Below the pieces are notes generated by a model. The model was not told the DNA's origin. It ran no database searches and was given only the letters and a program-made list of their open reading frames with translations. The position numbers and the translations under genes were made by a program. A stretch of 64,000 nt of DNA from Chiloscyllium plagiosum (lineage: Eukaryota): positions 34,845,537 through 34,909,536 of the forward strand of contig NC_057719.1 of the NCBI RefSeq assembly GCF_004010195.1, read 5' to 3'. Every line of letters begins with the position of its first letter. Positions within the stretch are counted from its first letter, which is position 1. Shown piece by piece: positions 1 to 64,000 of this stretch.

Positions 1-99
1 TAGACAGGGGACAAAACGTTTGCAACAAAAGCTTCCAGCTCGGCGAACAGAACCACAACAACGAGCACCCGAGCTACAAATCTTCTCACAAACTTTGAA
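1..99 (+). mobile_element. 3' end of Penelope-like element
   Basis: Near-identical to the terminus following the GIY-YIG ORF at 34530-34586. Confidence 0.7.
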
Positions 100-870
100 T
101 AATAAAATGGCCCAATAAAATGGCTCAGAGGAGCACTGTAAAACAAAGTATATCAGTGAAGTCCACAAAAAGTTATTAGGTGAAGTGACAACAGGAGTCA
201 GTTTTATATAGTGTCTTAAAGAAGGAAAATCTTAAAGTCACAAAGTAGGTTGAGAAGCAAAGAGGTGTGGAGAAAATATCCTAAAGCTTTGGACCTAGGC
301 AATTTTAGATGCTAACCCCAATGGTGGAGCAACTGCAATTGAGAGTGCACAATACAATAGAATTAGAAGAGCAAGGACATGAAGGGAATCTGCAAAGCAG
401 GACAAGAATGTTTTAGAACGTGTTGTTTGGCAGTTTTGAATGCATGTCACAAGCACAGAATAGGAAGACTGAACGTGATGCCACTTGGTGCCCCTAGGTA
501 GCAGCAAACATAAAATTGAATTTTACATTCAAGGATAAAGATTGTTTTAATTGAAAGTGTAGGAGAAATTAGCCCAATAAATTATAGATCACAAAGGACA
601 ATTCAAAGTGAAATTAACAAAGAGTTTATTAGTGAGGCGATATCGCGGAAGAGAAATTGACTAAGCTGAAACAGCACAGACAGTCTGTCTAGGTAGCGGA
701 AAATACTCTTCCTCAAGCTGAGGATGAAGCCAGGTTTGATAGGAATCTTGTACAATTAGTTTAATTAAAATGGGGAAAGATACAATGTATTTGGAAATTG
801 AGTAATCCAATTACAATGATGATAATTGAAAAACAGTTATCGGAAGAATGTCCTGATTGTCCAAAAGCCA

Positions 871-1870
871 CAAGACATAGGAGTGGAAGCTACGCCATTC
901 AACCCATTGAGTCCATTCCACCATTTAATCATGGCTGATGGGCATTTCAATTCCATTTACCCACACTCTCCCTGTAGCCCTTAATTCCTTGCGAGATCAA
1001 GAATTTATCAATCTCTGCCTCGAAGACACCCAACGTCCCGGCCTTCACTGTGCTCCATGGCAATGAATTCCACAGGCCCACCACTCTCTGGCTGAAGAAA
1101 TATCTCTTCATTTCTGTTCTAAATTGACCCATTCTAAATCTAAGGTTGTGCCCACGGGTCCTAGTCTCCGCACCTAACGGAAACAAATTTCCAGCGTCCA
1201 CCCTTTCTAAGCCATGCATTATCTTGTAAGTTTCTATTCGATCTAGATTACTTTACAGTGTGGAAACAGGCCCTTCAGCCCAACAAGTCCACACCGACCC
1301 GCTGAAGAGTAACCCACCCAGACCCATTCCCCTACATTTACCCCTGCACCTAACACTACGGGCAATTTAGCATGGCCAATTCACCTAACCTGCACATTTT
1401 TGGACTGTGGGAGGAAACCGGAGCACCCAGAGGAAACCCACGCAGACACGGGGAGAATGTGCAAACTCCAGACAGTCAGTCACCTGAGGCGGGAATGGAA
1501 CCCGGATCTCTGGCGCTGTGAGGCAGCAGTGCTAACCACTGTGCCACCGTGCCGCCCACAATCTCCCCTCAATCTTCTAAACTCTAATGAATACAATCCC
1601 AGGATCCTCAGCCATTCATCGTATGTTAGATCTACCATTCCAGGAACCTCCGCTGGACACGCTCCAGTGCAAGTATGTCCTTCCTGAGGCGTGAGGCTCA
1701 AAATTGGACACAGTATTCTAAATGGGGCCTAACTAGAGCTTTGCAGTCTCAGAAGCACTTTGCTGCTTTTATATTCCAGCCCTCTTGAGATAACTGACAA
1801 CATTACAATTACTTCCTTAATCTGCAAATCAACCTTTAGAGAATCCTGGACAAGCACTCTCAGATACCTT
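871..1870 (-). mobile_element. CR1 LINE 3' fragment interrupted by HE1 SINE
   Basis: ORF track TRGHNLRFRMGQFRTEMKRYFFSQRVVGLWNSLP and LGLYSLEFRRLRGD are CR1 ORF2 C-terminal motifs. Confidence 0.85.
1245..1557 (-). mobile_element. HE1-type tRNA-derived V-SINE
   Basis: Head GGGCGGCACGGTGGCACAGTGGTTAGCACTGCTGCCTCACAG, V-domain TTTGCACATTCTCCCCGTGTCTGCGTGGGTTTCC, CR1-like tail. Confidence 0.9.
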
Positions 1871-1983
1871 TGTAATAGTCAATACAATGTAACATCCTGA
1901 CAGTATCAATGAGTTTTTGATGGGATCAGGAGATTTCAGCTCACTTTGCAGGTAGGTGAGAATGTCTCTTTTGAAACAGTAAG

Positions 1984-3610
1984 GTGATTTGGAGATGCCA
2001 GTGTTGGACTGGGGTGAACAAAGTTAAAAATCACACAATACCAGGTTATAGTCCAACAAGTTTAATTGGAAGCATTAGCTTTCAGAGCGCGACTCCTTCA
2101 TCAGATGGTTGTGGAGTTCACAATTGTAAGACACAGAATTTATAGCAAATGTTTAGTGTGATGTAACTGAAATTATACATTGAAAAATACCTTGATTGTT
2201 TGAGTTTCTCATCTATTAGAATGAGCATGATAGTTTCATATGTAAATCACAAGACTTTTTAAAAAAGTTACATTCTCAGGTTAACTGTAACAATTGGTGT
2301 CAGCCTAGATAAGATGTAGATGTTGAAGGTGTTAGCCCCCTGTGTGCCGTGGTCTGTGCCATAATGTTTAGACGGATTCTAATCTATAAAATGAGTTAAC
2401 AGTCTTACATGGATTCATGCAGTTTTTGAGCAAAGTACAATATAACACTGCAATTACAAATTCACCCCACAAATGTATATGTGTATGTGTGCATGTGGGT
2501 TTTTGTGTGTTTGTGTGTGTGTGTCTGTCTGTCTGGGGTGGAGAGTTGTGAGTGCGAGAGAGAGTGTATATGTGTGTGTGAGTGTAAAGTGTCTAAGTCT
2601 GTGAGGGGATGCATGTGTGAGTGTGGTAGTGTGTGTGTCTGTAGGAGTGTGTGAGTACCTATGTGTGTGTGTCTGTGTTTAGGAGTTTCTATGTGTGTAT
2701 AGTGCAATGGTGATCACCTGTAGTGTGACATGAACCCAAGGTCCTGGTTGAGGCCCTCTCTATGGGTATGGAACTGAGCTATCAGCCTCTGCTCGGCCAC
2801 TTTTCGCTGCTGCCTGTCCCGAAGTCCGCTGTGGAGGATGGTCACCCGAAGGTCCGAGGTCGAATGTTCTGGACCACTGAAGTGTTCCCCAACTGGGAGG
2901 GAACACTTCTGTCTGTTGATTGTTGTGCGATGCCCATTCATCCGTTGCTGTAGCCTTTGCTCGGTTTCACCAATGTACCATGCCACAGGGCATCCTTGCC
3001 TGCAGCATATGAGATAGACAACGTTGGCTGAGTCGCATGAGTACCTGCCACATACATGGTGGGAGGTGTCCCCACGTGTAATGGTGGTGTCCATGTCCAC
3101 ACTCTGGCACGTCTTGCAGCGCCTCCTGTGACAGGGTTGTATGGAGCTGTCCTGAAAGCCAGGCAGCTTGCTACAAACAATGATCTGTTTGAGGTTTGGC
3201 GGTTGTTTAAAGAGGTTTGGCGGTTGTTTAAAGGCGAGCAGTGGAGGTGTGGGGAAGGTCTTGGCGAGGTGCTCATCGTTAAGAATGTGTTGCAGGTCGC
3301 GAAGAACTTGAAACAGTAAGGTGCTTCCATTGTTCCTGTCCTGGGTGCAAGGTCCTTGGTGGTGCCTCTCCGCCTGACCTGTTCTTTGTGTGGCTTTGGT
3401 ATTGAGACTACCCACAGGGCTTTGAAACAGCTGTGGGGACGAGGTATTGAGAGTGTGTTTTGGGAAGTGTATTCCCTTGTCTGCGAGTATTGTCTGGTTT
3501 CACTTGTCAGACTGTGTGGTCACTGCTGAGGCATTTTGGGTGTTTCTGATAAAGTTTGGCCAAGTTTGCTTTCCTATGTTCTGTGTGGGCCTATTATGGG
3601 TAGGCAGGGT
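1984..3610 (-). mobile_element. Penelope-like retroelement, 3' part (GIY-YIG endonuclease + pLTR)
   Basis: ORF 2714-3415: C..C CDSANVVYLICC...WYIGETEQRLQQRMNGHR...AEQRLI...GLN; CA-rich 3' region; hammerhead motif at 2073-2107. Confidence 0.88.
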
Positions 3611-4850
3611 GGCAGATCTTTTCCCACAGAAAGGAAAAAGCATATTGTTGTGCAAAGAAAGGTGGCAGATCAGAAGATAAGACATATTTAAAAACACAAA
3701 AGAATGATTAAAAAAATTTAAGAACATAATTATAGAGTACAAGAGAAAGCCAGTCAGAAATATTGAATCACAAAGGAAGAGTTTCTATAGATACTTCAAT
3801 GAGAAAACAATGAGACTGTTTGTCCTATAACAATTTAGACTAGACAATAAGGAAATGTCAGATGCAGTGAACAGATATTTTGCATCTACCTTCAATATAG
3901 AGGATACAAGAATTAACCCAGAAGTAGCAATACATCAGGAAATGGAAGGGAGTGAGGTCAAAGGAAAATCAATCACCAGAGAAGCGGTGCTGAGTAAATT
4001 GTTGGGGTTGCAGGCTTAAAATGTCCAGGCTCTCATGGGTCTTCACTCTAGAGTCGAGATAACTGATGTATTTGGTTTTAATTTTCCAAAACTCTCTTCG
4101 TTCAAAAATAGTCCCAATTGCAAAAGGGAGCAAAAAGGAAGACACAAAGCAGGAAACTACAATCCAGTTGGCTTAATATCAGTCATAGGAAAAATGATAG
4201 AAGCTATAAGAGTTCAACCTAGAAAAGTGTGAAGTCATTCACTTTGGAATGTTGAATTTGATTACAGAATACAGGTTAAAGGCAGGACTCTTGGCAATGT
4301 GGAGGAAGAGAGAGAGATCTTAGAGTCCATCTCCATAGATCCCTCAAAGTTGTGACCCAAGATGATAGGGTTGTTAAGAAGGTGTATGGTGCGTTGGCTT
4401 TCATTAGCAGGGGGATTGAGCTTAAGAGCCGAGACGTTATGCTGCAGCTCTATAAGAGGCCTGGCTAGAATTTTTTTGTTCAGTTCTGGTCATCTCATTA
4501 CAGGAAAGATATGGAAGCTTTAGAGAGGCTGCTGAGGAGTTTTATCAGGATACTGCTTGGTCCGGAAGGCATGTCTTATGAGGAAAGGTTGAGGGAGCGA
4601 GGGCTTTTCTCATTGGAGCGAAGAAGGATGAGAGGTGACTTGATAGAGGTGTTTAAGATGATGAGAGGCATAGATCTAGTGGATAGCCAGAGACTTCTTC
4701 TGTGGTGAAAATGTCTATCATGAGGGGGCATAGTTTTAAGGGGAGTGCAGGAAGGTTTAGGGGAGATGTCTGAGGTATGTTCATTACACAGACATTGGTG
4801 GGTTCATGAAATGCACTGCCAACAGTCGTAGTAGAGTCAGGTATATTAAG

Positions 4851-4972
4851 GAGAAAGTGAGGTCTGCAGATGCTGGAGATCAGAGCTGAAAATATGCTGC
4901 TGGAAAAGCGCAGGTCAGGCAGCATCCAGGGAACAGGAGAATCGACGTTTCGGGCATAAGCCCTTCTTCAGG
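4851..4972 (-). mobile_element. Short hammerhead-bearing element terminus inserted in CR1
   Basis: Same family as 52611-52764. Flanked by TCAGGTA(T/C)ATTAAGGA duplication. Minus strand reads CCTGAAGAAGGGCTTATGCCCGAAACGTC. Confidence 0.75.
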
Positions 4973-5692
4973 TACATTAAGGACATACTTAGATAGGCAT
5001 ATGGAAGTTAATAGAATGAAGGGTAAGTAGGTTAGTGTGATATTTGCGTAGGATAAAAGGTCGGCACAACATCAAGGGCTGAAGGGCCTGTACTGTGCTA
5101 TGTTCTATTATTACAGTTAAAGGAAGGCAATTGTATAAGTTTCAGGTCATCAGGCAGAATTAGTACGACAAGGGAAATAATTGACCAATCTATTTGCGGA
5201 TGTAACACTTGCTGTGGATAAAGGGGAACTGCTAGATATACTGTACTTAGATTTCCAGAAGGTATTTAATAATCTGTCACATCAAAGGTTATTGTGGAAA
5301 ATAAGAGGTGTGGTAGTTGCATATTCGTTCACTAACAGGAAATATAGGCATAAATGAGTCCTTTCCAAGTTGCAGGAGGTAACAAGCAGTGTGCCACAGG
5401 GATGTGTGCTGCGATCTCAACTGTTTACAATTTATATAAATGATTTACATGAAGGTTGGGAGGATATGATTGTCAAATTTTCTGATGTCAAATATTTAGG
5501 AAAATAAGTTGTGAAGAAGACACGAGGCTATAAAAATATATAGATAGGTTAAATGCATGGGCAAAAATCTGGCAAATGGGAGTATAATGTGCATGAATCA
5601 TGAAACATTAGAATGCATGTACAGTAAGTAATTGGGCAAGCTAACAGAACATTACTCATTGTCCCAGAGGAGCATTGGGTGTGTGTGTGTGG

Positions 5693-5735
5693 GTGAGTGA
5701 GTGAGTGAGTGAGTGAGTGAGTGAGTGAGTGAGTG
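5693..5735 (+). repeat. (GAGT)n microsatellite
   Basis: About 10 tandem GAGT units. Confidence 0.9.
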
Positions 5736-7034
5736 ACAGACACAACTGGTGGTGAGTTGAACCCGAGTGTCACCACACCTCAGGTGAGGCGCAAGGGTGA
5801 GAAGGGAGAAAATTCATGGTAACCTGAACCATTGCAGGAATTGAACCAGTGCTGGTTGCATCACTGTGCATTGCAAACTAGCCCAACTGAGCTAACCGAC
5901 CTCTCATCAAGTGATATTTGCAAAGGAATAATCTGTTGACTAATATTCTATGTGGGTTCCCCACCAGGACCACTTGACTCCTGATATTACAGCCTTGTAA
6001 ACATGGACAAAAGGGATGATGCTCAGAGTGACAATGAGGGTGACTGGTTAATATAAAATAAACACAACATGGAATGGAATACAGAAGCAGAGAGGTTGCG
6101 TTTCAATTATATGGAGCACTGGTGAGACAGTATCTGGAGTACTATGCAGCCCCGTACTTTCACTTAAGGGATGATGTACATGTATTTGAGGCAATTCTGA
6201 GGTGACTTTTCTTATGAGGAAAAGTTGGACAGGTTAAGCTTTTATCCATTAGAGTTTAGAAGAGTAAGAGGTAACTTGATTGAAATACAGAACATCCTGA
6301 GGGTCTTGAAAAGGTAGATGTGGAGAGGATGTTTACTCTTATGGGAGAATCTAGGACTAGGTCATTGTTTAATAATCAGGGGTAACCCATTCAAAACAGA
6401 AATGAGGCCAAAAAAATTTTTAGAGGGATGCAACTCTTTGGAACACTCTCCCTGAAAAGTGTTCCAAAAGGAACAGAAGCAGAGTCCTTGAACATTTTAA
6501 AGTCAGAGGTAGATAGATTCTTGTTAAGCAAGGGTGTGAAAGGTTATCACGGATAGACAGGAATTTGAATTGAGATTATAATCAAATCAGCCATGATTTT
6601 ATTGAATGGCAGAGCAGGTTCAAAAGGGCTACATGACCTACAACAAGTCCTAATTCACATGTTCATATGAGTAAATGTATGAGTGGTCAACTTTGGGTGA
6701 CCAAGTAGAATGCAGGAAACCAATAAGGAATAAACTGCAATATCCCTGTCTCGAGGTAATGAAGAAATGAATGAGAGTTTCAGTAGGACATGAGCTCAGG
6801 TAAAAATGAAGTGGGGCAAAAATTTATCCCCGCTAACAATTCTGAGTATCCTTTTCCCATCACGGCAACATTAAGATACCTGAAGTATATTATAACAATA
6901 AATTGAAAGATGTGTCACAGAGGTTTTCTGTCATTGTACAGAATGTAAAAAATACAAGTTTAATAAATTCTGATAAGATAAATCTAGACTTAAAAAGAAT
7001 AGTTCTTATAAAGGGACATACTTACAAATTTTAG

Positions 7035-7040
7035 TTTATT
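7035..7040 (-). terminator. Candidate polyadenylation signal AATAAA of POLE2
   Basis: AATAAA on the minus strand about 190 nt after the stop, in an AT-rich 3'UTR; use is not demonstrated. Confidence 0.5.
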
Positions 7041-7230
7041 ATCAATCTTTCGAAAAAATATGGATCGTTATTAACTAAACCAGACAGACATTCTAAGTTT
7101 AATTTATAAACAAAATCTCCAATATAGATAAATACAAATAAACAAGAAATGATCAAAAATGGAAAAGACATTAATGTGCAAATGTAAGTCTTCAATATCC
7201 AGTCTCTTCTAAGTTTTAAAATTTCGCAAA

Positions 7231-7249
7231 TCAAAGATTCTGAAGTTTA
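7231..7249 (-). CDS. POLE2: POLE2 exon 19 (coding part, stop TGA)
   Basis: tttcag|T AAA CTT CAG AAT CTT TGA = (S)KLQNL*. Confidence 0.9.
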
Positions 7250-10200
7250 CTGAAATGGAAGAAAAATATAATCAGTATCTTTATAAGAATTAGTTGAAAC
7301 TAATTTCTCCATCGATTGAAATGCTAAGTAAAACTAATACACTTTTGTAACAAATTTTAACAAAAACATTTTTTATATCAAGGAATCTAGACATAATTGT
7401 GAATTCTTAGAGACTTTTAAACAAATATTTAATTTCTGTCTCCTGACATATCCTGAGATATAGTTTAGAGGTTTGTCCATTACCTGTCCTCCACAGTTCT
7501 ATTTGAGGGGTAGTATACCTTGAAGCAGAACCCACTTCGAGGAAATGAGCCCTAAAACAAAGAAGTAAAATTTCTATTAAAAGATGTACAATTAATACTA
7601 TAGCTTCTGCCACTGCACCAAATTGGATGTACATGCTCAGCTGGCACCCACTACAACCAACAGCACATGCAGTCTCTTCCACAGGTAACCACACTGTTGT
7701 TATGTTCATTGTCAGATTCTGCTTATGGTAACAAACAAAAATTAAAAGGAAAAGCAGAAAAGAAAAAAGGTGCATTACAAATGACAACAGATGCAGGTGA
7801 GAAATTTGAAAGAACCTGAAGGCAGTTTAGTCAATTAGTACCATGCTCAAACATTAATTAAAACAACACTTTTACATTGAATTCTGAAAACTCACTAAAG
7901 TTATTGGAAAGAAACATGAACATTTTTAAGAGAGCTATATAGATTAGTTATTTTGCTTACATTAGATCAGTTTACAATGTAATAAAACTTTGATGTAGTG
8001 GTTCTTACAGGATTGATGCAAATACAATCTGTATGGACGATGTTGAATGGATCGTATTTGTCAGCAAACACAATCAAGTCGGGTACCGGGTATACAGAAA
8101 GAGCATAATCATAGGCCCAGTAGACTGGACTAACGAACAGTGGGAGTGGTGTTAGATGTCCTTGTGCAATGATGGTCTTGACAAACTACCAAGAAAGTTG
8201 AAGGAAAAATGTTAGTGAACGCATCTTTTACAATCACAGAAAACCTTGACAATGACGTAATATATATTTAAAAAACTGGTTTATAGGAAAAATAACTGCA
8301 CATTAGCTCATCAGTTACTAAAAGATTCTTGTTGAGCCTACAGCCAAAGATTAGATTTCCCACCTAAGTGGTAAAGAGTCACTAATGCAGCTTTGAAAAA
8401 TAAAGTTGCAAGTTAAAGGGTGAACAGATAGATAAAAAGTACACACAAAAAGTCCAATATCAGGTTACATTTTATGTATAGGAAGTTTATGACTAATAGT
8501 TTTAATGAATGAGATACAGTAGGAAGGAAACACTTACTTGGACACTGCAGCAGGCTTTTTTAATCTTACAAAGAGATATTACTATAATATTGTTATGCTT
8601 TCTTGTCAAAGATTTTTTTAAAAATAGTTTAAGTAGCTAAGTAATGTACGGAACATCAAAACAGTTGGTGCAGTTTGCAATTTGCAAAAATAAATAATAT
8701 GCAGTGGGGATGTGGGGAGGTCTGTAGACCTGTAGATAGAATGGTTCCTAAAGTCAAATCGCGTTCACAAAAGAGAAAAATATTCTGTGAAAGGCATTTG
8801 GTGTTTACCTGTGCTAATTTCAAGGTCAACAACCAAGAAAATGCTACCAGTTCAAACAAGTTTAGTAAAATTTATGGGAAAGCCAAAAAAAAAAAGATTT
8901 TCACCGGAGCTGCCACCCTGCGGCAATTAGAAAAGGGTATAAAGCATGTAGACATACAACTACGAAAGAAATAAAGATGAATCCTCCACAGGAGAGGCAA
9001 GCTGCAGATATTCTCTACATTTTATTCATATGATTGCCCCAGAACTTAATACACACTTTGGTCACGAGCACTGGAAATTTTCAAGGTTTAAATTTAGAAC
9101 CAAATGTTGTACCACCATTTTAGTAAAATTTACAAATGAAAATATCTGCAATAAACTTTCAATCCAGTTTTGTTAAAGTGTTGATGAGGTCAGACTTACA
9201 TAATCAAAGTACTTCCTTGCTTCTTTTAAGGACAAGGATTTTAATGTTACAATTTCTGATTAAGTAAATTATTTACAGTTTATATTTAATGGATTTTAGC
9301 CCAGATTGCCATAAACTGATTACAATAAAGGGATAATTTAATTTGAATTATGTTACTACATAAAATTTAACCATTAGGTTCTAATGCACAATAGTTAGGA
9401 TGCTTACGTTTATGAAGAAATATGCTAGTGTGTGTCCTTGACAGAGCAATATCATTGAGCCATCAAATCACTGTTCCAGACATGATGTGATGTAACATGT
9501 CAAGTGACCACTACACCATGACATCTACCGGAAATGTATCGATTGACGGATGTCAGAAAGAAACAGTATTTTGCTTGGTCACTGATAGCTGTATAGCTAT
9601 TCAGTGCTCACTGACTTCAGATCATTTTAAAAACAATACTGGAGACTGGCTGATCCATAGAGAATACTACCCAAAAATTAAACATGCTCTTCAGTAAAAG
9701 GTAGAGGAAAGATTTAATACCCCCCTCAACTGAATTCTTTGCTGCAAATGGCCTTTAAAAAAGGTAAGAAGTTTGCTGTGAGAAAATGAAAATATTACTG
9801 AATGCATATGATTAATGATTTATTTATTTTCTATCAGTTCACATCAGTATAAGCTTTTTAGAGAATTATGTAAAATCTTAAGCACATAACCAAACTATTC
9901 AATCCCAATGAATTCTAATAGTATTCATGTTGCCCATGAGCCTCCTCCTACTTTAATTTTATTTATCCTGTCCCCATTTTCTTCATCTGTATTCATCAAG
10001 ATTTCTATTATTTTTAGACTACAACGTTTACAGGTTAGTTCTATGAGAATATCAAACAGAAAATAAGAGGATCAGCTGGCTATTCGGCCCATTGAACCTG
10101 GTCTGCCATTCAATACGTCAAGGCTGATCCTTTACCTCTACACTGTACTCCTGCTCTTTCTCCATACCCCTTTACACCTTTAGCTTCTGGTAATCTGTTA

Positions 10201-13200
10201 TTTCTTTTTTAAATATATTCAGTTACTTTGCTTTCAGTCTTCATGGGTTCACCACAGTGTGAAGAAAATTCTTTACATCCCAGTCTAAAATTGCCTCCCA
10301 CATACCTGAAGACCATGACCTCTTGATCTGGAACCCCATGCCTCCACATTCTCCATCACATTTAGAGATGGACAATAAATGCTGGCCTAGCCAGCAAAGC
10401 CCACATCCTATGAACATGTTTTTTTAAAATTGGCAACAAATAGAACATTTGAGTATGCCAGCATACTCTGGGAAGAAATAAAACAAGGAAAGTGACACTC
10501 TGAATCATGGCAGAATCACAATGTCATCCAACAGTAATGGCTGATAACACTGAACCAGAACATAAATACATGTATTTTGTATAAAAATCCGAAAACTAAT
10601 TAACAGTTACTCACGTGGTTTGGAATATCCAAATTGCTGCTAGGAAAACGAATACAATTTCTGCACATCTTATTGACCAAATCTTCACGAAAAATTATGA
10701 TTTCCTGTGTACAATATTGAATCCTAACAATAATAAGCACAGAAAATAATGTTTATCTGTTTTGAAGAAAACTAGAATGTGCTCTCAATAATGTGGCCAG
10801 TGAACTGTGAAATGATCAATTGTATTGAACATTTACCTGCAGGGATTTGTAGTAAATACAGAAAATGGAATCCTCTTGCTAAACTCTTCTGTGATATAGT
10901 CAGCAAGCGGAGGTCTTTAAACAAATAAAAATAAAACGATAAAAAGTTTCTGCAATTGGTTCTCTATAAAACCAATTTTACGTAATCTAACGGTGCTTTT
11001 GATTTTTTGTGTATTCAGAAGAATCTTAGTGTTTTGATAGAAAACCACACTTAAAAATTTGTATTGGGAACATTTCAAGAATGTAAAATTGCTAGAATAC
11101 CTTTCATGACCCTGAATACTAAAAGGTACATGGAGCAAAAAGTCAAATACTACTAAGAAATGATGGTGAGCATATCATTTGATATTAGACTCATAGGGTT
11201 AGAGCTGACTAAAATGACTAGGAGGTCAAAAACCGATAACAATGGAATTATTTCATTTAGTCCCATCATCACTCAAAGCTGATGAATGGGAAATAGTAGG
11301 AATTGTACTGTTGGGAAACCAAGTCCAATGGAACTGGACACCATTAATTTTAAAAACAGAAGGAATACACCAAGAACTAGTGATTACCTGGGTAAGATAG
11401 AACCGGGACCAGGATCGTCAGGGCCGGGAACAAAAACAAAGCGGCTACTGCAAAACAAAAGAACATATTCAGATTCTATTATCAAGCATAACGTAGTGAA
11501 AAAACATACAGGTTGTTCTGCTATAATGAGTGTTTCATTAGCGAGAATTCGCTATAACACAGTTGACGAATTGAGGACACTGTTTCTAAAGTGCAAAGTT
11601 TTAAAGCATGTATTGGTTATAACACTATTCCAGCCTTATTACTTTAAATGGTGCTGCTATTACACAATTTTCTTATAACATGGGATTGCATGAGAACGGA
11701 ACTACCATATTATAGTAGAACTGACTGTATCTTCGGAATTTTTTGAAGGATGACTTTTTTTTAAAAAGTCACACGATGCAAAAATATTCTACATTGTATT
11801 AAATGAAATGTTTTACACTGAATAGTAAAGAAGGATCTTTATTCTAATTTTTCCGTGATATAAAATGATGTTGGGATATACTTTGTTTGAAAGTCATTTA
11901 GCTGGAATCTACCAACTATGAGTTTTCGAAGTCCAAAGTTGCCATTGCTAAATCTCTTATGGAAAGCCTAACAACTTCCAGCCCGATATCTTCACACATC
12001 ATTGCCTTTCAGAATAACATTTAATGCCAAAATTCTCATCCATTTCTTTTGTACTTCCAGACTTTTAACATTTCAAAATATTATCTAATATTATCTAAAT
12101 TGGAGAACTGCCATCCTACAACCTTCATAAATTTCAGCCTAAAACCACACCTCTCATATCATAAATGACACAAAAGCTTATTCCCATATCACCTCAGTGC
12201 TCACTGACCTTTTCGTTGGCTCCTGAATTTAAGGTACTCATCCTTGTGCACAGTGATTAATGTTTGACACAAGGACATAAATTGTTAAGTCTGAAGTCAG
12301 GTGATGAAATATTGAACAAGGTAACTCAAATAAATCTATCAAATTTTACAGAAGTCAAAAAGAAAGTGAAATTTAGAGGATGAAACATCAAATCTATCAA
12401 AACTAATGTTTTGAAGATGAATACTTTGATGATTTGCTTCCTCCATTATTTTAACAAGAATAACTACATTCTACTAATGGGCTGATTGCAGGTTTAAAGC
12501 ACTTACTTTTTATGGATATTCGGATATTCACAGATAATATCTGCAAGTGTTTTCAGAGATTCTGAAAATGTGATAAGATCAAATTAAAAATCAAGTTGGA
12601 GTTCTAAACAAGTCAATTAAAAGCTTAAAAAAATTGTATCTCACCTATTAGATTCTTTATTTGGTTGTTTCCATAGGGAGCAGAGGAAAAATTGCCACAG
12701 AAGATGAAGCAAGTGGGCGGCATGGAAGAATAACCTACAGAGCACACAGTGTAACTATATGTGGTCTACACCATGACTGCAGGAATGTTTAATGCAAACG
12801 TATACATATCAAAACTGTACATTTTAATTGACTGTATGCCGGAACAGTCAATTGAAGTAAATTATAAACTTCTATTCAACTTCTTTTGTCACCATTTCTT
12901 AATTTGAGATAACCAATCAATACGTATTAAAACAAAACTATTACATTATAAGCCAGCAGACTTTATGTCAGCAAGCATACTGGTTTCAAGGAAGGTTATA
13001 ACTCTGTCTTCTTGCACCCCCCCCCCCCCCAAGCAACCAATACTCAGGTTTCCAAAAACATTGCAAACAAGAAAAACAGTAAAGTGAAGAAAGAAGCTGT
13101 GTGAATATTGGTTAAGGGCAGGATTGGGATTAATTTCCAACTTTATAAGTTTAGATAAGCTCAGCACCCAATGACAAGTGGAATTCTACGTAATGTGGTA

Positions 13201-16200
13201 AACTACAATCATGTTTCACAGGTTGGCGCAACATCGAGGGCTGAACAACCTGTACTGCGCTGTAATGTTCCATGTTCTGTGTGATTAAATGAATGCAGTA
13301 AATATATTACCTGAAAACATCATATGAAGTTTTTCAAGTACTTCCACCTGGTCCAACCATAAATCAGAGACAAAAACAAACATGGCATCTTCATTTTCTT
13401 CCTCCAATTGCTTTAATTTTGTTGAAGATTTCACTGACGTAGCAGAGGGACCGCCAAAAAAGTTAATGTTGCCATAATAAGATCTAGGAGACAAAGCATG
13501 AAAAGTTTCAAGGTCCTTAAGTGTAAGCAATTGAGTAACCATGAATACCAAGGATCATAATCCTACGTCAGCAATTTGAACTTCCAATTAACATAAGATT
13601 TCTTCTAAACTGTCAAATGCCAATTTATGAACAGGAAGAATGCTAGAGTTTATTTTCACTATTTATAAATTTAGTTAATAGATTTAAAACAATTCACACA
13701 AAGCAGTTTAGTAAATTAGAGTCACAGAGATGTATAGCATGGAAACAGACCCTTCGGTCCAACCCTCCCTGCTGACCAGATATCCCAACCCAATCTAGCC
13801 CCACCTGCCAGCACCCGGCCCATATCCCTCCAAACCGTTCCTATTCATATACCCATTCAGATGCCTTTTAAATGTTGCAATTGTACTAGCCTCCACCGCT
13901 TCCTCTGGCAGCTCATTCCATACACATACCACCCTCTGCGTGAAAATGTTGCCCCTTAGGTCTCTTTTATATCTTTCTCCTCTCACCCTAAACCTATGCC
14001 CTCCACTGCTGGACTACCCCACCCCAGGGAAAAGACTTTGTCTATTTATTCTATCCATGCCCCTCATTTTAGATTACATTACAGTGTGGAAACAGGCCCT
14101 TCGGCCCAACAAGACCACACCGACCCGCTGAAACGCAACCTACCCATACCCCTACATTTACCCCTTACCTAACACTACGGGCAATTTAGCATGGCCAATT
14201 CACCTGACCTGCACATCTTTGGACTGTGGGAGGAAACCGGAGCACCCGGAGGAAACCCACGCAGACACGGGGAGAACGTGCAAACTCCACACAGTCAGTC
14301 GCCTGAGGCAGGAACTGAACCCGGGTCTCAGGCGCTGTGAGGCAGCAGTGCTAACCACTGTGCCACCGTGCCGCCCTCTTAAATTTTATGAACCTCTATA
14401 AGCACACTCTTCAGCCTCTAACGTTCCAGGGAAAAAAGCCCCAGCCTATTCAACCTGTCCCTATAACTCAAATCCTCCAACCCTGGCAACATCCTTGTTA
14501 AATTTTTCTGAACACTTTCAAGCTTTAAAATATCCTTCCAATAGAAAAGAGACCAAAATTGCATGCAATATTCCAGAAGAAGATATAGACTGTAGGGAAA
14601 TAGATGGTGACAACTTGCAAAATGTCCATATTACAGAGGAGGAAGTGCTGGATGTCTTGAAATGGGTAAAGGTGGATAAATCCCCAGGATCTGATCAGAT
14701 GTATCCGAGAACTCTGTGGGAAGCCAGAGAACTGATTGCTGGGCCTCTTGTTGAGATATTTGTATCGTCGATAGTCTCATGTGAGGTGCCATTGTTTAAG
14801 AGTGGTAAGGACAAGCCAGGGAACTATAGACCAGTGAGCCTGACCTCGGTGGTGGGCAAGTTGTTGGAGGGAATCCTGAGGAACAGGATGTACATGTATT
14901 TGGAAAGGCAAGGACTGATTAGGGATAGTCAACATGACTTTGTGCATGGAAAATCATGTCTCACAAACTTGATTGAGTTTTCTGAAGAAGTAACAAAGAG
15001 GATTGATGAGGACAGAGCAGTAGATGTGATCTATATGGACTTTAGCAAGGCGTTCGACAAGGTTCCCCATGGGAGACTTATTAACAAGGTTAGATCTCAT
15101 GGAATACAGGGAGAACTAGCCATTTGGATACAGAACTGGCTCAAAGGTAGAAGACAGCGGGTGGTGGTGGTGGTGGAGGGTTGTTTTTCACACTGGAGGC
15201 CTGTGACCAGTGGTGTGTCACAAGGATCGATGCTGGGTCCTCTACTTTTTGTCATCTACATAAATGATTTGGATGCGAGCATAAGAGGTACAGTTAGTAA
15301 GTTTGCAGATGACACCAAAATTGGAGGTGTAGTGGACAGCAAAGAGGGTTACCTCAGATTACAACAGGATCTTGACCATATGGGCCAGTGGGCTGAGAAG
15401 TGGCAGATAGATTTTAATACAGATAAATGAGAGGTGCTGCATTTTGGGAAAGCAAATATCTTAGCAGGACTTATACACTTAATGGTAAGGTCCTAGGGAG
15501 TTTTGCTGAACAAAGAGACCTTGGAGTGCAGGTTCATAGCTCCTTGAAAGTGGAGTCGCAGGTAGATAGGATAGTGAAGAAGGCGTTTGGTATGTTTTCT
15601 TTTATTGGTCAGAATATTGAGTACAGGAGTTGGGAGGTCATGTTGCAGCTGTACAGGACATTGGTTAGGCTTAAGATTTGCTTTCCCAAAATTCAGCACT
15701 TCGCATTTATCTATATTAAACTCCATCTGCCACTTCTCATATCAAATGCCAGCAAACTTCCTTGAAACAGATACTTATCAGAAAACAACATGGTGAAAAT
15801 TACCTTGTAATGCTGGAAGGTTCAGTGGGTGGAAAACCAAACCCATTGACATGAAAAATTCCATCTTCGTACCATCCTGGAAAAGGATTCTAATAATAAC
15901 TGCCATTTATAGAGTTTATATTGATCATAAATTTACAAAAGAAGATTTTATTAACAATACATCAAACTGAATAATCAGATTCTGTCTTGTCTGGCCAACA
16001 TTCATCCGTCAATCTAAAAAACGGATTATTTGGTCACCAGTTACTATCTGAGGAACCTTGCTGTGCACAAGTCGTCTGTCACTTTTCCACTCAACAGAGA
16101 CTACCTTTTAGAAGTACTTATTTGGTCGATGGTACTTTGGGATATTCTGAAGGTACAAAATATACCATATAAGTGCAAGTTTTTGCTTTATTGCAATAGC

Positions 16201-19200
16201 TTTCTGATAAATAGTCATGATTGGGGTTCAGGCTGTGGTACTGCAATGACAGCAAAGTTCAAAATTACCTCTTTAAAAGCAATTAAATTGACCATCACTT
16301 GAGCAGAACTATTAAAATTCAAGAACAAAGGTGATTTATGATGCACATCTAAAAGCGCATCACACCATAGTTATTAATAATTTAATAACCTATTATTATG
16401 GATGGAAAAACAGAGAAGGCTCATAAAGCAATGACCTTTGATGACAGAAACACATGAAAGTTGCTGCAAGCACTGTGGAGATAAAACAAATTCTTCATTA
16501 CCTTCCGCAAGAACGAAGCAAGATTCTGTATATAAGCCACTATGAAACTGGTGCTTTCTGGTTAAAGAAATTCAGGATAAATTACAGAAATGCCCTTTAA
16601 TATATAACATTAATGGAAAGCTCCGGTGGAAAATGACTTTTTAAACACAAAGCTTTGATCATCTGAAAGAGAAACTGAATTTATTTCTTTTAAAATAGGG
16701 AATATGTAATTAAAAAGCAAGTTCCTTCAGATCTCCATTGGTTCTGGGGCCAAACATTTTATGCAGTTGATCTGAAAAATGGAGCAGTACAAAAATGGAG
16801 CTTTTCATGTCTTTTACATATATTTTCTTTCTTTTCATACTCGTTAAAATTTGTAATACCATTCTAAGAGTACTAACCCTCCAGGTTCACACCATTTAAT
16901 GTTTCCTCTTAGTTCCTTCAAGTTGTGTCTCACAGAATTGTCACAATGCAGAAGCAAAACATTTGGCCCAATTTATCTGCACTCAATCTTCAAGTGAGCA
17001 TCATCATTTTGTATCATCCTCCCTCTCTTCGCCCATAAATCACTTCAATTCATCCTCAGTTGGTGCCATTTAGTCTTACTGCACAAACTACTACTCCAAC
17101 GTTTAATAAAAATCTTATGAAAGATGTTATAAAAATAGAATTCCTTCACTCGTTTGTTTTTCATTCTCTCTTTACATCTACTTTAAATTTATCATTTGAA
17201 TGAGATTATACTTCACTTTTCACGTGAATGAGATTTAAACTGAATTGGAGATGCCGGTGTTGGACTGGGGTGTACAAAGTTAAAAATCACACAACACCAG
17301 GTTAGAGTCCAACAGGTTTAATTGGAAGCACACTAGCTTTCGGAGCGATGCTCCTTCATTGTGCAGGGCTCGATCGTAACACAGAATTTATAGCAAAACT
17401 CTGCAGTGTGATGTAACTGAAATTATACATTGAAAAATTAATGTTAAGCCTTTCATCTGTTAGAATACAGTGATAGTTTCACTTCTTTCATGTGTAAATC
17501 ACAAAACCATTTTTTTAAAAGTTGCATTCTCAGGTTAGCTGTCAACAATGATGATAGCTAGACAATATGTTGAAGTTGAAGATTTAAACTGCATAGGTGA
17601 AACACAAAAGGATATTGCTTTACTAAGATTGAGTTGAACAGTTCCAGTTGGATCTTCAAGAAAGAATTTTCCCTGAAACGGTAAATATAATTAAGTGATC
17701 ATTCAGCATTATCAACATTGAAAAAAAGCTACATTTCAGATTTTGGTTGCATTGGACTCCTTTACAGAGTCATGGAGTCCAACCAGTCCACACTGACCAT
17801 GTTGCCAGGCTAAACTAGTCCCATCTGCCTGTGCAACCTCCATATCCCTCCAAACCGTTCCTATTCATGAACTTATCCAAGTAACATTTAAACCTTCTTC
17901 CACCATTTTCTCACAGTTTATTCCTAAACAAACCACTCTGTGTTAAAATGTTACCTCTCGTGGCCTTTTTAAATCTTTCTCTTCTCATCTTAAAATATTT
18001 CCCTCTAATAAATTTTGCTTTGCAAAGGGTTCAGTGGAGATTTACTAGAATATTGTCTGGTTAGGATGAGGGTCTTTTGAGAAAAGGTTGAAAGACTTGA
18101 GGCTGTTTATGTCAGAGAGAAGAAGGTTGAGCGATGACTTAATGGAGACATAAGATAATCAGAGGGTTAGATAGGGTGGACAGTGAGAGCCTTTTTCCTC
18201 GGATGGTGATGGCTAGCATGAGGGGACATAGCTTTAAATTGAGGGGTGATGAACATAGGAGAAATGTCAGAGGTAGTTTCTTTACTCAAGAGTAGTAGGG
18301 GCGTGGAACACACTGTCTGCAACAGTGGTGGGCTTACCAACTTTAAGGGCATTTAAATGGTCATTGGATAAACATATGGATGAAAATGGAATAGTGTAGG
18401 ATAGATGGACTTCAGATTAGTTCCACAGGTCAGTGTAACTTTGAGGGCTAAAGAACCTGTACTGTACTATAATGATTTATGTTCTAATTTTGAACTCCCT
18501 CAACCTAGGGAAAAGACCCTTGTCATTCACCTTATTTTGATTCTGATAATTTTAAAACATTGACAAAAGGTGGCAAGCAACAGTGATAAATATTAGAATT
18601 TTCTCTTAAATCTGTTATGGACTAGGCCAGACCCCTCAAAACACTTTTAAGAAGGTAGCCCATTCCCTTACTTATTCCTTTTAGGCAGATGTAAAGTGGA
18701 TATTCCCAGGAGTGATGCAGTCTGTCAAACCATTCAGTTTTAAACAAAACAGAATTTTAACACTACGGATGAAACACAAATAAAAGAAAACTGGATTTAA
18801 AATAACTTATTTGAAAACCCAACCGGCTCTATCGCAACTTAACAAAGCTGTTCCACTTCCTGCAACATCCCATAAACACTCCTCTTGGCACAAGGTACAT
18901 TCCAACACAGGTTCTTAAAGGCAGGAGAGATGTCAGAGAAAAAGTTCAGACAAGACCTCTATTGAAGCATGGAACCTCTTTTCACTGTAGCTGCTTCTCT
19001 AGGTCTCCACCAGTCATTTTTCACAGCTTGCTAAAACAAAAACTAGAAAAAAAACTCAATTGGGAGAACTGGCCACTCCGCTGTCATTGTCCAAAGCAAC
19101 CATTTCCAGACAAATATCAGCACCTCTGCCTTTATGATGCCTCTTGAAAAAAAAACAAGGACAACATAACCTTGTTAAAGGGGCAACAGCATCACAAATC

Positions 19201-22200
19201 CTCCTTTCCCACCCCATGGTGGGGATACAATATTAGAAGGTATCAATCCCACCACTAATGCATCACACCTTTTGTATCCATGAAGTGAATGTTTACCTGA
19301 GAATCACAAGTGTGAACGTAAACCACTTCTCACATATAATGCACAATTCCAGCAGATGTGATTTGGAGACACCGGTGTTGGACTGGGGTGTACAAAGTTA
19401 AAAATCACACAATACCAGGTTATAGTTCAACAAGTTTAATTGGAAGCATTAGCTTTCGGAGATTGCTCCTTCATTGGGTGATTGTGACAACGACAATCAC
19501 CTAATGAAGGAGCAGCGTTCTGAAAGCTAGTGCTTCCAAATAAACCTGTTGGGCTATAACCTGGTGTTGTGTGATATTTAATTAAATTCCAGCAGAGGTT
19601 AATTAATTAATTTATTTATTAATCTACAGGAACCCCACTCAACTTGAGATGCTGAAGAAAACAGCATGGTTTCCACCAGCAAAGTTTGAAAGTTAACTTA
19701 ATACATGCCAAATACCTGGGAGCCCATTACCTTGTACAGTTCGATCTCACATTATTTACTAAGTATTTTAAGCAACTTCATTGCTATTTCATATAAAATA
19801 TCCAAGTTCCACTGCATCAATTCAAAATTGAAAATGTGGGTAAAATTCAGAAACATCCATACCAGATTTCACTATACAAGCAATGCAATGGTCAGTTTTT
19901 CAAGTGCACAATTAATTTACCACTCATACCTACCCTATCCTTGTTCATTTTCTGACTCTCAGAATACTGGCAGAGAAAAACTGCTGTATTTCAGTGTAAC
20001 CTGGAGCCATAGTTGAGGTAACAAACTCTTGATTACTAAGCTTACCTCTTTAAGTTGTGTTATCATCCCCAGAACAATGACTTCTCCAACCTTTGATGTG
20101 CTGCCAAGGAGCATTTCTATAGTTTTTAGCTAAAACAATAAAGAAAGTATGAAAACTCAACAATACAGATATAATACATCTTCTTCCTTACTCTGTATTG
20201 TGGAATTACTTGAAGGCCATTTCTCCTAGTAGTTTAAACTTGTTTTACATTAATTGAATTTGATTTACTGCAAAATGGCACCTCAGTGGGCAGCACTGCT
20301 GCCTCGCAGCGCCAGAGACCCGGGTTCAATTCCCGCCTCAGGCGACTGACTGTGTGCAGTTTGCACATTCTCCCCGTGTCTGCGTGGGTTTCCTCTGGGT
20401 GCTCCAGTTTCCTCCCACAGTCCAAAGATGTGCAGGTCAGGTGAATTGGCCATGTTAAATTGTCCGTAGTGTTAGATAAGGGGTAAATGTAGGGGTATGG
20501 GTGGTTTGCGCTTCGGCGGGTCGGTGTGGACTTGTTGGGCCGAAGGGCCTGTTTCCACACTGTAAATTAATCTAAATCAATATTGCCTTGCCCAAATTTA
20601 TCAATTGAGGAAGCAGAAATTGCAGAATAATGTCATCTTTTTCAAATTACTATATCTGTTTTCTTCATAAATGCTGGAAAGGATCAATATGAAAATACTT
20701 GTTTTGTCAGTCCACCTAATGCCTCATTGGTTCGTGGTAATCATGTGAAAGTAAACACGTTTTAAAAATTAGCAGCATTCTTTGTTAAGTGAATTCTTTA
20801 TGGCATACAATCCTAAACTGAATATTGTTATATATGGCCTCCCACCTGAAAAAGGTAAGCTCCCTGGTTCCCATCTCAGGATCCTACCCAAGATGGTGGT
20901 TAACTGAAGATGGGGTATTAAATGTTCCAATGCCATTTTCATGTTGCTCCCACCCTGTTTATGCCAGAAATGTGCAAAAAAATGGCAAAATAGATTGAGA
21001 AAAATTATAGAGACAGACAAACAGAAACATTTTTAAGAAACTTAAAATTTGTTTGCCTTTAGCCCATGGAAGGTAACATAGTCCAACTGACAAAGACAAT
21101 TGTATTTGAAAGACAATTGTTGACAAACATTTGGCACCTTACTTGAAATTTATTTCGGTTCTCATCAGGATGTGATCCTGTCACAGGAGGTGTAAATAAT
21201 TCATGTCTATGAGTTCGCTGTAAAATAAAGTATTAATATATGAGACAATTCATTTATCAATTCTGCAGATACCCAAAAATTGAAAAAAGTTCTGAATTTG
21301 GATACCACCTCCATAAATATAACTTATGTTAAATGGAAATCGGTAACTCTTCCCAATTCTCTCCCCAAGAATTAGTATAGGCAAAATAAGCCACTTTGGT
21401 TTCTCTGGGTTATATGATTCTACATAGTGAATCTAACCATTCCTTTGAGATATCAAAGTTATTAAATGATGCTGGTATTGTATAGCTATTCAGAATTTGT
21501 ATTAAAATGCTAAAATATCTACAACTTGCTTTGTCAAAGTAACTTTGTTTATATATGCACAAAACAGATTTAAAACAAATACCCTTAAGGCCAAAATATG
21601 TTGCTACAATGAATAGCGTCATTCTGTAAAACGTGGCTCCCACAATAATAAGTCACATTTTATCCTGTTATCAATAATCAATAAAGTCTTTATAAAACTG
21701 AAGAAAGTTGAATCCACTCTGCAATTATGATTTTACATTTAACTGAAATATATTCTATGGTCAAATGTTTCCCATAAATTTTCAAAGTGTGGGGCCAAGC
21801 AAGTCAGATGGCAACCAACACATCATTCACATGGGTGAGATAACTCAACTGATTGGTTCCTTAGTTAATTTTTGGCAATCAAGACCTCAGCACTGATTAC
21901 CTGAATCATCAGTTGCCAATTCTGGATTCTAAAGTCTGGTAATCAAGGCCAGTCCTTAGGAGATCCAGCAACCAGAAGGCAAGATAGATTTTTACTCTTT
22001 TCATGGAGTGGGGTTTTACAGGCCACTCACTGATACCATCTCTACCTCCAACTGCCACCAGACTGAGGCAATTGGAGATAATCAATCACTTAACTTGGCA
22101 ATCAGAATGCCATGGCTTCCCAAACAGGAAACAAGCCACCTTTCTCACTTGTAAAGGTGGCAGGTGATTGGGGAGGTGGCTTGTTGTGATCCTTAAGTGG

Positions 22201-25200
22201 CTATTAATTGACCACTTAAGGGCCTTAATTGCCGGTGCATTGAGAAAATCGCCAATGGACCTTATTGCCCAGCACCTAACTACAGAAGTAGCAAGAAAGG
22301 GTTGAATTTCTGTCCATGCCACATGCCCAATTATATCTCCTTCTCGCCAATTCCAGATTGACAAGTCAGGCCCTATTTTTTTTTAAGTGAGATAAAGAAT
22401 AATTTGCCATACTGAACCTGGAACTTACATAAAGATTATTTGTAGTTCTCTATCCTTTTTTGCACATGCATAAACTTCCAAAAAGTACTAGGACCGTACA
22501 CATTGAAATTATTTGTTTTCAAATTATGTTCAACCCAAAATTACAAAAAAAAGGCAAGTAATGAAATAAAAGATTTCCACTTGAAACATGGTCAAGATTT
22601 ATTTTTGTCTTTCCTTTACCTGTTGCATAATAGTGTAGCGTTCACAAAATAGTTCAGCTTTGTTTCGCGATGTTCCAAACAGACAAGGTGCACTGCGATC
22701 TGTCATTGCAAGACTACGGTACACAAACAAGGTTTTACTTAAACTGCATTTCATTAAATAAACCCATTTATTTTGCATATGATTTTCCAAACTCACAAGG
22801 AAAATAAAAATCTGGTGCACAGGAACACCTGGTGATAAATGAACCAAATTAGCATGTCAATACTTTACATTCCATTCTTATCCACCAGTTTGCTTTATTT
22901 ATTGCTTTTGAAAACACTTCTGTGATTACATAAGAGTTGGATTCAACCAGTAAAACTACCCATACAAGTTTTCATCTTATATGAATGTTTAATATCTTTC
23001 CTTATGGTATCAGGTTGTATTAGCTATTACAATATTCTTATCTTCCTATGCTGGTGTAAGACATCAGAACCTACACTGGGAGATATGCAACAAAGAGAAA
23101 ACATCACAGTTTATTAGTTGAGTTAGTTCATTGCATTTGAAATTAAGGAGGCTGAATCTAGACTTTGTGACAGTGATGAGTTAAAATACAAAGTTCCAAG
23201 AGCAATTGAGATGCTTAATTTTCACAGTGAATGAAAGATCAAATTTATTCCTTTTAAAAATACAAAACTATGCCACTATGATATTGTATCTCAGGAACGA
23301 TCAACACCTTTGTATCCTATGTAACCTGAAAGAGACCAGCTGGAGGTGAACAGGATACGTAGAATCATACAATCCCTACAGTGTGGAAGCCTTTCGGCCC
23401 ATCGAGATAACACCAACCTTCCGAAGAACTTCACACCAAGACCCCCTACCTGTCGCCCTGCATTTCCCATGACTAATCCACCTAGCCTGTCCATTCCTGA
23501 CACTATGGGCAATTTAGCATAGCCAATCCACCTACACTAAGAATCTTTGACAAACAAAGGCAGCAAAGGACATTTTCAAGAAATAATGGCTGAACATGTG
23601 AAAGAAAAATGTAAGTTATGATAAGTTATCTACAGACAAATATTCCAGTGGTTTATCAAATGTAGTAGTTCCACTACAAAGCTCATAAAAATTATAATAA
23701 ATCTGAACCTTAAAAGTACAATATTTCCAACATACGTCACATAAATACAAAATCATGAACTGTTCGATTGTCCAAATAAACTCACGGTAAAAATTTCTTC
23801 CTTTCTGAATTGTAGATATAACGAGGAACATCAAATGCACCAATTATGTTGAAGACGTGTTCTCTATCAATATAAATGAACAATTATCAATACTAAATTA
23901 GTGAAAGATACACCTCCGCATTTTGCCATTATAATTGATCAAACAGATGAAAGCAACATAAATCTTCAGTAATGACTAGCTGTGGCCTTGCAAAAAAAAT
24001 AGGTAGTACTCTGTTCCTCTTCTATTCATTTATAATTTACTTAATCTGTGATATTTAATTTTATATCCTTCATGCAACAGTTCGTTGTATTTTTGTTTTT
24101 CACTGAAACGTTTTTCCTCTTACACTGGCATGAATGCCAGAAGTTAATGCTGGGACAAAAAGTATCGCAATTTCCCCCATTCATTAGCTAGGCATCTGAT
24201 GTGCATGGAAAATCTCACCACATTTTAAGATACTATGTCAACCATTTGATTGAGATATTCATACAGTTTGTCTTTATTGACAAGGTGTTGACAGGGTATC
24301 TTCATTGTGCATGAGATGCATTTATATTGTTGACCTCGCACCAATCTTCACTTAGAATGTGTACTGGAGGCACACTTTAGTGAAAACAGAGATTGGGAAT
24401 GAAAGGCTGGGTCAAGAGGTGAATTTAGGGAAAGATTGAGGATGAGAAGCAAGATCAAAGAACTCTGGAGTCATGATAAAAGAAACAAATTTTACATGTG
24501 TGCACTGGGTTATTATAGCCCCAATTAACATGTAACTAAATTTGAGGATAATGGAAATCTTAAAATATTAGTGAATGGATATTCCCCACATTAAAAATAT
24601 TGGACTTTTGTTTAATAGGAGCAGAAATGTGCCATTTCCAAGGTTTTTATCAGCATACATAAAAGCTGAAAACTTAGTGAGATCGCCATCCACAATATCT
24701 GGTCAATCTAACACATAAATCTTTAATTTGACCTACATAGTTTCATCACAAGTCTGACTGCACTCCTGGACTGCTGCCTCCACCATTGATTGCTCTATCA
24801 TGTTGCAGTTCACTGAAAAGTAAAAACACACAAATCAAACAGTTCTCTTTGTGTTAAATTGTTTCTACTTTTAACAACTAACTCTGGATTTTAAACAGGT
24901 ATTGAACACATGAATCCCTATCATCTGGGTAAAGAACTCCAATGTAAACTATTGCAAAATCTACAACTTCAAAATGCTGATGACCACAACTTAAGCTCAC
25001 AACAAGTTATTTACCTGTCACTCCTGAAATTACTGACCTACACTGACTCCTGATCCAGAAATGCTTGTTTTGAAATTCCTATCTGATTCTGTAAATCCCT
25101 CCATTGCTGCATTACTTCTGAGCTCTATAATCTTCTTTGAGATCTCTGCACCCCTCCAATTCTGGCTTAATGTGCATTTCTGATTTTAATTACCCATCAT

Positions 25201-28200
25201 GGTGACTGTGCCTTCAGCTGCCTGGGCCAAAACTCTGAGGCTCCCCCCTTAACGCTAATCTCCTTACTCTCCTCTTTCAAGATGCTTGTTAAAATGTGCC
25301 TCATTGACAACTATTTACTTATCTATCCTAATATTTCATATATGGCCTGGTATCAAATTTAGTTTGATAAAATTCCTACAAAGTATGTCATAACATTAAA
25401 AATGCCATTCAGCCCTCAAGCCTGCTCTTCCATTCAATATGATCATAAACGATCTGAATTCCTCAAATCTACTTTCCTGCCATTTTCCTGTAACCCATGA
25501 TTCCCCAAGTGATTTATTTCAGCCTTAAATATACACAAGGACTCTACCCCCACAGATTTCTGTGGCAAGGAGTTCCAAAGACTCTCAACCTTCTAAGAGA
25601 AGAAATTCCTTCCATCTCAGTCTTAAATTGACACCCCTTTGTTCTGAGACCTATGCTTTCTGATTGTACACTCTCCCACAAGGGGAAATTTCCTCTCAGC
25701 ATTTATCCTGTCAAGCTCCAAGATCATTTATACACTTAATGATCACCTCTCATTCTTCTAATTTCCAGTGAGTACAATCCCAACCTGTTTAGCCTTTGCT
25801 CATAAGACAATCCAATCATTTCGAGGATCATCCAAGTGAACCTTCTCTGAACTGCATCTAATGAAATGTTCTTTCCTTAAATGAGGAGACCAAAACCGAT
25901 CACAGTTCTCCAGATGTAGTCTCATCAGCACAGTTGACATTCTCATCCTTATACTCCAACCCCCTAGAAATAAGAGCCAACATTCCATTACAGGCACACA
26001 TTACTTCCCAGTTAGTACTTAACCAACTTAGCAGGTCTGGCTTAGGGCAGGTTATTAGAGCCTCAACACTGGATTTCCCAAGTGGGTGCAGGGAAACTAT
26101 TAAAATCCAACCATTTGCCTACCCTGTTTTCACAAGTAAAATCCCAGTACAGGTGCATGGAATCCAAAAACAACTCTGGGCCAAAGGCACAGATATCCCT
26201 CCTAACAATGCCACAGAAATCTACCACAGTTTTTGCATGTAGCAGAATATTCTTCCCTTCACAAAGTTGATGCTGAAGATTGAACACTGTACTACACACA
26301 ACTTGAAGCTGATTAACAATAGATTTCTGGGCCGTAATTGCTCCAATTTTAACTAATTACTTACATGGCTGTTTTTCAACTGCATCAATGATACGTTCAA
26401 TTGCATCTTCAAGGTTCAACTCATCGACAGTCTCAAGAACATCCACGAGAAATTTTGCAGCATTACTGGTCAGAGAGAAATAAAACAGATGGCTTTGAAT
26501 TTCTTGTCAAGTATTATATAATGCCATGGTTTGTTGTAGTAAGAAACATTTGTTTAGAAAACAAAAATGAGGAATTTATCCATGACATATGCCACTAATT
26601 TAAAGGTTAATGTAAGTCAACAAACCTTCAAAACAAAAAAGGCATAAGTGAGGGTAGTGTGGTAGATGTGATCTACATGAACTTCAGTAAGGCATTCGAC
26701 AAGGTTCCTTATGGTAGACTGCAAGTTTAGATCACACGGAATATAGGGAATATTGGATATAAACCGGCTCAAAGATGGAAGACAGAGGGCGATTTTGGAT
26801 AGTTGCTTTTCAGACTGCAGGCCTGTGACCAGTGGTGTGCGATTAGGACCGGTGCTGGATCCACTGCTTTTCGTCATTTATAAAAACGATTTGGACATGA
26901 ACATAGTAGGTATGGTTAGTGAGTTTGCACATGACACCAAAATTGGAGGTGTAGTGGAAAATGATGAAGGTTACCTCAGAGTACAATAGCATCTTGATCA
27001 GATGGGCCAATGGGCCAAGGCAGAGAGAATTTAAATTAGATAAATGTTAGGTGCTGCATTTTGAAAAGGCAAATCAGATCGGGATTTATACACTTAATCA
27101 TAAGGTCCTGGGGAGTGTCACTGAACAAAGAGACCTTGGAGTGCAGGTTCATAGTTCTTTGAAAAAGTGAAGTTGCAGATTGATAGGACAGTTTGGTACG
27201 TTTGCCTTTATTGGTAAGTGCACTGAGCATAGGAATTGGGAAGTCATGTTGCAGCTGTACAAGACATTGGTTATGCCACAATTGGAATCCTGCATGCAAT
27301 TCTGGTCTCCCTGCTATAGGAAGGATATTGCAAAACTTGGAAGTGTTTAGAAAAGATTTACAAGGATGCTATCAGGGTTAGAGGATTTGAGCTATGGGAG
27401 AGGTTGAGTGGACTTGGTCTATTTTCCCTGGAGCATTGAAGGCTGAAGCGTAACCTACTAGAAGTTTAAAAAATCATGAGGGGCACGGAATAGGGTAAAT
27501 AGACAAGGTCTTTTCCCCAGGGAAGGGGGAGTCCAAAACTAGAGGCCATAGATTTAAGGTGAGAGGGGAAAGAATTAAAATGGATCTAAGGAGCAGCTTT
27601 CTCACACAAAGGGTTGTGCATGTATGGAATGAGCTGCCAGAGGAAGTGGTGGGGGCTGGTACAATTACAACGTTTAAAAGGTATCTGGATGGGTATATTA
27701 ATCGGAAGGCTTTAAAAGGGATATGGGTGAAGTGCTGGCAAATGGGACTAGATTAATTTAGGATATCTGGTTGGCAGGGACAAGTTGGACCAAATGGTCT
27801 GTTTAAGTGGCCTCCGAGCTCTCAAGAAAAGTAGTCTTCAGACATACATTGGGCATGCACAATTGTGGTTCCTAACAAGAATTCTCCCTCAAACGTCAGA
27901 ACCCAAAAAACTCCCCAACTCTCAAGGTGCAGCAAATGGCATTCACCAGGTAATTTTACCCTAACACTTATGATGGAGATCAGAAGCTAAGCAAAATGGA
28001 AAATCATCCTGTTGCTTCCCATTTTGCATCACTTTGGTACCTCCAGAGTACGTTTCAATTTCCTGAAACACAAGGTTATGATCTTGGTAGAGATCAGGAA
28101 CTATTAAAAATAAATGCACATTGATTCTTTTCATTGTCATTGCAGAGGACAGGAAAAGAAATTCCAAATAAAAGTAAATTCTCTGCTATATATTTTTCTT

Positions 28201-31200
28201 TAAATTCTATGTCTTTTGAAAATGGACAGCCTTGCTGAACTCAAAATAGCTGAAACTGACCACATGATCATACTTCAGAAGCTTCTGAACTTCCTGCTAA
28301 AGCTGTCACAACGGACATGAAGAGAACTCATCAGCCTCTAGCTGGCTCTGCACAAAGAAAGACATCAGCATCCATTTTAACTTAATGGGTGAAAATGTTT
28401 TTCCATTAACCTCTTTACCTTGCAAGGAAACTCTGATGAAGAAGGTAAAGCAAAACTGCTTACTTAAATACCCTTGTAATTAATCCACTGTGATGGGTCA
28501 TCAATACCTGAAAAAGAAGCCTCCACTTTCCTGCAAGAAGGAAAACTACCAGGACCAGCTTACTGAGAAATTCTGATTGGATACGAATGTGGATGATGCC
28601 CAGATCTTGTAGTATATGCATATGGATTGCTTCCATATTTGAGGAGTTGTGAATGAGAGTAAAAATTGCACAAACATCAGTAAACATCCACATTTCTGAC
28701 CTTGTGAAAGAGAGAAGGCCATTATGAAGTAGCTGCAAAAGGTTAAGCAAATGACACTACCATGAGGAACTCCTGCAACAGTGTCCTGAAGCGGAGAGGG
28801 TTGGCCACAAACAATCACAACCACCTTCCTTCTCATTAGCTATCACTCCAATCAGTGAGGAATTGTTTCCCTTAATTCCCATTCATGTAATTTTTTATTT
28901 GCTTGTACAGAACTTGAATATTGCTTAAAAAAAGATAATTTTGTCAAAATATTTTATCCAACACTGACAGATCATATCCTTTCAGCTGTTCACAACAAAT
29001 AAAGCACTGACTGTGCTTAACCATTTTTGCAAAACTCAAAATAGAGTCCAACCACAGACACAACTGTAATAAGATTATTTAGCAAATACTGTCCAAAGTG
29101 TGCATATAATTACGTTGAGAACCACTAACATTTTTTTAATTGGGTCCACGGTGTGGTACATTTGATCATACTGAAAGCTACACATATTAATAAATAGGGC
29201 CATGTTTAATGTGGACAGAAATACAATGCATACACATTACACCGGTTGCAATATAATGATTTGTCAGTTTATTTCTCAGGACAATGCCTTAGAACATAGA
29301 ACATAACAGCACAGAACAGGCCCTTTGGCCCACGATGTTGTGCTGCCTGAACTGCTGTGCTCTTCCAGCACCACTAATCCAGAATGTCGAGATTTAATCC
29401 TAATGTCAAATATAGTAACTTAACCTATGCACCCTTCAACTCACTGCTATCCATGTGCATGTCCAGCAGTCGCTTAAATATCCCCAATGACTCTGCTTCC
29501 ACCAACACAGCTGGCAACGCATTCCATGCATTCACATCTCTCTGCGTAAAGATTTTTTTTTTAAGCAGAGGATGGTTGACAAGAGTCAACCTGTCAGGTT
29601 TAAAATTTAAACAAAGCTTGGCAATTAACCATCAGTCACCATCTAAGTGGTGCATTCTCCATGTAATGCCTCTACCAATCAGAGGTATCGGTGTTGGACT
29701 GGGGTGGACGAGGTCAGAAGTCACACCTCATAAGAACAGGATACGATGCTGAACTTATCAATTACTAGTTCCAATGTGTCACAGCCAAAAACCGCAATGA
29801 TCTCCTCAGAATACAGACACAGGACACAATTGATAGAATATCCTTCATCACCCTGTACTTCCCTGGAGCACAGAAACTATGTCATGCTCTTCACACCTTC
29901 AACATATCATCGATAAAACATCTTGCCAAGATCATCCCTACGCCTCCACTTCTCGCCTTCAAACAAGCGCCAAACCTTAACCCAACCATCATTCACAGCA
30001 AACTGTCCAGCCTTCAGGACAACATTGACTACAACACCACACAACCCTGCCACGGCAGTCTCTGCAAGACATGTCAGATCATTGACATGGATACTATCAT
30101 TACATGTGGGACACCACCCATCACGTCTGTGGCAGATACTCATGTGACTCAGCCAATGCTGTCTACCTCTTACACTGCAAGCAAGGATGCCCTGAGGCAT
30201 GGTATGTTGGCGAGATCATGCAGATGTTATGACAATGGATGAATGGACACAACTCAACAATTGCCAGATAAGAATGTTCCTCCTAGTTGGAGAACACTTC
30301 AATGGTTAAGGACACTCCGTATCCAATCTTCAGGTGGGCTTCGAAATACACAACAACGCAGAATATTTGAAGTGCAGTCAGTTATCCAACTTATACACGT
30401 GGGTCCTTGGACAGATATTTGAAAGGCAAGAAGGATAATCCTGGGGACTACATACTAATAAGTGCTACGTCTGTGGTGGGCAAATTATTGGAGAGCACTT
30501 TTAGGGACAGGATTAATGATTATTTGGAAAAGCATAACTTGATTAGAGATAGTCAGCATGGCTTTGTGAGGGGCAGGTCATGCCTCACAAACCCTATTGA
30601 ATTCTTTGATGATTTGACAAAACACTGTGGTGAAGGTAGAGCAATGGGTGTGTTGTACATGGATTTTAGCAAAATGTTTGATAAGGTTCCCCACAGTAGA
30701 CTTATTCAAAACGTTAGGAGGCATAGGATACAGGGAAATCTGGCTGTCTGGATACAGGATTGGCTGGCCCAGAGAATTCAGAGGATGGTAATAGATGGAA
30801 TGTATTCAGGTTCTGGGACCTCTACTCTTTGTGATTTTTATAAATGAGTTAGATGAGGAAATGGAAGGGTGAGTGAGTAAGTTTGCTGATGACATGAATG
30901 TTGATGTAACTCTCTCTCTCTCTCTCAGAATTATCTTTAGATGTTCTTTCCTCCTGGATTGGAGATCTGCATGTGAGACAATCTTCTCTCAGAATTTGCC
31001 TTTTGCCAAGGCTGTGTGTATGCGATGTTACAATATTGGAACAGTTACTGTTTAGTAGTAAAATAATCTATTATGCTGTTAAATTTTCCAGTTCCTCTTC
31101 CTTCAGTTGCATTTTAACTATCATGTTTGAATAAATTGTGTTTTGCTTAACGTCATGTAGTTTGACTAATCAGATTGCATCTGGTGCACAGCACCTCACA

Positions 31201-34200
31201 TTTACCTTTTCTGAATAAGTTAGGGTCTGGGTTACCTTCTTAATATATTTTGAGGGGATGTGGTCTGGTCCACAACACTGTCATCTCATAAACATCAATG
31301 TGAAAGAAAGAAGATATCGAAAGGAAGTTGAGGACCAGAGGAAGCTGGAGGCACATGTTCCAGAATCACTTAAGGTGGAAGGGCAAATAAGACAGAATTT
31401 GAAACCTGAGTTTAGAAATTTGGTAGAAAAAGCAAGGAGGTTACGGTGAAGCGTTCTTCCCCCAAGTCATCAGGCTCCTTAACACAGTATGATAGGGCTC
31501 TTTGCGACCTGAAATTCCTTGCATGACTTCAAATTGCTGCTAGAACATTCTTCTGTTATACTGTAATTTGCATGCTTTTCACTTCTTATGTACTTTATGC
31601 CATCCTATGTATGATCGTGTCGTTTGTGCTGTCCATGTAGCACCTTGCTCCAGTTATATACAGTAGCAATGACAAATAAAATCTACTCTACTCTACTCTG
31701 CCTCAGCTGCAACTGGCGTTTTCTGACTGCTTCTGGACACTGCACTTTAGGAAAGATCTTGGGTTCATGTCACGCTACACATAACCCCACCATACTGTCC
31801 TGTATCTGTATGGTGTTTATTTCCAGCACCATCTTACTTTTAATTTTTTGTAATTATCTCTGCCTCAATTAATCGGATTGTAGGTCATCCCTTCACTTGC
31901 TATTCAGCTATTGACACTTTACACACACTGTCTGACCGTTATGATCACCAGCAGAGATTTCCTATTCAGCCTGTCAACACTCCACTCACAATATTTATAT
32001 GATCTTTTGATCTCTCTACCCATAAATTTTGGTGCCTGTCTTCACCTAACATCGGGGCAATGCTGCGAAAGCTTGTGATTTCAAATAAACCTATTGGACT
32101 ATTACCATGTGTCATGTGACTTCTGATCTCTACCAATCAAAATCCACTTATCCACAAAGTCTTGCCTCATAGGATAAATCTTGTTTTATTTTTACGTTGA
32201 TAATTCTTGCAAATCGTCCTGACGCGTGCAAATTAAAAAGTGTAAACAAATTGTATCTTTTTCAGCAATACTCAAGTTCATTTTATTAAGTCATATGTAG
32301 TCAAATGCTGCTTTCACGTCCTGAACAATGACTCTTTTGCCCAGCTTTTTTGTTTATATGCAGATCAAGACTGTGATAAGATCTGGTGACAAGTAGCCCT
32401 CATGAAACCCAAACCAGGGGTCAATAAGTAGATTATTGTATGACAGCACTGTCACCAATACCTTCCATGACTTTGCTGAATCACCCTTGTTTCATTTTTA
32501 GATTTATGCACCTTCCTGACACAATTACTGTTAGGGAGCCTGACAACTACTCCCACCCATGTTTTCTGTTCCTTGTTGGTTCTGAGCTTCACCCAAACTG
32601 ATTTTCCATGATGATTTTTCGAAGTTGTGATTTTTATCTTCCCTTAAATATCTTGTTTCTTGCCCTTTATTTTAAGGGTATATCTGTCGAAATACCATAC
32701 TTAAATTTCCAGAAGATTTTTAATAAAGTATCACATCAAACGCTATTGTGGAAAATAAAAGCTCATGCTGTAGTAGGTAACACATTGACAATCTTTCTGG
32801 TTGACCACTGTCCAAAGTCACCCTCACCAGATAGCCAGCTTCATGTTAACAACTCATTTGCCTTTTCTGATTCCAGCTAAAAATCCAGTTAAAAAACCTC
32901 ATAGGGGTTCAATTGAGAAAAATGGGTAGATGAGGGTAGTGTGCTAGAAATCACGCCCTGTTATTCCCACAGTTGTCACAACAGTTAATGAGATCACGCC
33001 AAAAATGTATGTGTTTTTTAAAGACCTTGTTGCGCGAAAGCACAGACCAGGTTTCTGTACATAATAAGAATTACTATTTATTACAAATAAATACTCTTTA
33101 GCCACAGGTAAACAGTCAAGAACAGGACAAAATATTCCAGTAGTTAAAACGTTAACCTCCACCACCCCTTCATAAAACATCCTTGGCACCACAAAAACCA
33201 ACAGACACAAAGAAAATTGTGTTGTGTGGATTGTTAAACTGGCAAGGCAGTTTACCGGACTCTCTCCATTTGGAGGTGTTTAAGATAGACACATGTACAG
33301 GTAGAGAATAGAGGAATACGGACTATGTGCAGGCAGATGAGATTAGTTTAGAAAAGTACCATGGTCAGCACAAAAATGGGAGGCCGAAGGGCACGTTGCT
33401 GCGATGTACTGTTCTGTGTTTCACCGGATTCGCTGTACCTTCTACAGGTACTTTCACTTGCCTGCAAGAGGCACAGGGCAACTGACTCATAACTCAAAGC
33501 CTCTAATTTATTGGTTAAAAGCAATAACTGACAGTAATTGGTGAGGGACAATACACAGGCTTTCTTCAGGCTTGAGGTTTTTTTTTACTGCAAAGATGAA
33601 GACAGCATCTTCCTTCCACAGGTTCAAATGCACCTATCTTGTTTACATTCACAGGGTGCTTACCTACCTAGGAGCAAATCATACAGTGTTGACAGGAAGA
33701 AGGCTTTTGTCATTGACAACTGGTTACCATTTCACAGATCAATTAATTGTTGTCAGTCAAATCTCCTTTGTACACACTCCCTGGTTCCCATTCATCTGCA
33801 TCTAAACTTCCTCATTTGCTGATCAAACAACAATGTAAACATCACTTACAACAAGTGCTGGTGCTTATCTTTTAAAAGGTTCAGCAGTCCCTTCTGCAGT
33901 CCTTGGTTTTTAAAAACCCCTTTCCCCATTTCTGTCCGCAAAGACAACGGAACGAGGACATGCCGCAACCCAAAGGACTAGCCACACTACCATACATCAG
34001 GAGCATTTCAGAACTGACAGCCAGACTACTGCGACCACTTATAACAGCACACAAACCAACAGCCACCCTCAGACAACAACTCACCAGAACGAAGGACCCG
34101 ATACCCAGCATGAGCAAAACTAATGTAGTGTACAAAATCCCATGCAAGGACTGCACAAAATACTATATAGGACAAACAGGAAGACAGCTAACGATCCGCA

Positions 34201-35947
34201 TCCATGAACATCAATTAGCCACGAAACCCCACAACCAGCTATCCTTAGTAACCACACACGTGGACGACAAGCAACATGACGTCGACTGGGACAACACTAC
34301 CATTATAGGGCAAGCCAAAAAAAGAACAGCCAGGGAATTCCTAGAAGCATGGCACTCATCCACAAACTCCATCAACAAACACATCGACCTGGACCCAATA
34401 TACCGACCACTACAGCGGACAGCTGAAGCTGACAACCAGAAGCGGCAGGGACAGGCCACTATAAATGCCGGAGGAAACACCACAGAAGCACTTCACAGGA
34501 GGCTCCCAAGCACTGAGGACGTCACCAAATAGGGGACGAAACGTTTGCAACAAAAATTTCCAGCTCAGCGAACAGAACCACAACAGATCTAGTATTTGAG
34601 AAATGACTGAAAAATATATAAAATACTGTACCGCGGAAGAGTCTGACTTGTGAACTCACTGAAATCTTTTACCAAAATCAAGCCAAGTTCATTATTACAC
34701 GTATTACTTAAGAGACTTACTTATGGGTTCCATACCCATAGGAAGGGCCTCAACCAGGATCTTGGGCTCATGTCACACTACAAATGACCACCATTGCACT
34801 ATACCTCACACATGCATCTCTCACAGACTTAAGACACTCTACACTTACATACACACACATATATACTCTCTCTCACACTCAGAACCCACCAACACAGACA
34901 GACACGCAGACACAAAGACCCACAATCACACATATACATATATTTTGTGGGGTGAATTTGTACTTGCAGAGTTCCATTGTACTTTGCTCAGAAACTGCAT
35001 GAATTCTTGTAAAACTCTGTTATCTCACTTTTTAGATTAGAATCAATCTAAACATCATGGCATAGACAGAGAACACAGGGGGGTAACACCTTCAACATAT
35101 TGTCGAGCTTACACCAATTGTTACAGTTAACCTGAGAATGCAACTTTTAAAAAAAAGTTTTGTCATTTACACATGAAAGAAGTGAAATTATCATGGTATT
35201 CGAACAGATGAAAGACTCAACAGACAATCAAGGTATTTTTCAATGTATAATTTCAGTTACATCACACTGTAAATTTTTGCTCTAAATTCTGTGCCTTACA
35301 ATTGTGTCCTCCACTACCACCTGATGAAGGAGCAGTGCTCCGAAAGCTATTGCACTTCCAATTAAACCTGTTGGACTATAACCTGGTGTTGTGTGATTTT
35401 TAACTTTGTATACCCCAGTCAAACACCGGCATTTCCAAATCATACTTAAGAGACAGTAGTGATATAATGTATTTTATATATGAACATACAGGTATGGTAT
35501 ACAGCTTTAGACTAACCGACATAGAAACAGGTTAAACGAACCATTTTAACAAATACTAGCTAACACTAACTAATGAAGAACATTTGAAGTCAACCAATGT
35601 TAGTGTTAGCTTCTAATTTTTTTTAAGATTACTTACAGTTTGGAAACAGGCCCTTCAGCCCAACAAGTCCACACCGAAGCGCAACCCACCTAGACCCATT
35701 CCCCTACATTTATCCCTTCACCTAACACTACGGGCAATTTAGCATGGCCAATTCACCTAACCCACACATTTTTTGGGCTGTGGGAGGAAACTCCACAGTC
35801 AGTCGCCTGAGGTGGGAATTGAACACGGGTCTCAAGCGCTGTGAGATAGCAGGGGTTTTGAAATAACTAATTTCCTACTTACGATCTCAAGATTAACCCG
35901 TGCATTTTAAAAGCAGCTGAAACTTTGTTCTTCACTTTCGTCGCCAT
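7231..35947 (-). CDS. POLE2: DNA polymerase epsilon subunit 2, whole gene, 19 coding exons, 1581 nt / 526 aa
   Basis: Manually spliced exons give one open frame [22 protein letters not shown]...[28 protein letters not shown], colinear with vertebrate POLE2 as I recall it. Exon lengths are 65,101,76,78,94,75,84,57,49,73,173,90,55,60,78,109,177,68,19. All introns are GT-AG except intron 8 (AT-AC). Confidence 0.97.
7484..7551 (-). CDS. POLE2: POLE2 exon 18
   Basis: [22 protein letters not shown](S); 68 nt. Confidence 0.96.
8009..8185 (-). CDS. POLE2: POLE2 exon 17
   Basis: [59 protein letters not shown]; 177 nt. Confidence 0.97.
10615..10723 (-). CDS. POLE2: POLE2 exon 16
   Basis: [36 protein letters not shown]; 109 nt. 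Confidence 0.97.
10837..10914 (-). CDS. POLE2: POLE2 exon 15
   Basis: [25 protein letters not shown](R); 78 nt. Confidence 0.96.
11388..11447 (-). CDS. POLE2: POLE2 exon 14
   Basis: [19 protein letters not shown](R); 60 nt; CAGTAG tandem acceptor. Confidence 0.94.
11509..11727. mobile_element. Tc1/mariner-pogo type MITE
   Basis: TIRs CAGGTTGTTCTGCTATAA / TTATAGTAGAACTGACTG with TA on both sides. Confidence 0.8.
12507..12561 (-). CDS. POLE2: POLE2 exon 13
   Basis: [17 protein letters not shown]; 55 nt; preceding intron only 83 nt. Confidence 0.96.
12645..12734 (-). CDS. POLE2: POLE2 exon 12
   Basis: [29 protein letters not shown]; 90 nt. Confidence 0.96.
13311..13483 (-). CDS. POLE2: POLE2 exon 11
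   Basis: [57 protein letters not shown]; 173 nt. Confidence 0.97.
13716..15737 (-). mobile_element. CR1 LINE with 5' inversion (3' part minus 13716-14574; inverted RT part plus 14576-15670)
   Basis: ORF 14495-15430 carries RT motifs [27 protein letters not shown]; very similar to the uninverted copy at 36640-38350. Confidence 0.9.
14069..14375 (-). mobile_element. HE1-type SINE inside CR1
   Basis: Near-identical to 1245-1557. Confidence 0.9.
15804..15876 (-). CDS. POLE2: POLE2 exon 10
   Basis: [23 protein letters not shown](R); 73 nt. Confidence 0.96.
16502..16550 (-). CDS. POLE2: POLE2 exon 9
   Basis: [16 protein letters not shown](G); 49 nt. Confidence 0.95.
16551..17615 (-). other. U12-type (minor spliceosome) AT-AC intron, POLE2 intron 8
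   Basis: 5'ss ATATCCTTTT (17615-17606). Branch point TTCTTTAAC (16569-16561) lies 10 nt before the exon. Terminal AC (16552-16551). Joining gives in-frame LSKA|QFHSG. Confidence 0.95.
17243..17579 (-). mobile_element. Penelope pLTR fragment in the U12 intron
   Basis: Homologous to 1984-2330; 12-bp TSD AGATTTAAACTG at 17231 and 17580. Confidence 0.85.
17616..17672 (-). CDS. POLE2: POLE2 exon 8 (followed by U12 AT-AC intron)
   Basis: [19 protein letters not shown] then ATATCCTTT; 57 nt. Confidence 0.95.
17765..18540. mobile_element. Nested CR1 3' fragments in both orientations
   Basis: CR1 3' ORF2/UTR-like sequence; plus fragment about 18015-18487 lies within a minus fragment. Confidence 0.65.
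18613..19196. mobile_element. Solo LTR
   Basis: TG...CA ends, 4-bp TSD AATC (18609-12, 19197-200); related inverted copy ends at 31277. Confidence 0.8.
19357..19584. mobile_element. Fold-back mini element made of two inverted Penelope termini
   Basis: About 88-bp imperfect inverted arms; 12-bp TSD AATTCCAGCAGA at 19345 and 19585. Confidence 0.85.
20046..20129 (-). CDS. POLE2: POLE2 exon 7
   Basis: [28 protein letters not shown]; 84 nt. Confidence 0.96.
20276..20575 (+). mobile_element. HE1-type SINE
   Basis: Same head/V-domain/tail as other copies. Confidence 0.9.
21143..21217 (-). CDS. POLE2: POLE2 exon 6
   Basis: [25 protein letters not shown]; 75 nt. Confidence 0.96.
22620..22713 (-). 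CDS. POLE2: POLE2 exon 5
   Basis: [31 protein letters not shown]; 94 nt. Confidence 0.95.
23360..23540 (-). mobile_element. Diverged, truncated HE1-like SINE
   Basis: GGGCAATTTAGCATAGCCAATCCACCTA segment and tail. Confidence 0.65.
23786..23863 (-). CDS. POLE2: POLE2 exon 4
   Basis: [32 protein letters not shown]; 78 nt. Confidence 0.96.
24737..24812 (-). CDS. POLE2: POLE2 exon 3
   Basis: [28 protein letters not shown]; 76 nt. Confidence 0.95.
25400..25990 (-). mobile_element. Old CR1 3' fragment
   Basis: [20 protein letters not shown] resembles the CR1 RPHLEYCVQFWSP motif. Confidence 0.7.
26365..26465 (-). CDS. POLE2: POLE2 exon 2
   Basis: [36 protein letters not shown] acceptor, GTAAGT donor; 101 nt. 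Confidence 0.95.
26640..27805 (+). mobile_element. CR1 LINE 3' portion, decayed
   Basis: [19 protein letters not shown]..; [18 protein letters not shown]. Confidence 0.85.
28570..28880 (-). mobile_element. Decayed LINE RT fragment (same family as 61300-62090)
   Basis: [13 protein letters not shown] / [11 protein letters not shown] resemble RT motifs B and C. Confidence 0.55.
29670..30365 (+). mobile_element. Decayed Penelope GIY-YIG fragment
   Basis: Homologous to 2750-3420 in opposite orientation. Confidence 0.75.
30405..30898 (+). mobile_element. CR1 RT fragment
   Basis: [31 protein letters not shown]. Confidence 0.85.
30899..31277. mobile_element. Truncated LTR related to 18613-19196
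   Basis: Reverse complement of the end is TGTTGTGGACCAGACCACATCCCCTCAAAA..AAGAAGGTA, matching the start of the 18613 LTR. Confidence 0.6.
33930..34586 (+). mobile_element. Penelope-like element 3' part (GIY-YIG)
   Basis: [13 protein letters not shown]...[31 protein letters not shown]...AREFLEAWH; hammerhead-like CTGAGGA..GACGAAACGT at about 34513-34544. Confidence 0.9.
34717..35442 (+). mobile_element. Penelope 3' end/pLTR with hammerhead
   Basis: Homologous to 1984-2770; 12-bp TSD TACTTAAGAGAC at 34705 and 35443. Confidence 0.88.
35318..35352 (+). ncRNA. Minimal type I hammerhead ribozyme motif
   Basis: CAC-CUGAUGA-A-GGAGC-AGU-GCUCC-GAAAGCUA-UUG; intact core, one mismatch in stem I. Confidence 0.65.
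35626..35852 (-). mobile_element. Internally deleted HE1 SINE about 30 nt into POLE2 intron 1
   Basis: HE1 tail and partial head; V-domain missing. Confidence 0.8.
35883..35947 (-). CDS. POLE2: POLE2 exon 1 (coding part)
   Basis: AGG ATG GCG ACG...; [21 protein letters not shown](S); donor GTAAGT. Confidence 0.93.
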
Positions 35948-35954
35948 CCTGCAC

Positions 35955-35968
35955 TTTTGGCGCCAAAA
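35955..35968. promoter_or_regulatory. Palindromic E2F binding site
   Basis: TTTTGGCGCCAAAA, a perfect 14-bp palindrome 7 nt upstream of the POLE2 ATG; matches the E2F consensus on both strands. Confidence 0.85.
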
Positions 35969-36164
35969 CGCAGCTTCGTCACAGAACAGAACGTAACGTA
36001 ACCAGACTCTGAGAGTAGCGCCAACCTACTCATTCATAAAAAAAACTGCTGCCACCTGCCAGACAGCCACCGCTCACAACTGCAATCACCTCGATTGACA
36101 GATATCATCATCAGCTACCACCACTTCAGTAGGCGCTCACTGAGGTCTTAAATCTGCATCTGTA

Positions 36165-36640
36165 TTCAAATAGAGAAGGACGATGCGGGTATAGAAATCA
36201 GGGAGGGAGACTGTGATGTACTTAAACAAATTAGCATTGAGAGATATGAGATATTAGCAATTTTACTAGACTTGAAAGTGGATAAAAATCCCGAGGCAAA
36301 TGGGATGTATCCCAGGTTTCTGTCGGAGGCAAAGGAGGAGATTGCAGGGGCCCTGACATTAATTTTCAAATCTACTTTGGCCACAGGAGGGGTCCCAGAA
36401 GATTGGAGGAAAGCTAATGTGGTACTACTACTCAAGATGGGCGGTAAGGATAAACCAGGAAACTGCACACTATTGCGTCTAATATCTGTGGTAGTGGAAA
36501 CAAATTCTAAGGGATAAACTTAATCTTTACTTGCAGAGGCATGGATTAATCAAGGATAGTAAGAATGGTTTAGTCTAGTGAAAATCATGTTGAATAAGTT
36601 TGATTGAATTTCTGAGAAGTGTACATGAAGGCAGAACAGT
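36165..36640 (+). mobile_element. Older CR1 ORF2 fragment
   Basis: KVDKNPEANGMYPRFL..VPEDWRKANVV..KDKPGN. Confidence 0.8.
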
Positions 36641-38350
36641 GATGGAGATGTGCAGCACGTTAACAGACTCTTCAGTCGACCTCGTCCATGCCGACCAAAT
36701 ATCCCAACCCAATCTAGTCCCACCTGCCAGCACAGGCCCATATCCATCCAAACCCTTCCTATTCATGTACCCATCCAAATGCCTTTTAAATGTTGCAATT
36801 GTACCAGCCTCCACCACATCCTCTGGCAGCTCATTCCATACACGTACCACCCTCTGCGTGAAAAAGTTGCCCCGTAGGTCTCTTTTATATCTTTTCCCTT
36901 TCAACCTAAACCTATGCCCTCTCGGTCTGGACTCTTCGACCCCAGGGAAAAGACCTTGTCTATTTACCCTATCCATGCCCCTCATGATTTTATAAATCTC
37001 TATAAGGTCACCCCCTCAGCCTCCAACACTCCACGGAAAACAGCCCCAACCTGTTCAGCCTCTCCCTATAGCTCAAATCTTCCAACCCTGGCAACATCCT
37101 TGTGAATCTTTACTGAACCCTTTAAAGTTTCACAACATCTTTCCGATAGGAAGGAGACCAGAATTGCACACAATATTCCAAAAGTGGCCTAACCAATGTC
37201 CTGTCCAGCCGGAATATGATTTCCCAAATCCTGTACTCAATACTCTGACCAATAAAGGAAAGCATAACAAACGCCTTCTTCACTATCCTATCAACCTGCG
37301 ACTCCACTTTCAAGGAGCTATGAACCTGCACTCCAAGGTCTCTTTGTTCAGCAAAACTCCTAGGACCTTACCATTAAGTGTATAAGTCCTGCTAAGATAT
37401 GTTTTCCCAAAATGCAGCACCTCGCATTTATCTGAATTAAACTCCATCTGCCACTTGCCCATATGGTCAAGATCCTGTTGTAATCTGAGGTAACCCTCTT
37501 TGCTGTCCACTACACCTCCAATTTTGGTGTCATCTGCAAACTTACTAACTGTACCTCTTATGCTCGCATCCAAATCATTTATGTGAATGGCAAAAAGTAG
37601 AGGGCCCAGCACCAATCCTTGTGGCACTCCACTGGTCACAGGCCTCCAATCTGAAAAACAACCCTCCACCACCACCCTGTCTTCTACCTTTGAGCCAGTT
37701 CTGTATCCAAATGGCTAGTTCTCCCTGTATTCCATGAGATCTAACCTTGCTAATCAGTCTCCCATGAGAAACCTTGTCGAACGCCTTACTGAAGTCCATA
37801 TAGATCACATCTACTGCTCTGCCCTCATCAATCTTCTTTGTTACTTCTTCAAAAAACTCAATCAAGTTTGTAAGACATGATTTTCCACGCACAAAGCCAT
37901 GTTGACTATCCCTAATCAGTCCTTGCCTTTCCAAATACATGCACATCCTGTCCCTCAGGATTCCCCCTAACAACCTGCCACTACTGAGGTCAGGCTCACT
38001 AGTCTATCGTTCCCTGGCTTGTCTTTACCGCCCTTTTTAAACAATGGCACCACGTTTGCCAACCTCCAGTCTTCCGGCACCGTCCCGTGACTATTGATGA
38101 TACAAATATCTCAGCAAGAGGCCAAGCAATCACTTCTCTAGCTTCTCACAGAGTTCTCGGGTTCACCTGATCATGTCCTGGGGATTTATCCACTTTTAAC
38201 CGTTTCAAGACATCCAGCACTTCCTCCTCTGTAATATGGACATTTTGCAAGATGTCACCATCTGTTTCCCTACAATCTATATCTTCCATATCTTTTTCCA
38301 CAGTAAATATTGATGCAAAATATTCATTTAGTACCTCCCCCATTTTCTAT
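36640..38350 (-). mobile_element. 5'-truncated CR1 LINE between POLE2 and KLHDC1
   Basis: Frameshifted RT ORFs ([35 protein letters not shown]). Confidence 0.92.
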
Positions 38351-39115
38351 TAGATTTATGTTGATGTGGCGTGCAAAATACTTCATGCAAGATACAACAG
38401 ATCTATTTCATTGAAGCAAATAAATTACAAAGGAATGAGGGGAATTATTGTACAATAAAGAACACATATGACTATTAAATTCAATAATCAGCTTCAAAAC
38501 AAGAAGTAATGATGTGAAGCTGCAGGACTTCCTTCCTCAAGCTCAATCACTAGGTCAGTATAAAAAGACCACTAACCCTGAAACAAAAGTATACGCCAAT
38601 AGCACAGATACTTTAATGATCTCCTCAAAGGTTTCCTGAATATCCCTGTCAACTCATGGGAGCATCTAATCCGTTATCGACTAAAATGGGGTTGAATTGA
38701 GACGACATTGAACACATCCGAGATTTTATCCGGAATATGCAGGGAGACAAATTCGAGAGGTCAGCACAAACCTCCGAGAAATTCTGCTACCTGTCCCTCC
38801 AGTCACCAGCTTCCCCACATATGACACTATCTGCAGATTATGAACTAAACTAGCCATATGGAAGCAAATCATTCTTGATCCTAAGGGACTGCCTAAGAAC
38901 ATATATTATCAAAACATATATTGTATTGTCATTGGAGCAATAACAACATAAAAATAGGAAATGCATTTCTGCATTTAGCGGTATGCACAGACACAAGTCA
39001 TGTTTCTGTAATTATAAGCAGCTGATGCTGCTGCTGCAGTATTTAGAGACGCTTGATTTCCCGGATCGATCGTCTTCCCTGTTGCCTATTGCCCGGATGG
39101 AGTAGAGGCGCGGAA

Positions 39116-39211
39116 ATGGCCGATTCCGGCATTAACTGGGTGGCGGAGGAGAGAAGCGGCCATTGTGCGGTTTTGGTTGGCAACCATCTATATGTGTGGG
39201 GTGGTTATGTG
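39116..39211 (+). CDS. KLHDC1: Kelch domain-containing protein 1, first coding exon 1a (canonical-like)
   Basis: MADSGINWVAEERSGHCAVLVGNHLYVWGGYV then GTAAGT. Matches the KLHDC1 N-terminus as I recall it. Head-to-head with POLE2 as in other vertebrates. Confidence 0.92.
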
Positions 39212-41364
39212 GTAAGTTTATGTTGGTTGGCGAGCAGAGTCCAGCTTGGATCGTGTTACCCTTTGCCCAGAGTCTCTGTCCTGTCCCTTTTATATCTTCA
39301 TCTGTTCGGCCTTTGTAGACTCGAATCCAAGGCGAGTATCACCTCGTAACCTCCATTCTCGTGTCAGGTTTTTGATTATTAGTCTCTGGTTCGCGAAATG
39401 GTTGGGTACGGGTTTGAATTGTGTGAAGGTGGGAAATCAAATAACCCCTGGCACCTTGCATTAGGTTCAGACGTCACTTAAATGTCGCCTTGCAACATGA
39501 CCGCTTCTGTTGTTCAGGCTCCAGCATATATGCAGTAACTTGCTCCTGACCACTTCTGTTGTTGTACACTTGGTCGCTTCAATTTTTGGAAAGGTTTGAA
39601 GTGTTTACAGAACAGCGCATCGCAATTTGCCTTTTATTTTGGCCCCAATCTCATGACATGAATGAGGGAGCGGAGTGGGAGATGAGGGGGAGGGAAATGA
39701 TTGAAGCGGGACGTGTGGAGGGGAGCTGTGCGGGGGGGAGAAGGCACTGTCAATAATTGGGCCAAAATGCAAGTCCAGATTAACCCATCTGCCTTCATGA
39801 TTTATGTACCAACAAGAACTTACCAGTTAATTTATTTTGACTTGTTTTCAATGACTTTCTCCACATTTCTTGCTGCTTTTCAGATTTTTTGGTGTCTCAT
39901 GTCTCGGAGAAATGGAATATAATGTATTATTGAAACAATTGACATTGCGTTGTAAAACGTACGTATAACATACCTCTAAGGCCACAAGCATTGTAAAAGT
40001 TAATCACTTCTAACTTTTTACAAATAAAAGAGCACTATTATTAAGTGGAGGATTATTGTATAAACTTTACTTATCTGGTTTCCGTGATTTGAAAAAAAAC
40101 CCACCATATTACAACGACAATGTTGGCTAGAGCTTGGACAATCTGTAGAGTCCGTTATTTGTATAGGATCTCGAAGGAAAGTTAATATGGAAAATGTATT
40201 TCTTGATCCATAAGAATTACTATCTGATCACAATTCATGCAACCAACCCATAAAATCATTTTTGTTTCTGAATGAAACAGTGCAGAACCGATTGTAGCAA
40301 TATGAATGTAAAGAAGTCTACACATTTTAAAAATGTTGACTGCGTGACAGTATTCCATTAACTAAGCTTTACAGACTAACTTGCATCGGCTATACTGAGA
40401 CAAAACTTTGCCTTTTACTCAGGATGCTTATCGTGTATATATTTTCTCCTTTAGTCACTTGGCATTCCCCATAGCTGCCCTATGTGACAGTCTTTATGCT
40501 ACAAATAACAGGAGAAATGTTTTAGAGCGAGATGGATGTGAACAGGGCAATGAAGTGAAGTGATAGAGAGGAAAAGAGACATTGGGGACTAATGGGAATT
40601 ATGCTTGTCAACTATTTGCATGCAGTGATAGTGTTTGGAACTTCTTCCTAATTCAGGGTTTCTAAATCAGTAAAAGGATAGTTTCAGCTTTACACACAAA
40701 CTTCAGTGTTCTTTACTTGCTATAGATTAAAAAATTTTATGCTGCATACTGCATTATTCCTTGGTTTCTGCAATCTTTGATCAGGAGTTGTGGCTTAGGT
40801 GAAAATTAGCAGAAGGGACTCTTGTGGTGCTGTGAAAGTGTCTGCTCCTATAAGCCAGGAGGCCTTGGTTCAATCCCACCTGCTCCAGTGGTATGTAATA
40901 ACATCTCTGAACAACTTGATAAACAAAAGTAGCAGATGTCTGGTTCACCTCATGAACAGAAAGGTGACATATTTGCTTGTATTCATTTTTACAGTTATTT
41001 AAAACAACCTTTATTAAATTCCATTTTTCAGCATTATTAATACTTTGGCATCTATGCCAACCATCCATCACAAAAGTCAACCTTTATGGATGATGTGTAG
41101 AGACCAGTTCAAACATCCTAACAGTTGTGGCAACAACACATACACCTTAAAGCAGAACTGTAGTAGTATGCAATTCCATTTTTAATGAACCTTGCAGTGT
41201 GGAGGGGCCTTTTTCCTTTACTCTGCACTCAGGCTGGTGGCTGGGGTTTGCTGAGTACAGTGCTGGTCTCCCTCTCCAGCAAGCTCTGAAACTTAAATCC
41301 TAGAATGCCATAATAGGGCAACTCCCCTGGAGAGACAGCGCTGAACAGAAATCACTGTTTATAG

Positions 41365-42618
41365 GATGTGAATGTAGGTTTGCTCGTTGAGCTGGAAGGT
41401 TCACTTCTAAACATTTCGTCACCCTACTAGGTAACATCTTCAGTGGGCCTTAGATGAGGCACTACTGATAATTCCTGCTTTCTATTGAAATGTTTGGGTT
41501 TCTTTGGGTTGGTGATGTCATGTCTTGTGGTGATGTCACTTCCTGTTTTTTTTCTCTCAGGGTGTGGTAGATGCGGTCTTACTCTGTGTTTGTTGATGGC
41601 ATTTCAACCGGAACTCTATGCTTCTAGGAATTCTTGTGCAGGTCTTTGGCTTCTCCTGAGATGGATGTGTTGTCTGAAGAGGAGGAAAACAACAACAAAC
41701 TGCCATTCCTAGATGTCACAGTAGTGCAAACAGCCAATGGGGAACTTCAAACCTCTGTCTACAGGAAAACAACACATACGGACTAAATATGAACTACAGA
41801 AGCAATCATCCCAACATCCATAAACTAAGCTGCATCAGAACATTATTTCAATGAGCCAACACACTGCAGAGCAGAAGAAAATCACCTATATTGTGTATTC
41901 AAAATGAATGGGTACCCAGTGAACACCAATTTCTCAGTAACAAACCCAAACAAGCAGACAAAACATGTCCAGAAACCCTAGCCACTCTCCCCTACATCAA
42001 AGACATCTCAGAAATGACTGACTGCCAGACTACTCAGACCTCTTGGCATCTTAGTAGTCCACAAACCCACCAACACACTAAAACAGCAACTAATGAACTT
42101 GGAAGACCCTATTACAGACAATAAGCAAAACTCCTGTCATTTACAAAATTCTCTGCAAGGACTGTATTAAACACTACAGAAAACTAGCCACCAGGATACA
42201 AGAACACCAACCAGCCACAAAAAGACATGATCCACTCTCTCTAGTATCCTTACATACAGATGAGGAAGGACACCACTTTGACTGGGACAACACATCCATC
42301 TTAGGAGAAGCTAAACAAAGACCCGCACGAGAATTCCTAAAAGCATAGAGTTCCAGTTGGAATGCTATCAATAAACACATTGAGTTAGACCCCATCTACT
42401 GCCTGCTGAGAAAAAGAACAGGAAGTGACTTCACCACAGGAAATGATATCACCAACCCAAACATTTCAATAGAAAGCAGCAATTATCAGCAGTGCATCGT
42501 CTGAAGCCCACTGAAGATGTTTCGTCACTCTACTAGGTAACACCTGGAAATGAGCCTTCAAGCTCAGCGAGCAAACCTACATCCAGAACCTCAACCTGAG
42601 CTACAAATCTTCTCAACT
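41365..42618 (+). mobile_element. Penelope-like element with inverted 5' pLTR segment (41365-41673 minus, 41674-42618 plus)
   Basis: Decayed LPFLDV..VYRK..TLPYIKDISE..GIY-YIG remnants; 10-bp TSD CTGTTTATAG at 41355 and 42619. Confidence 0.88.
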
Positions 42619-45258
42619 CTGTTTATAGCCTGACCAGCAAGTCGGAACTTATCTCCATACGATAATTGCGACTGCCATCAATGCCTGACCACCTAGTACT
42701 TACCCACTTGGGCAGTGCCCCCAAGAGAGAGATCAAACAGCTTATCCTGAGCAGCAATCGCCCAGATCACCGTTCGGTTCTTGACACTGGAATTTTAGTC
42801 TAGGATCTGCTGTGATCTCAGCCAGAATTGGTGTACCCAGAAGGAGCATAGATGGACTCAAATGAGTTCAAAATTACCAAATGAGCTTTTATTACAGAAG
42901 AAAATTCAACTTTCCCAATCCGTACAATACTTCAATGAAACGTACTCTATGCTATGATATTAAAAAAAAATTGCTGTACATCTGATTCAACAGAGTGGAC
43001 ACAACGTAAATCTTTAACCTTGCACAATTTACAGGATACTTTAAGGATTACACAACCACCCACCCCCTATGCCTAACCAACTACAAAGTACAGCTATCCC
43101 AGGCCTGAAAAGGGTTCTCAGTCTCCAAGGAACTTGCTGCTTGTCTGGTGGAGCTTCCTCTCTGCCCTGGATGTTTTTGAGACTTCTGAAGTCACAGTGT
43201 CAATGTCTTTAGCCCCAAAGTATTGGTGTCCAGAGACTCGGCGAGGAGAGTGGAAAAAGAAAGAGTCTGATAGCTGGCCCTGCTGCCCCTTATACCCTTG
43301 TGATTCCAAAGTATCGGCCAGCTCCGCCCCTCGGGTAATTACATTTCACAAAGCATCTCTGCTGGGGTTGGTTTGATCTCATCATTCGTGGAAACAACAG
43401 GGTTGATACTGTCCCAAATTTACTTAACTGAAGTTTTGATGACTTCATGGAGCTTCCCAAACTGTTTTCATATTAGAGTCATTATTCCCATTAACTAGAT
43501 AGGTTCCATTGTTCACAGTTTCAAGGATCTTTAGTATTTTTATGCTTGTCCCTTGCTACGATGTCTGGCGGGTGCTGTTATGTTGGTTGAGTTTTCTTAT
43601 ACCTCTGACTATCTCAGTCTCTAGAAAAAAGTCTGTCCTTATTCGGATAGGCCTGCTGGGAAATCCTGCCTGCAAAGATGCTAGGTTGACCGTTTTTCAC
43701 AAAAGGCCATTTTCTTTCACTTTCATTTTTAAAACTGGTGATTGCCCTGAAACTGCTGCAGCAAACATGATTGTTGACAGTAACATGGGAATTCGAATTC
43801 CTTTTGCAAACCAATGCTGCTGTTTTAAAAGTTGGACTGGGAAGCTCTTGTGACGCATAGTTGTGTTTCTGCTTCTAAGCCAGAAGGCTTGGGTTCAAGT
43901 CTCACCACCTCCAGAGGTGTTTTTGTAATTTGTTGAATCAGTCAGTTCAAACATTATCATTGTTTGGTTGTGGCTTCAGCAGCTTTTGCAGTCCGAGAGA
44001 AAAAGATTTGCACATGTGTAGGCTCAAGTGCCACAGCTACTGGGCTGGTGTAACACACTTTTATAGGAGCCACTGACAAGAATGGGACCTCTTGGTAAAA
44101 CTAAGTTGCTTTGTTGAATATATTCTGATATTAATCTGTTTATTTTGATGCTGTGTATTCTATGGATGTCTTCATCTAGTTTACAATGTTTGTTTTAGTG
44201 GAAGTAATTGTCCTGAGAACAAGTGGGCTCCCAAATACTTTGTTGCCTGAATTCCTGAGAGCTCTTAACAGGAGAATCTCCAGCTCTGCTAAGAATGAGA
44301 GATAATGTTACATAAATTGAATGTGAGGTGTTGAGAGTTTTGTTTTTGGAAAGTAAAATGTTTGTGACGCATGGGTCATAATTTAGAGATATGGCAGCAG
44401 GAGCTTGGAGCACGTACTGGCAAATGGCCACAATACTATCTGATTGTCCACGATCAGCTATGTTAGGAGAATGAGTTAAGAATTGCTTCTTAATTAGGGA
44501 AGATCAAAGCCGCACCAGGTTGTGTCCTGTGCCATGTAGTTCTTGTTGGATTGAGATGCTTCTGTCGTCACAGACATAATTCCTACCCTGGAATCAAACA
44601 TAAGCATGGTGTGAAGATGTGGAAGTAGAGACTGTATCCATTGTCCTCTTCACTAGCTGCTGCTTTCAATAAGATGTACTGAGACAACTTCTTCTAATTT
44701 CACTTTTGCCTCTGTTATTTGATAGTGTATGGATTTTTTTAAAATCTATTCCTTCACGTATGCAATAATACAGCTCTGAAGCAGGTGAACCTGGATGTTC
44801 TGGCCCAGAGATAGGGACACTACTGTGAAACAAGACCCCTTAGATAAACCAATGTGAACACTAATAAATAGTTACACTGCTACAGTTATTAAATGTTTAA
44901 ACTTTAGGGAACTATTGATTTTAAACTTCTCGGTAAATCCTTATTTTTAATGTCTAGATTTAGGATTAAATTTAAAAGTTAGTATTTTTTTATGACACTG
45001 TTAGTTAATATAATCACAATTTGCTCACTGAGGTGGTTTGAGAGACTGAATTGGTTTTTAAATCTCTCCGGTTTCTGGAAATTACTTCAATTAAAATGTT
45101 AAAATTCAAAAATTCTTCACTGGAGCTCAGTATTTGAAGTTTTTAGCTCAGGTTGTGGGTGAGGTTGTTGACTTGCTGAGCTAGTAAGTTTGGTCAGATG
45201 TTTTGTCACCATTCTAAGTAACATCAGTGTGCATCCGGTGAAGCATTGATGTTCTGTC

Positions 45259-45263
<5 letters not shown>

Positions 45264-45295
<32 letters not shown>
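45264..45295 (+). repeat. (GT)n microsatellite within old Penelope remnant (about 45145-45500)
   Basis: About 16 GT units. Confidence 0.85.
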
Positions 45296-45296
<1 letters not shown>

Positions 45297-46679
45297 TACA
45301 GCTGGATTGGTGGTTCTGTTTCTTTAGTGGTTGATATATGGGGTCCAACTTTACATGTTTGCTAATGGAGTTTTTGTTTGACTATGGGATTCCAGGAATT
45401 CCTGTGCATATCTCTGTTTGATTTGTCCTAGGATAGATACATTGTTACAGTTGAATTTGCCCTTCATTGTCTGTGTGTATGGATCCAAGTGATAGCTAGC
45501 TAGTTATATCCAATTGACAAGCTCACCTTCATTTCCATGTGATCTTATTTTACTGATTTAGTCTACCATGTGGAAGTTTGTTAAAGGTTTTACTAAAATC
45601 CAAGTTTAAAAAAAAAGTCTCCTGCTCTGCCCTCATCAATCTTTTCAACTACTTTATTTAAAAACTCAATCAATCAAGTTGGTGAGACATGAGATTTTCC
45701 TTGCACAGGTGATACCTGTTGTCTATATCTAATATGATTCTTTTTTTATTCTTTACTAGAACTTCAATCTTTAATCATCCATTGTTCCTAAATTATACCA
45801 GTATTATCTTTCACTCTGACAGGAACATAATGCTTCTGTACTCTCATTTTCACCCTTGTGAACTGGGTAACTGGAGGGAATCTATTCCCACTCACCAGAT
45901 GACACTGATTTTTATACTAATTTGCAAAGGAGCAAATGTGGTATGTGAGAAATATTTTTTACACAGCAAGTGCTTAATGCATTCCAAATGCTATGTGGAA
46001 GTGTAACACAGGCAGGATCATTCAAGTGATTTAAGATGACATTAGATAATCATTTGAATAGGAAAAATGTTTACATTACTGGAGGAAAAGTCAGAAGAAT
46101 GGCATTGAGTCACAATGCTTATTCAGACACCTCGTGCAGATGTGAACGGTCAAAGGCCTTCTGCATCATAACAACAGTTCTGTGATTTGTCCATGGTATA
46201 AAGAATTGCCAGTGTTTGTTGATGAATGGGATGCCAATCAAGTGGGGTGTTTTGTCATGTGTGCTGTTTTTAGAGCTGCATTCATCCAGTGAGCTGGAGT
46301 GTGTTCTATCAGCATGCCTAACTTGTGCCTTCGGTCAGCAACTCCCTGCAGAAATCCCAACAAATAATTTGACCTGGGCAAAAATATTTTTGCCAGTGAT
46401 GTTCCAGATTAATATTGTACCTTTTTAATGTAAGCAACAACTGCCACGTAGAAAGGCAATGTTGAACTTGATATGGCAGAAGATTGCTTTTTACTGGGAA
46501 GTTATGAAAAATTGGCCTCATTCAATTTTCATTCGCTAAAAGGGGTAACTTAAATTGAGATTTAGTACATTAGATCATTGTGGCCCTTTTGTGAACCTCA
46601 ACACTTAAATTGCAGTCTGGCCTTGCATACCAAAAATAGTTAGTGCGCGAGCCAGGATATCACCATCTTTGTTGCCAAC

Positions 46680-47095
46680 CAAAACAACCGTGCATTTTCT
46701 ATTGGTTGCTTTCTCCTTCTTTCCCTTCCCCGGCCATTGTTGTTTTTCGAGCAGACTTTTCGAAACTGAAAGTGTACCATGAAGGTTAGATGACTGAAGA
46801 AACTGATGGTGACGTACCAAGGAGCACACCACACGCCCAATAATTTTAAACTCCAACGGCCACCACGGCAGCGCGTGCGGGCTCCGTCATCGTAGTGACG
46901 TCCCATGAGCGACTGTGCGGCCGGTACCTGATTGGCTCGGGTACTGAAAGGGAACGAGCTGAGGGTGCTGATTGGCCAGGCGCTGTACTGCGAGGCAGCC
47001 GCATGTGATTGGGTGTGGGTGTCACTGAGACAGGCGTCGAGAGTGGGACTAGGAGAAAAAACGACGCCGGAAGGTTGACTTGAGGGAAAATGGCT
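46680..47095 (+). promoter_or_regulatory. CpG-rich promoter upstream of exon 1b
   Basis: ATTGG (inverted CCAAT/NF-Y) at 46701, 46931, 46971, 47008. CRE-like TGACGT at 46810 and 46896. ETS CCGGAAG at 47067. YY1-like AAAATGGC over the ATG. CpG locally retained. Confidence 0.8.
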
Positions 47096-47185
47096 GAATC
47101 CCAGTATTGGTCACGAAGAATACAAGAAAACCACCACCACGCGGTTTTTAACGACGGATTTCTTTATGTGTGGGGTGGCTACGTG
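47090..47185 (+). CDS. KLHDC1: Duplicated alternative first coding exon 1b of KLHDC1
   Basis: MAESQYWSRRIQENHHHAVFNDGFLYVWGGYV then GTAAGT. Same length (96 nt) and phase 0 as exon 1a; 14/32 aa identical. Kozak-like AAAATGG. Confidence 0.85.
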
Positions 47186-48099
47186 GTAAGTGCCATTTTA
47201 CTGATCCAGTAAAGCCGTGTCTGCGCCTTGAGAAAGCGCGGGACTGTTGAACACCCAGTATTTTACAACTAATGTTACAATATATTTCAATATAATCTAA
47301 TACTGGATTAAACATTCTTGCAGTTGGTCAAATAGTTGGAACCTTAAAATCGGGGTTGTCAGGTTACACATGACCAAATTGTTAAACTGCCACATTAGCC
47401 TCTATTAAGATACTTATGGATCTTATTTTGTACCACCTGCTCTTGGAAGAGATGAATCTAACCACTATCGTGTGTTGTTTGTTTGATCTAGGTTCCCGAT
47501 TTTGGGAAATGTGATGCCACCATCCTAACCTAATTATATTTCTGTTCTCAGTCGTCATGTTGGGTGAATTATTAAATGAGGCATATCAGATTGTGAACCA
47601 TCGCGGACCTCTGCTAGAAGAGGTGTGTTTTGCAGAAGATTGGCTTGTTGATTTTTTTGGGGGGGGGGGGGGGGGGGTAGAAGAGTGATAAATAAAAGAC
47701 GAAGAAAATCGTCATTTCAGGATCGTTTTGGCAATACTTTACATATGAGTTGTAGATTTAAGTTCATTCAGGATCTTATTACTTGAGTCACTAGTAAATA
47801 CTAAATATCTTGAGGTAAATGGTATAATACTCTATTGAGTCAGAAGAAAATAGATTTTGGTGTGTTTAGAAAGTTACCTTTCAGGCTGTTGAAATAGTTA
47901 ATGCAGTTGAGCCTCTTTGTGATGTCATGAAAGGTGAGTTGTTACAATTACATTGTAGAGTAATGTAAATACCAAAATGATTTTGTTTCATGTAAATATA
48001 GCAATTGGTAATACATGCAGTTCTTGGATAATATTGATTTGAATAGTAAAAGGACACTCATTAACATAACACCTTTCATAGCCTCAGCACAAACTGAAG

Positions 48100-48760
48100 T
48101 GCTTTACAGCTGGTGCAGTATTAGATGGGTGAGGGAGGTAGAGGAATCCTGCAGTCCGGAATAGAGGAGCCTCCGCTGTTGACCTTGCCTAACAAGTATG
48201 AGGTACTTGCTCCCTATGTGAATGAGCAAGAGGGCTGCAGGGAGGAAGAGCAAACTAACCACTAAAGCCTTGTATGGGAGGTCATTCAAGAGGGGGGAGC
48301 AAAAAGGCAAGTGGCAGTTTTAGCGGACTCTATAATTAGAGGAATAGATAGTATCCTTTTGTAAGCAGATCGATAGCCTTGCATGGTGAGTCCGGTGCCA
48401 GGATAAGTGATATCTCTGATTGGAGAGGGAGGATCCAGTTATTGTACTGAACATGGGCAAGACAAGGAAAGTTAACCTGTTCGGGGATTATTGGGAGCCA
48501 AATTAAAGAACAGATACTCCAAGGTTTATAATCTCTGGATTACTGCCCGAGCCACGTGCAAATTGACACCAGGATAGAAGAATAAGGGAAGTAAATATTT
48601 GGCTAAAAGAGTAGTGTGGGTAAGAGGGGTTCCTTTTCATGGGGTGCTGGCATTAGTATTGGAACAGGAGGGATCTATATGTCTCTCCTGAACCAAGCTG
48701 AGACCAATGTTCAAGCAAAAAAGGGGTAAATATGCTGGTCAACAGGACTTTAAGCTAGAA
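48100..48760 (+). mobile_element. CR1 ORF1 esterase (SGNH) remnant
   Basis: GTGGCAGTTTTAGCGGACTCTATAATTAGAGGAATAGAT = VAVLADSIIRGID, a GDS-type motif; later ISGLLPEPRA. Confidence 0.7.
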
Positions 48761-49149
48761 GTGGAGAAGAGAAGGCTAAAACTCTTGTCTTCTCTTATGG
48801 TCTTATGATGGAAGTGAATAAACTGTAGAAATTTGCTTTTTTTAATTAAAAAAAATCTTTGTCAACTTACCAAAGAATTTGAAAATATGACCGTTATCAC
48901 CATAAACTTGTTTATTCTTGTAACCACTATGTTTGAATAAAGCTGTAATTTATTCAAAGATTAATTAGACATTTTGTCACTTAGTTGATAATCTATCTTG
49001 TCCCTGTTTTTTTTATTTTAACTGTTGGCATAGGGTTGCCAACCTTCCAGACCAACTTTGTGGACCTGCAATACATGCTTCATTGCATATCTGATTGTCC
49101 TTGCTCAGCCTAAAGAAAGTCTTCTAAGCTAGAAGCCACTCATTATTGA

Positions 49150-50060
49150 GAACCATAAGAAATAGGAACAGAAGTAGGCTATTTGTCTCCTCATAGAACA
49201 ATACTGCAAAGGAACCACTCCCTTCAGCCCACCATGTCTGCATCAATCACAGCCATGCAAAGCTAATCCCTTGAGCCAATCAGTAGCATCATGGCTGGTC
49301 TGACCATTTTCCTGTCCACTTTGCTGCCTTCGTACTGGGATCAGTCTCGTGAACCTTCTCTGAACTGTCTCTAATGAAATATCTTCTCTCAAATAAGGGA
49401 ATCAAGATTTAATCACAGTACTCCAGATGTGGTCTCACCAGCTCTTTGTATAGTAGTGGTAAGATTTCCCTAATCTTATATTCTAACCCCCTTGAAATAG
49501 GGGCCAACATTCTGTTAGTCTTCCGGTTTACCTGCTGAATCTGTGTACCAGTTTTCTGTTTTGTACACAAGTACCCCAAAGTGCCTGTGTGTTGCAGCTT
49601 TTTGCAGTTGCTCTCCATTTCAGTAATACTGTGGTTTTGTTTTCCCTTCCAAATTGAACAACTTTGCATTTTCTCATATTATACTCCATTTCTTAACTTT
49701 TACACAACTTCCTTAACCTAAAAATGTCTCTGAAAATTTTTGTATCCCTCTTGCAACCTGACTTTCCACATTCTTGTGTCATCAATAAGTTTGGCTTCAT
49801 AACATTTGCTTCATTCCTCCAAGTCATTTAAAATATTATTATAAACATTTTTAGATCCCAGCACTGATTCCTGTGGACCCCCACTAAGCCTGGGTCACCA
49901 ACCTGAAAAAGAATCACTTATTTCTCTCTCTTTCCCACCCCCCACCCCAAGCTGTTTTGCAGTTCTCTATCCATGATGCAGTTCTCTATCCATGCTAATA
50001 TACTGCTTCCAACACCATGGGCTCTTTAGAGGTAACTTGTTGAATGCCTTCTGGAAGCAG
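49150..50060 (-). mobile_element. Decayed CR1 fragments
   Basis: RGLEYKIREILPLLYKELVRPHLEYC. Confidence 0.75.
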
Positions 50061-50423
50061 GGTGGACAAAGGGATGATAGAAATGCTTTTTTTTAATGGC
50101 TGAAAAGTGCAAACCATTGTTTTTGCTGAGCCCTTTGATGAAAGAAGACACTGCTTCATCTATGGCTTAAAGTTACATTAGAACAAGATGGAAGGAGACA
50201 TTCATGTTGATTTGAACTTTCAAAGTAGCACTTGGAATGGGCATGGCTGATTTCATGCCACCAGATCCAACTGCTCATGGCTGCAACAGAGCTAACATTC
50301 CAACCTCTTATCACAAAATTGTTAGCTTCAAATGTTAACTCTGTTTCTCTTTTTAGACCTGAGTATTTCCTGTTGTAGGAATATGACTTTTGTATTTTTT
50401 TTTGACAACATTTCAGAGAATGG

Positions 50424-50760
50424 GGCAGCACTCTGGGGTGGTATGGTGGATCAGTGGCTAGCTCTGCTGCGTCACAACACTGAGGACATGAGTTTGATTC
50501 TCCCCTCTGGTGACTCAGCAAAGTCCACACAGACAGAGCTTGTCCCCATGTCTGTGGGTTTATTCCAGATGTGCAAATTAGGTGGATTGGCCATGCTAAA
50601 TTACCCTGTAGTTCCAGCGATGTGCAGGTTAGGTGTACAGCCATGAGAAATGGAGGGTTACAGGGATAGGGTGAGGGGATTGGTCTGGTGGGATACTCTT
50701 CAGAGACTGCGTGGATGGGTTGGGCCAAATGGCCTGTTTTCATATTGTAGGCATTGTATT
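50424..50760 (+). mobile_element. Diverged HE1-like SINE
   Basis: tRNA-like head, GGTGGATTGGCCATGCTAAATT, tail GGGCCAAATGGCCTGTTT. Confidence 0.7.
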
Positions 50761-52610
50761 TTTTTTTAAATCTAAAGTTACCACTTATTACCACAAATTA
50801 TTTGAATATTGGACATCTTTTGTTATTTTATGACAGGTAAAATAAAAAGTCCAAGACAAGATTGACAATGTTAGCATTGGATTGTCAACCTTCCAGGATT
50901 GTTCACGAATTAGAGATTAATCTCCTGAACAGAGGGGTTTTGTGAATCTGCAACATATGCATTCATTAAGCATCTGTCTGATTGTCCTTGCTCAGCCTAA
51001 ACATCTGTTTCTGTACTCCATTAGAAGGGGTTCTTATCAGTTACAATAGTTTTAAAAAAAAATTGCGATTCTTTAGGAATTTTATTAACTGGAACTAAAC
51101 AATGCATTTTGAGTGAATAAAGTGTTGTGCTGAAAAGATTGTCAAAAGATGTAATACCAGAACTAATAGAATGTTTATTATATATACTTATTATATTTAA
51201 CACTTTTTCAGAATATCCATAAACATTTAAGTTTGAGAACTTAAAGCCTATGTGTGTGAAATATCATTGAGTGGGAAAACATTTCAGTTGGGAAAATTGA
51301 GGATTTCTAGAACAGGACATTCATGAGAAATACTTATAAGAAGGATATTATCAAGCTGGAGAGGGTTCAGAAGAGGGGTGTGGTGTGTGGCAGCGTCCTG
51401 CACCCCTGTTCTATATCTGTCGGCCAGGTACCCTGATTCGACCAGTTCCACGGCTGCAAACAATGCACTCGCTGTATGAGGTCCACCTGGCAGACCTCTC
51501 TACGACCACGACATCCCTCCCTCTCTAAGGCTGGTTCTTCATTTTTCAATGCATCTACAGCTCCTCTGAGGCATTTTAGCACCAGGTCAGGTTTTTTGAA
51601 TTCTGCCTCTAATACATGCACAGTAGCTTGCCTCTTGTGCCTGGAACACCTCAGAAGAAATTAATTGTCGTCTTCAGGCAGCAAAGATATCCATCGTGTC
51701 CTTCTCAGATTCGGAGGCACCTTAAACGCTTTACAGAGAGGAAGAGCACATGGCTTCCAGAACAGTTGGAAAGGCTGTTGAGGAGCTGGGTCGAGAGTGT
51801 CCGTTGACTCTGATCTCCAGTATCTGCAGTCCTTCCTTTCTCCCTGTTAAGGAACTGGGCCCATTTTGCTCTCACAGGTTGTGACTTTGCAGCTTTCATT
51901 TGGTTCAAATGCTTGTTCAGGGCTGTCCCACCTACCGGAACTTCATACATCACTGGACCTGACCTCACGCTGACCATGCCTCTTACCCACACAGGGCCAT
52001 TCCTCTAGTTCCTTCACCAAACTTGGGTCCCCGAAGTAAAATGTCTGTCTGACTTAGCAGAGTCTTGTGCCCAGCATTGGCATGTGCCGTCTTCCTCATG
52101 CCTGTCTGGAAGATCAGAATTAACCTGATGCAGTGTCTTCTCCCCATTAACAACGTTAGGGCTATCCCTGTAGTTGCATGAGGGGTAGTCCTATAATCAA
52201 ATAAGAACCAGGAATGTTTGGTATCTCGTGAAGCTTTAGGCTGTTTCTTTAAGCCTGCCTTTAAAGTTTGGACTGTTCTTTCTACCAGACCATTTCACTT
52301 TAGGAAATACTCATATTCCCTGCTGGTAAATGATGGCCCAATATCTGTGACCAACTGTTAGGGGCGTCCATATATTGTAAAAGATGCATGCAGTTTTTCT
52401 ATCATTCTCATGTTTGACGAATGAACTCTGTGCACGTCTAGCCACTTTCAGTATGTGTCCATAATGTCTAAGAACACTGAGTCCATGAAAGAACCTGCAC
52501 AGTCCACATTTGACTGAGTCTGGGGTTTACCTGGTCATTCCTATGAACCTTGGGGGAGCTACTGGCAGTAATTTTTGTCATTGTTGGCTCTCTTGGCACT
52601 GCTCCATCAA

Positions 52611-52764
52611 GGAGAAAGTGAGGTCTATCCAGGGCACAGGAGATTCGACGTTTCGGGCACAGGCCCTTCTTCAGGAATGAAGAAGGGCCTGTGCCCGAAA
52701 CGTCGAATCTCCTGTTCCCTGGATGCTGCCTGACCTGCTGTGCTGTTCCAGCAATAAAGTTTCA
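52611..52764. mobile_element. 154-bp fold-back hammerhead mini element
   Basis: 13-bp TSD ACTGCTCCATCAA at 52598 and 52765; 47-bp inverted arms 52627-52673 / 52678-52724 with one mismatch. Confidence 0.88.
52643..52678 (-). ncRNA. Minimal type I hammerhead ribozyme motif (intact)
   Basis: AUUC-CUGAAGA-A-GGGC-CUGU-GCCC-GAAACGUC^GAAU: stems I and II fully paired, palindromic ACGU in place of stem III. Confidence 0.75.
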
Positions 52765-55433
52765 ACTGCTCCATCAACACAGATGTTTCTGTATCCAATC
52801 CCGGGTACCCGACATACTATCTCGCCAACATCTTAATTTTCGAACACCTGAACGTCCTTTTGTAGAGTATCTGATGGCAATCTTTCCATGGGATAAGTCA
52901 CACTTGATCCCCATAATATGCCATTCTGTACTGTGATCTAGTCTGGCCTGGCCCAATTTCTGGTTGTGACAGCCCTTTGGTTTTTTTTCCCCTACTACCT
53001 TCACAACCAGCTGTTTCAGTTTTGCCAAGATCAGACCTTTCTGCATCCAATGTCTGATATTGTCAGCTGTGTCTGGAAGCATGTCTAAAAAAATTTAAAA
53101 GCATTATGGACTCTTCCAATGGCGGTACCACAAGTTGTGCATCAGCCAGGAGGAGATGGCTCAATGCATTTACATTTGCAACTGTGTTCCAACTTGTAAT
53201 TATACACACGTAGAATTCTGTGATGGACTCAAATTCTGCCTGAAGTTATGGGTGGCACTGCCTTGTCCTCTTCAAATAGAGATAGGGGTTTGTAACCTGT
53301 TATTATTACTTTGTCCCCACACTACCGCCTCTCAGTGGTAGTGCTTATATTTCCCCAGCAACCTTGTCGTGTGTGTGCAGGTGTCGCAAAAAGTGTGTAA
53401 ATCTTTATTTATATTCCACCACCAGGAAGAATGGGGACACCCGAGTGGCCAATGACAAGCAGTGCCTTTCACTCCTGTTTTATATCTGTCAGCCGTAAAG
53501 ATATTGGTGGAACTTTCTGACTCCAAATATGAACGCCAAACCTTCCTTCTCTATCTAGGTGTTTTTACACTCCGTATTAGGTGAAGTTCTGGACGCATAC
53601 ACTCAATTGAGCGTTCCTCTCTATTGGGCCTCCTATGAGCTAATGCCAACCTGGTGCAGTATGGGGAGGCATTGCATGTCAATAGTAGATCTTGTTTGTT
53701 TGTTCATTGCTCTCAAGGTTATGGCCTGGTTACAGGACCACTTCTAAGGCTGACCCTCCAAGAGTTGATGCACATGTGCCAGGTTGGAGGACAAATTATG
53801 TATGAACTTTCCATAATTCAGCAGCCCAAGACTTAATCTTCAGTAGATTGGGGGTCGGTGCACCTTTGATCACCCTCACTGGGTACCCGGTCTTGACGGC
53901 TCTGTAGCCCAAAAAGGTCATTTGGAACACCCGGAACACACCTTTGTCCCCTCTAAGACGCAAGTCCACTTAGGAGGAACAACTAAGGACGATTTCTGAA
54001 TTATCTAAGTGCTTTTTATTGGTCTGTCTTGTTATTAGCATGTCATCAAGTTAACTGGCCTCTGGGGTAAACCTTGTAAAATATCCTCCATCACCCGCTA
54101 AAAAATTGCACAGGCTAACAATACCTGAAAGGGAACCTTGTATGTTGGTACAAATCCTCATGAGTATTTAATGTAGCATACCTCTGGGAATCCTCATCTA
54201 ACCATAATTGCAAGTCTAGCATAACTCATGTCTAGCTTCATGAAGGACAGTCCCCTTGTCAGCTTTGTGTAAATTCTCTATGCAAGGGATTGGGTATTTT
54301 TTCCAGCTGTGAAAAGTGGCTTACTATTTGTTTAAAATCCCTACATTCTGCAAACTGACTGGTTTGATGATTCCTTCACTTTCTAGCTGTCTGATTTCTA
54401 CCTCTACCTTTTGCATGTAGACAAATGGCAATGGGCAGGCCTTGAAGACTCATGGAATTGCTTCTTGGTCAACATGCAAGGTGGGCTTGGCATTTTTGAT
54501 AGTCTCTAGATCCTCCTGAAGAACCTCTGGGTATTTAATTAGGACTTCACTCAGGCAGCCATTGTCTCAACACTTTTTTGTTTGACTAGAAAATCTAGGT
54601 GAATTATTCTTATCCCCCACTAGGATTCACCCATGTGGTGAATCTTTCTCCAGCATTTCGCTGCATCAAGCTTGGGCCCAAACCTTTTTACTGCAATGGT
54701 AACTGAACCAGCTGCTTATGAGATTAGAATCGAAATTATACCCTCAATTTATAAGGATTCCCCAGTATAGGTTCTTAGTCTATCCAAGGTCTTGGGAAAA
54801 CTCGAGGGTTGTAGTGTAGAGCGAAGTTTGGTAAAGACTGCTTCTGCAATCACTTACAGCTGCACTGGTATCAACCTCCATTAGAACCAGGTGACCACTT
54901 AGCCAGGCATTTATTTTGATAGGTTCTAGTTTGGATGTGGCTAAGCAAGTTAACTGTTCCAAACCAGATGTAGGTGGACTTTCCAGGTAGTACACACTAC
55001 TGGATACCGGTCAGTGAGTTCTCTTACTCCATTGCTGTCTCAAGTCCACATATCAGCAGCAATTACAATGGCTTGCTGGCCAAGATCATGGGAAAATTTT
55101 AACCATTTGGCTGAGGCTTGGCTTTTCTTGGGGTTTTGCTATGGGTTGACCTAGAATTCCTCTGTTCAGGATACATCCCAAGTGAAGCTATGCAATTGCT
55201 TTCATTCAAGTGGTCTTCCCCTAGCTGAGTCAGACTGGCGAGGGTGTCCATTTACATCTGAATACAATGCAACTTATATGCTCTACTTATTGCTCTACGT
55301 ATTGCATTTTAAAATGATAAAGCCAGTTGTGGTTCCTGTTTGAAATCTAGTTGGGCGTCAGCTAGCAGGTGCTTTTGCATAGTTACATCACTAATTCCAT
55401 GTACCAAATGGTGTCTCAGCATCGCATTAAGAG

Positions 55434-55775
55434 GGGAACAGCATGGTGCTCAGTGGTTAGCACTGCTGCCTTACAGTGCCAGTCACCTGGGCTCCATTCC
55501 ACCCTCAGGTGACTGGCTGCATGGAGGTTGCACGTTTGGTGTCTGCATGGGTTTCCTCCGGGTGTTCAGGTTTTTTTTTCCCCCAGAGATGTGCGTGTTA
55601 GGTGGATTGGCCATGCTAAATAGCCCATAGTGTCCAGGGATGTGTAGGCTAGGTGGATTAGCATTGGCAAGTGCAGTGTTGCAGGGATCGGCTTGGGGAA
55701 TGGGGTGCTCTTGGGAGTGCCAGTGTGGACTTGATGGGTTAAATGGTCTGCTTTCATACTATAGGGATTCAATGA
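55434..55775 (+). mobile_element. Diverged HE1-like SINE inside Gypsy remnant
   Basis: GGTGCTCAGTGGTTAGCACTGCTGCC head; GGGTTTCCTCCGGGTG. Confidence 0.75.
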
Positions 55776-56394
55776 TTCAAAGCGTTAAACCAAAGTCACA
55801 TGCCTCCACCACTTACCTCGTCAAAAATCCTGATGCTGATTGCCCTGGTTCTCAAATTAACAAGTAAAATCGATAGCATCTCAATTAGAGGAGGGTTGAA
55901 GTTGTTATATTTCTTGACTAAATTAGTTAGTTTTTTGAAAGATTTTAGTATCTGGTGCCTGAGGCAAAATTTAATCTTCTAATAACTGCAGGTCTATAAG
56001 TTGTCAGGAGAATTACTCATTGGGGTAGGTGAAAAAAAAATCGAGTCATTTGGCCTGATAAATCAATGCATTCTTTTCACATACTGGGTCCAGTCTTTGG
56101 CAAAATAGAATGAGTCAGGCTTCCCAAATTACATGTTGCCAGAAATACTTGCTGCAGCTCAAAGACCACTGTTGAGTGAATTTCTTTAAGAGGGTATTTT
56201 TATCTTGCTGCCAATGAACTAATTCCAGGGTCAAGTATCTCATTTCCTTTGTTTACACACGGAGAGTCCACAACATAGAGCAAACAGAATAAATGGCACT
56301 TGTTCTTATATCAGCCAGGGCTCCCTGATTGGGGCTTTAATCTGGTCCAGTCTGGGACCTCTTTTTTTTTAAGGGGAGGGCAGGGAATCCCTTG

Positions 56395-56775
56395 GTTTTT
56401 TTTTTGGTTTTTTTCTTTCTTTTTATTTAACCCCCACACTACCGCCTAAGTGCGGTAGTGCTTATTTTTCCCCAGCACCCATGGTGTGTGTCGGTGTGAG
56501 ACACAGTGAGAGACACAAGGTGCACAAATCTTTATTCAATTTCCACCATCAGGAAGATAGGAAAACACCCAAGTAGCCAGTGATAAACACTGCCTTTCAC
56601 ATCAAAGGGCAGTGCTGTGTGATCAAAACAGTGAAGGAGAGGGTAGGGACTAAATCAGAATACAGTTGGAGGGAGAAATAATGCACTCCACTCCCTGCGG
56701 CCCCCACCTCTCCCTGAACAACTCCAGGGTGTTGGTCGACACCGTGTGCTCCTTCTCCAAGGACACCCGGGCTCT
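56395..56775 (-). mobile_element. Tx1/L1-clade LINE 3' end (second 3'UTR fragment at about 53310-53470)
   Basis: Minus strand RARVSLEKEHTVSTNTLELFRERWGPQGVEC, AATAAA, terminal hairpin CACTACCGC..GCGGTAGTG and A-rich tail; family assignment from memory. Confidence 0.6.
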
Positions 56776-57759
56776 GGAAACTCTTATTCTGAGGTCCACC
56801 TTTTATAACAATCACTGTACCTCCCACTTTCCTTCATTACTCAATGAAGAATCATTTATGAAGCTTTAAGCTAGTTACCTCCTGTTAAGAGGTTTGACAA
56901 GAATAATGCTATTGATGTGAAATGCGTGGACTTGCTCTGATGTTTGACAGAGTGCCGTTCAACAGAATTGAGGTCATTCTATAAAACAAGACAGTAGCTT
57001 TGTAGATAGAATATTGACTGTGTAATGGGAAACAGAGTAATAGTCAATGGATATTGTTTTGAGCTTGATGAAGGGTATAGTGGAGTTCCAAAAAGGTGGT
57101 ATTGGGACCTTTTGTTTTCCTGATGGTATGTAAATAGTCTGGATCGCTGTGTGCTGGGGACAACTTCAAAGTTTCTAGATGATGAGTTGTCAGTGACATC
57201 TTATAGAAAAGATGTGAATGCATTGGAGAGAGTGCAGAATATTTACAAGAATGTTTGCAGGAATGAGAAACTTCAGTTATGTAGAAATTAGGACTGCTCT
57301 CCTTGGAGGGAAGACGACTGAGGTGAGGTTTTAAAAAAAAAAAAAATTTTCAGTGAATGGTTATGGTTTGGAAGTGAGGCATTAAAGAGGACTTTGGATG
57401 ATTATTTGGGTGGAAATCATGTTAAAGAGAATGAAGGGAAAGCATGAGATTGACTGTGTAATAGGGCTTGTTTGAAAAGCCACTGTGGTCATGAAGGCAG
57501 AATGGCTACCTTCAATAATTCTGTGATTCGGTCAGTTTGTTTATAATATTTTGTAATGATCATATGTAGATTTTCTTTCATCTCTCCAACTATTCTTTAA
57601 ACTTAAGATAATCCTTTAAAACATTTAAAGATGTTTCATTTTTGTGTTTTGAGCATTATTTGATCCTGGTATCTAATGGTAATTGTGTGATAAGAATTTT
57701 TGAATACCATCTTTTATCAGTTGGATGCTTCAGATTTTATGATTCCAATTACTGTGTAG

Positions 57760-59520
57760 TTATAGAGTCATACAGCATGGAAACAGACTTGACAGTCCAA
57801 CTAGTCCGTGTTGATTAGGCATCCCAATCTGATCATTTGCCAGCATTTGGCCCATAGCTCTTTTCAACTCCATATATCTATCCAGATGCCTTTTTTTAAA
57901 TGTTGTAATTGTATCCACTTGCTCTGGCATCTTATTCCATACATACACCAACTTTTTTTTTTTTGCGTAAAAATATACTGCCCCTTCAATCCCTTTAAAA
58001 CTTTCCCCTCTGACTTTAATCCTATGCCCTCTAGTTCTGGACTCACATCCCCCAACCCCCCCCCCTCCCTCACTCAGGGAAAAGACCTTGGTCTGTTCAC
58101 CCTATCAATGCCCTTGATTTAATAAACCTCTAAAAGCAGTCTCCAATGCTCTGGGGGAAAAGCCTGTTCAGCGTATCCCTATAGCTCAAACCCACCAGTC
58201 CCCTCAAAGTCCTTTGAAATCTTTTCTGAACCCATTCAAGTTTAACAACAATGTTTCTATAGCAGAGTGACCAAAATTGTATGCAGTACTCCAAATTTGG
58301 ACTTACCAGTGTCCTGTATGGCCACAATATGATATCCCAATTCCTGTACTCAAATGCTTTGACCAATGAAAGCAAGCATACCAAATACCACCTTGACGAC
58401 TCAACCTGCAACTCCACTCTGTAAGAACAATGCCCCTGCACCCCTTGGTCTCTTTTGTTCAGTAATGCTAACCAGGGTCCTACCATTTTAAGTGTAAAAG
58501 TCCTGTCCCTGGTTTGCCTTACCAAAGTGCATCACCTCACATTTATCTCAATTAAATTCCATCTGCCATTCCTTGGACCATTGGCTCATCTGATCAAAGT
58601 CCTGTTGTACTGTTAGATAATCTTCACTGTCCACTAGAACATCTATTTTGGTTTGTCTGCAGACTTGCTAGCTATACCTTCTATATTCACATCCAAGCCA
58701 TTAAAATACTTGATAAAAGGCAGTGGACCCAGCACTGATCCTTGTGGCACTCCACTGGCCACATTGTACACTCTGATAAACAACCCTCCACTATTGCCCC
58801 CTCTGTCCTATCGTCAAGCCAATTTTCTATCCATTTGGATCCCCCAAGAGCCATGTCATCTAACCTTATTAGCCAGTCTACCATGCGGAACCTTGTTGAA
58901 TGCTTTGCTGAAGTCCATATGGACAATGTCTATCACTCTGCCTGTTTCAGTCTTCTTGGTCACCTCTTCAAAAATCTCAATCAAGCTAGTGAGACACTAT
59001 TTCGCATGCACAAAGCCATGCTGACTATCCCTAATTGGTCCTTGCCTTTCTAAATGCATGTAAAAACTGCCCCCTCAGAATTCCCTGCAACAACTTACCC
59101 AACACTGATGTCCGGCTCACCAGTTTATAGTTCCCTGGCTTTTCCTTACATTATAAATAATGGTACCACATTAGCCAACCTCCAGTTTTCTGGCAGCTCA
59201 CCCATGGTTTCAACAAATGTTTCAACAAGAGGCCCAACAATCTCTTCCCAAGCTTCCCACAAATTTCTGGGATTTAACTACCTTTTTTATGCATTTTAAG
59301 ACCTCCAGCACCATTTTTCTTTTTTTTAATGTGAACTCTTTTGAGATGTCACTATTTATTTTGTCAGGTTCCCTAGCTTCCGTGTCTTCCACAGTAAATA
59401 CTAATGCAAAATATTTACTTCGTATCCCATCTATGTCCCATAATTCCACACAAATGGCCAATTGATCTTTAAGGGGTCCTATTTTCTCCCCTTTTGCTAT
59501 CTTGCCCTTAATGTATTAAT
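57760..59520 (-). mobile_element. Decayed CR1 LINE
   Basis: YRTLVSPNLEYCIQFWS and RT remnants; homologous to 36640-38350. Confidence 0.85.
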
Positions 59521-61059
59521 AGAATCTCTTGAATTGAATTAGCTTTATTGTCACACTTGCTCAAGTAAGTACAATGAAACGTTTACAGCTGCTGCGTTAG
59601 TGTCATCTTTGGTACAAAGGTACCTAGGTACAGATACTTAAGATTAAATTCTTAGAAAACAAAATAAGTTAGAAAAGTAAAGAAATAAATAATCCGTCAT
59701 GATAATCATACTTTTATTTTTCTAAATTATTTCTAAGAACTTCAGAATAGCAATCTTTCTGACCCCGTTCATGCCGGCACCTAGCCTCCAGGGAGAGCTC
59801 CACTGACTCGCCATCACCTGTACCGGGTCCACCAACGTAGGTGTCGCTCAGCTTTGGACACGAGATCTTTTTGCTACTGAACAAACTGTCCCCGCAACCA
59901 AGAAACCCTGGTGCTGCTGCAAGGCTGTTGCTAGGCCACGAGTCCCACTTCAGCTTCTTCGGCATCGCAATCTTGAAGAGTCTGTTGCTGTTGGCGCTGC
60001 CATTCCTGATCGGTGGAGGAGCTTTGCTGTCACTGGCCCTGAATACCGGGGGTTACATCTTGCTGCTGTTGCTGCTCCTGCTGGCCCCAGTGTTGGGAGA
60101 ATGACCACGCTGCTGCTGCCATTCGCCCTGAACTTTAGATTCTCCTTAACGCTATCGCATTCTTTTTTTTTGCCCTCCTGATTTCCTTCTTAAGTATACT
60201 GCTACTGCCTGTCTACTGTTCTAGGGATTCACTTGATTCCAACTGTCTTTTCCTAAAATATGCCTCCTTTTTTCTTGATCAACATCTCATATTTCTCGTC
60301 ACCCAGCATTCCCTACACCTACCAGCCCTGTCTTTCACTCTAGTAGGAACATACTATCTCACTCTCAAAGGTTTCCCACTTCCCATCAGTCCCTTTTACC
60401 TGCAAATCGCTTCCCCTACAACTTTTGAAACTCCTCTTTAATATGATTAAAAATTGGCCTTTCTCTGGTTTAGAACTTTAACTTTTTGATCCATTCTATC
60501 CTTTTCCATAACTGTGTTAAAACTAATAGAATTGTGATCACTTACCCCAAATTGTTCCCCAAGTTTCACCTCAGTCACTTGCCCTGCCTTATTTACCAAG
60601 AAAAGGTCAAGTATTGCTCCACCTCTGGTAGGTGCATCCTACGTTTTCTGAGCCACCGTACCATGGTGCCTGTATTGATGACAGAAGTCTTAGATAAGTA
60701 AAAATTAAGGTAGAGTTCATCTCGGATCAGTTGGGGGAAGTTGATTTGAGGAAGACCTCCACGCTGACCAGACCTCCATGTCAGGATAAGACCTGGAGAT
60801 TGCCATGCGAGGCCGAGACTGCACTGTTTGGGTAGATACTTCCTCTATGCTTGGTCCCGGCCAGGAGAAGATGCCTTAATTTTTTTTTTCATTTTTTGAA
60901 CTTGGCAAATGATTCCACCACTTAATTCTTTTAAGAGCAAATTTTGTTGCATCTTTCATCTCCAGATTTTGGATGATTAATGCAAATATTGCAAAATTGA
61001 TTTTGCTGTATTTGAAAATGTCTACAGGAAGGTGTATGATATTTTATTTTTTGTTCCAG

Positions 61060-61130
61060 ACATATGAAAATAACGAAGTTTACTTACCAAATGATGAAAT
61101 CTGGGTTTATGAAATAGAAAGTGGTGTATG
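61060..61130 (+). CDS. KLHDC1: KLHDC1 exon 2 (gene continues beyond window)
   Basis: ttttttgttccag|TYENNEVYLPNDEIWVYEIESGV(W)|gtaagt; 71 nt; in frame with both first exons. Confidence 0.93.
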
Positions 61131-61299
61131 GTAAGTAATATTTTACTGCTGACAAAACTATAACCTTGGAAGTGCAATTTTTCATTTAGTGGTGTGAATG
61201 CAACTGCTGTTTGCTCATTACTTAATACAGTAGATTTATTGCAGCACAATGCCATGTGAGTTTTCTTGATTATTCTTTCACAGGATGTGGGCAGTAATA

Positions 61300-62090
61300 G
61301 CAAGTCCAACATTTTTGTTGCTCATCTGTAATTGCCTTTGAAGTGAACAGTAGTGGTTGTGGGTTTGAAAAATGTTGGCTTAAAAAGCCTTGGTGAATTC
61401 CTGCAGTGCATCTTGTACATAGAACACACTGCTGATAGTGTGCTGCAGTGGTGGAGGGAGTAAATGTTTGTGAATATGGTGCCAATCAAGATGGCTGACC
61501 TATCCTGGATGGTGTTCTTGCGTTGTTGTAACTTCACTCATCCTGACAAGTGGGGAGTGTTCCATGACATTACTAGCTTGTGCCTTCTATGTGGGAGACA
61601 TCTTTTGGGAGTAAAGAGGTGTGGTGTTTGCTGTCGGATGCATAGCTTCTGACCTGCTGTTGTAGCCACTGTATTTACATGACAGACTAGAAACTGAACT
61701 GGACAAATGGTAACTCCCAGGATGTTGAGAATGAAGGATTCGGCAACAGTAATGAATTGAAAGTCAAGAGGCAATGTTTTGATTCTTTCTTGTTAGAGAT
61801 GGATATTTTCTGGCACTTGTATTGTGAATGTTACTTGCCACTTGGCAGTCCAGGCCTTGATGTTGTGGGCTGATGGAGGGGAGGTCATTGATAAAGCATT
61901 TGAAGATTGTAGTTCTTAGGCACTCCCATGGGAACTCCTGCAGACAGTCTTGGAGCTGAGCCAAATGACCTGTAGCAGCCGCAATCTTCATCCTTTGTGC
62001 GAGTTATGACTCCACCCAGTGTAAAGTTTCGTCATTTCTCATTGACTCTAGTTTGTTAGACCTCCTTGATGCCATGCTCCATCAAGTATT
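61300..62090 (-). mobile_element. Decayed LINE RT/3' fragment
   Basis: FKCFINDLPS, LNILGVTI, VMSWNTPHLSG-type remnants. Confidence 0.6.
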
Positions 62091-62214
62091 ACTTGTTTGG
62101 TTCCTAACTTGCTGTACTGCTCTATGTACTGATGATCAGATGTAACAACATTTATTAAAAATATAATTTTATAGATATCACAACATCATTCAACTTCTTC
62201 ATATAAGACAGGAT

Positions 62215-63150
62215 GTAGTTGTGGAGAGGTGTTTCTGTGACCAGTGGTGTTCTGCAAGGATCAGTGCTGGGACCTCTCTTGATTGTAAGATACACAAATG
62301 ATTTGGATGAAAAGCTAGGTGAATTGATTAGTAAGTTTTTTTTTTGAAAATGACATTAAAACTGGGCATAGTAAGGCAGGTTGTCAAAGACTATTACAGG
62401 ATATAGATCAGTTGGAAAGTTGGGCAGAGAATTGGCAGATGAAGTTTAATCTCGACATGTGTTAAGTGACACATTTTGGAAGGTCAAATGCAAGAGAAGT
62501 GTAAAATAAATGGCCTTTGGAGCATTAATATGCAGGGCCATTTTACGGTGCCAAGTCCGTACCGCCCTGAAAATGGCAACACAAGTGGATAAGACAGTAA
62601 AGAAGGCATGTTGCATGCTTGCCTTCACCCCTCAGGGTACCGAGTAGAAAAAGTTAGCAAGTCATGGATAAGATATTAGGTGTGTTGTGTCCAGTTCTGA
62701 TTGCCACGCTATAGGAAGATTGTGGAAGATTTGGCGAGGGTGCAAAAGAGATTTACCAGGTGCCAGGAGTGGAGTGTTTTCTCTATAATAAGAGGTTGGA
62801 CAAATGTGGATTGATTTTGAGAACCTTGGACACTGAGGGGTGACTTCATTTTTAAGTGTATATAGTTATGAGAGGCATGGATAGTGTAGATAATTCCACC
62901 TTGGGGGGGAAAAAGACTCTTGACTATCAAATACTAGAGGGGATTGGTTTAACGTGAGAGGGAAAAGTTTAAAGGAAATGTGAGGTAAGTTTTTTTTTAA
63001 AACACATTGTGATGGGTACCTAGAGTGATCTGCCAATGGAGGTGATAGAAGCAGATATGTTAGCAATGTTTAAGATGCAAATAGGCAGACACATGGACAG
63101 GCAGAGAGCAGAGGGATATGGACCATGTGCAGGCAGATAGGATTAGGTTA
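62215..63150 (+). mobile_element. Decayed CR1 3' portion
   Basis: GTGACCAGTGGTGTTCTGCAAGGATCAGTGCTGGGACC (VTSGV.QGSVLGP) through to 3' UTR. Confidence 0.8.
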
Positions 63151-63154
63151 GAAT

Positions 63155-64000
63155 TGTTATGAAGATGAGTGTACTGTACCTTTTTTAAGAGTTAAAAGCT
63201 CGCAGAACTACCTGACAGCAGTGTTCTGGACAAGATATAATGTAACATGTGGTTCAGTAGCTAGGGTAGCTGGTTGCCTGGAAACGACAAAACAGATTTG
63301 AATTCGGCCCAACAGTTTAAATTATACCCCCCCAAAAAAAAACAAAATTTCAATAAGTTTGAATTTAGTATGCTGACAATCTTTAAAAGCTAATGACACA
63401 ATCCAGTGCTTTGGGGATATACAACCGGAAAAATTGAGCAGTTGGGAGGAAAACTGCCAAGCCGCCAGCATCTGCAGACTACTTGGAGAATAGCTTTCTT
63501 TAAAAGTACCTTTTTATCAATCAGTGACTTGTGAAACAGAAATCCCTAAGAGCAAAAGCAGGAAGAGAAGATTAGACACCTGGCTGGTTTTGAAAACTGA
63601 AATTTTTGGTAGATCTTAATAGGTGGGTTTTATCAGAATAGTATTATAGAAGGGAAGGTAAAAGATAGGTTAGAGGAAGGAATTGTAAATAGTTGTTAGA
63701 TAATTATTCTCTGTTATACTTTAAGAAATGAAGTTGTTTGTTTTTACTTTAAATAGTTCTTGGCCTCAAGTTTTGCAGATTACTGCACGGGGATAAGTCT
63801 TGTGTTGCTGGTTTAAATTTAAGTGCGATGGTTTACCCCATATCTTAATAGTTTGGGAGCACATCGTCTCGGGATTTGAACTGGTTTAGACAGATTTTGA
63901 GGGTACGAAAATTCCCAGCAGATTTAAACACTTGCAAGTTAGTGTCCGAGATTTTTAAATAAAATGTAGGTGAGACAATTTGTTTAATTTTGGTGACTTG
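63155..64000 (+). mobile_element. Probable 5' LTR (63155-63850) plus degenerate tRNA-Pro-like PBS
   Basis: Starts TGTTATG, ends ..TAATA, followed by TTTGGGAGCACATCGTCTCGGGAT resembling TGGGGGCTCGTCCGGGAT. Confidence 0.45.

Follow-up and report, generated by a model that had tools for sequence, protein, structure and literature searches.

The KLHDC1 gene of cartilaginous fishes carries a second first coding exon, here termed 1b, which is an ancient, tandem-duplicated alternative to the canonical first exon (1a) and is unusual in altering residues of the degron pocket. The arrangement of two first exons is evident from both the sequence and the protein records, and the promoter-like regions from the sequence. 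In the mechanism proposed here, each of two promoters would serve its own copy of this exon, both copies being spliced in phase 0 onto a common exon 2, and the choice of promoter would exchange one wall of the degron pocket, because what the exon contributes to one propeller blade is its pocket loop together with its two opening strands. Form 1a, judging from human KLHDC1, would be the ordinary di-glycine C-degron reader of a CUL5-EloB/C ligase. Form 1b would build the same blade and keep both cullin recruitment and the carboxylate anchor, with one pocket wall reshaped and different degrons selected, a reading to which we give an even chance of being correct.

The window, i.e. the whole stretch of 64,000 nucleotides of Chiloscyllium plagiosum DNA that was analyzed (Table 1), is read from its sequence as holding one KLHDC1 gene with two candidate first exons. 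Exon 1a is identical in 32/32 residues to the KLHDC1 of this species and exon 2 is likewise identical; this identity to the annotated protein, together with the conserved exon 2, marks the locus as a KLHDC1 orthologue, and POLE2 lies head-to-head with it, as expected of such an orthologue. The human KLHDC1 and POLE2 genes are placed in the same manner. A tblastn search of the window with four KLHDC1 proteins from sharks and rays matched only 1a, 1b and exon 2, and hence no other KLHDC1 exon between 1a and 1b. The two first exons are 7,974 nt apart, and the intron between 1b and exon 2 spans 13.9 kb. Exons 3 onward lie beyond the window and were read from the proteins of relatives. The product of exon 1b consists of the N-terminal tail and the pocket loop, followed by the two strands that open the first kelch repeat.

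Table 1. Features of the KLHDC1 locus in the window (positions counted from the first nucleotide of the window)
Feature	Position	Strand	Basis or remarks
KLHDC1 exon 1b, coding part	47090..47185	+	32 codons, ATG to GTG/GTAAGT donor
Codons 12-17, Q-E-N-H-H-H replacing E-R-S-G-H-C	47123..47140	+	Alignment with exon 1a
GTAAGT splice donor of exon 1b, phase 0	47186..47191	+	Sequence
KLHDC1 exon 1a, coding part, canonical R-S-G-H, then GTAAGT donor	39116..39211	+	
Common exon 2, 71 nt	61060..61130	+	Phase-0 acceptor after pyrimidine tract and CAG; GTAAGT donor
POLE2 first coding exon, head-to-head with KLHDC1	35883..35947	-	Pfam Dpoe2NT, E=0.0012; the 22-residue POLE2 piece does not reach the curated cut-off
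CpG island, strongest in the window, likely 1b promoter	46601..47300	+	23 CpG per 300 nt; the median of the window is 3
Weaker CpG island around exon 1a	38901..39600	+	12-16 CpG per 300 nt

Aligned without gaps, 1b and 1a agree in 14 of their 32 residues and in 51 of the 96 nucleotides, and the two proteins differ in 18 residues. The initial annotation had listed R13E, S14N, G15H and C17H as replaced and H16, A18-V19 and the stretch LYVWGGYV (L25-V32) as retained; all of these were found again, with E12Q in addition. Both exons open with an ATG that has a purine at -3 and close with a phase-0 GTG/GTAAGT donor. The BLOSUM62 score of 1b against 1a is 56, whereas the second-highest score in the window is 22 and the maxima of 20/20 codon-block shuffles lie at 17-29, so that the likeness cannot be ascribed to chance. 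The flanks are unrelated (32/100 nt identical upstream and 23/100 downstream); the likeness thus reaches no further than the ATG on one side and the donor on the other, which is what an old duplicate would show if it had been preserved for the part that codes for protein. No third copy of the exon with a donor was found in the window. The pair therefore corresponds to a tandem duplicated exon substitution, i.e. two homologous tandem exons of equal length and phase in one gene.

Other origins were considered and rejected. Derivation of 1b from exon 1 of KLHDC2, which is represented in the exon tree by one KLHDC2-like fragment (P0007) only, is at odds with its length, its M-A-[ED]-[ST] start and its terminal Val, all of which match 1a. 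A separate paralogous gene is dismissed by the single exon 2 that follows both copies and by the identical downstream sequence within species, and matches of the lone 1b exon to RCC1-like and RelK/YoeB proteins are at chance level.

The 1b isoform postulated in the initial annotation is borne out by protein records: the exon does form an isoform and is found spliced to exon 2 in four named species and in an assembled contig. A protein search with the 1b frame gave no match, since these forms sit inside protein clusters; they were found by listing the cluster members (P0303, P0311, P0315, P0316 and P0301). Exon 1b is joined to exon 2 in the whale shark Rhincodon typus (XP_048456293, 31/32 residues identical to the window), the electric ray Narcine bancroftii (XP_069772486, 30/32) and an isoform of the sawshark Pristiophorus japonicus (29/32), while the chimaera Callorhinchus milii (elephant shark) has five 1b records (18/22 identical over positions 11-32). 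The contig, of 1,746 nt, codes for a 354-residue protein over many exons, again with 1b (29/32 identical) joined to exon 2, and must be spliced, since the intron between them in the window is 13.9 kb long. Among the matches listed (16 of 63 main-cluster members), 1b occurs in at least 4 of the 18 named chondrichthyan species, and no Chiloscyllium 1b isoform is among these matches. Both forms are on record in Narcine, Pristiophorus and Callorhinchus, which demonstrates alternative use in these genera, and we infer the same for the species of the window. Many records from sharks and rays (P0008, P0009, P0015, P0019, P0020, P0304-P0307 and P0314) lack the first blade, some beginning farther downstream (327 residues) and others apparently without exon 2 (338 residues); these are probably unproductive splice forms. 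The 1b isoforms are present in automated annotation, and no description of exon 1b was found among the openly accessible papers listed by the literature search.

The conservation of 1b exceeds that of 1a, with 30/32 versus 25/32 residues kept between the window and Narcine and 29/32 versus 27/32 between the window and Pristiophorus. Residues Q12, E13, N14 and H16 are invariant in 6/6 distinct 1b exon sequences, that of the window included. In the exon tree, which has 32 columns and in which the chimaera N-terminus is right-justified, all 1b sequences form one group with a support of 100, its stem being long and its tips short, and the placement of this group among the chondrichthyan 1a exons is supported at 54 only. 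The exon would thus have changed in a burst after the duplication and been nearly fixed since, which is the pattern of a new function. Chimaeras and sharks separated about 400 million years ago, and the distribution of the records indicates that 1b has been retained since before that split. That 1b is a decayed duplicate, or an artefact of gene models with no protein product, is hence largely refuted and has next to no probability left: the lone exon does score weakly against the Kelch_6 profile (E=0.11, against 0.00036 for 1a), yet its open frame, ATG, donor and length are all kept, orthologues occur in chimaera as well as in shark and ray, the spliced form is present on a short contig, and the coding part has been preserved while the flanks diverged. 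By these sequence comparisons, the 1b product is used and ancient.

The residues that 1b replaces are close to invariant elsewhere. Among the other KLHDC1 representatives in the full alignment, Arg13 is present in 100/102, Ser14 in 98/102 and Gly15 in 99/102. In 79 pattern-anchored matches, taken from the best 120 (the 41 dropped had no exon 1 or were missed by the pattern, many of them being visibly R-S-G-H), the counts are 78/79, 77/79 and 77/79, respectively, the exceptions being the chimaera 1b and one coelacanth form. Bony-vertebrate cluster members carry R-S-G-H in all 48 cases with a detected exon 1 (73 examined). Across 1,498 kelch blades from 150 proteins, a background chosen by likeness to 1a and therefore biased towards it, dominated by one family and by long multi-kelch proteins, Glu13 occurs once and His17 once, while Asn14 is found 37 times and His15 30 times. 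From these frequencies, positions 14 and 15 are variable, whereas 13 and 17 are constrained and seldom altered as they are in 1b. The latter two, which the initial annotation had counted with the residues lining the pocket, are accordingly not borne out as pocket walls; from kelch geometry we take them to be scaffold and channel positions.

The fold is predicted to survive these replacements. In matched AlphaFold models, built on the same 20-row alignment for one protein with 1b (P0303) and one with 1a (P0004), the mean pLDDT is 74.1 and 75.4, respectively, the pTM is 0.72 for both, and the same strands are formed at residues 17-21, 24-28 and 31-33. The comparison of models proposed in the initial annotation thus upholds the retained fold, and it does not reach the side chains in question: in both models the pLDDT is below 50 up to residue 14-15 and the side chains of 13-15 are not placeable. 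This low N-terminal confidence is not specific to 1b, since the 1a model is equally low. Superposed on KLHDC2 (8ebl), the 1b model gives a Z score of 29.6 and an rmsd of 3.5 over 278 aligned residues, i.e. a six-bladed kelch propeller, and its C-terminal region, helical in the model, aligns to KLHDC2 up to residue 375. The whale-shark 1b protein also carries the R/F-S-R carboxylate anchor, with R214, R219 and S248 in the places of KLHDC2 R236, R241 and S269. By sequence, modelled fold and anchor, the 1b protein is a KLHDC1 isoform.

The structural alignments of the 1b model begin at residue 13, which falls on KLHDC2 residue 32, KLHDC3 14, KLHDC10 92 and KEAP1 362; position 14 therefore corresponds to KLHDC10 Ser93, and position 15 falls on KLHDC3 Asn16. 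One structural study describes a contact of KLHDC10 Ser93 with the C-terminal carboxylate and a hydrogen bond from KLHDC3 Asn16 to the degron backbone (PMC11568203), and the S93A mutant of KLHDC10 loses Ala-tail binding (PMC10591846). In other blades, the places of 14 and 15 are taken by KLHDC2 S269/W270 and KLHDC3 R240/S241. The premise of the initial annotation that the two residues following the blade arginine line the pocket is therefore sound. Its further suggestion that C-degron specificity might be lost in 1b does not follow. The KLHDC2 degron contacts named in the part of PMC11377542 that could be consulted (R236, R241, S269, Y163, W191, W270 and K147) map to KLHDC1 R214, R219, S248, Y142, W169, W249 and K126, respectively, and all seven are encoded by shared exons, none by exon 1, and are intact in sharks and rays. 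A retuned pocket is for this reason likelier than a lost one.

According to the proposed mechanism, form 1b would retain the modelled propeller, the C-terminal box and, through the shared exons, the R214/R219/S248 anchor, while the small residues Ser14, Gly15 and Cys17 give way to Asn, His/Gln and His/Tyr, and Arg13 to Glu. These replacements should narrow and repolarize the first-blade side of the pocket, so that 1b would still clamp a C-terminus and would choose different residues upstream of it, and thereby a different set of substrates. The same placement of the seven contacts can, however, be read as meaning that 1b is a regulatory duplicate only, i.e. a second promoter, both forms reading the same di-glycine degrons with little contribution from the first blade. 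In KLHDC2, the closest solved paralogue, that blade may indeed touch the degron little, since it goes unmentioned in the contact lists consulted (PMC11377542); Tyr31, the equivalent of KLHDC10 Tyr110, is kept in 1b; the CpG island at 1b is the stronger one; and ligand residues are in most cases retained between duplicated exons (80.6%; PMC9741552). We regard this alternative as somewhat unlikely. It leaves unexplained why an R-S-G that is near-invariant in vertebrates became Q-E-N and was then fixed from chimaera to ray, and the position of Ser93 is conserved in KLHDC2 and has been proposed as a general C-degron contact (PMC10591846).

The opposite extreme would be a plugged pocket, in which the bulky residues at 14, 15 and 17 and the loss of Arg13 block C-degrons, and 1b serves as a decoy for EloB/C-CUL5 or receives a folded or internal partner on top of the propeller, in the manner of LZTR1. 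The rarity of Glu13 and His17 in the biased blade set speaks for it, as do one LZTR1 blade with His-His at 15-16 and the retention of 1b in Callorhinchus, where S248 and K126 are gone. Nevertheless, 29-31 of the 32 residues are fixed in the sharks and rays, more than a mere decoy would require, and even Callorhinchus has kept R214 and R219; this explanation is accordingly judged unlikely.

The histidines of 1b have also been considered as a site of metal or pH sensitivity, in which His15 and His17 would bind zinc or titrate, resembling the His/Cys surface of FEM1B, which provides a precedent among C-degron receptors. All 5/5 elasmobranch 1b sequences do read His-His-His at positions 15-16-17. 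The corresponding residues in Callorhinchus are Gln-His-Tyr, so that the histidine ligands are not conserved across the 1b orthologues, and His16 is the ordinary kelch histidine, present in 1a as well. This speaks against a conserved site for the sensitivity on which the initial annotation had speculated, and such gating is highly improbable.

Of note is the state of the whole protein in Callorhinchus (P0027 and P0301). Its 1a-type exon carries H16R and V27D and, on this evidence, looks decayed. In the shared exons, G71R, D125H, K126E and S248L affect otherwise near-invariant pocket residues; S248 is present in 114/114 and K126 in 115/115 other rows, and with S248L the R/F-S-R anchor is broken. 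Of the 10 positions that correspond to 14/15 in other blades, 4 have changed, compared with 9 of the remaining 112 conserved columns (Fisher p=0.012, in a post hoc test on one species; 1 of the 13 changed columns, 276, is also changed in sharks). The pattern fits a lineage in which 1b would prevail and the di-glycine anchor is no longer required, and the chimaera KLHDC1 may no longer read di-glycine.

A second device of this kind appears in the coelacanth. Latimeria chalumnae (P0031 and P0299) has a second divergent first exon, R-E-S-H-F, on exon 2 beside the canonical exon; these are predicted models, and it is the canonical exon that appears in the current X1/X2 records listed. As in 1b, positions 14, 15 and 17 are changed. 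In contrast to 1b, Arg13 is kept, and the exon scores 50-72 against 1a and 40-55 against 1b and falls outside the 1b clade in the tree. These features make it probable, from the sequence, that it stems from a separate duplication. Such observations invite a bolder version of the proposal, which is advanced as a tentative possibility: promoter choice would toggle one cullin-RING receptor between two degron codes, 1b reading a terminal or internal degron that is unread by known KLHDCs, with the chimaera wholly reliant on 1b, its 1a exon decaying and its other blades rebuilt, and the coelacanth device being independent. No second divergent first exon was present in the tetrapod, lungfish and ray-finned fish KLHDC1 records examined.

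The arrangement may be compared with known systems. Tandem duplicated exon substitutions number 236 events in human and are ancient and conserved, with N-terminal cases being common (PMC9741552). As in those events, two homologous exons of KLHDC1 are used alternatively in otherwise identical proteins; unlike the ligand residues that the events mostly keep between copies, the pocket positions of 1b have changed. Neither "kelch" nor "KLH" occurs in the main text of that study (PMC9741552). KLHDC1 is known as a CRL5 substrate receptor for di-glycine C-degrons (PMC7090344), and the gene described here conforms to it in the identity of 1a to annotated shark KLHDC1, the head-to-head POLE2, the anchor and a putative C-terminal box, differing in that the first-blade R-S-G is missing from 1b. 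KLHDC2, KLHDC3 and KLHDC10 share the six-bladed propeller and derive their specificity from the two residues after the arginine of each blade (PMC11568203); their pockets diversify by gene duplication, whereas those of 1a and 1b do so by an exon swap within one gene.

It is established that the specificity of C-degron receptors differs between paralogues. A pocket-changing exon swap within a single gene would, if confirmed, constitute a new way to widen the degron code, and a natural blade swap by which a family of ligases already employed in targeted degradation is reprogrammed. Exon 1b also provides a naturally selected, foldable variant that bears on the contribution of the first blade to binding by KLHDC1 and KLHDC2. 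Should both forms bind alike, 1b would be a well-conserved but ordinary second promoter.

The CpG island in which 1b lies is a likely candidate promoter, judging from its CpG content and motif matches. The latter comprise two CCAAT boxes (46929 and 46969), three CRE half-sites (46810, 46885 and 46896) and an ETS-like site (47067). At the other end of the locus, a palindromic E2F-like site at 35955 lies just upstream of the POLE2 exon, and the exon and the site (35883-35968, minus strand) share a small cluster of CpGs at a distance of 3.2 kb from exon 1a; the POLE2-like exon piece has no match in the PDB. Nine other long frames of the window matched no Pfam family at E < 0.01, and two intron read-through frames had no exact match in the protein collection. 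Decayed copies of LINE reverse transcriptases, at most 89% alike, occur at 14402-15765, 36575-38333, 57760-59424 and elsewhere, and are ordinary shark repeats.

A 15-nt exact inverted match joins the region upstream of 1b (46671-46685) and exon 1a (39170-39184), with an E value of 0.005 in the 1.3-kb pair; it may be due to chance, and it resembles half an RFX box. A 156-codon minus-strand frame at the 1b island has no Pfam match. A YY1-like motif and a possible donor are located on the minus strand at 46640-46740, which suggests that the 1b island may also fire in the antisense direction.
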